A stretch of DNA of 64,000 nucleotides from Balanoglossus misakiensis (lineage: Eukaryota > Animalia > Hemichordata), in NCBI GenBank assembly GCA_040954595.2, contig CM082591.2:4635957-4699956 (forward strand), written 5' to 3'. The notes beneath the pieces are model-generated. The model searched no databases. It saw only the letters and a program-made list of their open reading frames with translations, and was not told the DNA's origin. Numbering within the stretch: position 1 is the stretch's first letter; every line of letters begins with the position of its first letter. A program made the translations under genes and the position numbers. This document shows positions 1 to 64,000 of this stretch, piece by piece.

Positions 1-39
1 ACTAACCAAAATCTGTATGTGTTTGATAGGTTAGATGTT
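1..39 (+). repeat. Direct repeat of TRIM 3'-flank sequence 3233-3271
   Basis: actaaccaaaatctgtatgtgtttgataggttagatgtt matches 3233-3271 at 38/39 positions; truncated by the window edge. Confidence 0.85.
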
Positions 40-699
40 TGCCAGGGAATTTGATTGCCACGAATTTTGTATTGTGTACACAGGTGTCACGTGTCCAGAC
101 TTTGCAAATCCGTTCAAATCCTGAAGCTTCAAGTTGGATTAAGCAAATTTATTGCAATTTGAACCATTTTCTGAAATTGAGCATTTTGGATATAGTTTTC
201 TTTATGGCGTCGTAACGATAAATCAATTAGCTTTTATCATAGCAACCGACAAACTGTTTACCCCAATTACAAAAATTAGAGATATTTTGATTTCAAACTT
301 TGTTATAATAGTATAGTTGATACAGAATCAAGTACACGCCAAGAATGACTGACAAGACAGACAGACAGAAAGAAGTGTAATATGAGCTCATGTGTGTAGG
401 CCCTAGATAAGACGTTGAGTGTATGTCGAATTTCTGTTCGTTTCGAACACCCACACTATGCATATATCAAGCCTGCAGCTAGCTTTATGTAGATCTACAG
501 ATTTAAAGTCAAGTTCTTTCCAGGCCTTTGGGACTTCTTTTCCAATAAATGCTTTCTTCATAATGTGTGTGTTGTGTTGAAGAATGATATAAAAAGCAGT
601 GATGGTTAATCAAGATATTTGAACGAGACAGAAATCGTCCCAGACAATTTAGGTAATAGTGACTTCAATTGTTACTCGCTCGGGAACAAAAAGTCTGCC

Positions 700-727
700 A
701 AAGTGAAAGATAGAGTGAAAACGAAAG
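700..727 (+). promoter_or_regulatory. IRF-E/ISRE-like cluster upstream of the TRIM gene
   Basis: AAAGTGAAAG at 700-709 and an exact GAAANNGAAA (GAAAACGAAA) at 717-726, about 100 nt before the ATG. Confidence 0.45.
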
Positions 728-821
728 AATCACACAAATCGGCCATGGCGTCCGATTCGTAGAAAACGGTCACGCGATTTCGCCGAATTTGCTACACTCC
801 AACCTTTGGCAGCGCTTCAAA

Positions 822-3017
822 ATGGCAGCCAAAGAGTCGTCGGCGTTCCCGAGCGACATTGACCCGAATTTCCTTATCTGCGGCATCTGTTCAGAGCGAT
901 ACAAGAACGCCAAGATTCTGCAGTGTCTGCACAACTTCTGCGAGCCGTGTCTAGACGAGCTGGTCAAGAGGAACGGCGATTTGAAATGCCCCACCTGCCG
1001 TCGTTGCCATGACCTCCCCGAAGGCGGTGTGTCGGCCATACCTTCGAATGTGTTCGCCAACCAGTTAGTTGAGGCCTTCCGGAAGCATGGCGGCAGTCCG
1101 GGTGGCGTCAGTAAGTGCCAATGTTGCAATAAAGGTAAAAGTGTGCTTTTCTGTGCTGAGTGTAACGTGTACATGTGCGAGAGTTGCTCATCGGCCCATA
1201 AATTGTTTCCGGCTACAAAGTCGCACCGGACATTGACCCTGGAAGAGTACCAGGCTGCCAAGTCAAGCGACCCTGTCTCCATACAACCACCCGTTTACTG
1301 CACCGCTCACCCGGACTGCAAGCTGGAATTCTACTGCGACACTTGTGAAGCCGCAATCTGCCTGAAATGCGCAGTTCTTGATCACCCACGACCTGAGCAT
1401 GCGTACAGGGATCTGAAGGAGGCCTCTGCAGACTACAAGACGAAGTTGGCCGAACGAATCGCTAATATGAAAGTAAAAGAAGACGAGGCAGACGGAAGCA
1501 AAGCAACAGTTGAAGAGGTCACAAAATCTCTCGAAACAAACTTCAGAGAGGGAGAGAATAGCATCAAGCATCACGCTGAGAAGACAAAAGAGGAAATTTG
1601 TCAACTAATCGACGACAGCGAGAAGGTATTACTAGAGAAATTGGCGGGAGAGTACGACAGACGAAAAGTGTCCTTGAATGCCCAGGTTAAAGAACTGGAG
1701 AACACGAAAAGCGATCTGCGACATACAATCGAGTACGCAGAGAATCTGACACAGTATGGAAACGACGCCCTCTTGATGATGGCCAAGAAGGGTGTGGAAT
1801 CCCAGATTAAAGAGCTGATCAAGATTGAAACGAAAGTAAAACCTAACGAAAGTGGTTTTATGAAGTTTCAGCCCGAAGATGGCTGCCGTTTTGATAGTTT
1901 TCTCGGAACTTTAATGATGGCGGATATCGAAATCATTGAAGCGCCAACTGAGGTCCAAATTGGAGGGGAAATTCGAGTTACCATTAATAGCGCACGCGTG
2001 CCTTCATGCGATAATATCGAAGCGGTGGTCAGAAGACCAGACGGTAAGAATGACAAAATGGAAGTACGCGATAACAAAGATGGAACATGTGTCCTACACT
2101 GTCGTGCAACAATGGTCGGCGAACACCATATCTCCGCGTCGGTAACCGAGCAACAGGTACCCGGATGTCCCATCAAAGTGAATGTGATCCCTCACAAAGA
2201 CTATCGACTGATAAACACCTTTGGAAGTCAGGGGTCAGGCACGGGTCAAATGTCAACACCCTATGGCGTGACTTTTACTCCCGGTGGGAAAGTTCTCGTT
2301 TGTGAATATGGAAATTCAAGATTGCAATCGTTCAGTTCTCTCGGCCAATCAGAGCGAGTTTTTGACTCGACCAATCTCGTATCATCATTCAAACCGTATT
2401 ACGCAGCTGTTGCTCCAAATGGCCACATTCACATCACAGACTGTGGTAACACACAGGTTATAGTTTGTGATGAGAATATGAAGGTGATAGGGATCTATGG
2501 AAAGGGTACTTTGCAGCATCCTCTCGGCATTGCCATTAGTTCCAAGAAACTTCGGTACGTTGTTGACCATACTGGCAACTGTGTCCATGTATACGATGAA
2601 GATGACAAGTTCGTCAAGAAATTTGGCAGTTATGGGACTGGTCCGGGTCAATTTTCTAACCCCTTTTGCGTCGAAGTAAGCAAGACTGGCACTGTGTACG
2701 TATCCGATTTTTCTAACAACCGGGTCCAAATGTTCGACGAAGATGGCAACTATTTGGATGAGTTCGGAGGACCAGGGAGTGGGGAGGGACAGCTCAGCTC
2801 GCCGACAGGTCTTGCCACGGATCAAGCAGGATTCGTCTACGTGTGCGACAGCGGCAACAAACGCGTTGTGAAGTACACGTCTGGTGGAAAGTTTGTCTGT
2901 AGCATCAAAGATGGCCTCTCTGGACGTCCTCGCGGAGTGAGTGTTAGCGAAGATGTGCCGGCAAGAGTTGCAGTCGCTGATTATTCAAATGGTTGCGTGA
3001 AAATATATTCCCAATGA
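822..3017 (+). CDS. Intronless TRIM-NHL E3 ubiquitin ligase (RING, B-box1, B-box2, coiled coil, filamin, about 6 NHL repeats), TRIM2/3/71-like, 731 aa
   Basis: Single ORF; first ATG at 822 (caaaATGGc; the track start at 789 is TTG). C3HC4 RING CGIC..CLHNFCEPC..CPTC; B-boxes CQCC..CAEC..CESCSSAH and CTAH..CDTC..CLKC..H..H; filamin signature VRDNKDGT..GEHHISASV..VPGCP; NHL repeats FGSQGSGTGQMSTPYGV, FGSYGTGPGQFSNPFCV, FGGPGSGEGQLSSPTGL. Confidence 0.95.
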   Translation: MAAKESSAFPSDIDPNFLICGICSERYKNAKILQCLHNFCEPCLDELVKRNGDLKCPTCRRCHDLPEGGVSAIPSNVFANQLVEAFRKHGGSPGGVSKCQCCNKGKSVLFCAECNVYMCESCSSAHKLFPATKSHRTLTLEEYQAAKSSDPVSIQPPVYCTAHPDCKLEFYCDTCEAAICLKCAVLDHPRPEHAYRDLKEASADYKTKLAERIANMKVKEDEADGSKATVEEVTKSLETNFREGENSIKHHAEKTKEEICQLIDDSEKVLLEKLAGEYDRRKVSLNAQVKELENTKSDLRHTIEYAENLTQYGNDALLMMAKKGVESQIKELIKIETKVKPNESGFMKFQPEDGCRFDSFLGTLMMADIEIIEAPTEVQIGGEIRVTINSARVPSCDNIEAVVRRPDGKNDKMEVRDNKDGTCVLHCRATMVGEHHISASVTEQQVPGCPIKVNVIPHKDYRLINTFGSQGSGTGQMSTPYGVTFTPGGKVLVCEYGNSRLQSFSSLGQSERVFDSTNLVSSFKPYYAAVAPNGHIHITDCGNTQVIVCDENMKVIGIYGKGTLQHPLGIAISSKKLRYVVDHTGNCVHVYDEDDKFVKKFGSYGTGPGQFSNPFCVEVSKTGTVYVSDFSNNRVQMFDEDGNYLDEFGGPGSGEGQLSSPTGLATDQAGFVYVCDSGNKRVVKYTSGGKFVCSIKDGLSGRPRGVSVSEDVPARVAVADYSNGCVKIYSQ

Positions 3018-4499
3018 AAGTCACATCACGGGAAATGTTGATCAGCGCAATCAGACAAAACTGAAGCAGAGACACTCCAGAATACGGACACATAGTGAAA
3101 CAGGATTTCCGTTTCTGTGAAGTGAAACTATAGATTGCCTGACAATGTCATTTCGGACATAATCGGATGTTTATTGTCAGTATATACAGAAAACATAAAA
3201 AACTCTTTCAAATGAAACAATCTTCAACAAATACTAACCAAAATCTGTATGTGTTTGAAAGGTTAGATGTTAGATGTCGTCTCTTTATTTCTTTGAAGCA
3301 CATTCCACCACAAGTATAGTTATGAATATTCAGTCCAGAAACTCACAGACTATGCAAATATTTCTGAAAAGCAAAGAACGCATGCCCAGATAAATTTTGC
3401 AACATATTGTACAAAAATACACAAACCACGATCACTGAAAAGGTTTAACTGACAGAAATGTAACTTCCCTATTAGTAATCACCGTACTGTAAAATTATTT
3501 TTTACTTACTTTCTTGATCAATAGAACGTTAATTACAGGTGAAAGATGTCCCTTGTTTATAGCTTTTGGAAACAAATCTTTACGAAAAAATGTATACAAA
3601 CACCATGTTGTAATTCGAAATTACAAACAGGCGTGACGAAAAAAGTTGTTGGGCGCCAAAAATTTCAATCAGTTCCTATCAAACGATTTGCATCACAATG
3701 CTTAAAAATATTTACATAACCCTTGGTTGGTTTAGAATAAAAATAATATAGCATGATACACAAACAACATTTCTTCGGCAATTTATATACCCTATTACTT
3801 TTTTTAATTAAAACAAATGTAAATATCTTGTAAATTTAGTTTTATATTCAACTGAAGAATACCCCATACTATATTTCTCGACTTTTATACTTCAGGACTT
3901 ATGATGGGGTCCACAGATTGTTCCTTGCGCGGGCATTGTTAGGCAAAAGTGTAAAATACACAAAACACTACATATACAGGAACACTGGTTGGCCACCCCA
4001 AACTAAATCTGAGTTTTGTAGAAGCATAGCTGTGGTTTAGACACTATATGTTGCAGAAAGGAGGGACACAATGATTTTTAAACTTATTCAAAAGTTTCTT
4101 TTGATTGGATGATTGCTTCGAGTGTAAAACGTATCCGTTTCAAATGGATTGAAGTTTTAGGGTTATTCATGGTTTATGTCTGTCATTTTCACCGTGTTTT
4201 TAAAAGACGAATGAGTTTGAAACAGGCATTTCATATTTCCTTGGAATATTTACCCGACCACAAAAAGTCACCCCTTTCTGTAAGATTCGTGGTAGTATCA
4301 GAAGTGATAATTGAAATAATTTGTCATTGTCAATGACGCTTTTTTTATTTGTCACCAAGATCCTTTCTCATTGGCTTAAATGTATGTATAGTATAGTCCT
4401 ATGTACACAGTGTCAGATGTTGTTATTGGTCCCATCCTGTTCACGTCACACACAGTGTGGCAACAACAGGATGCCATGGTCACTCTACACTGTCAGTGC

Positions 4500-7400
4500 T
4501 TACTGGATTGCACACATGCACAGAGGTGACTGTTTCATGGCATTGTAGATGACAGTGGCTGTTGACTGGTGATGGTTTTTCAAAGCCAGGTGAATGGCCA
4601 TGTCGCCATCCCTGTCCCTCACGGACATGTCGATGCCATAATCCAATAAGATGCCGACGACCAGGAGATGGCCCTTCTCGGCCGCGTAGTGCAGCGCGTT
4701 GCGCTTGTGCGAGTCCCGGATGTTCACGTCGGCGCCATGTTTGACTAGTTTCCTCACCAGTCCAACATGGCCGCCCTTGGACACCATGATCAGGGCTGTC
4801 GTGTTGGCTTTGTTGCACTGGTCCACCGGCACGCCGTGCCTGAGCAGGGTGTCTACCACCAGAGGATGGACTCTCATCGCCGCGAAGTGTAAATGCGAAT
4901 TGTCGTACGCCGTGAGGGATTCGACATCCGCGCCCTTCTGCAAGAGTGACTCCGACGTTTCGTTGTGACCGTTGTAAGCGGAGTAGTGAAGTGGAGTCCA
5001 GGCTTCCGTGTCCTGTGCATCCACAGTTGCTCCACCACTGATGAGAGTATCAGCTACTTTTGTTCTCCCATACTTGGCAGCGTAGTGGAGTGGCGTGAGG
5101 TAGTCCTCGTCACGGGCGTTGATATCGGCTCCCCAAACCATCAGGAGCTTGACAGCTGCAACGTTGCCCTCACCGGCGGCTACATGAAGCGAAGTGGTGA
5201 GAAAATCATCCACCGCTTCAACTGGTGCGCCCTCAAGCAACAGGAACTCGATGACTCCAATACTTCCCTGCATACTGGCGCAGTGCAGTGGCGTCTTTCC
5301 ATGGCTGTCAATTTCGCAGACATCGGCACCTCTGCGCACGAGAAGCTTGACCAGTGACAGATGGCCCTCGTTGGCAGCATAGTGCAATGGCGTCCAGTTC
5401 TCTTGGTCTTTCGAGTTGACATTGGACCCACTGACGATGAGCTGCTCGACAATCTGCAGGTATCCATGAGCGGCTGCCACGTGCAGGGGAGTTGTTCCGG
5501 AAGTTCCGCCATTAACATCCGCTCCCTTTTTGATCAGAAGCTCCAGAGTACGCTGCTGTTCCTTGGCAGCTGCCCAGTGCAGTGGTGTCCAGTTATACAC
5601 ATCAGTGTCAGCAGTCTCTGCCCCACTCTGCACTAATCTCTCCACCACAGTCACGTGGCCCTTGTTGGCAGCACAGTGTAGCGGGGTATTTCTCCTCTCT
5701 GTGACAGCCTGCACACTCGCCCCGACCGACAACAGAAGATCCACGATGTCGGCGTGCCCGTTCACCGACGCGTAGTGCAGCGGGGTTCTGCATCGGTTGT
5801 CGGCGGCGTCCACGGTCGCCCCGTGGTCAATCAGTGTCTCCACCACCCTCTTGTGTCCGTACTCGGCTGCATAGTGCAGGGGAGTCTTGCCCAGGTCGTC
5901 TCTGGCGTCGACATCAGCTGCTCTGTCGATCAGATGCAGGACGACAGACATGCTGTCGTGCTTAGCTGCGAAGTGCAGTGGGGTGGGTGAAGCGTTCTCT
6001 CCATCACTATCGCTTTCCTGTACACCTTCCACTTGCACGAACGCTTTGCCCCCCATGGTCGAATGCAGTCTCCTGACCTTGGTTTTCCTTTTCTTTTTTG
6101 TGCCGTTCCAGCTGTCAGCATCAGCCCCTCTCTGTGTGAGCATTTCTGCCATTTTGAGGTCGTTCATGATTGCAGCAATGTGTAGTGGTGAGTGTCCGTA
6201 GGCATTGCGGACCTCCGTGTTGGCGCCCGCTTCTAGTAGAACCTCGGCGACCCTGTGGTGGCCATTTTCCACTGCAACGTGCAGGGCGGTGTTTTTCAGT
6301 CCCTTGGTAACGGCACTGACGGATCCCCCGCTCTGCAGCAGCAACTCCACCAGATGTAAATGACCGTATTTGGCAGCGCAGTGCAAAGGAGTCCAGCCGT
6401 CTGCGTCGCGCGAGTCCACGCTGCCCCCGTGGTTCAGCAGCAACTTCGCCATCTTGGCATTTCCGATGCACGAGGCAACGTGTAAAGGGGTGTAGCCACA
6501 GTCATCCGGGCAATCCGGCGAGGCGCCATTTTGAAGCAGAAATTCCACCATTTCTACGTACTCGTGATACGTAGCCTTGTGCAGTGCCGTTTCTTCGTGC
6601 TCGTTGACAGCATCGACTTCCACCCGATCATACTTGCGTGACATTAAGAATTCAGCAATGTCTTTATGGCCGAGCTGTGACGCCCTGTGCAGTAGAGTGT
6701 CCGAGTGCGCGTTTCTGGCTTTCAAATTCCCGCCAAAACTGGCCAGTATCTTCACAATGTCGAGTCGGCCGACAGTGGCGGCACAGTATAGTGGACTTAT
6801 TTGCATTTTGGCTCTTCCGTTTACTGCCACTCCCTCCTTGCAGAGGTTTGTCACCATGTAAGGGAGTCCGGCTCTCGCTGCCTTGTGCAGGTCGCTCAAG
6901 CTCTGCTCCACATCCGCATACTCGCTGATGGCGTCGAGCACTTGCTGATTCCTAAGTTCCCGGGCTATTCGCGTCGCCGTGTATCCATGGAAACGACTCG
7001 AGGGATTACTCACCGGGATGTCCATCATCCGGGCGAAGTCGGTGAAGTAAAACAGAGGGGGGATCAAGGCGGCCATGTTGTGAATGGCCACTTGGTGCAG
7101 GACTGTGAACCCCTCAATTCGGTGAGACAAGTTGACTCGGTGAGTGAGTTTGCGGGCTTCGTGTATCGCACCGCACTCTATTGCTGCAAAGAGCTGCTCT
7201 TCGGTGGTGTCTGGTAGGGGAAGGCCGCCCTCGGACGACATATCCTCGGGTGAGTTCATTCCGTTTGCAGCAGACTGCAGAGACGAATTGTCATAGGTTT
7301 GATCACAGTCACCCCAGACTGTGGTTTGATGTTCAGCGAGCAGAGTGCCCGGTCCAATCACGTACTTCTTTCTTTCCTCTTCAACACTGACGTTCGTTCT

Positions 7401-10400
7401 GTCCAGTTCCACACTGTTTGCATGTAGAGGGTGTAACATCTGTCCAGGCGGGGCACTTTCTCCGCTGACGTTGACTATATGTAGAAATTTAGACCAATCA
7501 CTGTTCGTATTAGGGTCATCTGACTCGCTGTGGCCAATCAGGTTTTCAAGTGGCGAAGAGAACTCCATGTTCAGTCCATCGCCACTGTCAAGGTGGACTG
7601 AGGATCCGTCGGAGCTGGTGTCCAGGACCTCCGACTGCCTCGTCGCTCGGTGAATCTCAAAGTCGTCCTCAAACATCAAGGTCATCATGTCGGTGTGCGA
7701 GAGGGCGATGTCCCCGGCTTCTTTGAAGGACGGGACGCGGTGCAAATCGCCCATGGAGGCGGAAACCCCGTAGTCCAATCCCGACAGCTCTTCCAAGTGG
7801 CGAGAGACAATGTCGCTGTTCGTCTCGGACAGCCGCCTCATTTGAACACGCGTCGGGGTGGAGTACAGGAAGGGCTCGCCGAAGATGTTGTCGTTGCCGG
7901 GGAAACCAGAGTCCGATTGGTCCCGTGGACGATCATCTGGTTTCCCGCCTTTGAACTCGTGCTCCATATCTGTGTCAATCCCTTCGTCGGTGCTCATGGT
8001 TGTGTTGGATTCTTTGCGCGCGCGATTCCGCAGGGTGGCGCTCTCTTGCAGTCTGCAAGCATAGACGGTGGGGGCAGTCGTGCGAGTCACTGATTGGTCC
8101 GTGCAACTTGCAACCAGCGGTTCAGTTTGAGCAACGGAAGAGTTATCGTCTGCACCGACACTAGCTCTTGCTTCTTCAGTTTTCGTCGCGCCTTCTAATT
8201 GACCTTTGCCGTTCTCGCCACCTCTGCTTAAATCTGCGTCGTTGCCATCTAAGCTGTCTTCGAGGGAGAGCTTTCGCCTGGCGTGGGAAGCGTCTGGCGA
8301 CGGCTTGTCACTGGCGGGTACTTTCGACAGGTCATATCCCTTAAGCCACTGGAAACAAGCAACATAGGCGTCACGTGGGGTTCCCCTCAGTCGCGGTGAA
8401 AACGGTCCAAACCCCGCCCTACCCTTCCTGGCTGCTGGACTGTCTGTAAAGATATAAAATATTCAACAGTTAATTAGTCATCTGCCTATTCAGTCTATTT
8501 CACAGTTCATTGTCTGGTACGTAGATTTCGTCAAAATGATACTTGTATGCATGCGTTCCAAGGGTTAAAAGTAGATTCAGTGCAAGTGAAATACATGTAC
8601 ATAGACTGTGTGCTGCATACTACACGATATTTGTTGTCTTGAACACTTTTGTGTTTAGTCGTCTTGTGTCTTGTTTTCCATTATTTTTCAACAAAACGCA
8701 CGGGCGCGTCATATTTTTGGTGGTACGAATGAGTCTTGGTGTGACCAAAATTATGATCGTGGGTCAAACCTTTAATGACGGTCAGCGCAAAATAATATAT
8801 GTACAGTAATAACACCATCTTCAGTGGATGGGTTGGGATTGTAAATTCTGTTATATAACACAAACATGAGTTTTAAAATGTAAAATACAATATGTAATCA
8901 GGTAAATAATAGCTGGTCATCGTATATATAACGTTTCAAGCTCAGTCACATTTTCATTGTGAAACTACAGAATTTTAAAATCAAAGTCAGGTTACAACGT
9001 GCTTGTATTGTATGGTGTTGGCGCCCACATATTATTATTATCTGTCAAAGTTCATCGTTTATTTGACATGTCGAAACCAAACTTCTGATATGATGAAAAC
9101 AGAAATCGAATTCTTTTTAAATGGATGAATAACAATAGACTTTTAAAACAAAGCAAGGTTTTACATCACCAATTGTGGTAGAAGTATGGTGGCGTATCCA
9201 TACTTCTTTATTTAGCAATGGTGGTTTGTTACATCTAGATTTTTTTCGTATTCGCTATAATACTTCAAATTTTAGCAGCTAAATTTCCTTTAGGGATGCT
9301 TACGTGCCAGACCGCCATGCTTTGTCAATGGAGTCGAAAGGTCAATGTCTTAAAAGTTGGAGCTCTAAGCTCTATTATAACTATAGACATTCAGACCCTA
9401 TGAATTTACCTTTAAAATTCGGTCATCCATGAAATTCGGTCATATTATTACGGATAAGGAGGGGGGTCAGCGGTTCGTCAATTGAGGAACGCAGGCCTTC
9501 TTTTGACGTGTGTCCTTATGGCGCACTTGACCAACGTAATACACTAATACAATATCATTATGTGGTGAAATTTCCCCCTATACGAAGGTTGACTAGTCCA
9601 TTCCTATACAATGAACTGCTGGGTGATACCATTAGTGAGAAACCAGAAAGGAGACAGGCCATCTCTCTTTACAAGAGAATAAAACACCAGTTTCTTTTTT
9701 ATTGGTAGCGGCTGCGTGGTTAAGTTTTTGCCATGTGTTTCACGCGCACGTAAACGATATCATACCATTCCTGCCAACGTCTAACAGTTCATGGAAAGTG
9801 ATACGTGGGGATATGCTCACACTTTTATCCGCGATTCTCATGTTTAAACTGCTTGGATTTTGTCGGTTCGCGTTAGGATCAACCGATACCAATTCTTTGA
9901 CTTTGGCAGTGATGTTCTGCCAGACACGACAAAATCGTCATAGATTCTGCAGACCCGACGACACATAGGTTAACATACAGCATACGTTCATAAGCCAGAT
10001 GATCGCACGACTTGTAGCAGATCACACATGGCTCGAAGTCTGCGCGAATATTTTGTCGTCTTACAGGTTACAGTATGCTATAGTCAAATTATCGCGTTTT
10101 CTGGAAGTTTTAGGAAAATGGGAAGAAAAAGAAAAGAAATCACTCGCCCTTCTGTCCAGTGGTGATTCCACGATTTGCTCTCCCTCCAATGAATGAGTGT
10201 CTGACTCAGTTACAGTCGATGCGAAATGCCATCCCCGTGTCAAAGGTCACGCAGAAGAATGTTAGTGGCAGCGTCTCAAGACGTTGCTGGAATGTCTCCT
10301 TGGCCTTGCTCTGTCCTGAGACATCTCGGGGAGGAGTACGATGAAGGGAAAAAACTTCGCGTGTAACTGCGAGGGTCGCAAATAACTGGGAATCGCTTCA

Positions 10401-13400
10401 CGGCAGGGCGAAACCACTATTTCAAGGGAGTAACCAATTCTGGTGTGCGGCGGGGGCAATTTGGACTAGTCAGTGAAAATGCCACTTTGCCACGACCGGG
10501 GAAAGCGTGCGACGGTGTCGTGTTTATCGCGTGGGTGAGTTCGCGTATTCACCCTTTTCCTCAGCAAAAAATAGAGCAGTTTCAACCAAAGTTTTACTGT
10601 CCCGGTGCCCTGAACTCAATGTCTCCTTTGTACCCGCCAACAATGAACCCGACCCTTCCTGAAAGATTTTTTATATACCCAGTATTCTGTTCTTTGTACT
10701 GAAGACCTTTTGTGTCCATCCTTTTATCTGCATCCGTGGCACACAAAAACGATGGTCGCTGTCATATAATATGAACCATTGAAAACATGCACACACAGGT
10801 ACACACATGACGCGCGCGTCACTTTGTGATGTTGGGATTTTATTTTTAATTTTTGACATCGCGTGTATGTACTTTTTTTTACCGAACTCTCGGTTTCCAT
10901 TGTCTGTATTCACATTACGTCACTTAATTATAGTTTCCTTCATAATTCTTTTAGAATAATAATGCGATTCATGCAGTATACACCCGACCCCTGGGATCCG
11001 AAAGAGAACGTTTCTCTGTGCACTGTTGATGGATTGGTGCGCAGACACAGATTTCTCGATTGTCCGTGGTCCGAACCAGAGTGCAGTGGTCGTAACAGTG
11101 AAACATGAATTCGGATGAATGAATTGATAATGAAAGAAAGACGGATAGTATGACGAGAGTGTCAGCCAAAGCCGGACAATCTTTCGCCATTCTCGAGTCG
11201 TGGGGTGACAATTTGAGCTGTGTCGTCCAGATAATCAGAACTGCTTTGCTATTGCGATTGTGGTTTCTGGATTATGTGGCAAAATACAACTACCTGTTGA
11301 ACGTGTACAGCCAGAGTTTGGGGTCATTCGAAGTCATAGGGGAATTTGCATATTTTACGTAAAGACGCCCATCTACATAGAAACTGACGGCAAATAACTT
11401 CTCTATGTTGAACAAACAGTATTCGCCCGCAAATATTGCCAGTCACGGTAAACCGTACACCTACTGCTTCGGCGATAAAGTTCCCACAGTACGATATGCT
11501 TGTGGAAAAGTGCGCGTGTAGGACACTGGAGCGCGCAACATGTACGACAGTCCGAATCCGACAAGAACTTGAAGCGTGACTCCAATTTTCACTCGAAGTC
11601 CCAACTTACCCTCCATATGAACTCCGAATGTTCATATCTGTGTAACTTCAGGAGGATGGAGGGAAGGGTGACATGAAAACTGTGGATTTAGCCTTATACA
11701 TGTGTACATGCTTTTCACCCTGACCGAAAACTTAACTGAGTAGCCCACAGTATTGTCAACATGGACAAAAACGACGCATGTGACTATAATTACTGCCATG
11801 ATGTACGTGTTATACAGGGTACAATAGCCTCACAAACAGTGGTACACAACTGTGGGTTTCCTTCAGGTGAAACACAGCTATGACAATAGCCTTGGATGAA
11901 CGAGCCAGGGTCGCCACGCCACTTTTTTGTGAGTTCCACACCAAAAAATTCAGTACAAATCGTGATTTTCTACATGTCTGGGGTTTTTGCGTTACTTACC
12001 TATGCCAACACGTGAGAAGATTTCGCCCCGAAGCGCATAGTAGATCGCTAACACTGGCGCGATGCCAATTCCCCAAATAGCTACGGTTCCGACGGATCCT
12101 ATTGAGAGAAGAGAAAAGACAGACGACGGTTGATTCAGCTGAAGAGATCTACATGTTGTGTTTGCGTGGTCGTCTATGGGCAACACCGCCCTCTATGTTT
12201 AGGCCAAAAATATGGCACAATTTCTTGGTGTGTTCAGGTGATATCATTACTGCATTATACTGGAAGGAACAACGGTGGTGTGATACAAATGAGACCAATT
12301 TTTACCATTCAGGGATAAAAATTAACGAGAAATTGTTTGTTGTTGTTGTTGTGGTGGGGGTGTGTACGTATGTGGCGACAGTTGGCAAAATTCGTCACAC
12401 ATACACTACAGTCGCGTAGGGACACTATGGGCCGTGGAGACATATTTCGTCCGTCCCACATAGTTCCTATGGGTGACCCTAGCATCATTTTGGAGAGGAA
12501 AAATCCAGGTGTATGGGTAGGCATGGAGAAAATACGCCCATGTGTGCGTACACCGTAACCGGCTTTTTGAAAACCACAAGAAAGCCCCCCGGTGTCAAAA
12601 GTTCAAACTGCAACCCGCATCCTCGTCTGTCGAATGTATAAATGGTGAGAACTGTTTGATACACCCACATCTGTTGACGAGTACGATCATTCTGTGTTCA
12701 GTTGGACTTTCGCATTTATTGGTTTTATTTGTCGCCATGGCAACCAGTCATTGCTGCATGGAAAAGCGCCACAAAAACATTGTCATGAATTGGGCGATTC
12801 TCCCCAATTCTAAGCAAACCACACAATGGTTACCAGTACGTGTTTTTACCCATGTTGCCATGTCAACGTGCGGGGGGGGGGGGACATTATAATTTCGGTC
12901 ACGTCACGTCGCACTGAGCAGATGGCGTTTGTCACCCAAACTGTTATTTATCGGCAGGTGGGCAGCAAAATGGAGATTGGACCACAAAGAAGTGGTCACG
13001 GTCCCCTGAAATTTTACAATGAGGTCAACGACATTGTAACTGCCCTGTTTCCAAGTTCCAAAATACAGTACTCGCTACTCGCAGGCTTTCGGGGAGGGGG
13101 GGGGGGTGCAGATGACACGCCTGCTTCTCTGTCAGTTTGCTCCATCTCATCATGTGGCGCGTGGCTATCATCGCTACTGTTAATCTTGGTATTATCAGTT
13201 TTAGTGAGATGCAGACGATTAAGTGTAAACATCGATTTATCATTCAGTACCACGTGCGATTTTCCCCACACTGCTGGCCGGGAAGACATTTTGTTTCATA
13301 ATGATTATTCCATGTAAGGGATTTTATCTAGATGACGTGTGATGCAATAATGGTAATCGCTTTCTGTCGAATTTGGGCCAAAATCCGAAAGTTCAGTTCA

Positions 13401-16400
13401 GTTGTTGTTGTTGTTTGTTTGTTTTTATTGGGGGGGGTGGCTACAATTAACGACAAGGAATGCCTGGAATATTCCAGAATGAACTTGACATTGACGGGGA
13501 AATAGCTGACAACTATTTCTCGACGTAGAACTAGAACACGACACGTGACAGGTCACCAGCCGGACAGATAGTTCATTCAACGATGATGTAGTTAGGTATT
13601 AATACTTTAACCCTTTATATTCCATGCGCACGCGTCGTAACAAATTAATATCTATATTATCTATAATTAGAATAATCCTATGTTAAAAACACATATGGGC
13701 GGCAGTGAGGACATTGACGTCATAAGTTAATTATAGTCTAACGGTGGGACACCCTGTTTGTATAATGAATTCCATTTTCTATAGTCAATTATAGGAGATT
13801 ATTTCATAATTATCTGATATAACAGCATACTTATTAATTATATATTCCCTAATAATAACATGGCGAAATAATCACACTGGAAGTTTTATGAGCGCCCCCC
13901 CCCCCACCTGCCCGGAATAAACATGACTAAACTTGGATAGCGAAAATGATCAGACTGTACGTACTGTCTTTGAAAGTCGGGTCTAAAATATGAGAATTCT
14001 AAGCAGAGAAGGGCTATCTACCAACCACGCGTAGGTTATCTCGAGGGCTCGTGACAGCCATCCTCGATACAGATATAGCCGGATTTGCTAAAGCAGTATT
14101 CATTTGCCTGTTGTTAGCACAAGGTGCGTTATATTTTGCGAACAAAGGTCGAATATTTCCTTTGAGTGTGTTTTGCTATAGCCATCATATTTCACTAGGG
14201 TATCGACACAGGAGCGTCCTCGAGAGTCGTTGGAATGCCCGTACGGGTCTTTTGAGCTCTCTACCCGCATATTCTTCGGACAACGTTCCGCGTCAGTTGA
14301 GCTCGGAGCGGAGACTATGAATCACTAACACGGGCTAACCTTGACGTTCAAAAACGGTATTTTTAATACGGAAAGCAAAAAAGTATTTTTTAGAATATTC
14401 TGTCCGTTACAAATACGTCGGGTATACAGAACTGTACAGACGACATGAATCGTGAGCATGCGCAGGTCCTTGATCTGTGATACATTGGCGACACACGAAA
14501 CACTCTATGCCTACCTGAAACTGAAACACCGGCACCTGAATCAACGTTTCCGGCGCGCTTCGATGGGCAGGAACACACGATTGTAAGATCCCAAACTCAG
14601 GAAAATTCAGTTGTCCTTTACTCCCATCTACAGAACAGTGTACACGTGCCCGCGGGTCTGCATCGCGTGTTGTATTTCGCAGATGACGAAGGTACCAATG
14701 CGTGAACGATTTGTTAAACATTGACAACAATAGGAGGACCCGCCTCCATAAATAATTACCATTATAAATTATTTTGTTCGCATACAGTGCGAGTGAAATG
14801 TATTGGTAATATGTGACCTTTGACCGGAATATCTATAAATATTGGTGGTAGTGATTTTTAGAAAGGAGAATACAGCAATATCTAGCTCAAGCTGTGGCGT
14901 ACTGCCTTCCGGAAAACCAAGAATGAGCTGGCCAATCCGTGTGGAACGGACGATGCCTTGCGATGCAAAATGTAAAATTTGATATTTCAGTTTAGATTTA
15001 TATATACATAGCAAGGCAAGTATCTATGCCATATTCTGAAAATACAATTTTTTCAGTCCAAATGAATATGGATTTATTTTGGTAGGGGCGAATTTGGTCG
15101 CTTTTTCATAACGCGCGTTCGGGCTGGACTGTACATCATGTATGTAGAGGTCCATTTCCGACCATTTTAATTAAAACCCAATGCGTAACTTGAATGTATC
15201 AGCAGCTTGGTATATTCATAGACAGTAGTACTGTCTATGGTATACTCTTGCACTCGTGAATTCGTGGTGTTGGACCCAGCAGAATGCGCCGACGCACAAA
15301 CCAATGATCTATTGGCCTTTCCCCACGTGGTCAACAGGTGGCGGGGTTCATAGGGCGCAGCTATCAATGTTGTTGACATGGCGACCCGTCGCGAGATTAC
15401 AGGGCTGGGGCGGGTTATTTCATGCACTTATTGACGCAGAAATAAACGGACATCAGTTATCGGATGCACCTGTTTCTTATTACACTGTCCAAACAGATAA
15501 TCATGTAATTTCTGACGATAAACATCGCCCCCGTTCTTATCGCGTTTTTATCCCAATTCGCAGTATTTGAACACTGGGTGATAAGCTTAAATACCCGTTC
15601 TGCATTCTACAAGTACCGCATAGTAGTCATAACTGATGTAGATAATTGTCGTGAGCATCATATCATGCGACCACGTGCTGCATTGAGGAGGGGGGGGGGG
15701 TCTGCTCAATGGTTACATTCCAACGTGAAAAGCGCCACCATGCACCAGATGTATAATTCCTTCAAATTTAATCGCCTTCACGCGGTGGTACCAGATTGTC
15801 CAAGCAGCGGATGGGGGGGGGGGGGGAGGGGGGTGCGTGACTTGAACACACGTAAAAGCAAAAACAATATTCCACAAGGTACAAGCATCAATATATAAAA
15901 ATAGCCAAAATATATAAAAAGAATTTTTGTCCAAGGTTTTAACTTTGAGTGAAGCAGTCTGGAGTTATTATTAGTATGCGCATACACGTTCCAGTTCAAT
16001 AGAAAATGGACAACTTCACAGGTATCTCAGTCTGTGGAAGTTGAAATAAATAAAGAAATGAAAAAAAAACAGACAGAATCGGCGTCGCCGTCATAATGAC
16101 ATAGAGATGCTCTGGCGGTCCGTATTAACAACCGAACAAGCTCTGAGATGGCTATAGCGTAATGGTACATATGAAAACACCACCTAGAAAATACTGTATG
16201 AACGCGTCGTGTTCCACCCGATACGGGGCCCCTCGTGTAATATCATAACCGCGGATGCGTCAAGGAAAATTGAAAATCGAAAGGAAAATGTGCATCGTCG
16301 AATATTTGATGCATCCGAAATTATATGTAAACGTGATCGTCAGTGACCGCCACAAATTTATTAGGGGATGGTAACGTTTGCGTCATGCCAATCGCAGTAC

Positions 16401-16966
16401 ATGTATTGTATATACGCAGTGAGCACATCAGTTCAGAGATATAGATGACATCATTTCAGACCGACAAACATGCAGAACGATACAGTACTGACTTTTGAAG
16501 GTTAGAGAGCATGTTTACGCAGGAATAATGCTATGGTGTTTAGACATGCGTGGTGTGCTGTGACAATGAAATTGCCACGATATGCCACTTTGTTCAATAT
16601 GAAAAATGATATATTAGCAAACTGCTTTCACAAATGAACGATATACGTGTTGTCATTTTCGCACATGCATTTATGTCACCGAATAAACGGTTTGGCATAC
16701 CTGCATTGGAGACGCACTTTTCTACGCAGTTCTTTGAATACACCGTGGTTGCCATTTTATTCATACCATCGGAAATGTTGTTTGTTGCTATTCTAAAGAA
16801 CATAAATACGCGACCGTACGTTTTATAGTTTTGAGGTCCGTAGCTGTGTGGGGATTTTGTTTTCCATTCTAAATGACGTACTTGCAAATCACGCGATAAG
16901 AATGATAAGACAAGACATTAAAATGTATTACGTTGTCCCCTCTCTGGCTGTCTGTCCGTTAGTCTC

Positions 16967-16997
<31 letters not shown>

Positions 16998-17024
16998 GTA
17001 TAACTTACCGCTGGTCGGATTCAT
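4500..17024 (-). CDS. Large ankyrin-repeat protein (>20 ANK repeats after a long acidic/Ser-rich N-terminal region); model exons 17024-17009, 12098-12000, 8443-4500 (about 1352 aa)
   Basis: The 1196-aa ORF with repeated G-x-TPLH-x-AA motifs is unambiguous. The frame stays open upstream of the GTG at 8090 to an acceptor tttacag|AC at 8444/8443 (phase 1). Upstream phase-1 donors: ATG AAT CCG ACC AGC G|gtaagt (17024-17009) and a 99-nt exon 12098-12000. The 5' exons are less certain than the main exon. Confidence 0.8.
11610..11616 (-). CDS. Candidate alternative first coding exon of the ankyrin gene (ATG GAG G|gtaagt)
   Basis: Strong donor AGG|gtaagt at 11610/11609; phase 1, in frame with 8443, giving MEDSPAARK... 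Confidence 0.35.
12000..12098 (-). CDS. 99-nt symmetric (phase 1-1) exon of the ankyrin gene encoding a predicted transmembrane helix
   Basis: Acceptor gtcttttctcttctctcaatag|G, donor ATAG|gtaagt; open in the required frame: GSVGTVAIWGIGIAPVLAIYYALRGEIFSRVGI. Confidence 0.65.
16946..16998. repeat. (TCTG)n/(TC)n microsatellite next to the ankyrin gene first donor
   Basis: Directly visible. Confidence 0.8.
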
Positions 17025-17129
17025 GATTGTTTGCCAGTTATCTGTCCGATCACGCACTGACAAAACCACGACCATACACGGGACAGCTATCATCCGCTCT
17101 TTCCATCCTCAGGTACGAGTGTTATCCGT

Positions 17130-17205
17130 GATGTGAATGTTGAGATCGAAAGTGTTGTTTTATAAATAGCGTCTTGGGTGCACCTGGGAGGAAGTGACGT
17201 CACAG
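17130..17205 (-). promoter_or_regulatory. Putative promoter of the ankyrin gene: TATA box plus overlapping ETS-CRE element
   Basis: Minus-strand TATAAAA at 17164-17158; GGAAGTGACGTCAC at 17190-17203 contains a palindromic CRE; both lie about 140-180 nt upstream of the ATG at 17024. Confidence 0.55.
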
Positions 17206-20200
17206 TTCACGCACACGTCGAGGTGCGGGCGACGAGTCAGTCAAGGCTGTGTTGAAGTCCAACTGAAAATGCGAGAAAAGTGAAGTCAAAACACGTGGAT
17301 GTCGTAGGGATCATGGTGTCGTCTTCGTGTCGTTAAAATTAACACAGTCATTTTAAGTGTGCGAGCGGGTCTTGCCTTGTCCTCGGCTGGCAATTATAAA
17401 CCGTCACGTCATTCGGGCATCGCTGTTTACCGTCAACAATAAAACATCATTCCGAGTTGAATAAATTAAACCACTAGCAACGACAGAACAAAACACGCCC
17501 AGAATAATCATGGTATTATGCGTCATCGCTGCTACGAAAGAAACACTCCCAAATAATGTCTCATAATTGTGGCAAAATATACCAGGTTACCAGCAAAAAT
17601 GATATTTTACTAAAAATAACCTAAACCGCGTTGTTGCAATAATTTCGATTAATTGCACTACCACCGTACAGGATCGGAGAGGGATTATCGAGCAAAATAT
17701 CAACCTTGGTATGTGAGTGGTAATTACATGTCGACAGAAATGTGTGGCATGTTTTGCTGCAGAAGCGAATCATACTGCTAGCCTACGGTCACGCTCGTCT
17801 CACGTTGCGCGATCGCGACCACAGCCGCAATAAATCGCAGGTTGTGTTTCTGTTTACTTTACTAAGATTCCCTTTATGGTTTTATCCAATCGAGAAAAAA
17901 CGCACGTTTGTTGCGGTAATGTTTGACAACATTCGAGGTATAAACATGACGTAATTCTGTCAATCTATGATTCCGTGCCCGTCTCGTCGTGGCCAAACTC
18001 ACGTATAAATCAAAGTGAGATAATTTCAAGTAGTGTTTTTCTTTCTTTCTTTCTGACAATAGTTGTGTACAGTGCCAAGTTTTGTGCGACCAAAGATCGA
18101 AGTTAACTTCGGCTCTAAGCCAATAAACTGATTTCTGCGAATTAGCAGGCCAGGCCGTCACGAGTCTTTCAGTACCGCAATGAACGATTGGGACTGGATA
18201 AATTGTCGACAGGCATCAGTCTGGTTGGCAGCTTTGAATCATATAATAATCTCATAAAAGGGAACTTCTGGGGAAAAAAACAATAATTTGACATTTTAAG
18301 CCATTGAGATGAGCCACTGAACACGCAAAACCCTTACAACTAAGCTCGCATTAGGCCTAACCTTCATGGTAAATAAAAGTTTTATTGTTTTTAACTCATC
18401 TCAGGATTTATTAAAACTGCCCTGGAGCGCAATGCGCTCTTTTGCAGTTTAGCATCATAAACAGAAAGTGAAAACACGCACTATGTATGGCAATGACCGT
18501 ATTTAGGTCATGGCGAATGTAAATAATCGTTTCAAATCCTGGAGATGTTTACCCATATTTGTTTCAGGTAAAATGTCATTTTGCTGCAAAAACGCATCAT
18601 TTGCCCTTGCCCCTAGCCTATGACTATATAGTATGTCCCCATGTGCCTGACGTCTGAAACAGTCGTTTGATATATAACGGACTCGGCGGAGCTGCCTTTG
18701 TTCATAAGCCATTCAAACGAAACGGTATTTTCTCAGCAGACGACACGTAATGTATGAACTCAGAATAAAGAAACGTCTTTTTTCAGTATGAAATTGAACC
18801 TTAAGTAACCTTTCTCACGTCTGATATCGATTCAAAATTTTAATCGAGGTCATTGGCAACCGTTTTAATATGAATCGTGCTCTATGACCTATATGAGGTC
18901 GTATACAGTATACAAAGAAATCGACAGTGTTTTGGCCGTCTCACGTTCATATTTCAAGACTTACCGGAAACAATTGACCCAAAGTACGCTCGATTTCGTC
19001 CCAGTTAGAAAATATCGTCATGGAAACAAACCGCAGACGGAGAGACTGTACGCGAGTATCCAGCGCGCGCGATACCAGCGACAACGCACTGATTCGACCT
19101 TAAAATGACCCTTCTTCAGTAGTCAACAAGACGTAAAGCTTATGCGACCCCAGATAACCCTTTTCAGGACATGGATACCGCATTCGTTAATTATACCATA
19201 ACTGATGCCTGGTTTCTGGTTGGGTTGACGTAACTATACGTCATGCTAAGTGCGTTTAAGTATGCAAATATTGCTGTATGTATATTCATGAGCTATCTTT
19301 TTATGATTCATAAATTAAACGTTATGGTTTATGACAAAACTTGCCCTGTGAGGGCGTTCTGTGACCTCAAAGATGGCCGACGTGTTGCTGGAATGAATGG
19401 AAATAGAAAGTATTTTCCACAGATGTAGTGTAAAAATTAGTGTTTTCCATGCTGCACCAACACTCCTTGTTATAAGGTAACCAAGGTAGTATTTAAACCA
19501 TTTTATCTGGTTGTGAGAAGCTGAATATCATCCGTTTTAATGGGGTTCGCCCGCATACCCGCGGGACAGTCAAGCAAGGTTTTGCTGACTCCCGGAAACA
19601 ATGCACCGATGACAATGTGGACAATCGCGAAACATTATGTACAATGGTTTTGTAGTCTAGACGATACTTGCTTTGTTTCAAAAGTAGTTGCGAAAGTATC
19701 GCTTTGTCTTCGACGAAGGTCGCCGAAAGCCCCCGCTTGGCGTATTACTACTGGACGAGTTTGGGCTGTTCACCTAGCCTGTCCCGAAATGAAGCAAGCT
19801 TTGTTCAATTTCAAAGTTCAAGCACGGTCACTAAAGTAAAGGGACAGAACCAATAATCGAACGGACCGTGCCAGTAGATTAAAAAGGAGACGTGAACATT
19901 AATCTCGCCCGTGTGGCTCTTTTAACAGTTCATATCTACGATGTGGTGATGATAACCATCTGGCTATCACTTTAATGATAATCTAGTTTGCCCTCTGTTG
20001 GTCAAGGTTTGCATGCGTGGATTGGGCCGGTAGCCGACCGCCACGTAAACTAAAGCCGTGCGACGGACAGTGGAACTGAAACCACAGATGTTTGATGCGA
20101 ATGTGAATACCCTACTTGACCGACTATAGGCTAGCCAAGAGCCACAAAAGATAAAAAGTAGTAAGAACTAATAGCTGATGGGAAAGGGAGATAAATTATT

Positions 20201-20339
20201 AAAGCCTTGATACCTCCACTTTTGTGCATTTTCCCCCCATCACAATATACCATAACCATTCAATTTCACTTTCACATTTGATGTATTTCAGATTTGGCAC
20301 TTAGGAGTGTGACTATACCATACCAGGCAAGGGCTCGAT

Positions 20340-21933
20340 ATGTGTAGGCCCAGAGGCCTCGGGTATTTGCCCATAACACTTGGTGTGATATCTATGGCCA
20401 CTTTTGTGACGTCTTACGTCATAGCTGTTCTCAGAGGAGATGTCTTGGCGGTGTTTCCGTACATCAGTGACACAGGCACCAAACCACCAGAAAGCTGCAT
20501 TTTTGGCCAGTTTCTGAATCTCTCTGCATTTCTGGGTAAGTTAAGTTGAATTCTTGTCGACTGTGAAAAGCAGAATTTATTACATCCTATGATCTCATGC
20601 ACTGAGCCATAATACTACAATGTCTCTGTTACCCTGGCGATCTCTTTGTTGAAATTCCATATGTTTCTGTTTCAGCGTTTGCTACAATGTACGTAAGGTA
20701 CAAACAAATCAACGAGTTTTATCCCGGCGAGGTCGGCAAGATACCGAAACTCAACAAAGCAGCTCTTGCCATTGGTTCTTTCAGTTGTCTTGGTCTTAGC
20801 ATTGTGGCCAATTTTCAGGTAATCTTTATTTTTTTCTGTAATTGAGACAGAGTCTTACAATGTCTCTAAATTGGTTTGTCTTTAGTAACTTATTTTAAAT
20901 CCTGAATTCCTGAATGACTTTCTTTGGGATGATTCATAGAAACCATGTGTGTGCCATTTCATTGTTTCTCACAGTAGTGCCTACTGCTTTTTCATCACCT
21001 TTCAGTAATGCTTATCCTTGGCTATTCCCTCCATATAAAATAATCTGGACTTTTTTTTCATATTTTGTTCGATTGCTCGTACAGGAGACGGAGGTCATTG
21101 TGGTGCATGGAGTTGGTGCTAGTATGGTGTTTGGATTGGGCGTCCTGTACGCTGTGTTGCAGACCATCATTACGTATTCCATGTACCCAGAGAGGAACGG
21201 TCTCTCCATCTGCAGGATTAGAATGATGATGTGTGTAGTGGCCATCGTCAGCATGATTATAGGTATCCTTTGAAATAGAGTGTGATAGAAAGAGAGGGGA
21301 GAGAGGGAGAGGGGGAGGGAGAGAGAACAGGAGATGGGAGAGAGGGAGATAGAGGGGAGGGATAGGCAGAGAGAGAGAGGAGGGGAGGGTGGAGAGAGAG
21401 ATGAGGGGAGGGAGAGAGCAAGTTCGAGGAAGAGAAAGAAGGCAAGAGAGGGAAGAGGGGAGCAGAGAGAGGGATGGAAGGAGGGGTGAGAAAGACTGGT
21501 CCAATTCATGAGAGTGACGTGGTTTCCTTGACAACAGTGTTCAGCTTTTGCCGCAGCTGGTGTAGCGTATGTACAGTGGGGAAGACACCATGGAAAAGAT
21601 GACAAACAACATTGGAGACCTACAGATGGGGTAAGATTGATTGAACGACTTAACACTCTAGAGCTAGCTGAAACGAATGAGCCAGGTTTGCAAGTAAACA
21701 GATGGAATAATTCCGTAATCTTTATTATTTTATTTTTCCAGGGCTACACAGCCCATCTGGTGAGTAGCATCGGAGAGTGGCTGATGGCGTTCTCCTTCCT
21801 GCTCTTCTTCTTCACGTACATCCGGGATTTCCAGAAAGTGGACATGGAAGCGCACATCCGACTGTACGTGGAGCATCTGGATGAGATTCCAGAAAGCCAG
21901 GAACCGGACGAGCGGACACGGCTCATCAATTAA
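20340..21933 (+). CDS. DRAM2: DRAM gene 1: DNA damage-regulated autophagy modulator 2-like, 264 aa; exons 20340-20535, 20676-20818, 21085-21262, 21545-21630, 21742-21933
   Basis: Family motifs [74 protein letters not shown]; C-terminal ERTRLI acidic dileucine motif as in vertebrate DRAM2. All junctions GT-AG and in phase (795 nt). Confidence 0.92.
21263..21544 (+). other. U12-type (minor spliceosome) GT-AG intron, DRAM gene 1
   Basis: Donor GTATCCTTTG; branch site TTTCCTTGAC at 21523-21532 with the branch A 13 nt from the AG; no polypyrimidine tract. Confidence 0.92.
21285..21495 (+). repeat. Purine-rich (GA/GGA) low-complexity tract inside the U12 intron
   Basis: About 210 nt almost exclusively G and A. 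Confidence 0.9.
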
Positions 21934-23054
21934 CAAGGTGCCCACCCCCTTGAAAAAAATCGAATCTTCCATGAGATATCTTGCCATATATATTATTAAA
22001 TCTCTTGGTGACAATTAATACATGTAATTACATGTCATTTACATGATAAATTCAGGTTTTTAAAAATCAAAAATTTTCACCACTGTCTGAATGATTGCAA
22101 CAGTTCGTGTATGTGTATGCAGTGTTGCTATGGCAAACATGAATTATTAGTAGCAGTGATAGTCTAGAAAAGATCATTTTGAACTTTATTTTGCAAAGCA
22201 CTACAACTCGTATGGATAGAATAAAAATAAGTCTGTAATAATAGGGAATTGCATGATTACAGAGTGAAAGAAATTCTGTAAAATCATCAGTACTGAAAAT
22301 TCTGCCATTTTAGACAAGTAGATTTAAATATTGCTTTATTTAACTGTAGCAATTATTTTATTGTTTTGTTTAGGTGTTTGTTTATAATACATAATTTAAT
22401 TTATATACTCAGATTTAGACTGCCATAACTCGCCCGTTTTTGCTATGATGGCAATGCTATATATTGCTTTTGAGATTTACTTGCTGCAAATGAAAGAAAG
22501 GTTTTAAGATTTTTTAAAGATTTTTTTTAAGATTTTAGTTGATTTTAGTTTCAGTTGTAGTGTAGAAAATGCTCGAGTATACTTGACAATTCATAAATTC
22601 ATTTGATACTGACAATTCCCGAAATCATATTTACAAAATTATTTAACTTGACTTTAACCAATCAGAGTATTGTTGCAATTTTCAATCACCAAGTTTTAAA
22701 AAAAAGTTCAAGACACTTGTGTACTTTTTCTGAATTCTATCTGCTTGACAAGGACGGATTGATACATTTTCTATTAATGCACCAATAAAAGACACTTGGT
22801 AACTAAAAAGAAGTCAGTTTTCAATTTGCTGAAGATATGCAAATGATCATGTACAAAATTGGTGACATCACCAGCACAATTGATGACATCATCACATTTT
22901 GTCTACCAAATATGGCTGATCAATTCTTATCTTCACCTGCAGAGCAACGATAAATGGACTGTGTATCCTTATATCAGTAGTAATTATCTCATAAAAGATT
23001 ATTTTAAAATGATTTAAAATTATCCAACTTATAATTTTACTTAAAAATGTATTT

Positions 23055-23672
23055 TTAAAATTTAGTGACTGGCAGTTTTCCATCCTCAGTTATGATGTTC
23101 ATATTGATTTCCGTCTCTTCAAGTTCCTTTTGACTTCCAACATGCGTCTTCAGCCAGACACTGGTGAACTCCACACAAAATGTGGCGAACCAACTTAGCA
23201 AGGCGACTGCCAGTATCCATTCTGATATGGTTGTCATCAGGTAAGCCCAGTTAATCTGTCAAAAATGAATATTTGTACAACCAGCATTGTTATTGTAAAA
23301 AAATGGAATTTAAGTATAACAAATGAGTGTAATATGCTAACTACAAAGACCACAATTTTTGACCAAAGGAAGTCATGAATTTCAGTTAACATATTATTTC
23401 TTGTCGCTTACTAGTGAGCTGTCAACCTTTTACCCAGAATGCAATAATGTGATTTGACCCCCTAGCACATCATTTTCAAGTTACAAAATAAACAAAAGAT
23501 TCGAGACCTTGGCCACACGAGGGCGCTGTTCTAAAGCACCTTATGTAAGCGGCGATTCTTACCTCTGGATCAATGAGGTATTCCTTATCATTAGGGTTTT
23601 CGGTGACGGGAGATGGCGTGGCATCTGCCTGTTGCCGATCAATAATCCCCATAGCAACACTTCCTGCTATAA
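23055..23672 (-). CDS. DRAM/TMEM150 gene 2, alternative terminal exon pair B (23672-23563 and 23255-23055), giving a 278-aa isoform
   Basis: gtcacag|TTATAGCA..CCAGAG|gtaaga (110 nt, phase 1 to 0), then ttttgacag|ATTAACTGG..; encodes IAGSVAMGIIDRQ..LIDPE and INWAYLMTTISEWILAVALLSWFATFCVEF.., a second copy of the family's last TM helix. Confidence 0.8.
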
Positions 23673-24234
23673 CTGTGACAAAAAAGCTCAGGAAATTTCT
23701 AAGATCTCTAAAATTTAGGGTCTGGTAGGCAGTGACGATACAGTTGTATGCATCATGTGTCAAAACCATGCAAATTAGAACATGCACATTAAATACCTAA
23801 AATATATGATTTATTAACAACATATATTACATAGAAAAGTGTGTTACATAACCCATGGAAGAAAAAATACTATGAAAACTGCAGCTAGCTCATTTGGAAG
23901 TATAATTTGCAGGCTAGACAATGTTGTGAGTTCCAGTCAGGCCAATCCTAGTGGAAATTGCACTTTCTAATAATTATTGTATAAAAGGGGGAAGGGGGTG
24001 GGGTGTCTAAACTGCACATGTGTGACTTCCATTAAGAGGTTAAATTCTTTGAGGTAGAAATGGTCTTTTCGACTAAAATAAACCCAAGCGCTTTTTTAAA
24101 TTCAAGCATATTATATGAGATATTATAAAAAATATCTTTTGATTATTTTTGAGCTATTATGATTAAAACAACTGATATGTATTTGAAAAACTTTTTCTTA
24201 AATATTATTTAGTGTTAAATAATAATTAGTATTA

Positions 24235-27200
24235 TTATATCGTTGTTTCACAATATGACAGGGAGTTGGAGACGTTCTTGGACATTCTACTGTCTGGGGT
24301 GTCGACGCTACGGTTTCCAAGCAAGACATTATCTGCGTCGACCATGTCGGGATTACGACGAATGGCACCTGCCGTGTTGGTCACAATGATGCGGATCTTG
24401 ACGTGGAAAAACTCGTACGTGTAGGTGGAGTTGAAGAACATCACAAAGATGGCCGCCAGCCACTCGAAAATGGTCGACGACAGGAACTCGGCCGGCGGAA
24501 TGTACTGTGAAATGATAATGAGATGCAAGACAAAGGTCAAAGGTGACAGTTGACAATTTTGTGATTTAGAATGTTGTGAGCACAAAAAGTGTATAGTTCT
24601 AATGGTACATGTATCTGTACAGCCTAGTAGAAATGGGAAGTCGTAACTGGAATGAGGTTTTTGGCTGTAACAAAATTGTTTGAATATGATAAATTCCGGA
24701 TATATATTACCAAATGTAACAATTATTGGTAGTGCTATCAGAACCCAGGAAAAGGGTCATTATTTATGTGACTTTAGAGCATCCTGAAGAAAACTGTGTG
24801 TATTTTATGTCTAAATTACGAGTCTGGATGGCAAGTGTACATGAGAAAAGGAGAAAAAATGAGGAACTGACCTTAGAATCAGAGGACGTTCTACTCAATG
24901 AGACATTACGGCTGTGAGCCATGGAAAGATTCAACCAATCAATGGTGTTCTGGCTGATGGGCTGATTTGAATATGCAGATTCCGGCAGCGAGCCGCCAGT
25001 CAACATCATGATGAAAATAATTTGACTGATCCACACTAGGTGCAGAGGAAAATGAATGAGTTGAGGAAAAGTGTTGCTGATGAGGTTTCTATGGTGACAA
25101 AGATGGGTCATGTTTTTACCTGGCTTGTTATGTAACGCTGCCAAGTCAGTTAAACCTGGTTTGATTTCCAGGGTGCCTATAGAATCCTGGCTCCCTGGCC
25201 TGTTAGACTGCCAAGTGCGTGTTACTCAGTAGGGCCTATACAAGACCCTCAGACCAATACAGTGCAAACCAGTGCGATTTGGTACATCTTACAGGGGGCT
25301 CAGACTGCCAAGTGCGTCTAAGTACGTATGAGACTAGCCATGTCAAGACAGTCAAAATACGTTTTAGAAGAAAAGTGGCAGAAACGTATTTTAAGGGACT
25401 TGACACTCTAAACAGGTTTGACACCTAGTAGCATTAGGGTTAAAAGGATACTGCTGATGAGGGACAGGGTCACCAAGAGAGCCAACACGACCCGGATTCT
25501 TGCGATCCACAGACCGTTGTACCGCGGGTAGAGTTTGTAGGTCATGTGACTCTGCATCCAGCAGTAGAGCATCCCGAGTCCAAACGCCATGGCGGCTCCG
25601 ACCATGTGAACTTCAAACTGGCTGGTCCACTGCAAACGAGAGAGAAAATAAGGAAAGCGTTATCAGTCCGGGGTGACGTCCTTTTTCCATTGAAATCATG
25701 ACTCATATTCTTGCAGTAAACTAACGAAGTTGCTTGTTGCACATTCCACTGACGGCAGAGCCAGACAAATTGCCCAGTGCACTGCCTGGCTCTTCAGAAA
25801 GCCACTCTGGGTCACACCTTGCTATGGGAAAGTCTTTGCGTCACTGAATTGACATATCCTACCAGGCCACTCATCTTTGCTGAACTCTACCAGGTCAGAT
25901 ATATGTATCACTTTTTATCACTTTGTTTGCCTAACTGATCAGTCCAGTTATCGCTGCCTCGGAGAAATTGACAAAGATATTTATTCTTCCTAATACAGTA
26001 GTGAGTAACACAGTCTATATGTGACCCTGTATGAAATGGTCATTCAGAGTGATGTGAGACTAACTACTGTTGCCTCAATGCATTGTGGGAGTATCAGTGC
26101 CCATATATTCTATGCAAACGGTTGCTAGGTTACCTGGAAGTTGCCCACAATGCTCAGTCCAATGGCTGCCAGCAGGCCAAACACAAAGCTGGTTGTATTG
26201 AGACATGAGAATCTCTTTGTGTTTTCAACGCTCAATTTTTTCAGGCTTTTGTATCGGATGTAGACGGCCAGTATACCTGAAACGAGAACGATATTTTTAT
26301 ATGAATCCTTCAACTGCAGATTTCATCTCCTGAGAACAAACAGGAAGCAACATTGTTTCTTTGAGTTTTTTACTTTTACACGAGTGAGCGGATTTTCGGA
26401 ATGTGCAGAGTGGCAATGAGAGAAGGTCACAACCCAATGGAACAGAATCAAGTTTCACCCTTAAAGATGTTTTCACTCATGGTGGGTGATGAGTTCAACA
26501 GAGCTGTGTGGGTTTTCAAGGTAAATGAATTTGCGAGGGTTTTTTTGCTGAAAGGGTTAATATTTCAATCGCTACAGAAATAACAAATTATGAATAGCAC
26601 TGTACCACTTAGTGACCCTTGACATGAGTGTTACGCATGTAATTACAAAGTGTCCTGGCATGAATGTAACAATGGACTGTAACAGAGCGATTTCCTTACC
26701 CAAAGCAGCCGCTACGTTCAGGAACTGTGAAAATAAACAACTTTCTGGTGGATATGCACCGGTATCACTGAAAAAGAAATAGATTTAAATATTTGTTGAG
26801 AAGAAACAAATCAGAAATGTTCATCATCACCTTTCGTATGCTTTTATTATTCAAGTAGAAATGTTCTATCCCATATTACCATGGTGATTTTACAATGTCC
26901 CCAAAGAGACATGTAACTTTTCTGGGGTCTACCAGGGTATATTTACATAGTGTTGACCCAAGGATTTTTCATTGCAAAATCAGAACCTTTTCTGATAGCC
27001 AATCACCTACCTGATATATGGAACAAATGGGATCACATGATCCAAACTGACAGCAATGATGTAACTAGGGAAAAAAGAACACAAATATTAGAAGTTATTG
27101 CAAAATTGAGTGCCAATTGTTTTAGTCTTACATATACAGGTGGTGTATCCATGGACGCTTGAAACAAAGGTGTTTTAATTGTATCACGTTGCGATAAATA

Positions 27201-27403
27201 GTAGGTAATTTGTGCAACGGTGAACGCCCCGTTGCGATCGCGTAAAACATTACGTAACTAAACAACTTGGTAGATAGATGTCCATCTTTGAAGTGAAGTG
27301 CTTTCTGCATGATGACTTACCACACGAGAAACGTCAAAATCGCCGTCGCTGCAAATATTATCGGTAGAAAGCCCCAGCCTATGTTCAGTTTCTGGCAACC
27401 CAT
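24235..27403 (-). CDS. DRAM/TMEM150-family gene 2, isoform A (319 aa); exons 27403-27321, 27064-27011, 26767-26700, 26276-26134, 25629-25452, 25035-24872, 24504-24235
   Basis: MGCQKLNIGWGFLPII.., YIIAVSLDHVIPFVPYIS, DTGAYPPESCLFSQFLN, VYIRYK, GLSIVGNFQ, VHMVGAAMAFGLG, SSTIFEWL. Exon sizes 54/68/143/178 equal those of gene 3; phases consistent; minus-strand AATAAA at 23815-23810. Confidence 0.85.
25036..25451 (-). other. U12-type intron of gene 2 (proximal acceptor; alternative distal acceptor at 23673)
   Basis: Donor GTATCCTTTT at 25451, after the 178-nt exon; branch-like TTTTCCTCAAC at 25070-25060, with the first downstream AG at 25037-25036. Confidence 0.85.
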
Positions 27404-28174
27404 GACTGAAAAATTCAAAACAAGTGAAATGGTTTCCTTTGCTGGTTCAGATACGGTCCAGTCAACTCGCCGTGTGTAGTCCTAGTTCTCACACCATCTT
27501 CTTTGGTGATCGCCCTGTTATCTTATCGATCGGATCGGTTGGTGTAACTTTTACCGTTCGCTGCTTTGTCTTCAATGAATTATTGGGACATCCACGATAT
27601 TCTCCTTTCTCGTGATTACTTGTCTCTGGTTGCAAACAGACGGCAAGATCATGCTCTGAATTACACGGTGTGTAAACACTGCAAGTTACACACTTTTCTC
27701 AAGCAGAAAAAGTGTGATAACCTTATCTATCAAAACATGACCTTTCACCCCAAAACGCCCACCTAGGACAGAACACAATTCAATATGACAACGCTGTCTC
27801 ACCATCGCTAAAACCAAGGAAATATAATTTTTATAACTGATTTTGCTATTTAGTATCTAAGAGTATCATATTAACACCTCTTTTAGAATCACCTCACTGG
27901 ATAAATTGATGAGCAGATAAAAAAAATTGTTAGGAGAAATTTTACACTTTTTCTATGGACTTAAAGGGTCTTATGAAGATGTTGCTTTCACTTGTGTGAT
28001 TAGTAATCAAAGGATTTCCGGGTTCTGAAATCTTTTTATTGTCAGTGGAAATCGGTAAAATAACGTTGAATGCATATGAAACCAGGAGAATCGCCTAGCG
28101 CCTCTGCGTAGACTCATAAAGTCGTAAATTTCGTTGAAGTGCGTGCGGTTCACAGCAGGTCATGTTTTTTATAG

Positions 28175-28333
28175 TATGTCACCTGAGCTGACTCGCATTG
28201 TCACGTGTGTGTGACTACAGCCTTGGTTTCGATCTGACAACAGTGGGGAAATCGTTTTCGTTCGGTTGTGATCTGAACTGCCTGGCTGCTCTTCCAGATT
28301 TTGTTGGCTGAGACAGGAAGAATACCGGTAAGA
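28175..28333. promoter_or_regulatory. Divergent promoter region and non-coding first exon between DRAM genes 2 and 3, with a CLEAR-like E-box
   Basis: Start codons diverge at 27403(-) and 28787(+); GTCACGTG at 28200-28207 and GTCACCTGA at 28178; + strand donor CCG|gtaaga at 28327/28328. Confidence 0.45.
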
Positions 28334-28786
28334 CACTTATGATCTGATCTGATCTGACGTGACATTTGCAATATTTATTACACATGACATGATGTTATAC
28401 ACGTACTCCACAACACTAGCACTACACATCTGGTTATTGGTTGTCTTGTAAGTTGAAGTACCTTGCTGATAAGGTGGTGGGCCCAGTGACCGGGGATGTA
28501 ACTTTAGTTTTCTTTACCGATGCTACCTGATTTCAGTAGTTTCAACCCAGTACGTGAAATGTGATAATATGTCAAACAGCAAATTGAACTGGTTTTATAT
28601 TCTTGCAAATGGGTGAAGACTTGGCCAGTGAGAGCTGACCCATGTCAATGTCAGACCTTGTTATGAAATGGATAATGGTGCTTGAGAATATGGACAGATA
28701 AACAGTGGTTATCAGATCATGATCTTTACTCATAATTTTCTTTTTATTCAGAATCTTCAATATCTAAACACTACTACACTGTCACA

Positions 28787-31700
28787 ATGTGCAAATCGTG
28801 GTGGTTCTGTATAGGTATGGGGTGGCTGCCACTGTCGGTTGGAATAATGACAGCAACGACGTTTGTGGTATCGTAAGTATTGATGCCAGAATGATTATGT
28901 CTTTGTAACTTGTTCTTATTCCCATTTTGTATTCATGTACATTTATTCCAAACTTATGAGCAATCAAATTAGCATGAACTCAAATTAGCATCAGTCATTT
29001 AGTGTTGAATATAAAGCGAATGTATAACAATATAACTTTCGATTTACTCTTTCTTTCTAGGTACTGTATATCTGTCGGTTTAGGTCATGTTCCGGCTGAA
29101 TTTCCGTACATCAGGTAATTATCATGAGATTACTGCCCCATTAAGTTGTATAACACCTGACTTAACCCTTTCACCATCATGGTTCAGTCCAACACCATTG
29201 TCTTCAACAGCAAAACTGGACATTTATGTAGGGAATTAGGGGGTGATGAAGATCTTGTGAAATCTGTCCATATGCATTTATATACAAAAAATTAATAATT
29301 TAACAAGCAATAAAGATTGAGATATTTTATTTAATTTAAATGATTTAGCAAACTTCCTGACTTTCTATTCCAGTGACACTGGTACCTATGTTCCGGAGAG
29401 TTGTATATTCGGTCAGCTTCTGAACATCACAGCTGCCCTAGGTAAGTCAAAAAGTCACAATCAAGTTGAGTGTTGTCAACATAATTTTTACATGGGGAAA
29501 TTTTGTCATATTTACACTTTTTGTTTGGATTGCAAAAGAGGAAAGTCACCAACCCGCCAGTCTTTTTTTATAAAATCCATTTTTTTGGGGTAAACACACA
29601 TATTTTGGCCACATTTAATTGTTTCAGTCACATTGCCCATTTACTATCCACAGCATTCGCGACAATGTACGTACGCTACAAACAAGTGGTGGAGTTCAAC
29701 CGAGAGGCTTCCAGGACGGTTCTACGATGGAACAAAATAAGCTTCGTCATCGGAGGCTTGGCCTGTCTGGGCATGAGTATGGTTGCCAACTTTCAAGTGA
29801 GTGTAGTTATGTGGTGGGCAGCTGAATAAATCAGTGTGGCACCCATTTATTATTTAACTTGTTCATATTTAAATGTACAGCCACAATTAGAAGTTTTATA
29901 ACATGTTTCTGTAGTAAGGTCATTGAAAGTCAAGTTATCAAAATACTGCGCTCTAGCGGCAAGCATATGAAAACCAGAGCTTTGACTAAACTGCTGCTAT
30001 TGAATAATTAATAGACTGCTTCCTACTATGTATAGTCAATTGAGCGCGCTATCATATATACATTCAAGCAGTACTATATGCAGACATACTAATTGAAATG
30101 GAGATTGCATCTTCATAAAGCATACATGAATGATCTTGTTGCAAGCAATTTCTGTTATCAGTATGCCCAGAGTGATTAAGTCCAAATCACCATGGAAACA
30201 CTTTGTCCTGGATAACTATCACAAAACATGTCCACTTTGGTCATTAATACTTCAAAGGGAATTTTATGCTTTGTATGTGGATATGTGGGTATGGGCAAAG
30301 AGGTACATTTATATAGTGTAGCAATTTCAGCATCTGCATAAAATAGCTGTATTGTAACCTTGGTGATTTGGGCCTTATTCTGGAGAGCATGTTTTTGCCC
30401 CACATTCCATCCCATCACAAACGCTAATGCTTTATTCGGCAGGAAACAAACGAGCTGATAGTTCACGTCATTGCGGCCAATCTCTGCTTTGGACCGGGCG
30501 TGGTCTACTGCTACACTCAGACCTGGCTGTCGTACAAGATGGCTCCCTTTCACGCCACCATATTTGCCTGCAGAGCTCGATGCGTAGTCTGCATTTCTGC
30601 AACAGTGGGCTTCGTCTTCAGTATCCTTTGAAATTAAAGTAACAGCAAAAAGTTACAGCCAGTGGAGCGTTAACCCTTTCACCACCATGGTTCAGTCCAA
30701 ACCCATTGTTTTCTATGGTAGGGTTGGACCTCTTAAGTTAGTATTTGTTACATCCTGACTTGATTCACTTGCATGCGTGCTTGAATACATTGATGCATAA
30801 ACAATCACTGAACTGCAGTAGAAATCGCCAAGCTTTTTCTTTAAGAAATTAATTTGTTCGAATAATATTCGATAAGGTAAAGTTTTAATGTTGGTAAATT
30901 AGTACATGTACTGCATAGTGCTGTACACGATGTCAACAAATTAAAATTGTGTCCCATTGAATAACTTCACAAAATCCTTTTTCTGTCTTTCCCAATTTTC
31001 AGGAACTACCGGTAAGTGTCGATACAGTGCATTTTACCGGCGCTTATATGTGTTTTGGGTTGGGTGTTGTCTATGCTCACATACATGCATGGATACCTTG
31101 TGAGAATTTCGCGTTCTCAGAGTGGTGCAAAACTTGCGTGTGTCGAGTTCGGGTGGCTCTCGCTGTGGTTGGATCAGTTGCGTTGATTTGTGGTATCCTT
31201 AAAGTTTCTAGTAAGTTCTAGGCTTTACCCTATTAATGCAATGGTCTAGTCCAAAACCATTGTTTTCTAGGGCGAAATTGGACCAGTATAAGAGGAAACG
31301 GGTTGAAAAGGTTACATATTTCTCAATTGTCAGCTCTGTACACAAAGTCTTCTAGATGCTATTTGGAACAAAAATTCCAAATACCTTTGAAAATGCTGAT
31401 ACGCTGTTGTTTGTGATTGACCCTTGACCTACGTCTCAGCTTCCATATTTGCTGCTCTGGCTGCGCAGAAATATCATGGTGAGATACGGACACGATGGGA
31501 ACCAGAAGATGGAGTAAGTATTTCGAGACTTCTAACTTTGTCGAATGAAGTCGCCATTTTTGGACACACTGTCCTTTGTATTTATAAATCAGCAGCCACA
31601 AGTTGTCAAGCTAGATTCTGAAGTGGAGATCAGTGAGTTGGCAGAGTGTGGTGTAACATCTACCTAAAATTAGACCAGTGCCACTGAGTGATTTGACGGT

Positions 31701-31897
31701 AGTCATGGGAGCTCTTCGTTTCTGTCTTTCAGGGTTTCACAGAACACATTCTGAGTACAGCGTTCGAGTGGGTACTGGCCATCTCCTTCCTCTCGTACTT
31801 CTTCACTTTTGTGCGAGAATTCCAGAAAATCGTCATGGAAACCCAGCTGAGGCTGTACCAGGAAGACATGGAGCCGATCAACGATCCGGAAATCTGA
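28787..31897 (+). CDS. DRAM/TMEM150-family gene 3 (255 aa with exon 5a); exons 28787-28872, 29061-29114, 29374-29441, 29654-29796, 30443-30620, 31440-31513, 31733-31897
   Basis: MCKSWWFCIGMGWLPL.., [93 protein letters not shown]; all junctions in phase. Confidence 0.92.
29162..29246. mobile_element. Copy of the TTAA/CCCTTTCACC MITE in gene 3 intron 2
   Basis: ttaaccctttcaccatcatggttcagtccaacaccattgt..gggggtga. Confidence 0.75.
30670..30735. mobile_element. Truncated copy of the TTAA/CCCTTTCACC MITE between exons 5a and 5b
   Basis: ttaaccctttcaccaccatggttcagtccaaacccattgttttctatggtagggttggacct, nearly identical to the 5' part of the 57282 copy. Confidence 0.8.
31003..31192 (+). CDS. Duplicated alternative exon 5b of DRAM gene 3 (259-aa isoform)
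   Basis: U2-type acceptor ccttttttctgtctttcccaattttcag|GAA-like pyrimidine tract; 190 nt, phase 0 to 1 like exon 5a; ELPVSVDTVHFTGAYMCFGLGVVYAHIHAW..CRVRVALAVVGSVALIC; ends in U12 donor G|GTATCCTT. Confidence 0.85.
31224..31314. mobile_element. Degenerate copy of the same MITE downstream of exon 5b
   Basis: tttaccct..atggtctagtccaaaaccattgttttctagggc..ttggacc..gggttgaaaaggtta. Confidence 0.65.
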
Positions 31898-34218
31898 TTG
31901 GTTGTTGGTTTCGTTCGGCTGTGTCATGATTGGCTGCCGTGTTACAGGAGGCTGGAGGTGTAAGAAAGATTTATGACGTTTGAATGTGCTGCTTTTATAT
32001 GCACAAAATGCGGTTACCTGCTTAAACCAGACACGAGGCAGAGAAAATTGTTCATTTTACAATGATGTCTGGATTATGGAGTTTCTTTGAACATGTATGA
32101 CAGTCTCCAGATTAGATAGGATTCTGTGTGTCCAAATTGTAGTAGAATTTCACATGCAGAGATTGGAGGTTCTTACTTGTAAATATTGTCTTTGTAGTAA
32201 CAGGTAATCATGAGAATTTTGACAGATTTCAGTCATTGTATGTGGTTCACTAATGTGACAATTCCTTGTATAGTTTGACTGAATGTTTGTTGGAAGATTT
32301 TTCATGTATGCCTATTTTTTGGGATGGTCATGCTTGTAACAGTATTGTTTATAGACAACATAATATACACATATTACAATGTTACATTGCATCATTGTAG
32401 TGTAACACTAGTGGTTACCAGTACATCTTTGTGTGTTTCTACCTAAAATATGTCCATTTTCTGGATCTCACTCTAGCACAACAAACATGAATTCTTTCCT
32501 GGTAATATAGATCAATTTTATAACGGAAACAAAATTTACAATTTTCGGCAGCGATAAGGATGAATTTGTACACAGATATCTTGGTGTAGGCTGATGAGAA
32601 AAATGCACAGGTAGAAAGCTTTGTTCCATTTTCCAGATTCAAAAGTCAATATTTTTTATCGGACAATTCAGCATGCACTACACTGGTGTAGTATTTCATA
32701 TACTCCAAATGGGACCACTTATTTTGAAAATTAAAGTGCCGCGAGTTTATTCACCGATGCTGTGGTTCATTGCACCGATCGCGACTTCGGGAGGGCTTAC
32801 AAAATTTTGGTGTGGTTACGACCGGAGCAAAAGCACACGTACAACCCATTATTTAGACAAAACCACAGTTTTACTGAGATGCAAAGTTCGAACTTGATGA
32901 AGAGAGTGCCCACTGTATAGCAGGATGGTAGTGAGCCATCTAGTGGTGGTTTTGCTAGATTTGTACTTGTAGATGAACTGCATTTGTACAACCATAGACA
33001 GTCTATGGGACAACCAGTACATGTTTTAATATAAGTTTCTGCTAACTGATTTTATATTCTGATTTTATAAAATAAAAAAAACAGCATGCAGATTTTTATC
33101 AAATGTTTATCAGCAAAGAACTTTAAGCAAAGAACTTTAAGAACTTTTCACCAGTAATTCAACTTCTTGTATAGGTAGCATGCAAATATTAGACTGATTT
33201 TCATACCTTTCAACTTTGTGAATGCAGTCAGTGAACACCAAAATTATGGAAATCGTGATTTTTAATGTGGCAATCATTGATATATTCAATAAAATAAATT
33301 AAACTCATTTATTGTGAATGTCAGTCTCCACAGTGTTGGCCATTCTTGTCTGGTTTTGACAAAAAATCTCTGTCCTCTTATAGGGTTATTTTACGTGATT
33401 TCCACATTTAATTTACATGCGATCTGCTGTCTGACCGCGCAGCCAAATTCAGGTTGAATGGTGTGAAAGGTTCCAAAAAGGGCAAGAAGATGAAAAAGTA
33501 CAACACGAGGTCACTGGAGTAGTTCGGAAAGTCGACAGTAGATGTTGAAAAGCCAGCAAAGGGTAGGACAATTCTAAACTTGCTTTTGGCTATGATCGAC
33601 CTTACCTATGAACTCTCAGCTATTAATCTGGCACAATCTTTGGCATGATTATTTTGCTGCGTAGACTGCAGATCACAGGAGCAGTGTTTTCATGCGATGC
33701 AATATCCTCAGGGAGATATGATGTCGTTCGGGCAATGCTAGCAACAAGTATAATCATGGCCCAAAATTGGCCGGGGAATTACAGATGATTGTATCAATAA
33801 CAAGATGTAAAATTGTCTCTATTTTTTTTTAAATCTTTGACAACAAAAAGACCTAGCAAATGCAGACTAGTTTTTCCTTGACATATGCCCAACAGCAGTG
33901 TCAGTGCTTTTAAAGTTAAATTTTGTAGGAAGATGATGTTGCCTGCCTGAAGACATGTGTGCACATGTTTGTGAGCTAAAAAAAATTGCAGGGTGGAAAA
34001 AGACTGATGGAGATTAACATCAAGAGTCACAGAACAGACTATTTTATTCTAAATTGAAGTGGCCTCGAATTTGTCAGTATTTGAAATTCCAAATGGCTGT
34101 GCTGCCAGAACTCTGCACTATGGTAAAAAAATTGAAAAAAAAGCACTTCTATCGGTAGTTTTATGAAAATCTGTCCTTCGGGCCTGCAGACTGAAAAATA
34201 CAAGAGGCAGGCAGAGTC

Positions 34219-34412
34219 TACTGTAAAACGGGAAATTTTCGTGAACGATAAATGTGTGCAAACTACGCGAGAGCCCCAAAAATTAGATAATAAAATTAGT
34301 CGCAAAAGAACAATGTGTACAGTAGAATGTTATTCGGGGATAAAGAGAATGTGAAAGTTAATCGTCGCAAAATAGTCGCCTCTATATTGCGAAAATGTCC
34401 CGTTTTACAGTA
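34219..34412. mobile_element. MITE with TA target site, TIR CTGTAAAACGGGA (Tc1/mariner/pogo-type non-autonomous element)
   Basis: TA-CTGTAAAACGGGA...TCCCGTTTTACAG-TA; second copy at 46980. Confidence 0.8.
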
Positions 34413-36588
34413 TTTAATAGTACATGTAATCAGTATACATGTCTCTGTCTATGTGAACTCTCAAGGATATGTCGCGACCTAATTCTCTTGCGTCTGAAAA
34501 CTGATGAGAAGCAGCAAGCAGTCACACGGAGGCCATACTGAGAAGTATAGATGCACGGCCATTTGTAAGGGTGCATTCATCTCCCTTCACAGCAAGGGGG
34601 GTTTGGGGGTTGGGCAGGGGTGACACCATAGCCCCGAGGCTCTGTGCTGTGCCTACTATAGAAATCAGCTATCAGGGGTTAGTTCGGGGGAAGACTAAGG
34701 TAAAGCCTCAACAATTACTAGATTGTAATTCGATATCACACAAGGTATATGCCTACAAACTGTGGTTTTCATGCAGTTCATTCGTGGAATGAACAAATGA
34801 ACACAATCTCACACCAGGAACATTTTTTTCTCAAATTTCCGCCCAAATTTATTGCTGATCTGATGGTAACATTACACAGCAGTATCTTTTACTAGAAAAG
34901 TGGGAATTTTACTCCGACATATGCAAAACCGCTTCGTCAAAATAAACAGCAGAAAATCAACTTTGCAAACGATTTTCAAATTTAAACATGATTTTTTCAG
35001 ACCCAATGCATTTCCGTACAACAAATCTATAAATACAAGTCACTGTGCGTTTTCTTGACAACAGCCTGATGTCAAAATTGTTTAGCATTCTGGAAAGTAG
35101 TAGAAAGTTGCAATTGTTTTTCAATATCCCAACATTGTGTGTAGACAACTGGTGCTTGTTGACATGATTTGATTGTAATTACAGATCATGGCTCTGTTGC
35201 TTGTTGCTCACTTCTGGTTGTACAAATATTATAAACATGTAAGTCACCTGTTTGCACAGGTGAAAAATTTCACAAGCAGATATTCAAACATATACATTGT
35301 AAATAAATACAAGAAACGACAAATTCATATTCTTCTTTTATCAGAACTGTAAATTAAGCTTGGTCACATATCCCATTCATCTTTCATAAATTTTTAATCA
35401 TTTTTGACATTCGTACAGTAAATTTTGAGCTTGAGTCAGACAACTTTACCACATTTATTATTTTACACATCTTACTTTCAAACCCATGATTATAAATTAT
35501 AATTGACGTACACTTTAACAGTTGGTCTCTTGAACAGTGGCAAGGATTTGAGTTTAGGATTTCAGATAGCAGTGGCCACTAACACAGGTTCGACTGTCTT
35601 AGATGGTTCAGTCCCTGAGGCGTCTTTTCACATCAACGCTCCACTTCTCCGTACTGTCTCTTTGACACTGCATCGTGTATATCATTCGGAACTGGCAGGG
35701 TGTGGCTAATCCTTCCCCAACACACTTGTGATTCTACACTTGGTAAGAAGCAGCGATCATTGGCTTCAAAGCTGCTATCAACAAGTGGTCCAGGAGATAC
35801 GTTCAACCACGCGGAGACCATCCCTCCTGATCATCGTCCGCTCACACAGGTCGTTACCCTGACTACAGGTGAAGATACTCTCAGATATACTAATGTAAAT
35901 TACATACATTATCACAAACAGACCTCCCCAGAAAAAGCCATTTTGTAGTAAATAGTTAAGAGATTCTATCTCTCTCTCCCCTGGGTTCCAGACAGACTGG
36001 TGATAACTTCATGACAATAATGAATGCCTTTTAAAATCAGTGATACACATTTTTTTATGTAATGCATGATTTACGAACGAATGATGGATGTTTTTAGTAC
36101 ACCCTTGATAGTGATTAAATGGAAATATGATTTTTTTCTAAATCATTTTGAGGATTTGTGATTGAGGGTGTAATTTATAGTTTTTTATTTTCCCTGACGT
36201 TTAATGATGATCTTGTATTAACTGGATCACCGTGTGTAAAAGAATCTTGGCTGCTTGAAGTTCTAACTAGTACTGTACGTACGTCAATATTCAAAATGGC
36301 TGCCAAACCCTGTTATTTTGTAAGCACCTTTTGTTTCTTGACATTATAGGGTGAACACAATATTCTTATTTCCCACCAAAAACAATTTTGAGACATATCT
36401 CAGTCTCGCTGATCAAGTTTATTATCTCGTACACCACACTATTTGCGAGTTGTCACAATCCACACATTTATAAAGACTTCTTGAAAACTGAATGACGCCA
36501 TGGCGACGGAGAATAATTCTTCGCACTGCTGAGTAGAGTTCGACTCCAGGGGGCAGTCACACTCCGCAGGCGCAGAAAATCGCTCCCG

Positions 36589-37262
36589 TCACTGCTCGTA
36601 ATATCTCTTCTTTAACGCCCTGTACTTCCTCAACATGTAGAGAGCTTCCAGTTCCTTGATGATGTATTCCCCCCTGGCGATCATCTCCCGGATTTTCTCC
36701 GGGTCTTCGATGTCCTTGTTCTTCATGAACGCTCGGTGGCACCGCTCCCGGAAGTAGTCGAATCCCTTCGGGTAGTCTCTTCCCAGGTATATCAACTGAA
36801 ACGACCATGGAAAATTATTAAACTTAAAGCCCCAGTAACTCTTACTTTTGGCTCTATTTACAAGATTTTTCTCCCATGTATCAACTCTGGTTTCTTGTTC
36901 TATTATAGTAGCTTTACGAGATATTCAGTCTTTAGCTTCCGGACGAACTCTTTACATTAGTAACAGCCATTGTTATTGTTGACAAATGGATTCAAGTCGG
37001 TCTTGAATTCAACGTCCACATCTCTTAATATGTCAATTTCTCTCTAGTAACTTAGCAAGTCTTACGCTCATTGACCTCTGAAACTGACCTTGGCTAGTGA
37101 CGAGTAAACAATTGGAATTGATTAGTTAAAAACAATACACAAGGTTATTGAAATGAAATTCTGTTGACAATACTGTATTGCGACATGCAATCAATACTGA
37201 TCTTGAATACTTACGGTTTTATAGAGCTGTTTCACAGCATATCTGAGTTCATTGCCAGCCAT
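36589..37262 (-). CDS. ETFRF1: Electron transfer flavoprotein regulatory factor 1 (LYRM5), 84 aa; exons 37262-37215, 36795-36589
   Basis: [16 protein letters not shown]|[52 protein letters not shown]; LYK motif; gccATGg start; ACC|gtaagt and tttcag|TTG junctions. Confidence 0.95.
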
Positions 37263-38099
37263 GGCTTAACTGCTACCCGTCGAAATCTGTCACCCGTATG
37301 TAAATCTAAAGTCCGTGAAAACTAAGATAAAAGAGAAAGTTGCGGTGATGTAAACAAAAACAACACTACCAGATGCATGAATCATCAACGATGTGTCAAC
37401 CCGCACGTGCGATTAGTCGATGGTGCGACACGGAAGTTGACGATAGTCAATAACAACACAACACAAGTGAGGTCAATGTCCGTACAATGTACATGTCAGG
37501 CGTTTACGTCTGAACCAGCCTTGAGCGGATTGCCAACCTATTTCTCGAGAAAGTACTATCATAACCCACGATTATATGCATGTCATATAACCAAACGTTA
37601 TCCCAGATACTTTAATTTTCAAAGAGGACGCCCAAATACGACAAAAACATCAGCGATCGTGCAGTTATGAAAGATGTTCAAGGCCGGTACTCGGTCAAGT
37701 TGGGGTGAACAAGGGCGTCTGCCAGCGATCAGCGCCATAGTTCATCACAGTAATGTATGGATCGAAAAGGTTAGCTATACATACACACGTAAACTTTCGC
37801 AAAGCGATGACAACTGTCAAGACGCACCTTCCAGCGGCGATGAAGTAAATAAGGCGTCAGAGTATTGAACACCGATGGCCGTCTGCCATTTTGATGTGTT
37901 TGTTTCAGGAGTCGTAAAACAGTATGTGCTTGTCCATTACGACAAATATATAATTTATCAATTTTTATCACAATTAACATTGTTTTCAGTTTCTTAGTTT
38001 ATAAAGGCTATATTTATTCAAATATTATTCACATAATGCTTTTGTAAACAAGCCTAAGTTAAGAATGTTATTGTCGCAAAATAGTTACTGTCAGATACA

Positions 38100-38181
38100 T
38101 GCTGACATGCGCATAAGGGACAGCTTGTTGCCATCCAGAGCTGCCGAAGTCAGCGTCTGTCTAAACATAAACATGGTAAGT
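38100..38181 (+). other. Candidate first exon of an unidentified + strand gene, ending exactly at its start codon
   Basis: taaacATG|gtaagt at 38173-38181, about 0.9 kb from and divergent to ETFRF1; the 5' boundary is a guess and no downstream coding exon was identified. Confidence 0.35.
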
Positions 38182-41100
38182 CCCTACAAGACATTTTTCA
38201 ACATTTCTATCATTTTAGCGTTTGTTCTGAATGGCAGTAGGTGTGGGCTGTTGTCGTGGAAACATATTAGCTTACTGTCACTTTTTTCCTGAAAAAAATT
38301 GTGTGTATCGCCAGCCCTGGCGTCCAGGTCTGTGTAACCGCGAACACACAGACCTGTACGCAGGGCTTGTACATTTCATGCATGTTGTGTACACAACTGA
38401 AATGGACATATCAAAACGTATGTAGTTGACAGATGCATTTTGGCACGGTCATGGTGTTTTCGATGTTCTGTTGACACTCCATTTGACGACGACTCCCCAA
38501 AGAGTATGGCACCCGTGTTACCTTGGCAACGGCGTCATATATCGATCGCTAAATTCTCGCGGACGCCAAGGAACCCAGCCTTCTTCAAGTTTTGCTCAAA
38601 CCTGATTAGCATACATATTTCCCAGGCAATGTACATGTAGGCTGGCTGGCTCGCCTGTCTAGCGTCTGCAACTTCATCATCATGAGACAGTCTGGCAAGA
38701 ATTTCTTTAACGTCACTTGAGGGACATATCGTCTGTACAGTCTTTTTAAATCATATCCATTGCAAGTGAGAGTCTGATATATTGTAGTCTCTTTTTACCA
38801 ATTCTTAAATTCGTTTACAATTATCTTGGCCACAGCCATGATAAACATAATTATTAAACACTCAATCAAATATGGGCTGCGAGATTTTGCACTAAAACCC
38901 CAAAGTTGACATAACTCTATATTTTAATCTACACTTTATATTATTCTTGTTTCATTTTAATTTTATTTATCCATATCAAATATTATTTCCTGTAATGATA
39001 TTTTATGGGGAACATTACTACTACATGTATGAGTATGTCTGTCTGAAAATGTGTTTATTTCAAAAGGCGTTTTTTTCATAGTATATAGTGTATAAGAATT
39101 GCCATTTCTAATTTTACATTATAAGCTAATTCCATTTGGGACTTTTTTTAGCTGTCACTTTTTAACATTTCTATGTTATATTGGGGTAATTTTTTGATGA
39201 AAATGAATTACTGATTTTTTTTTTCAAAAATAGATATAGAATGACTGATGTTTTCTCTGATTGTATTGATCTAATTTTATTTAAGGAGATGATGTGTTCT
39301 ATCTCCACACTAAGTAAGTACACTAAGCTATACTAGGTCGAGAACTAGTAGAAGGCCATAATAATATGATGTAATTCTTAAGCTGTGACCTCGTGAGGTC
39401 ATGGAAGACAAAAAGATGAGGCCAGTTTTCTTTTTATAAATGTCAGCTTTGGAATATTCTTTGTTTTGTTATCCCCCTCCCCCAAGAATATAATTTTTGT
39501 ATGATTGTCTGTCTTGTGCCATTTCTGGGATAATGAATGCCGAATAAGTGGATTTAAGATATGGGCAAACACTTCACACTTGATTCTCTCTTTGTTCACA
39601 GATGTGGTTAGTAAAATATTAGTTAAATGCTTTCCAGTGTTCATATTGACATGATCCAATTTTTGTGTGTTTTACGGGAGAATGTTTAATTTCCGTGTAA
39701 CCTGACCCTGCCTATTCAACGTTTTGCCATGTTTGGTATACTATAAAATTTTAGGCTGGGTTTGTTTAGACCTCTCACAGTCTCAATCAGCCTCTCCACA
39801 GTAAAACATCGCCAGGATTCTCAGTGTCACCAAAAACAGTCTCTGTAATATGAATATAGCATCTGGCGTGACCTTTGACCTTTGCAATTGATACAAACAT
39901 CGAAAAAGCATAATTTTCGGGGTTAAATTTCAACAAATCAGAAAATGTGATCAGAAGTGGAGTGAGCGATCCATTAGTGCGAGATTGTCGCAGACTTTTT
40001 GTCTTTGAATGCGGTGACCTGTAGTCGGCCGAGGTCATCTCTGGACGAGACAAGAATTCCACGCTGCCCAATGAATAATTTGTCGAGCGTAATGGATTTT
40101 AAGACAGTGTATTTCTGACACTGTTGTCATGAAACTGTCTTAGGAGAATCGAGATAAATCATTTATTAAGAAAAATACTTTATGTTGTCATTTTTTATGT
40201 TTAAAAAATTGCTCTGCGCAAGGCCATATTGATACTGCGTTATGGTAAATAACTAGGGGATTTCGGTGATAAATTTAAATGAAGGTATACTTTTTAGGAA
40301 CTGTCAAACCGGCTGCCACAGTTTTTATGAGTCCCAGGGGCAGCAGTTATTTGAATATAAGTTCATGCTTGCTTCCTCTGGTGAGTTTATCTTCATCAGT
40401 GCCGGTTATGAATTATGTACAGCCAGTGTATTGCAAGAAGGAAAAGAGACATCTATGGCTTTGTATTATGCACATGTACATAAAAATGAAACTGACTCCT
40501 GGAGATATGAAAAGTATTTCAGTCGGCGCAATGATTTATGAAGACGTCACACAGGGTTTTAGTTATGCTATTGTCATAACTCTAATTTTAAGATGATGAA
40601 AATATTTATTAGAAATAGCCATCTCATGAAAACAGTTGGGCAAGCATGATTTTATATTGGACCCATTGTATTACCTGTATGGTGTTAAACCTTATCGAAA
40701 TTGTTATTTTCATGTAGTTTTGGATGTAATTTTCATTTAGCATTTTAATTTCATTTTTGAAATTATTTTCATTTAGTATTTAGAAGTGTTTTTTGAAGGG
40801 GTTAATATCCTCAAGATGACCATATTAGCTTCTGTTTTTTTTAAACATTAGCACAGTGCGGAAGACCCTATTAAATGATTGATTTCCAGTGCGAAAAAAA
40901 GCCAAGAAATAAAAATCATGGCAGCAAAAGAAGTAAAAATTGCCTGATTGATTGCTCTATATGTTCATTAAATTTACCATTCATCATTAATCTCATACTT
41001 TTGTGAACTGTTGTAAAGGTAACTGATTACCTGTGGAGATTCATTGGTCTAGACCGCGACTACATCATGTATTGTAGATATGCCCTAACAGTAACTCACA

Positions 41101-44100
41101 TGATTTGCAGGGGAACTTTGAGTCAATTTGATTGATTGTCAACATTTCTTTGAATCAGCCTGATGTGTATGAAACTGTTCTATGTCATAATAGAGTTTAT
41201 TTTGTCATCGGTGATTGTTATATTGGCATTTCTGAAGGCACTTTCTGCCTGGGATAAATATTGAGATAATATCGGATAACTTTATTGCCAAGTTTGATTT
41301 TCTGAACAGTGTTGACAGTAATGTGATAAATCTAGGTGTGTCGCATGTATGTTTCTTGGAAAGGATATTAAATGTAATTGTACTAGAGAGAATGATGGAG
41401 AAGTTAATTAAGTTCATTCCGTGGATTGGAGATGGTTGGGATTGGTTTCCGGGGAGTGTGGAACAGGGATTGGCGGGAGAGGATAGGTACAGGTGGAAAT
41501 CTTCAGGAAAGATTGATTTTTCCCAGAAACGAGTCCCGAAGGATAACGTGTTTTGATGGAGAAAAGAGATGGATGTTCAATATTAGACTTAGAGAATAGT
41601 TTCTGGGGGAAATATGCCGTGATTGCCTCGACGAGAGAGAGACAGAAGGAAGTGCTTTCTGAGAATGGTTTTACGGAAAACTATTCCCAACGGGATGCTG
41701 TGATTTGCCGGACTGGAGAGATAAAGGTCATTGGGAATCATGGTGTCCGGGAATAGATGCAGCGATTTCGTGGATGAGGTAGTGAAAGTTCATGAGGCGT
41801 GGTTTCCAGAAAAAGGTTTCTGCATGGGATGTATAGAGCAGTGGTCCCCCTCTGCAGAGGTATATCTGGTTGGTTCTTTGAACTTTGTGTAATTTGCATG
41901 TGAAAGGGTCTGATGTTCGGTATAGGCAGGTTTCTGGATTAGACAGGTTTCAGTTTAGACAGGTTTTGCTGTATCACAACGAACATTTTAATCAATCAGT
42001 CTATAAGGAATTGTTCTTAAGGCTCTTAAAGATCTATATTTTGACTTGCAGGTTTTTAAAAATGATCACTTCACTTTACCATTGAAACTATGACGTACTC
42101 CCTGCAAACGTTCTAATCCAAAAGCACTTGAATAAAGAAAGTTAACTAAATCTTTAATCAGGGTAAACCTTGCATATTCTGAGGCACAAATGCAAATCCC
42201 TTTACTATAAGTATAATAATACTAGCAGCATAAAAAAATAATTGCCGAGACTGCCCTGGTTTTATTTGAAATGTCAAAGCAGCATTTGGGAACACGATAA
42301 AGAAAAATCAATTTTGATCTGATGGGATTTATGAATAGTAAGGTCGCACAAAAGTGTTTTAATGGCTTTCTGTGTGAAAAGGTCGCGATAAATTACTGGT
42401 TGACTTTCCTGCTGATGGATGGTTTTATATTTAATGGGTCAGTTTTCTGACAGCCGTTGATTTCATCATTATTGTGTGCGGTTTATATCCAGGGAATTTT
42501 TTCTGTCCCGTGATTAGGTGATATTTAATCCTGGTGTGTGTTGTTGTACTGGGGCCAAGTCTTCGGGCTAAGTTTGTGGGTTTAGAATTCATTCAGGGAC
42601 TGTCTCATATTGTCGCAAAAGTTCAAAAAGTGAAATTTATTTGTAAGTTGGCTGCCATATTCAGCACTTGGTTGGGCGAAGAGTGAAGAGTCTTTTTAAA
42701 AAATGACGCTACTTAGTATGTATAGCCGGTCATAAGACTCATTTGGAAAAAGAAAATGAACATGAAAAAATGAGGATGGAATTTGAATATTTAAATATAT
42801 GCAAATGAGCACCATTACAAAAGAGTGTGTCAGACGCTTCATTGGATGCTAGGAATTTCTGTCATACCGATCATAAAATGTAGGTCAAAGTCGCAGAGGC
42901 GGCCTTAATTGTCTTATGGGAGGGTCCGCGTCAGAACACTGAGAAAGTTATGAAGTACTACTCGGTCTTAAAAAGACTTCCAACACACTGTGCCGGTAAG
43001 TTTATCAGTTGTCCTTTTTTTTTATAGCAGACTAAATATTTTCAAGAAAAAGTACATCGAACAGAGATATGTACCACTGAGTTCAGTTGTAATTTGATTA
43101 CACAGTCAACATGATAATGGTTGAAGTGGGTTTACAATTGCAGCATAGCATTGGAGAATTTATCGTACATACGTGTGAAAATATATACGAGAAAAATGTC
43201 TGTAAATTGCATGCAGAACCACAGCCTGTTTCTCATACCACTTGCCTTTCTTCATCAATTCACCAAAAATTCCCCCATTTCCAGCATTTTTTTTAGGCCA
43301 AGTCAAATCTCACAGGATTTGTGTAGACGCAAGCAAAAAATGTTCTCTTCTCTGCATGCCATGTCAACGTATGCTCTGCCATGTCAACCAACGTTATTCT
43401 GGCCATTTTTTTACTACGTGCACTATAGCTGTAGGGGTAATATGATCACCTTGTTCAGTGATAATGTTTCATTCTTTCGCGGACAGTTATAGTTGTGATT
43501 AGCCGTGCTCCTTAAAGGCATGAAACAATATTCCAACCTGTACATATATGAGTTTTCCATGTCTCCATAAGTATTCACTTGTTGCGGCTACATGCTTTGG
43601 CATCAATATCTTTCATGCTTTCGATGGTGGTTTTAACTTAATATGTACGAGTCAATTAAGGGGTGGACATAATTTGTCTTAAAGCCACAGATATGATTCC
43701 CGAGGACACAATATTTATGCAAATCACATGCAAATATTGCGCTAATTAATATGCAAATTAAACTTGGCATGTGACTGGGTATTATATTAAATGCCATTGA
43801 AACACACATATGGGCTGTGGCTGGCTATTTTCTTGTATAGCCTGGCGTGGCTGCCACGAAACATCTACATCACTAAGAGTCAATGAAGAAGGCATTGCTC
43901 AAGTTCCTGAGGTCAAAGGTTAAGATTTATTTAAATATTCCTGAGGTCAAAGGTGTAGATCATTTACATATGGCCTATTCCAATGTAGAACGGGGTGCGA
44001 AGGTTAACCAGCCCTCTCTGACTTCAGGCAACGTTATTATTAATGCAACACAGAATAATGGTTTCCCAGTAATGACAGATTGACCTCGGCAATCCATAAA

Positions 44101-45720
44101 ATTTATTGATAATTTTTCATGAGTCAAACCGGAAATATTTCTCCTTTTAATATGACATCATTAATTATGCACAGGTCTGAAGAGTATGATAGATCACTGT
44201 CTGAAGTTATCAACCTCATTCTTCTTAATATTTAATTTCATATTTTAATACCGCTATTAAAGGATGCATACCACAAGACTAGTTTTCACGCTCCGACCTT
44301 GACCTGAAAATGACAGGGTACATTTTAACTCCCTGCAAAAATGATAGGACTATTTACACGCAATTAATATGGAGATTGCGAGGTACATGTAGTTATACTC
44401 AATATGAGTGACAGGTCCAATAAAAAAGTAATACTTTAAAATTGATACACAATTTGCATTTTTATGCCTCATGAATGTTAATATTAAGATTTTCATTCAT
44501 ATACAGTTGAAATATTTAGGTCAGTGTGCCCCATGCAAGTGCAATGGACAGGTGTTAATTCAGGGTGTAGTTTTAATAGTATTACCCATGGTGCTATTGG
44601 TGGTGATTTTGAATTTCATTACTCATAAAATTATTCATAAAATCGATGTAAGCCCATATGACGCGTCACTGACTCAACAAACTGATAACTCAAGAAAATT
44701 ATCCACAATACATGCAAAGGTATAGAGCTGACTCAGAGAAATTTTTAGAAATCTTCAAATTGACTCAAAACTTCTAATAATCACATTTGTTAGAGGGTAC
44801 ATTGATTGTCATATGGTCAGTGTTTCAAATATTTTTTGTTTCCTTCTGATAGAAAAAATATGAATGATTAATCAAAATGTCCCAACAGGTGTGGAGAATA
44901 AGAATCTACAGACTTTATACTCTCCATCAATTGGCTGTCAGACAGTCCCGAACAATTTATCATTCCCTGCATCACATACAGAATGGCAATTTAATGTACT
45001 TCCTATTGCTGTCAATCATCGCCTGAAAAGCTTTCTTGTACGGCCTCCGTGTATCTGCCAGCTTGTATAAACTCTTCCTCTATTGACTCAGCTTAATGCA
45101 GTCTTTGTTGCCCGTAAAACCCTACTCCATTTCAAATATTTGTGATCACGGACGCAATCCCACAGTTCCCATTAGACTGGTTTCTTGGAAGAGTTTCGAT
45201 TGGATGGCTTGGATGAATGCACCATGGTAACTTTTGATGTGGTGAAGAAACAAGTGTATTTTGTGAGATTGTTTCCAGAACCGTTTGTGTATTGAACTTC
45301 TTGAAAGACCCTGTGGGGTTGACTCTATTTGGAAATGAGAGCATTGATCTGGTTCTTAGTATTAGTAGCTGTCTCATAATTATTATTGCTTTGCAAGGTG
45401 TGTCCAATAGTGCAGCAGGTACATGTACTATTGAAGTATTCAATAAAGTCAGACAATTATTTATTAAGATTAGCAAGAAAAAAATATGTAACGTGTTGAA
45501 CTCCCTGAAACCTTACGAGATTCCGCGTGTAAAGGCTTCAGGTGTACTAGCTTTCTAGTTCATTTACCCATAAAAAGGCCACATTGCTCTAGATAGTTTG
45601 TCATAAATGAGGTTTTTGTGGGTCTGTGCGACAAGTTATCAATATCATTGTTAGTCTGCATACTGGAGTACATAACACTTTAAAACTGATAATTCTTCCA
45701 GAGCTGGTAACTTGATAGCT

Positions 45721-45823
45721 TTAACCCCTTTCATCGCCATGGTTTGGTCCAGCTCTGTTGTTTTCAATAGGAATGCTGGACCTTTATACAAGGACATTGG
45801 GGGGGGGGGGGGTAGAGTGTTAA
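45721..45823. mobile_element. Degenerate copy of the same MITE
   Basis: ttaacccctttcatcgccatggtttggtcca..gttttc..tggacct..(G)n tagagtgttaa. Confidence 0.65.
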
Positions 45824-46979
45824 TATACATGTACACCTTAGCCTTCAAGAAATGCAAAAAGACAGATCAAATACTACATAGTCAGTTCATTGTGATAAAA
45901 TTAAACCCGTAAAAAAAGTGATAACGATATATCTCTTGTCATTCAAAACCACATGTATGTACATTCCGAAAATTCCCACTTTATAAACATTCCGGAGAAG
46001 ATAACCTTCAAACCATGAATGCGGCCAAGGCCTCTACAGTAATACTCAACTGTATTTCAAAGAGTTTTGCATTCCAACATGTACAGTCTGTGATTAAGTT
46101 ATAAATGTACCAGTTTCTTTGAGCGATATTAGCTGTAACTCTTAGTTTTTTCCAGTATTTTTGTTCTTTGTATCAAGGGTAATTTTGGGCAATATAAACA
46201 ATACTGAAAAGTTGCATCTTAATCTAATGAAGCTCAGTTTATACAGTTATGAAATCTTTACTCCGAGAAGTAGAAGGGACTGTGCATATTTATCAGTACA
46301 CAGGATTGGCCAATCATCAATGCTTTTCTAAAAGCCTGGCAAGATGGTAACGGATCAATCAGGTGGCCTGTTCCATATTTAATTAGGGCTGTCATGGTGC
46401 ATGCAAATCTGACGTGAAGGGTAAATTGATCTCCGACACGTTTTGCATAGAAATGAGCATTTCTATTACAGCTGAGATGTAACACTGGAGATTATGCAAA
46501 CAGAAAGAGATTGATTAGCCTCGTATTGCCATTATCTAGCTGTACAGGTCAACAGGTAGTGCCTGGTCGGACGAAGAAAAAAAATTCTAACTGAATGATT
46601 TCTGATAAAATCTTCAAAAGCACTTAAACACCAAAGTTTCACACTCGGGGCGCTCAATCCATGATTAGAGACAAGTGACTTTTAAGATAAAGAGAGATAC
46701 TCCTCTAGGCTCTTACACAGCAGTTTTTTGTGAGTGACATTTGACAAAATTCGGGGTGTATATTGTGCTCCATTTTAAACTTATTATATCGCTACACTTG
46801 AGTGAGAATTTGGGACATGGTTTTCGTATTGTATGTCTTGGGAATCTAGCCAATTACATTCCTGCTTCCTGGGGCAGAAAGGTGTATGTCACGGAAATGT
46901 GGTTTGTAAATTAGAACTCAGAAGGAGGGATGAGAAATCCCCACTGCACAAGACGTAGTCTGGCTGCAAAAGAAAGAAA

Positions 46980-47164
46980 TACTGTAAAACGGGAAATTTT
47001 CGCGAACAATAAATTTTCGCGAACTACACGAGAGCCAAAAAAACGTGGAATGAAAAAACGCATAAAAATATTTTTTCAGAGATAAGAATGCAGGGAAATG
47101 CGAGAATTAATCGTCGTGTACGTCCGTCTTTTTTGATACCGTGAATATTTCCCGTTTTACAGTA
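46980..47164. mobile_element. Second copy of the TA/CTGTAAAACGGGA MITE
   Basis: tactgtaaaacgggaaattttcgcgaac...aatatttcccgttttacagta. Confidence 0.8.
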
Positions 47165-48268
47165 TCCATGCATACATTTGGACCTTTTGAACCAAGATGT
47201 GCCGATTCCCCGATCCGATCAATCAATGATAAGTGGGCAGTTTCAATAACAGTGATCGATGAGGCAGAGGACCGGTGTGAATACCCACATGAATTTAAGC
47301 GCCGAGGAATACCTATATCGAGAAATGCATTTTGTATGATTGCAAATGCGTTCGCAAATTCGGACTGTCAAGAGCTGCATACAGTACATGTATATGCCAT
47401 TCAATTTGGCCATTGTAGTTCTAGCCACGTGAGATCTCGCTAGTCTCATGGACTGTATACATTAGTAAGAAAATGGTCTATTTCTTTGTAATACATTCAC
47501 GTATAAACTTGGTCTAGGGCCAATTAACACATCTCTATAATGAAAACTACTACACTCTCCTACCTGTTGCATTATCGGTATGTACATGCATGTTCCAGGG
47601 CCCCAGTCCAAGCTGAAAATGGGTACCCCAATTAAAAATGTCATCATTAGTGTCCTGTGCACAAGAATACATGTTTTGGTAGTCAAATTGTCAATCCAGC
47701 AGGTTCTTATATGTGTATATGTCAATGTACATGTACATGTTACAGCTCCCCCATGTTCTTTTCATTTGCTGTCTAAGAAATCATTTTTCCTGATATTCCA
47801 CAAAGTAAAGCCACGGGCAGGTGTTTGTGATGGAAATAAAAGATCCCTCCTTGGCCAATAATGTTTAAATGAATGGGAAAGGCAAAAAAAGTAAAACCAG
47901 ATTGATGGAGTGGCCATGGTAACGTGCTCCCCATAGGGCAGGGCGCCAACCTGTTATTTCTACAGTGATGAGGTACTGACTAGCCTACTTTGTGGGATTT
48001 TCGTAAACAAATTAAGGCTGCAGGCCATTGACTACCTTAATTTTGAACCAAGGCACATATGTCTGTGTTTGCGTGTATATCGATCGCGATCGTGCGTAGT
48101 ATTGAAGATCGAAGCACCTGATATTATGCTGAGTGTGAAAGTTGTAATTTTCTGCCACGGAAGTTGTGATGTGCAGGTCTGAAATGCAACACCTCTACTA
48201 AATGGTGGATTTGCTATACTGGTTGATGTTAGATTTCAATTAAGAAGTTTGATAATTTGTTCGCAAGT

Positions 48269-48667
48269 TAGCCCGGAGACACAGGCGTGGGGGAAAAGGA
48301 ACGCCCGGGGACAGTCTCTATTTACGCCCCGAATTCTGTGCGCAGAACGACACGGGTGGTAAATCTTGTGTGTAAGCTAATTGGTCACTCAATGTAAACC
48401 AAATGATATCATCGCATTCTAAATAAGGAAATAGAGGTGGAGTCATGTGTGAAATTCCCGTGACGGGGTGTGGGAGTGATTTACCAAGCTTTGTTAATTA
48501 TATCATCCAACCACTGGCGCCCGTCAACATTTGATAGATCACTCGTTATCCATTCGTTACTAAGCGACCCTGATCGTTGCCAGGGCTACTATCTTTCAGC
48601 TCAGCAGGAAATTTCTCGACTGTCACCGGGCGTTGTATTCTAGATCGACGCCTGTGTCTCCGGGCTA
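48269..48667. mobile_element. 399-bp non-autonomous DNA transposon, perfect 20-bp TIR, perfect 9-bp TSD
   Basis: TIR TAGCCCGGAGACACAGGCGT / ACGCCTGTGTCTCCGGGCTA; TTCGCAAGT at 48260-48268 and 48668-48676. Confidence 0.9.
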
Positions 48668-48789
48668 TTCGCAAGTGTGTCCTAATCTGTCTGGACTCAT
48701 GGGATTTCTACAGACTGAGTCAAACTAAGAGTCATATATGCTGAGCTGAATTCACAAGAAATTAGAATGTTATCATATACACTTGGAGA

Positions 48790-48825
48790 TCTATCTCTAT
48801 CTATCTATCTGTCTGTCTGTCTCAG

Positions 48826-48867
<42 letters not shown>

Positions 48868-48977
48868 TCTATATTGCCTGCCTGCCTGCTTGTCTATCTG
48901 TCCGTCTGCCTGTTTGTCTGTCTGTCTATATGTCTGTCTATCTATCAGTATCACTCTACATCTGTCTGTCTGTCTCT
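48790..48977. repeat. Compound (TCTA)n/(TCTG)n microsatellite
   Basis: Directly visible tetranucleotide runs. Confidence 0.95.
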
Positions 48978-49560
48978 AAGTATGTGTTCATGAGTGTATG
49001 AAGTTGAATATGATGTTTTCTTTATGATGGGAATAATACTAGATATATATTTTTTCAAGATATGGAAAAGAGCTCGAGTTCAGATGAGATATAAAATATG
49101 AATGAGATACCAACCCCCAGGCCTTTCTGTTCATCAGCTCTCTATTTACAAAATTGATCTTACCCACAGTGTCCTCTGTTTTCCTGGAAAAAAACTTCAA
49201 TATTTCCTGATCCTCAGCACCTCTGCATAGGGAATGTAAATCGGAACAAGTTGAACCTTTGTGTGTGGAAAGTATTTCGTATTGATCTGCCGGAGTTTCT
49301 GTTCGCGATCATTGTTACGGAGAATGGAAACGCGATTGTGGTTTCATCTTTGAATAAAAATTTCGTGGAAAGCTGGGACAATGAACTGGCAATCTTTCGA
49401 TATTGACGCATTTAAGAATGTTTAGTTGCGCTTTGTCGATGACAGCTGGCTGTATGGTTCAAGATCTCACATTATGACAAACCCGTCTCAGATAGACCCA
49501 GCGAGTGCGTCACAATATAAATCTGTTTCTGGGGGTATTTCAGTTGAAACCTAGTTACTA

Positions 49561-49758
49561 TTAAAGGTATACGGTCACCCATGGAAATTTAGCTACAGTT
49601 ACCATGGTAAACTTGAGATCTAGCCTATCACGGATTTTCAGTGGGTGGCAGACACGAAAAAAAGAGCACCACCATATGTTCTTTAGAAGCCTCAAATACG
49701 CCATTTCTGACATATATAGGTGTATGTAAATTGGAGATGATCGACTGTATACCTTTAA
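49561..49758. mobile_element. MITE with TTAA target site and AGGTATAC ends (Kolobok-like)
   Basis: TTAA-AGGTATAC...GTATACCT-TTAA; inverted copy at 55671. Confidence 0.8.
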
Positions 49759-52700
49759 GATAGACCCGTGTCAGTCTTGCACAAAGATGAGCAGTACTTA
49801 TAAGTTCTGCTTTGTGTTAACCTTGGAAGGATTAGTTAGTGCTGCAACTAAAGTTAGAGAATTTTTTTTTTCTAATATGTTTTAATTCATTGTATTTGAC
49901 AGCAGAAGAGTCACATTTAATGCAATCAGAAACATAGTCGAACAGAATTGAAACAAAATTAAAAATCATAAAGTTGATATTTTGATGTACAGACGAGATA
50001 GTAATTAATTCCGTGCTGTCAGAATGATGAAGCACCATGCATCGATTGATTGATCTGAGACAGATGAAATGTAGTCACATCACGACAAGTGGAATGTGAT
50101 ATTCTCCATACCTCATCATGCGCTGTGAAATAAATCCATCACACTTAGAATTTCTTGCATTGTTTTCCCGGCCAGAACGTGCGAAGAGAAGAGAACCCAA
50201 ACAAAAACGACTCATGAATAGCGAAATCGCCATAGATTTCGTCCTTTGAAAGCGTTTAGAGTCATAAAGTGCATTCTCCTCGTGCATATTGAGGATTTGA
50301 CAGGTTCCTATAGTTAATAATTGATCATATGGTCCACTGTATTATACATTATGATGAATGAGAGATGCCGACCGTGTACATTGTACAGGTACTCAATAGA
50401 ATATTCTCCTGAAGTCACTCACTCCATACAAAACACTGTCCTTTGCTTGTGTGGTTGTGATATGCGATTACCTGACTAGTGTTCCCCCTAATCCTGTATG
50501 ACATTGGTTAGAGGGCACACTGAACTTGACCTTCCGTATATTAAACCCACTAACCCTGAACTTCTCATCCATTTTGCAAAACTTACCGGTGACTCACGAA
50601 ACATTCGCAATAATAAAAAAAAAAATCGCTGAATTCTGCTTTATCAGGACTTCTGGGAAATTACAGAGTCTAATAACCGGTGATTACAAGTCTCTTTGTT
50701 GAGAGGTGCTACTTTTCCGAGAGTTTGCATTCAGAATAAAATCAGTATGCAAAGAACCGCTCGCATTGACAAATCTTTAGTGTACACCTTTAAAAGCAGT
50801 CAGTGCAATTAACTGATTCACCCACCACAGTCGCACAGAGACTGCATTAGCTTACTTTAAGTTCAGTCAGCATAGACTTTTTTCTCTCTCTCGAAAAGTG
50901 ATCGTCAGTTTAAGAAGAAAAAAAGAAATTTCAGATAAAAAGTACTCGGGGGGGAAACAAATTCTGGAGATAGGAGTACATCTGTTGCCCCAGGCAACCC
51001 GAGTGACAGATTACCGGGACTCCAGTCTTCGCTGTAAAACATCTTCATGGTGTAATGTCGACCCAACTTGGCAAGATATCGTTTTGACATTGCATTAATT
51101 TTTCAATATCTAATGTCCCCGAGTGCAAATAGCCAAATGTTATGTGTGATACACCAGCTGGGGTTATAAAGGAGAATGGAAGAAGAACAGAGATCATTTT
51201 TCAAGGTGCAAAATTGCTGTAGCTTAGTTACCTTTGAGATTTTTTAATTTAGAGTTATTTCTATGTACCAAATAATCAGTTATCAGTTTATGCCTGTTGA
51301 AATGACTAATTATATTAATGAGACATTGGGGATGTAGAGAAATATTTATGAACTCCTCATATACTGGTATATTAGAAGATAAAAAACGTTGTGATGGCAA
51401 CCCTACATGAGTACAATCAGAAACTGCAGCATTATATGTGTAGATGCCTGGTACGAAATTCTTTTCTCGAGAAGAAGACTGTCGAAGTTGCAGCTTTGAA
51501 AATATTCCAAGCGAATCTAAATTCAGATCATATCATCAGGTGTAGCCACCAATAGTTTAATCGACTTTCAATTTATCAGTGAACATTTGCTGCCGTAAAA
51601 TCTCCCCACATACGATGTAGGTGAAACAGAAATACGCCAGTTCATATTTCTCATTACCGTTCCCACCCCTGGGATAATTTTTCCAATAAACAATCAATTC
51701 TTCCGGGCAGCATCGAAATTTTCACTGGGAGGGTGTGTATTAGCTGATGTAATCACCCGGGGCCAGTTTTGACCTGAGAAACAAGTTTACTGTGAAATGA
51801 AATTGATTCCCCTAGGACTAAACACATGCAAGAATTCCTATAGTATTCTGATAAGATACACCTGTAAGAATGAATTCATATCCAGTCATTTGCATGTATT
51901 TTTTTTTTTTTTTTCATTGCAGTGTGTAAGTGAGTCTCATCTATTATATATGAAGACCCTTGTCCATGGATACATTAATTACCATATTCTGTGAATAACC
52001 CTGTATTAACTATTATTTATTGCTTCCTAAATATGAAGCTTTATGCTCTGGGAGCAGGTGTGTGTTTGGAGTTCGTAGCAGGGGGGCAAAGAGACTCCTG
52101 TCGGAGGGGGCATGCATACCTAGTCAGTTTAGTCTCAATATTTTATGGGAGCGATTCACTAAATGCTTCTTGATATTCCTGTATACCCAAATAAATGCAT
52201 TGACTCTTGCATTAATATTTTGACACGTAAACCTGTAATCCATCCGGGATGGCAAAGGTCCGGAATCAGAAGGAAGGGGGAATCGTAAATCACTGCGTTG
52301 GGAAATTCTTATATAAACACGGAGATGAACTCTGATTTCAGAAACGACTTGTCATGTTCGGTTGCGTCGGTCGTTAATGTCGAGCTGGTATCTGTGATCT
52401 GTGAGCTTCTCAGCAAATTGTTCTTTTTAAACCAGTCGTTGGTTTGTATTGATTTCCTGTCACGGGCAACCAACAGATGGGATTAGTCGCGGAAAATATG
52501 CTGAATTTTGAATTGCGTCGATTTAGCGGAACTTCCAAATACTTGTTAGAATGTAATACTGGGTACTTGAAAAGCGACTGTCAAGAGACTCTGTATACTA
52601 TAAGATGATAATGATAAATTAAGATGTCAAGCAGAAATGACATCTTCCGTGGTTAGATCTCCGGGATGAATCTGGCGTTTGATCCCGCTCGTAATCCGCA

Positions 52701-55670
52701 TCAAACCTGCGTGGCATCGCACCGGCATCTAGCCCAGGCACGCTACGTTTCAAAGCGAGCACAGTGGGTTGTGTTGGCTCGCACTGTATACCAATCTAGT
52801 CGTATAGAAACCGTGTCCATCCAGAACTTTGCTCAGATACTGGCTATTAGTTGATTGGTAACAGGGGCTTAGTGTAATGAGGTGATTTACGACAACTGCT
52901 TGGACGGGGACAATGACCGAGATGATCAGGACGGTTCTGCGCGGTTTGCTTCAGATTTGTCACTCCGTATTTGCGTTTAATATCCGTCCATTATATGAAT
53001 ATTCAGTAGAATTGTCAATCCAGTTGAATAGCTGCACGTACTGTATGGAAATAATAGCATTCATCATCCTTATTAAAAGATTCAATCATCACTCTGACTA
53101 TCTCCTACACGCCACTGCCAAGACAGGAAACAACCCAACTGTATATTATAAGATTTCTGTTTTGAAACGAAATTGCGCTGGGCCAATCAAATCGCGCCGT
53201 CAAGTTTATTGACAGTTTCATCGCGAGTGTGAATTAATATCTTCAGTGTATTATTAAGTACATGATGGAAAATCGCCACAATATCCTTTTGCGATGGGAT
53301 TAGAACCGGTTTTGCATATATTGATGCCTCGGGGGCAGCCGAGGGCGAGATCGTGTTTTGTTTTATTTCGAACGTACCGTAACCGACGGGTAGAATTCAT
53401 CTGTGAGTTCGACTGACAGGCGAGAGCGTCTCCAGGTACACATTTTCCGAACACGTCTGGGAGGCTTCGAGGAAAACGTGTCGGGAGGCATTGCTTAAAT
53501 TGCTTTGCAGTTTTCAGTCGCGCAGTTCCGAGTACGGGATCGAAAAATTATCGCCGCCAGCCGTGCCATTACCCACTACAGAAAATATTACACCACCGCG
53601 CAAACACGCCACCTTCTGAGTGTACTTCACATCAAATTGTTAATTTTTTTTTAGTTTCACTTTCGATGTTATTAAGGAGATGAAACCGCCAAGACCGACT
53701 GAATTGTTGGTCCCTAGTGTATATCACTCTCGTATACCCCATAGGCACGACAATACGGTGTAGTACGGTGACATCTTGAATAATACAGTGTAATACAGTG
53801 ATGTATTGGTGCAGATTGAATTAAAGGTACAAAGTGCAGAGACTGCATCTTTGCAGATTAAATTGAAAGTGAATGGCATTGCCTGCAATTTGCTGTCTTG
53901 TAAAATGTCGAATAGTCAGTTGACTTGCCTGTCTGGAAATGTAGATTATTTTTTTCAGGCATATTGTGGTATGAACACTTTTTGACTGTATAAATTCAAA
54001 TACTTGTAGTCAGGAAACTGCGTATCATTATCAACTGCTGGTCACAGAGTGCGGCGAAGTGGTCTAAAATGGTTGTAGCTTGCAACGGGCACATCCCAGT
54101 TGCCTGTTGATCGCTGATGGTTGTAATTCTTGTCTGTAGTACTTTCCAATTTCCATGCGGCAGGTGCAAACTAACAGACCGTTCATTCAGGGAAGATTTG
54201 GTCGATTGTCCCGATTTCTAACACGCCATTCAACTCCGAAGTCGTAAAAATCTTGGCAATATCTTTCCCCCGTGGATGAATATGTCCCGCAATGACCTTG
54301 GTTTTAACACTCCCTTTTTCCATCGCACCAACTGGGAATAATATCTGAATAGGATAGCCTCCTCAGGAGAGAGATTCGCACGAGAGTAATTCTAACGACC
54401 ATGTTTGAAATTCATGAAATTTTAATGATATGGTAATATTCGAGAAGGAACTGAAGATGAGCAGTCAGGATTAAGATGCTGTGTGAGTGTTTAGTATGCA
54501 AAGGAACAGCCAGTCAGTGAAATCTAATATGCCTGCCTGTGTGTGTGTGTGTATACATTGACCCGAACCTCAGCTGACCTTTCTACAGTGCACTCTCTAG
54601 ACTGAAAGATCTGAGCTGAATATCTGGTTAATATTCAGGAGTGTCTCCGGAGGGATTTGGGAAGATGGGCAACCCGGGATACAGAATGTTAATTTTTTGT
54701 CTCTCTCTCTCTCTCTCGTCGTCGGGTGTGGCGTCATCATTGCCAGCATCGCCATGGAAGTATAAGGAGATCTATCAGCTGGTTTTAGACACTTACTGAA
54801 TGACCTTTTACTTGCGTGGGCAGATCCAGCAGCAATCCACGTTCACACAGCAAGATTTTTTTTCCTTCTTCAGTCAGTCAGTCAGTGTCACTTGGGTGTG
54901 TTGTGTGCAGTCAGCATTGGCTCAGTCGTTCTGAATTCGTTAACCAGACGTTCCCGTCTCACTTTTTTCCCATATGGACGTTGTACTTGGTAATGCTCTG
55001 TACAGGGTTAATAGGACACACTCTGCGGTTTGGAATCGGTATTGAGGCCATTTCGAAAATAGGTTATTCACTGTTCGCCCTTGAGGTACACTATATATGA
55101 TGTACCGGTACATACATCATGAAGATCCAGAGAACTTCTACTGAACACAGGTAAATGGCAGTTTCTCTTTTCATTTTTTCGAAAACCAGCAGATATTTTA
55201 ATACCACGTTCAACAATATTTCATCCTGGGCGTCTGAAAATTTTTTGACATTGATAGTGTCAGTGAGGCAAACTATTTTTTTCTGAAATAGCTCAGACAG
55301 TGACTGACAGACAGACTTGAAGTGTACAGTAGGATTAGAATTTCACGGTGAAATTCTCACAGGGATTTGTCAGTTCTGGAAGATATATACATGATATGTC
55401 TGTCAGTTGTGGGCGATTACTTTGACATTGATATTGGCGATGCATAATTCAGAGCAACTGTTCCCTTGCAAATTTGATGAACCAGTTTCAGAGTATATAT
55501 AACAGCTGTGGGTGTACTTTTACAAGTATATCTGCCTGACACACTTTTGTGTACTTAGTTTATATATACTGAACTCTATAAACCAAATAGCACAGTAAAT
55601 GACAAAACCACTTTTGATATGTGTACGTGCGTCCAAGACTTTGCTGACATCACAGCTCTGTCTGTCTGTC

Positions 55671-55849
55671 TTAAAGGTATACAGTCACCTCCAATTTACA
55701 TACACCCATATATGTCAGAAATTTGAGTGTTCTAAAGAACATACAGTGGCGCTCTTTTTTTTCCTGTGTGCCACCCACTGAAAATCTATGATTGGCTAGA
55801 TCTCAAGTTACCATGGTAACTATTTGCATAGGTGACCGTATACCTTTAA
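55671..55849. mobile_element. Inverted copy of the TTAA/AGGTATAC MITE
   Basis: Reverse-complement similarity to 49561-49758 along its length (e.g. tgccacccactgaaaatc, ggctagatctcaagtt), same termini. Confidence 0.8.
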
Positions 55850-57281
55850 AGTGGCTTTGAATCTTTTCCCTGTGTTGTGTAAGTATCTTCGAATTTGCTT
55901 TACCGGCGAGTTTGCGTGCCTCGAAGGAAAACTCTGTAATTGAATTCGCAATATAATCGGGTAATACACTTAATGAACATGGCCGAGGGCTTTTCAGAAA
56001 GTACAGCATCAACTGGCCAGACATCTTGATGTCTCAAGGACAAAGCCTGTGGTTTTATTTACATTTAAACATTGGCACATGATATATTAGATTTCTGCAT
56101 TAAGCAAGATTGAGAACTGTGTATGTATACATCAAATTGCAAAGAAATTAGTTGAACTGTCAATTTCAAATAATAATGATAGATATGGCTGTACATAAAG
56201 AATTATTTTCGTAAAGGAAAATATTGCAATTTTGATCATTGAATTTAACCACTTATGAAGTAGATAGGTGTGACAGACATACAGTCCTACCAATTATATA
56301 CTTTAATGATGCTAATAGCATGCTGTGTTTAAAAAAATGAAAAGCAATGAACCGAGACATTTTAATATTGATACAGAAGTTGTAATATAGATAGTCTGTG
56401 AAAAAGTCGTTGGAGTACTGCTCGACAATTTTGCGAAACAGACCTGTATCTTTCTCAATTCACAAGAAATCTCAAAAGTCTGTATGATCGGAAAACCGTG
56501 ACGAGTGATAAACGAGAAATTTCCTGTCTGGAAAGAACTGAATCCTGGGCATTTTCTTATGAATGATGGGGAGCTATAGATTTTTTCCTGCTGCCAAGGG
56601 ACTCGAGCGACCTTTGACCTTCCCACAATGCAGTGTCAAATCTCAGTTGGAAGTTGAGCTGACATAGATGTATGTGTGCATGTACCAGATGAATCGTCAT
56701 GTTGTTTGCCGAGATAATTTGAATATGGACTTCACATTAAAATATCCAGTCACAATCCGGATTTATATAAAATCAATTTTTAAAATTCCCACACACAGTT
56801 TTTATTCATGCGTTGGCCGAGAGCTGATGCAAGGAACTGATAGAGTGAGGAAGGAAAAATCAAACCACGGTCTCTCGTTTCCTGTTGTATGTTTTATTCG
56901 ATGTTTTAACTCAGGATTAGTTTACACAGTCTATTCTTAGCAAGGTCAGCGGCAGTGCAATTATTTACTCGTACGTGGAACCTGTAGCTATTAATTTATG
57001 TCTTTTAATGGCGCCACCAGAGTTCACGCATACAATTTACATCCATATGCATGTGACCATTGAAGGTGATATAGTTACATATGCAAATTTAGCCACAGTT
57101 AACATGATACATTGGGATCAATGTAGTCAATGAGAGATTTTCATGGCCTGGCCTGATACTAAAAAGTGTGTGTATGAAAAATCACTAGAAGTTGAGAAAA
57201 CATCCTTGTGGAATTGTAACCTATAGTACTGCAGACTTCGGTTTGCATTTTGCCCACCTTTCGGGTTAAACCAGCAACACT

Positions 57282-57374
57282 TTAACCCTTTCACCACCAT
57301 GGTTTGGTCCAAACCCATTGTTTTCTATGGTAAGGTTGGACCTGTAAAGAAGAAACTGGGGGTGAAAGGGTTAA
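57282..57374. mobile_element. 85-bp MITE, TTAA target site, CCC..GGG ends (piggyBac-like); best-preserved of five copies
   Basis: TTAA-CCCTTTCACC...GGTGAAAGGG-TTAA. Confidence 0.85.
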
Positions 57375-57761
57375 TCTGGGGACATAACAAGTTTTCATCG
57401 AAGAACAAGACAGTATACGCGGGATATAATACATTCAGCCATTTTGGGTGTGTAGTCACCACATTTAGTGGTTAAGGGGAGGGGGTTGATTTTCAACAAG
57501 ATACACAGCCTATTGACCGAGTCAAACGAGATCGCCTTAAACACCTTTCTGTGACCTCAGCCAATTCACTCTCACTCCTGTCTGGGTGAATTCATCAAAG
57601 CCTCGAAATCAATTAAAGTCCCGTATTACTTATATTGTCTTGGGAATGTCTTAGGTAAGATGGAGTTACACCCACATTAGGCGAAGATGGATGACTATGT
57701 CAGATTGCGTCCCTTGTGCTTGGATTGTATTGATGGTGTCAGTTGTAATGTTTTAATTGCT

Positions 57762-57872
57762 TAGGACAGTCACCCCTGGACGTTTACCCTGCTCGACGCT
57801 TGAACTAACCTTGCCCCCAATTGGTGGGTTGGAAACGTCCAGGTGGTGTATATTCAGGGGGTAACCGTCCTA
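57762..57872. mobile_element. Short TA-flanked inverted-repeat element (GGACAGTCACCCCTG..CAGGGGGTAACCGTCC)
   Basis: Imperfect TIRs; related termini at 62267-62357. Confidence 0.5.
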
Positions 57873-58294
57873 GTAATACCAAAATTCATTCTGTTTTTTA
57901 AAAACAGTTACTACTAATGGAACTTTAAAGAGCATTTTAAATATCTGGCAGATATCACCCATTGTGTACAGATAATTAAAAATCAAGCCAAAATTACAAT
58001 TTACATGATAAAAAGCTATCTGTAATGTAAAATAATAATGATTGACCTGATATAATTATAAAAATTTCCGTATGATGATTTCATATCACCGCAGGCTTTG
58101 GCTGTATACAGATTATAATATCATGATAAATTGGCATATGCTTCAGTTGTTCGTTCAGTTTTTGATGGATGATTTTTCGTACTCTCACTAGATTGTCATA
58201 ATTTGATTAAAGGGTGGAGATATTAACTAGAAACGTGCATCTTCAATTTAAATGTAACCGTGCATATGTTACCGTATAGGATTAATTTTGACCT

Positions 58295-58740
58295 GGCAGT
58301 GTCCAATGTGATGTGTTCCAACCTGTTCCCTTAGTACCATAGTAGATGGGTTTGATGGTGTGTTTGAATGTAACAGTCAGATAGAGTGACTGTGCTAAGC
58401 AAGGCATTGTCCAATATGATGTATTCCAACATGTGTCTCATACTGCCATAGTAGATGGCTTTGATAATGTATGTGCATGTAGCAGTCAGATAGTGGAATG
58501 ACAGTGTTAAGCAAGGCAGTGTCCAATGTGATGTGTTCCAACCTGTTTCCATAATGTCTCATTGTAGATGGGTTTGATGGTGTCTATGAATGTAACAGTC
58601 AGATGGATTGACTGTGTTAGGCAAGGCAGTATCCAATGTGATGTATTCTAATCTGTTCCCATATAGTGTCTCATATAGTAGATGGCTTGGATGATGTGTA
58701 TGGATATAACATTCAGATGCAGTGACAGTGTTAAAGCAAG
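58295..58740. repeat. Minisatellite, 4 diverged units of about 110 bp
   Basis: Unit ggca(g/t)tgtccaat.tgatgt.ttccaac...gtagatgg.tttgat..tgt...cagtcagat...tgac.gtg.taagcaa starting at 58295, 58403, 58515, 58625. Confidence 0.9.
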
Positions 58741-61161
58741 ATCTACCGTTCATGGAACTGATAAATGTGCATTTGCTTTATTGAAGCACTTATAGTCAAG
58801 GAAAATATGGTACATGATTAGAAGAGCGTTTCTCAACCACAACTGTCTGACTGATGAAAATCCATTATGCAGTTTTGTTTAATTGTTGATGTGATACAAT
58901 AAATGCATGACAAACTATATATGTGCTAGATGTCACTATCCTAGAATTAATATTTGTTCATTGGAAACATGTATTGGTTAGTGCAAACAAATACAAGCAA
59001 ATGGGCTGGTACACTTGTACAGGAATACAGGGGTCAGTCTGAATAAAATATTCGTAACTGGTGCATGCTGGGATAGTGCTGTGAGCGTGAAGATGGCTGT
59101 TACGATAGTCGTTTCTGCAGGTTGCGTTTGTGACTTAATGAATCCCAAACAGGGTGCCGCGAATTCCTCTTACGTCACGATAGTTTCATTTCCGTTTGGG
59201 ACACAATATTTTTCTCCCCAGTGATTCTAAAAATTCCGTGGTTCAGGATGTGGAGTCGGTCGTAGAGCTTCCGACGGATTCTGCACCAAATTGATCGGAA
59301 AGGCAACATTTTTGTGCCGTCTGTGGTTGGTCTACTTCCATACATGTACATGCGAGACCATCTTGCAAATGGAAAATAACCAGTTTTGAACACTAGGGAG
59401 CAAATCATATGAAAGGCACACAGATAATACGATGGCTTTAAAATTTATTAGGAAACGGTGTGAAGTGCAAATGAAATAGGCTAAGGTAGATCTGTATGCT
59501 GAATACAGAATCATCTCATTCACGCTTGCTTGAGTTAGAATTTCCTCTGGAAAAAAAAAATCAATAGCCTGGATGATACGCCTGTCCTTTTATGGGTATT
59601 TATTTGCTTAGGATCTTTGTAAAGTAAATATATTGATAGTGGACTTTATAGGTCGGTTGGGTTTATTGGTGAAGGCTGTCTGAATTTCCAATTGGATAAG
59701 GTGTGAAGTGATTTCGCTGGGGAGAGGGAATGAGTAGGAAAACTGTTCACTGCTAATTTTTATTGCTGTACTGTATCTAATAATACCCACACACAAGGAA
59801 ATCGGCAGTGTTCTTGATTGCATTGAATTTCAATGTTCCTCCAGCTAGTGTCTAAATAACCATACAGTGTGTACAGGGTAGAGTCTTGACGATTTCTGTT
59901 GATCGTTTTTGAGATTTAATCAACTGGTGGTTTTTTTTTCGGTTGTCAGGGTTATCGTAAGAATTCACATGCTCATTGGCACCATGATTTCGCTTCTGAA
60001 CAATTTTAGATTTTCTGTTGGAGTCATGGGTCCCAGATATGCTTGCGGCAGTCTGTCTGAAACATCAGCCAATCAGTGACAGTGTAGCAGATGGAAACTT
60101 GAACCACAAAGCAAACAAGACGAGTCCCCTGATTGGTTGCCATTTGCTGTACCATCTGAAAAGCAAACACTTTGTAAGAAATACAGACCTCTGCATATAT
60201 ACATTTAATTTTGGAGTCCATGTTCAGATGTAATAAAATATAGTGTTTACTTTGATTAGCCTGCGAAATTTTATCAAATATATATTGATATAAAAATAAG
60301 AATGATGACTTCACTAAACTGGCTGTGACCTCTGCATTGTGGCTATAACAAAATACTTTGTGAAATAATGAGTAAATGAGTTACGTTCGCACCTGAGCAA
60401 CAGTAAGGTGAGAACATTTACGGGGTTGATAAATTAGGTAGTATTTCACACCAAGATTTTTAAATTAGATAGTATTTTATAAAGTACACACAAGGTGAGA
60501 AACTTTCAAAACAGTGGCTCACTGACATCAGAGAACATGGTACTAATGTAGTGATTAGATGATTAATTTCATAGGGAAGGTTATTTCATCTCTGTCTGTG
60601 TTCATAAATTGTCGCATTGAAATCGTAATAAGGCTTTCATTAATAAGTAAGGGCTGCCATCAGTAAATTTCCTTGTCAGAACTTGCGAACCAAGAGATGA
60701 CTCGCTCTTGTTTAAAAATAGGTACGGTCTTACAGTCTTCCAGCCAGGATGACATCAACAGAGAGGGTGGTCCCCCTTTGTGAGAATTTTTGCTGTTAAA
60801 TTAAAATTGAAATAAATTATTAAATAACACATCAAGTGTGGACAGTTTCATGATTCACAACATGCCCTAAAGGGATGGTGTTCCTGACCCTGTTATTAAT
60901 ATATTATAGGCATCACAGTAAATTTTCACCCAAGGTCATCTAAAAATCGTGATATTGCTTAATCTATTGCTGAATATTAATGAATTATACCTGTATTAAA
61001 TTTATTAATTGCTCCAACTGTCTGGCAATAGTTTGAAGTCTATGCAGTGTGTAATCAGGTGATGGTACACATTGAAATCGCACATACCGTAGTTTTAATT
61101 GAAGTTTGCAATCTCACAATTCACAGTTTGTTGATTATCGATGTTATATGATTGTGTATTA

Positions 61162-61195
61162 TATTGTATTGTATTGTATTGTATTGTATTGTATT
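61162..61195. repeat. (TATTG)n microsatellite
   Basis: About 6-7 tandem units. Confidence 0.9.
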
Positions 61196-62266
61196 CAGTA
61201 TTGTAATACAAGATACAGTACTGTATACCATTTGCAATGACACCTTTATATCAATCCATCTATGTTATTCAGTGGTTCTTATCAGGGAGATACTGTAGAA
61301 ACCTTTCTGAATTCACTGGTGCACACTTTACCAAAATGTACACTTCAAAATTCTAATACTCAATATGAATCTGTGTGAACTGACAGCTGACAGCTCAGCT
61401 ACCACGGGAGAGTGAACAGCCACCGTTTACAGACCACTTAGGGTACGAAAAGTTTCTTCACATTTCACCTTGTTGTGTGCGAGGTACTGAAAGACATGTG
61501 TCATTTTTTGACATGATCAGTTCATGACAGCCCCAGTGCTTAATCAGGTGTGCCGTGAAATACTGATGCCGCGATATTATTCAGTACGCACACATCAATT
61601 ATTACGCGATTATTACGATCGGTCAAGCGTCATTTGTCTTCTGTGTGTTATCAGGTGTTCTGTGAGATAACGATTATCTCATACTTAATGTTCAATTATT
61701 CCTGGCTAATGAGGACCGGGGTCAGCTTGTTACTTGGCTCTCAGGTGTTTCTAAAAAAGATTACGGTATAACTGCGTACTTGGGGCGTAATCGTCTCATG
61801 TATCATATTGCGATAATTTTAAAAGAGTTTGGTGGAGCTTGGTGAAATAATCAAGGAATCTGTGGCTATTAGGATGGACATGTACTTTGAGGATGTTGAA
61901 TTTGTCTCTTCCTTATTGGATTACATTGGGAATTGCTACAAAGCCACTTTCTTGTATCGCCAATTTCTTGCAGTTTTGCACACAGCTCGTACTTACGAAA
62001 GAAATTAAATTCAGTGATACCGATAGCACTGTCGAAGGAGAACTTCATAACAATAACATAGTATGATTATTTTTGTGTTATTATTTTATCATTCATTAAA
62101 TTACTAGGATGACCAAATTGTGACTTGGTAAAATATGGCAGTGGGGTAAATGTAGGCAGGCTAGATAATACTGCCCTCTATCGCACCAAGTCTGGCATTG
62201 CTTGTTGTATCACTGGCGTTGTTACGTATTACGTAATGGTACACAGTGTTGGTGGTGTCACTGTAT

Positions 62267-62357
62267 TAGGGCAGTCACCCCCTGGGCATTTTGCACCATC
62301 CCAGTAACAGGATTACATGTGTAGGTGTGGGGGTTGGTCCAGGGGGGAACTGTCCTA
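62267..62357. mobile_element. Second member of the GGACAGT/CCCCTGG inverted-repeat family
   Basis: tagggcagtcaccccctgg...ccaggggggaactgtccta. Confidence 0.5.
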
Positions 62358-64000
62358 TATAACCGATGTTGCTATTGTAGTTGAACTTCTTTCCCTGTGT
62401 TTGCTCAGCAATTGTATCAATCCATTGTACTTGACAGTCCATTACTTTGCTACATGTACTTCTGGCAGTAAAATCAAATATTTGCATTTTAATGGTTAAT
62501 TGTGAGTGCAGCTGTGCTTTCCCCAGTCGTTCCCGGCCGTGGCATTTGCTGTGAATTATATATTTTAAACCGTTTTTATTTTCGACCATGATTGTTGGGT
62601 TGGTCAGTTCACATTATAACAAACAGCTGTGCGATGGGGAAATATCTCCACGGAAGTTTCGGAAGTAGGGACCGTTTATTGTACGGATTCAACATTTACA
62701 CGGAATTGCCCGGGCTTCCAGCGGGGAGAAGTGAACGGGCTGATAAATATTTGAAACTCTTCCCGGAAGAGATTTTCCCCAGGTGATGAATGCATCATTA
62801 ATAACGCAAAGGCAGGTGTGGTAAGGAGAAGACTCCTATTCAAGGAAGATTTTAAGGATGTACATAAATGTAATATATATGCACACTACCCATCTCGTGG
62901 AATTTGTCTGATGAGAACATGTCTAGCAAATTGAACTCAGCTGCGAAGATCTGTTGTAGTGAGGATTTCTTCAGCGCAAAATTCATGTCTGTTTTTATTT
63001 GTCCGTAAACACACACCTGTTCACGTGCATTCACATGCAAAGTTATTCACTGTTGTCATTCCCTTGCATTCATTCCTGAAGACAATAGAATGTTTTACTG
63101 TTCCGCGTCCAAGTAAATCTCTGCAGTTAATCTTTTCAGCATTATGTGAAATATATTTGGTGAGAGACTCTCTACTACATGTGTAGGTGCAGTTATTATC
63201 GATCACTAATTCATGATGTACTTACTGGCCCGAGAGATTCCTAATTGAAACCAAATCTAAATTACTTGCTTCGAAATTCTGTTTTTGTCAGAAAATGGAT
63301 GTACAGTTGTCACAGAGGTGTCCAAAAGTGGGGTGTAAAACACCAATTTTTCTGAGATAGAGGTCTAAGATGCTATATTAGTTCCTCACAACTATCATAG
63401 AATGGAATGTCTTTTCAAGATTAATACCAGCATGGTATTTTAATATGTATAAAGGCCATTTAGCTAGTTGCATTGTACAGTGACTTAATTGGGTGACTAG
63501 TTTTAAATGATAGGAATTGTTGGTAATCAGAGCGTAGTTCCACAGGCTGGGTTTGACCTTTGGCAAGTCCAGTCTCTTGTGGATGTGAAATCATGACATT
63601 AGTGATGTCTCCCTCTACATAGCAACACCCCAACTGTACTACATGTACTGCACTGGTTGAATGGAGTTTGTGGCCAGGCCTGTCCAGCTTTCTAAACCCC
63701 TGTTTTCAGTGAAGATTATACAACAAAGAAAACATCTCTTCCAGCTGAATGACCGCCATGAAACAATAAGAGAAACATGCCACGTAGTACCCATTTCTTT
63801 CAGTGGCGTGGTTCACTCCTATTGTTTTGTATGTTGGATCATCCCAAGTCAACAAATCATAGCGGGGCGGGGGCCGATCCAGGCTCAGAAATGTCCCGTT
63901 TGCTCCTAAAGTAAGCCTACCCCTAAATTGTACCAGCCAGCTGATAAAGACTAAATCTATTTCTGTCGTTTGTAGAAAGTAACTGTCTGGCAGCATAGAT

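Follow-up and report, generated by a model that had tools for sequence, protein, structure and literature searches.

In the JNK2 gene, a layout in which two alternative exons are separated by an intron with a U12-type start and a U2-type end is unspliceable and makes the exons mutually exclusive (PMC1874599). Exons of TMEM87A and TMEM87B behave like those of JNK2 (PMC8329584), and a survey of human genes assigned 5 of 629 clusters to spliceosome incompatibility, the rarest of the routes listed (PMC5740500). A preliminary description of the locus studied here, which proposed the same mechanism for a gene of the DRAM family, had cited JNK as the precedent and stated that few examples are known. 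The JNK precedent holds, but TMEM87A/B are also known, and five human clusters have been counted. A literature search, with subscription papers outside its scope, found no mutually exclusive exons described in DRAM genes or in hemichordates.

The window, a stretch of 64,000 nucleotides of the acorn worm Balanoglossus misakiensis, contains three DRAM-family genes in tandem, the third of which has two versions of coding exon 5, named 5a and 5b. The features are as follows.

20340-21933, + strand: DRAM gene 1
about 27400-23055, - strand: DRAM gene 2
28787-31897, + strand: DRAM gene 3
28787-28872, + strand: gene 3 coding exon 1, with the ATG at 28787
29061-29114, + strand: gene 3 coding exon 2
29374-29441, + strand: gene 3 coding exon 3
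29654-29796, + strand: gene 3 coding exon 4, followed by a U2 donor, GTGAGT, phase 0
30443-30620, + strand: gene 3 alternative exon 5a, 178 nt, 59 aa, with a weak U2 acceptor
30621-30629, + strand: U12-type donor of 5a, exon end CA followed by GTATCCTTT
30621-31002, + strand: hybrid intron between 5a and 5b, U12 5' end and U2 3' end, 382 nt
31003-31192, + strand: gene 3 alternative exon 5b, 190 nt, 63 aa, with a strong U2 acceptor
31193-31200, + strand: U12-type donor of 5b, exon end TG followed by GTATCCTT
31211-31216, + strand: possible in-frame U2 donor, GTAAGT, 18 nt past the 5b U12 donor, adding 6 residues if used
31421-31428, + strand: U12 branch site CCCTTGAC, whose branch A precedes the shared acceptor by 12 nt
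31440-31513, + strand: gene 3 exon 6, common to both isoforms
31733-31897, + strand: gene 3 coding exon 7, the last, with the stop

Recomputation confirmed the coordinates, lengths (178 and 190 nt), phases and open frames previously given for 5a and 5b. The two are homologous tandem exons, both stop-free and both running from phase 0 to phase 1, with an identity of 27-29%; a stop-free frame of 63 codons arose by chance at 38 of 2720 overlapping non-coding positions. Both aligned to positions about 116-175 of the Pfam family PF10277 (Frag1/DRAM/Sfk1), 5a with an E-value of 6e-8 and 5b with an E-value of 0.0085, which is under the curated cut-off. The predicted isoforms of gene 3 measured 255 aa with 5a and 259 aa with 5b. 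Gene 1 was found to be without the first two introns of genes 2 and 3, a single exon (20340-20535) encoding residues 1-69.

The sequence GTATCCTT was located directly after both 5a (at 30621) and 5b (at 31193). It occurred five times among the 7859 GT dinucleotides on both strands of the window, and four of these five copies marked the end of the homologous exon in DRAM genes 1, 2 and 3. The 5a and 5b donors exhibited 0 and 1 mismatch, respectively, to RTATCCTTT, and three mismatches to GTRAGT. Among the 17 introns compared, the four with GTATCCTT donors all had three mismatches to GTRAGT, versus two at most in the other 13. The exon ends CA and TG are contexts in which authentic U12 introns occur; an AG at the exon end, by contrast, promotes splicing by the U2 machinery (PMC10853781). 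The preliminary claim that a U12 donor follows each copy was borne out by the match to RTATCCTTT and by the exon-end contexts.

Between 30621 and 31439, a single perfect CCTTRAY core was observed, at 31422, before the exon 6 acceptor. Five one-mismatch cores were also present, none positioned before the 5b acceptor, and such cores are non-specific, as they were also found at some U2 acceptors. The best core at the 5a and 5b acceptors had two mismatches; the sole perfect cores close to an acceptor were those of gene 1 (13 nt from the AG) and of gene 3 exon 6 (12 nt). The pyrimidine fraction of the acceptors was 0.59 for 5a, 0.82 for 5b and 0.71 for exon 6. Since a U12 donor follows 5a and the only perfect branch core precedes exon 6, the intron between 5a and 5b is of the U12-5'/U2-3' type. 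This layout agrees with the preliminary description, which had placed U2 acceptors before 5a and 5b, a lone U12 branch site before exon 6, and a hybrid intron between the two copies.

In gene 1, the U12 donor (21261-21271) is found in an AG context, the exon end AG being followed by GTATCCTTT, with a perfect branch site at 21524. The AG context is reported to be absent from validated human U12 GT-AG introns (PMC10853781), so the gene 1 intron may be dual or converting. Splicing of this intron passes over an AG that lies 7 nt ahead of the true acceptor.

With this arrangement, the major spliceosome would join exon 4 to 5a or to 5b, and the minor spliceosome would join whichever exon 5 had been chosen to exon 6. 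The intron between the two copies, with its U12 start and U2 end, would be removable by neither, which accounts for either-or use. We thus consider that 5a and 5b are likely spliced one at a time and, from a reading of the splice signals, that spliceosome incompatibility quite probably locks out the joining of 5a to 5b. Two lines of evidence support the mutually exclusive use proposed earlier, namely the isoform pairs annotated for three further acorn worms and the JNK-like layout of the signals. Against the lock, the isoforms of these relatives are database models, the relatives being represented by their proteins, and a frameshift alone could hide joined transcripts. Moreover, U12-looking donors are sometimes joined to U2 acceptors, as in a RABGGTA minigene (PMC10853781).

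The two possible errors were computed to differ in their consequences. Joining 5a to 5b shifts the frame; the resulting stop, codon 210, precedes the last junction by 163 nt, which makes the product a substrate for NMD, and occasional joins would thus be cleared. Skipping both exons gives a stop, codon 149, that lies 22 nt into the last exon, and this product would escape junction-dependent NMD. The preliminary description had stated that either error would shift the frame, which was the case. It had also considered skipping of both exons to be blocked, which is not safely so: with its pyrimidine fraction, the exon 6 acceptor could be used by the U2 spliceosome, and the U12 acceptor of human DRAM2 belongs to a set of three efficient dual-type sites and is also joined to a U2 donor lying 17 nt upstream (PMC10853781). 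Skipping would therefore be guarded only partly, and the lock against it is weaker than the one claimed earlier. Two further forms were predicted: use of the GTAAGT 18 nt past the 5b donor could yield an in-frame 265-aa form, and an exon 4 to exon 7 join, which is U2-compatible and in frame (171 aa), would resemble an event in mouse Dram2.

A search with the last exon matched two of three candidates, which were isoforms X1 and X2 of Ptychodera flava. The difference between these isoforms is confined to residues 118-175, the X1 exon being the counterpart of 5a and the X2 exon that of 5b, and a second P. flava gene copy carries an equivalent pair. Among the best 120 of 526 matches of a profile search, pairs were also identified in Glandiceps talaboti (XP_077994804.1 and XP_077994802.1) and Saccoglossus kowalevskii (XP_077868916.1 and XP_077868915.1). 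The pairs of all three species are RefSeq automatic gene models that differ only in exon 5; gene models of this type are usually backed by RNA-seq. The acorn-worm isoforms were thus already present in RefSeq as automatic models, and the mechanism was known; the instance itself is real and conserved. The gene 3 proteins shared 83% (210/254) and 74% (187/254) identity with the two P. flava isoforms, and 64-70% with those of G. talaboti and S. kowalevskii; such values most likely indicate an acorn worm near Ptychodera that is distinct from all three species. For the exon alone, the identity of 5a to the a exons of P. flava, Glandiceps and Saccoglossus was 85, 53 and 46%, and that of 5b to the b exons was 46, 41 and 40%, respectively. 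A protein search with 5b alone retrieved none of the 61 candidates at E 0.01, which later searches showed to be a limit of sensitivity, and no relative was among the 206 pattern matches obtained when metagenomes were scanned with 5a.

A tree (LG+G4) was built from 20 exon peptides over 59 columns. In it, the four a exons grouped together (80/86), as did the four b exons (86/81), with moderate support and neither group starred. Tree tests rejected duplication within the species for the window (p 5.6e-5) and for P. flava (p 0.0009); for Glandiceps and Saccoglossus, at p 0.069 and p 0.24, they did not. A single clade of a and b exons was neither recovered nor rejected (0.173). In pairwise comparison with 5b of the window, the b exons of P. 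flava and Glandiceps outscored all 189 background exons, and the two Saccoglossus exons were tied (98 versus 99). The path between the window and P. flava was about six times longer for 5b than for 5a (1.1 versus 0.19), 5b being the faster of the two. The three species with pairs belong to the Ptychoderidae, Spengelidae and Harrimaniidae; the ancestor of ptychoderids and spengelids is more than 370 million years old, and the Harrimaniidae are placed outside this group (PMC11175523). Since a exons group with a and b with b, the pair is probably older than 370 million years, and one tandem exon duplication would have occurred in an ancestor common to all acorn worms sampled. Of 276 top hits, 163 proteins were parsable, and in this set exon 5 alternatives were observed only in acorn worms; the listed isoforms of starfish, crinoid and amphioxus had a single, common exon 5.

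The two P. flava isoforms were modelled with AlphaFold2, each with its two acorn-worm counterparts and the same 114 other family sequences. Both models had a mean pLDDT of 92 and the same six helices, an agreement toward which the alignment common to both runs pushes the models. Both gene 3 isoforms are predicted to be six-helix members of the Frag1/DRAM/Sfk1 family (PF10277), the folds being models of the P. flava isoforms. In these models, exon 5 corresponds to helix 4 (121-149), a loop and helix 5 (156-185) over two thirds of its length from the start; the swap of TM4-TM5 proposed earlier therefore comprises TM4 and most of TM5. H124, Y138 and R162, the three columns that were invariant in 117 sequences, are all within exon 5 and were retained in all eight acorn-worm copies. 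Conserved columns were matched at 54 of 60 positions in a copies and at 42 of 60 in b copies. All four a copies exhibited an Asn at position 129 (TM4), absent from the 114 other family sequences. The b copies had the family-type G-A-aromatic at this site, and their largest differences were located in the TM4-TM5 loop. This residue pattern suggests functional divergence rather than decay, and the 5a and 5b isoforms probably differ in function. No relative with a solved structure was found by sequence search or Foldseek. The best structural match, Ste2 (VIA-align Z 13.1, rmsd 3.6, 192 aligned), was set aside, as these values are within the range expected for helical bundles. A review presents the paralogue TMEM150C as a mechanosensitive channel for which no high-resolution structure is available (PMC11059273).

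Exclusivity could also be only apparent, if the major spliceosome made 5a-5b joins, using GTATCC or a cryptic donor at 30639, and NMD then destroyed them. Neither exon length is divisible by three, the joined stop falls 163 nt before the last junction, the cryptic donor leads to an in-frame TGA, and 60% of human clusters are of the same frame type (PMC5740500). However, the full U12 donor has been kept in both copies, with the mismatch counts given above, the AG context that would permit U2 use is absent from both, and the skipping product lies beyond the reach of NMD, so we regard this explanation as unlikely. That 5b is decaying or seldom used in B. misakiensis, with the protein made from 5a only, we judge to be very unlikely: the Pfam score under the cut-off, two 2-residue insertions relative to 5a, a lower GC3 (0.41 versus 0.64-0.70) and the replacement of the conserved Q142, S146, Y147 and P151 point in that direction, whereas the reading frame is intact, as are the two splice sites and the invariant residues H, Y and R. 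In addition, an unusual H-A-x-I-P-C-E stretch is common to 5b and P. flava X2, the b exons of P. flava and Glandiceps beat the entire background set, and the model of the b isoform of P. flava is a complete bundle of six helices.

It seems most improbable that competing RNA pairings or steric crowding enforce exclusivity, with the U12 signals incidental. Intron 4 does contain a 26-nt inverted repeat (30175-30200 with 30353-30378), and the best duplex between intron 4 and the hybrid intron was equalled by only 1 of 40 shuffles; for the remaining two intron pairs, 22 and 38 of 40 shuffles did as well, which is chance level, and a single species was compared. With one of three intron-pair tests in its favour, support for pairing is marginal. 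Steric hindrance was rejected, since the hybrid intron measures 382 nt and the AG-free zone before 5b just 84 nt, which leaves no branch point near the 5a donor. Intronic pairings could still set the a:b ratio.

The inverted repeat of intron 4 is 77% complementary (duplex -28.6 kcal/mol), ends about 65 nt before the 5a acceptor and could affect the a/b ratio. For the introns behind 5a and 5b, a windowed pairing test was at chance. A 61-nt likeness between these two introns was considered as a relic of the duplication and rejected, as it corresponds to a dispersed repeat also present at 29162, 45717 and 57282. This short repeat was observed at 29162, 30670, 31224, 45717 and 57282, three copies lying in gene 3 introns; the copy at 57282-57374 has inverted ends and is MITE-like. 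An Rfam search of 20000-34000 gave no match.

A search of representative sequences gave 142 family matches, of which 95 were without exon 7 and ran past exon 5, 42 contained exon 7 and 5 were unscorable. In 61 of the 95, the frame continued S/C/G-I-L exactly at the exon end, as compared with none of the 42 matches containing exon 7. S/C/G-I-L is the reading of x/GT ATC CTT, that is, of a U12 donor read through, and on this reading the U12 intron is ancestral in the DRAM family. Mouse Dram2 is a minor-intron gene (PMC6717393); in human DRAM2 and TMEM150A, U12 sites are bound by ZRSR2, the DRAM2 donor being CA followed by GTATCCTTC (PMC10853781). Acorn worms have minor introns, 127 of those of S. 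kowalevskii being in common with human (PMC10639083). We infer that the exon that was duplicated stood before the ancestral U12 intron, and that its copy took along the U2 acceptor and the U12 donor without a branch site; the hybrid intron, and with it exclusivity, would therefore have arisen at once. Several read-through ORFs of the family exhibited G-K, S-K, G-E or S-E in place of S-I-L at the exon end, which suggests U12-to-U2 conversion of the family intron in some lineages.

Gene 2 shows duplication on the opposite side of this intron: within 25451-23055 (- strand), a single U12 donor (25451) is followed by two alternative 3' modules, each beginning at a branch-like U12 acceptor.

25035-24872, - strand: gene 2 exon 6A, with branch-like TTCCTCAAC and last exon 7A
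23672-23563, - strand: gene 2 exon 6B, with branch-like TTCCTGAGC and last exon 7B

Among its relatives, P. flava XP_070553043.1 (X1) matched 6B and 7B, and XP_070553050.1 (X2) matched 6A, followed by an unrelated tail. In the ribbon worm Lineus longissimus, exon 6, behind the position of the family U12 intron, differs among the annotated isoforms X1-X3, so that three versions exist; this layout would possibly form a mirror-image U2-5'/U12-3' hybrid if the signals are U12. We tentatively propose, as a possibility short of probable, that the single ancient U12 intron of the family has been reused at least three separate times as a lock for duplicated exons, with the upstream exon doubled in gene 3, the downstream exon pair doubled in gene 2, behind two competing U12 acceptors, and the downstream exon tripled in Lineus.

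If so, exons duplicated next to a minor intron would generally be mutually exclusive from their origin, and the choice between the two helix pairs of the gene 3 protein would be adjusted by the activity of the minor spliceosome. Together with gene 2 and Lineus, this provides an idea that a genome survey could test, namely that mutually exclusive duplicates include more exons next to minor introns than expected. The molecular function of the DRAM family is unsettled, and the natural occurrence of TM4-TM5 in two versions on the same scaffold indicates which part of DRAM/TMEM150 proteins determines specificity.

All published cases that were found come from vertebrates, and gene 3 adds an independent one from an invertebrate, which has probably persisted for over 370 million years. 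Like exons 6a/6b of MAPK8, MAPK9 and their family, gene 3 combines duplicated exons, U2 acceptors, U12 donors and one U12 acceptor downstream (PMC1874599, PMC8329584), and in both the second copy is preceded by a hybrid intron with a long pyrimidine tract. Gene 3 differs from JNK in belonging to another gene family and lineage, and its exons (178 and 190 nt, 27% alike) encode membrane helices. Exons 11/11a of TMEM87A and TMEM87B are similar in their interlocked U2/U12 sites in a membrane-protein gene (PMC6717393, PMC8329584); both are 72 nt long and frame-neutral, whereas in gene 3 either error shifts the frame. Human and mouse DRAM2 belong to the same family as gene 3 and have the donor CA followed by GTATCCTT, as behind 5a (PMC10853781, PMC6717393). 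Both show alternative splicing around a minor intron, whose shared position was deduced from the read-through ORFs. DRAM2 differs in its competing U2 donor 17 nt upstream and in the skipping of both flanking exons, and the excerpts available report no duplicated exon. Finally, the Frag1/DRAM/Sfk1 family as a whole (PF10277; DRAM1/2 and TMEM150A-C) has the invariant residues common to both gene 3 isoforms, whereas alternatives of exon 5, among the 163 parsed proteins, were observed only in acorn worms.
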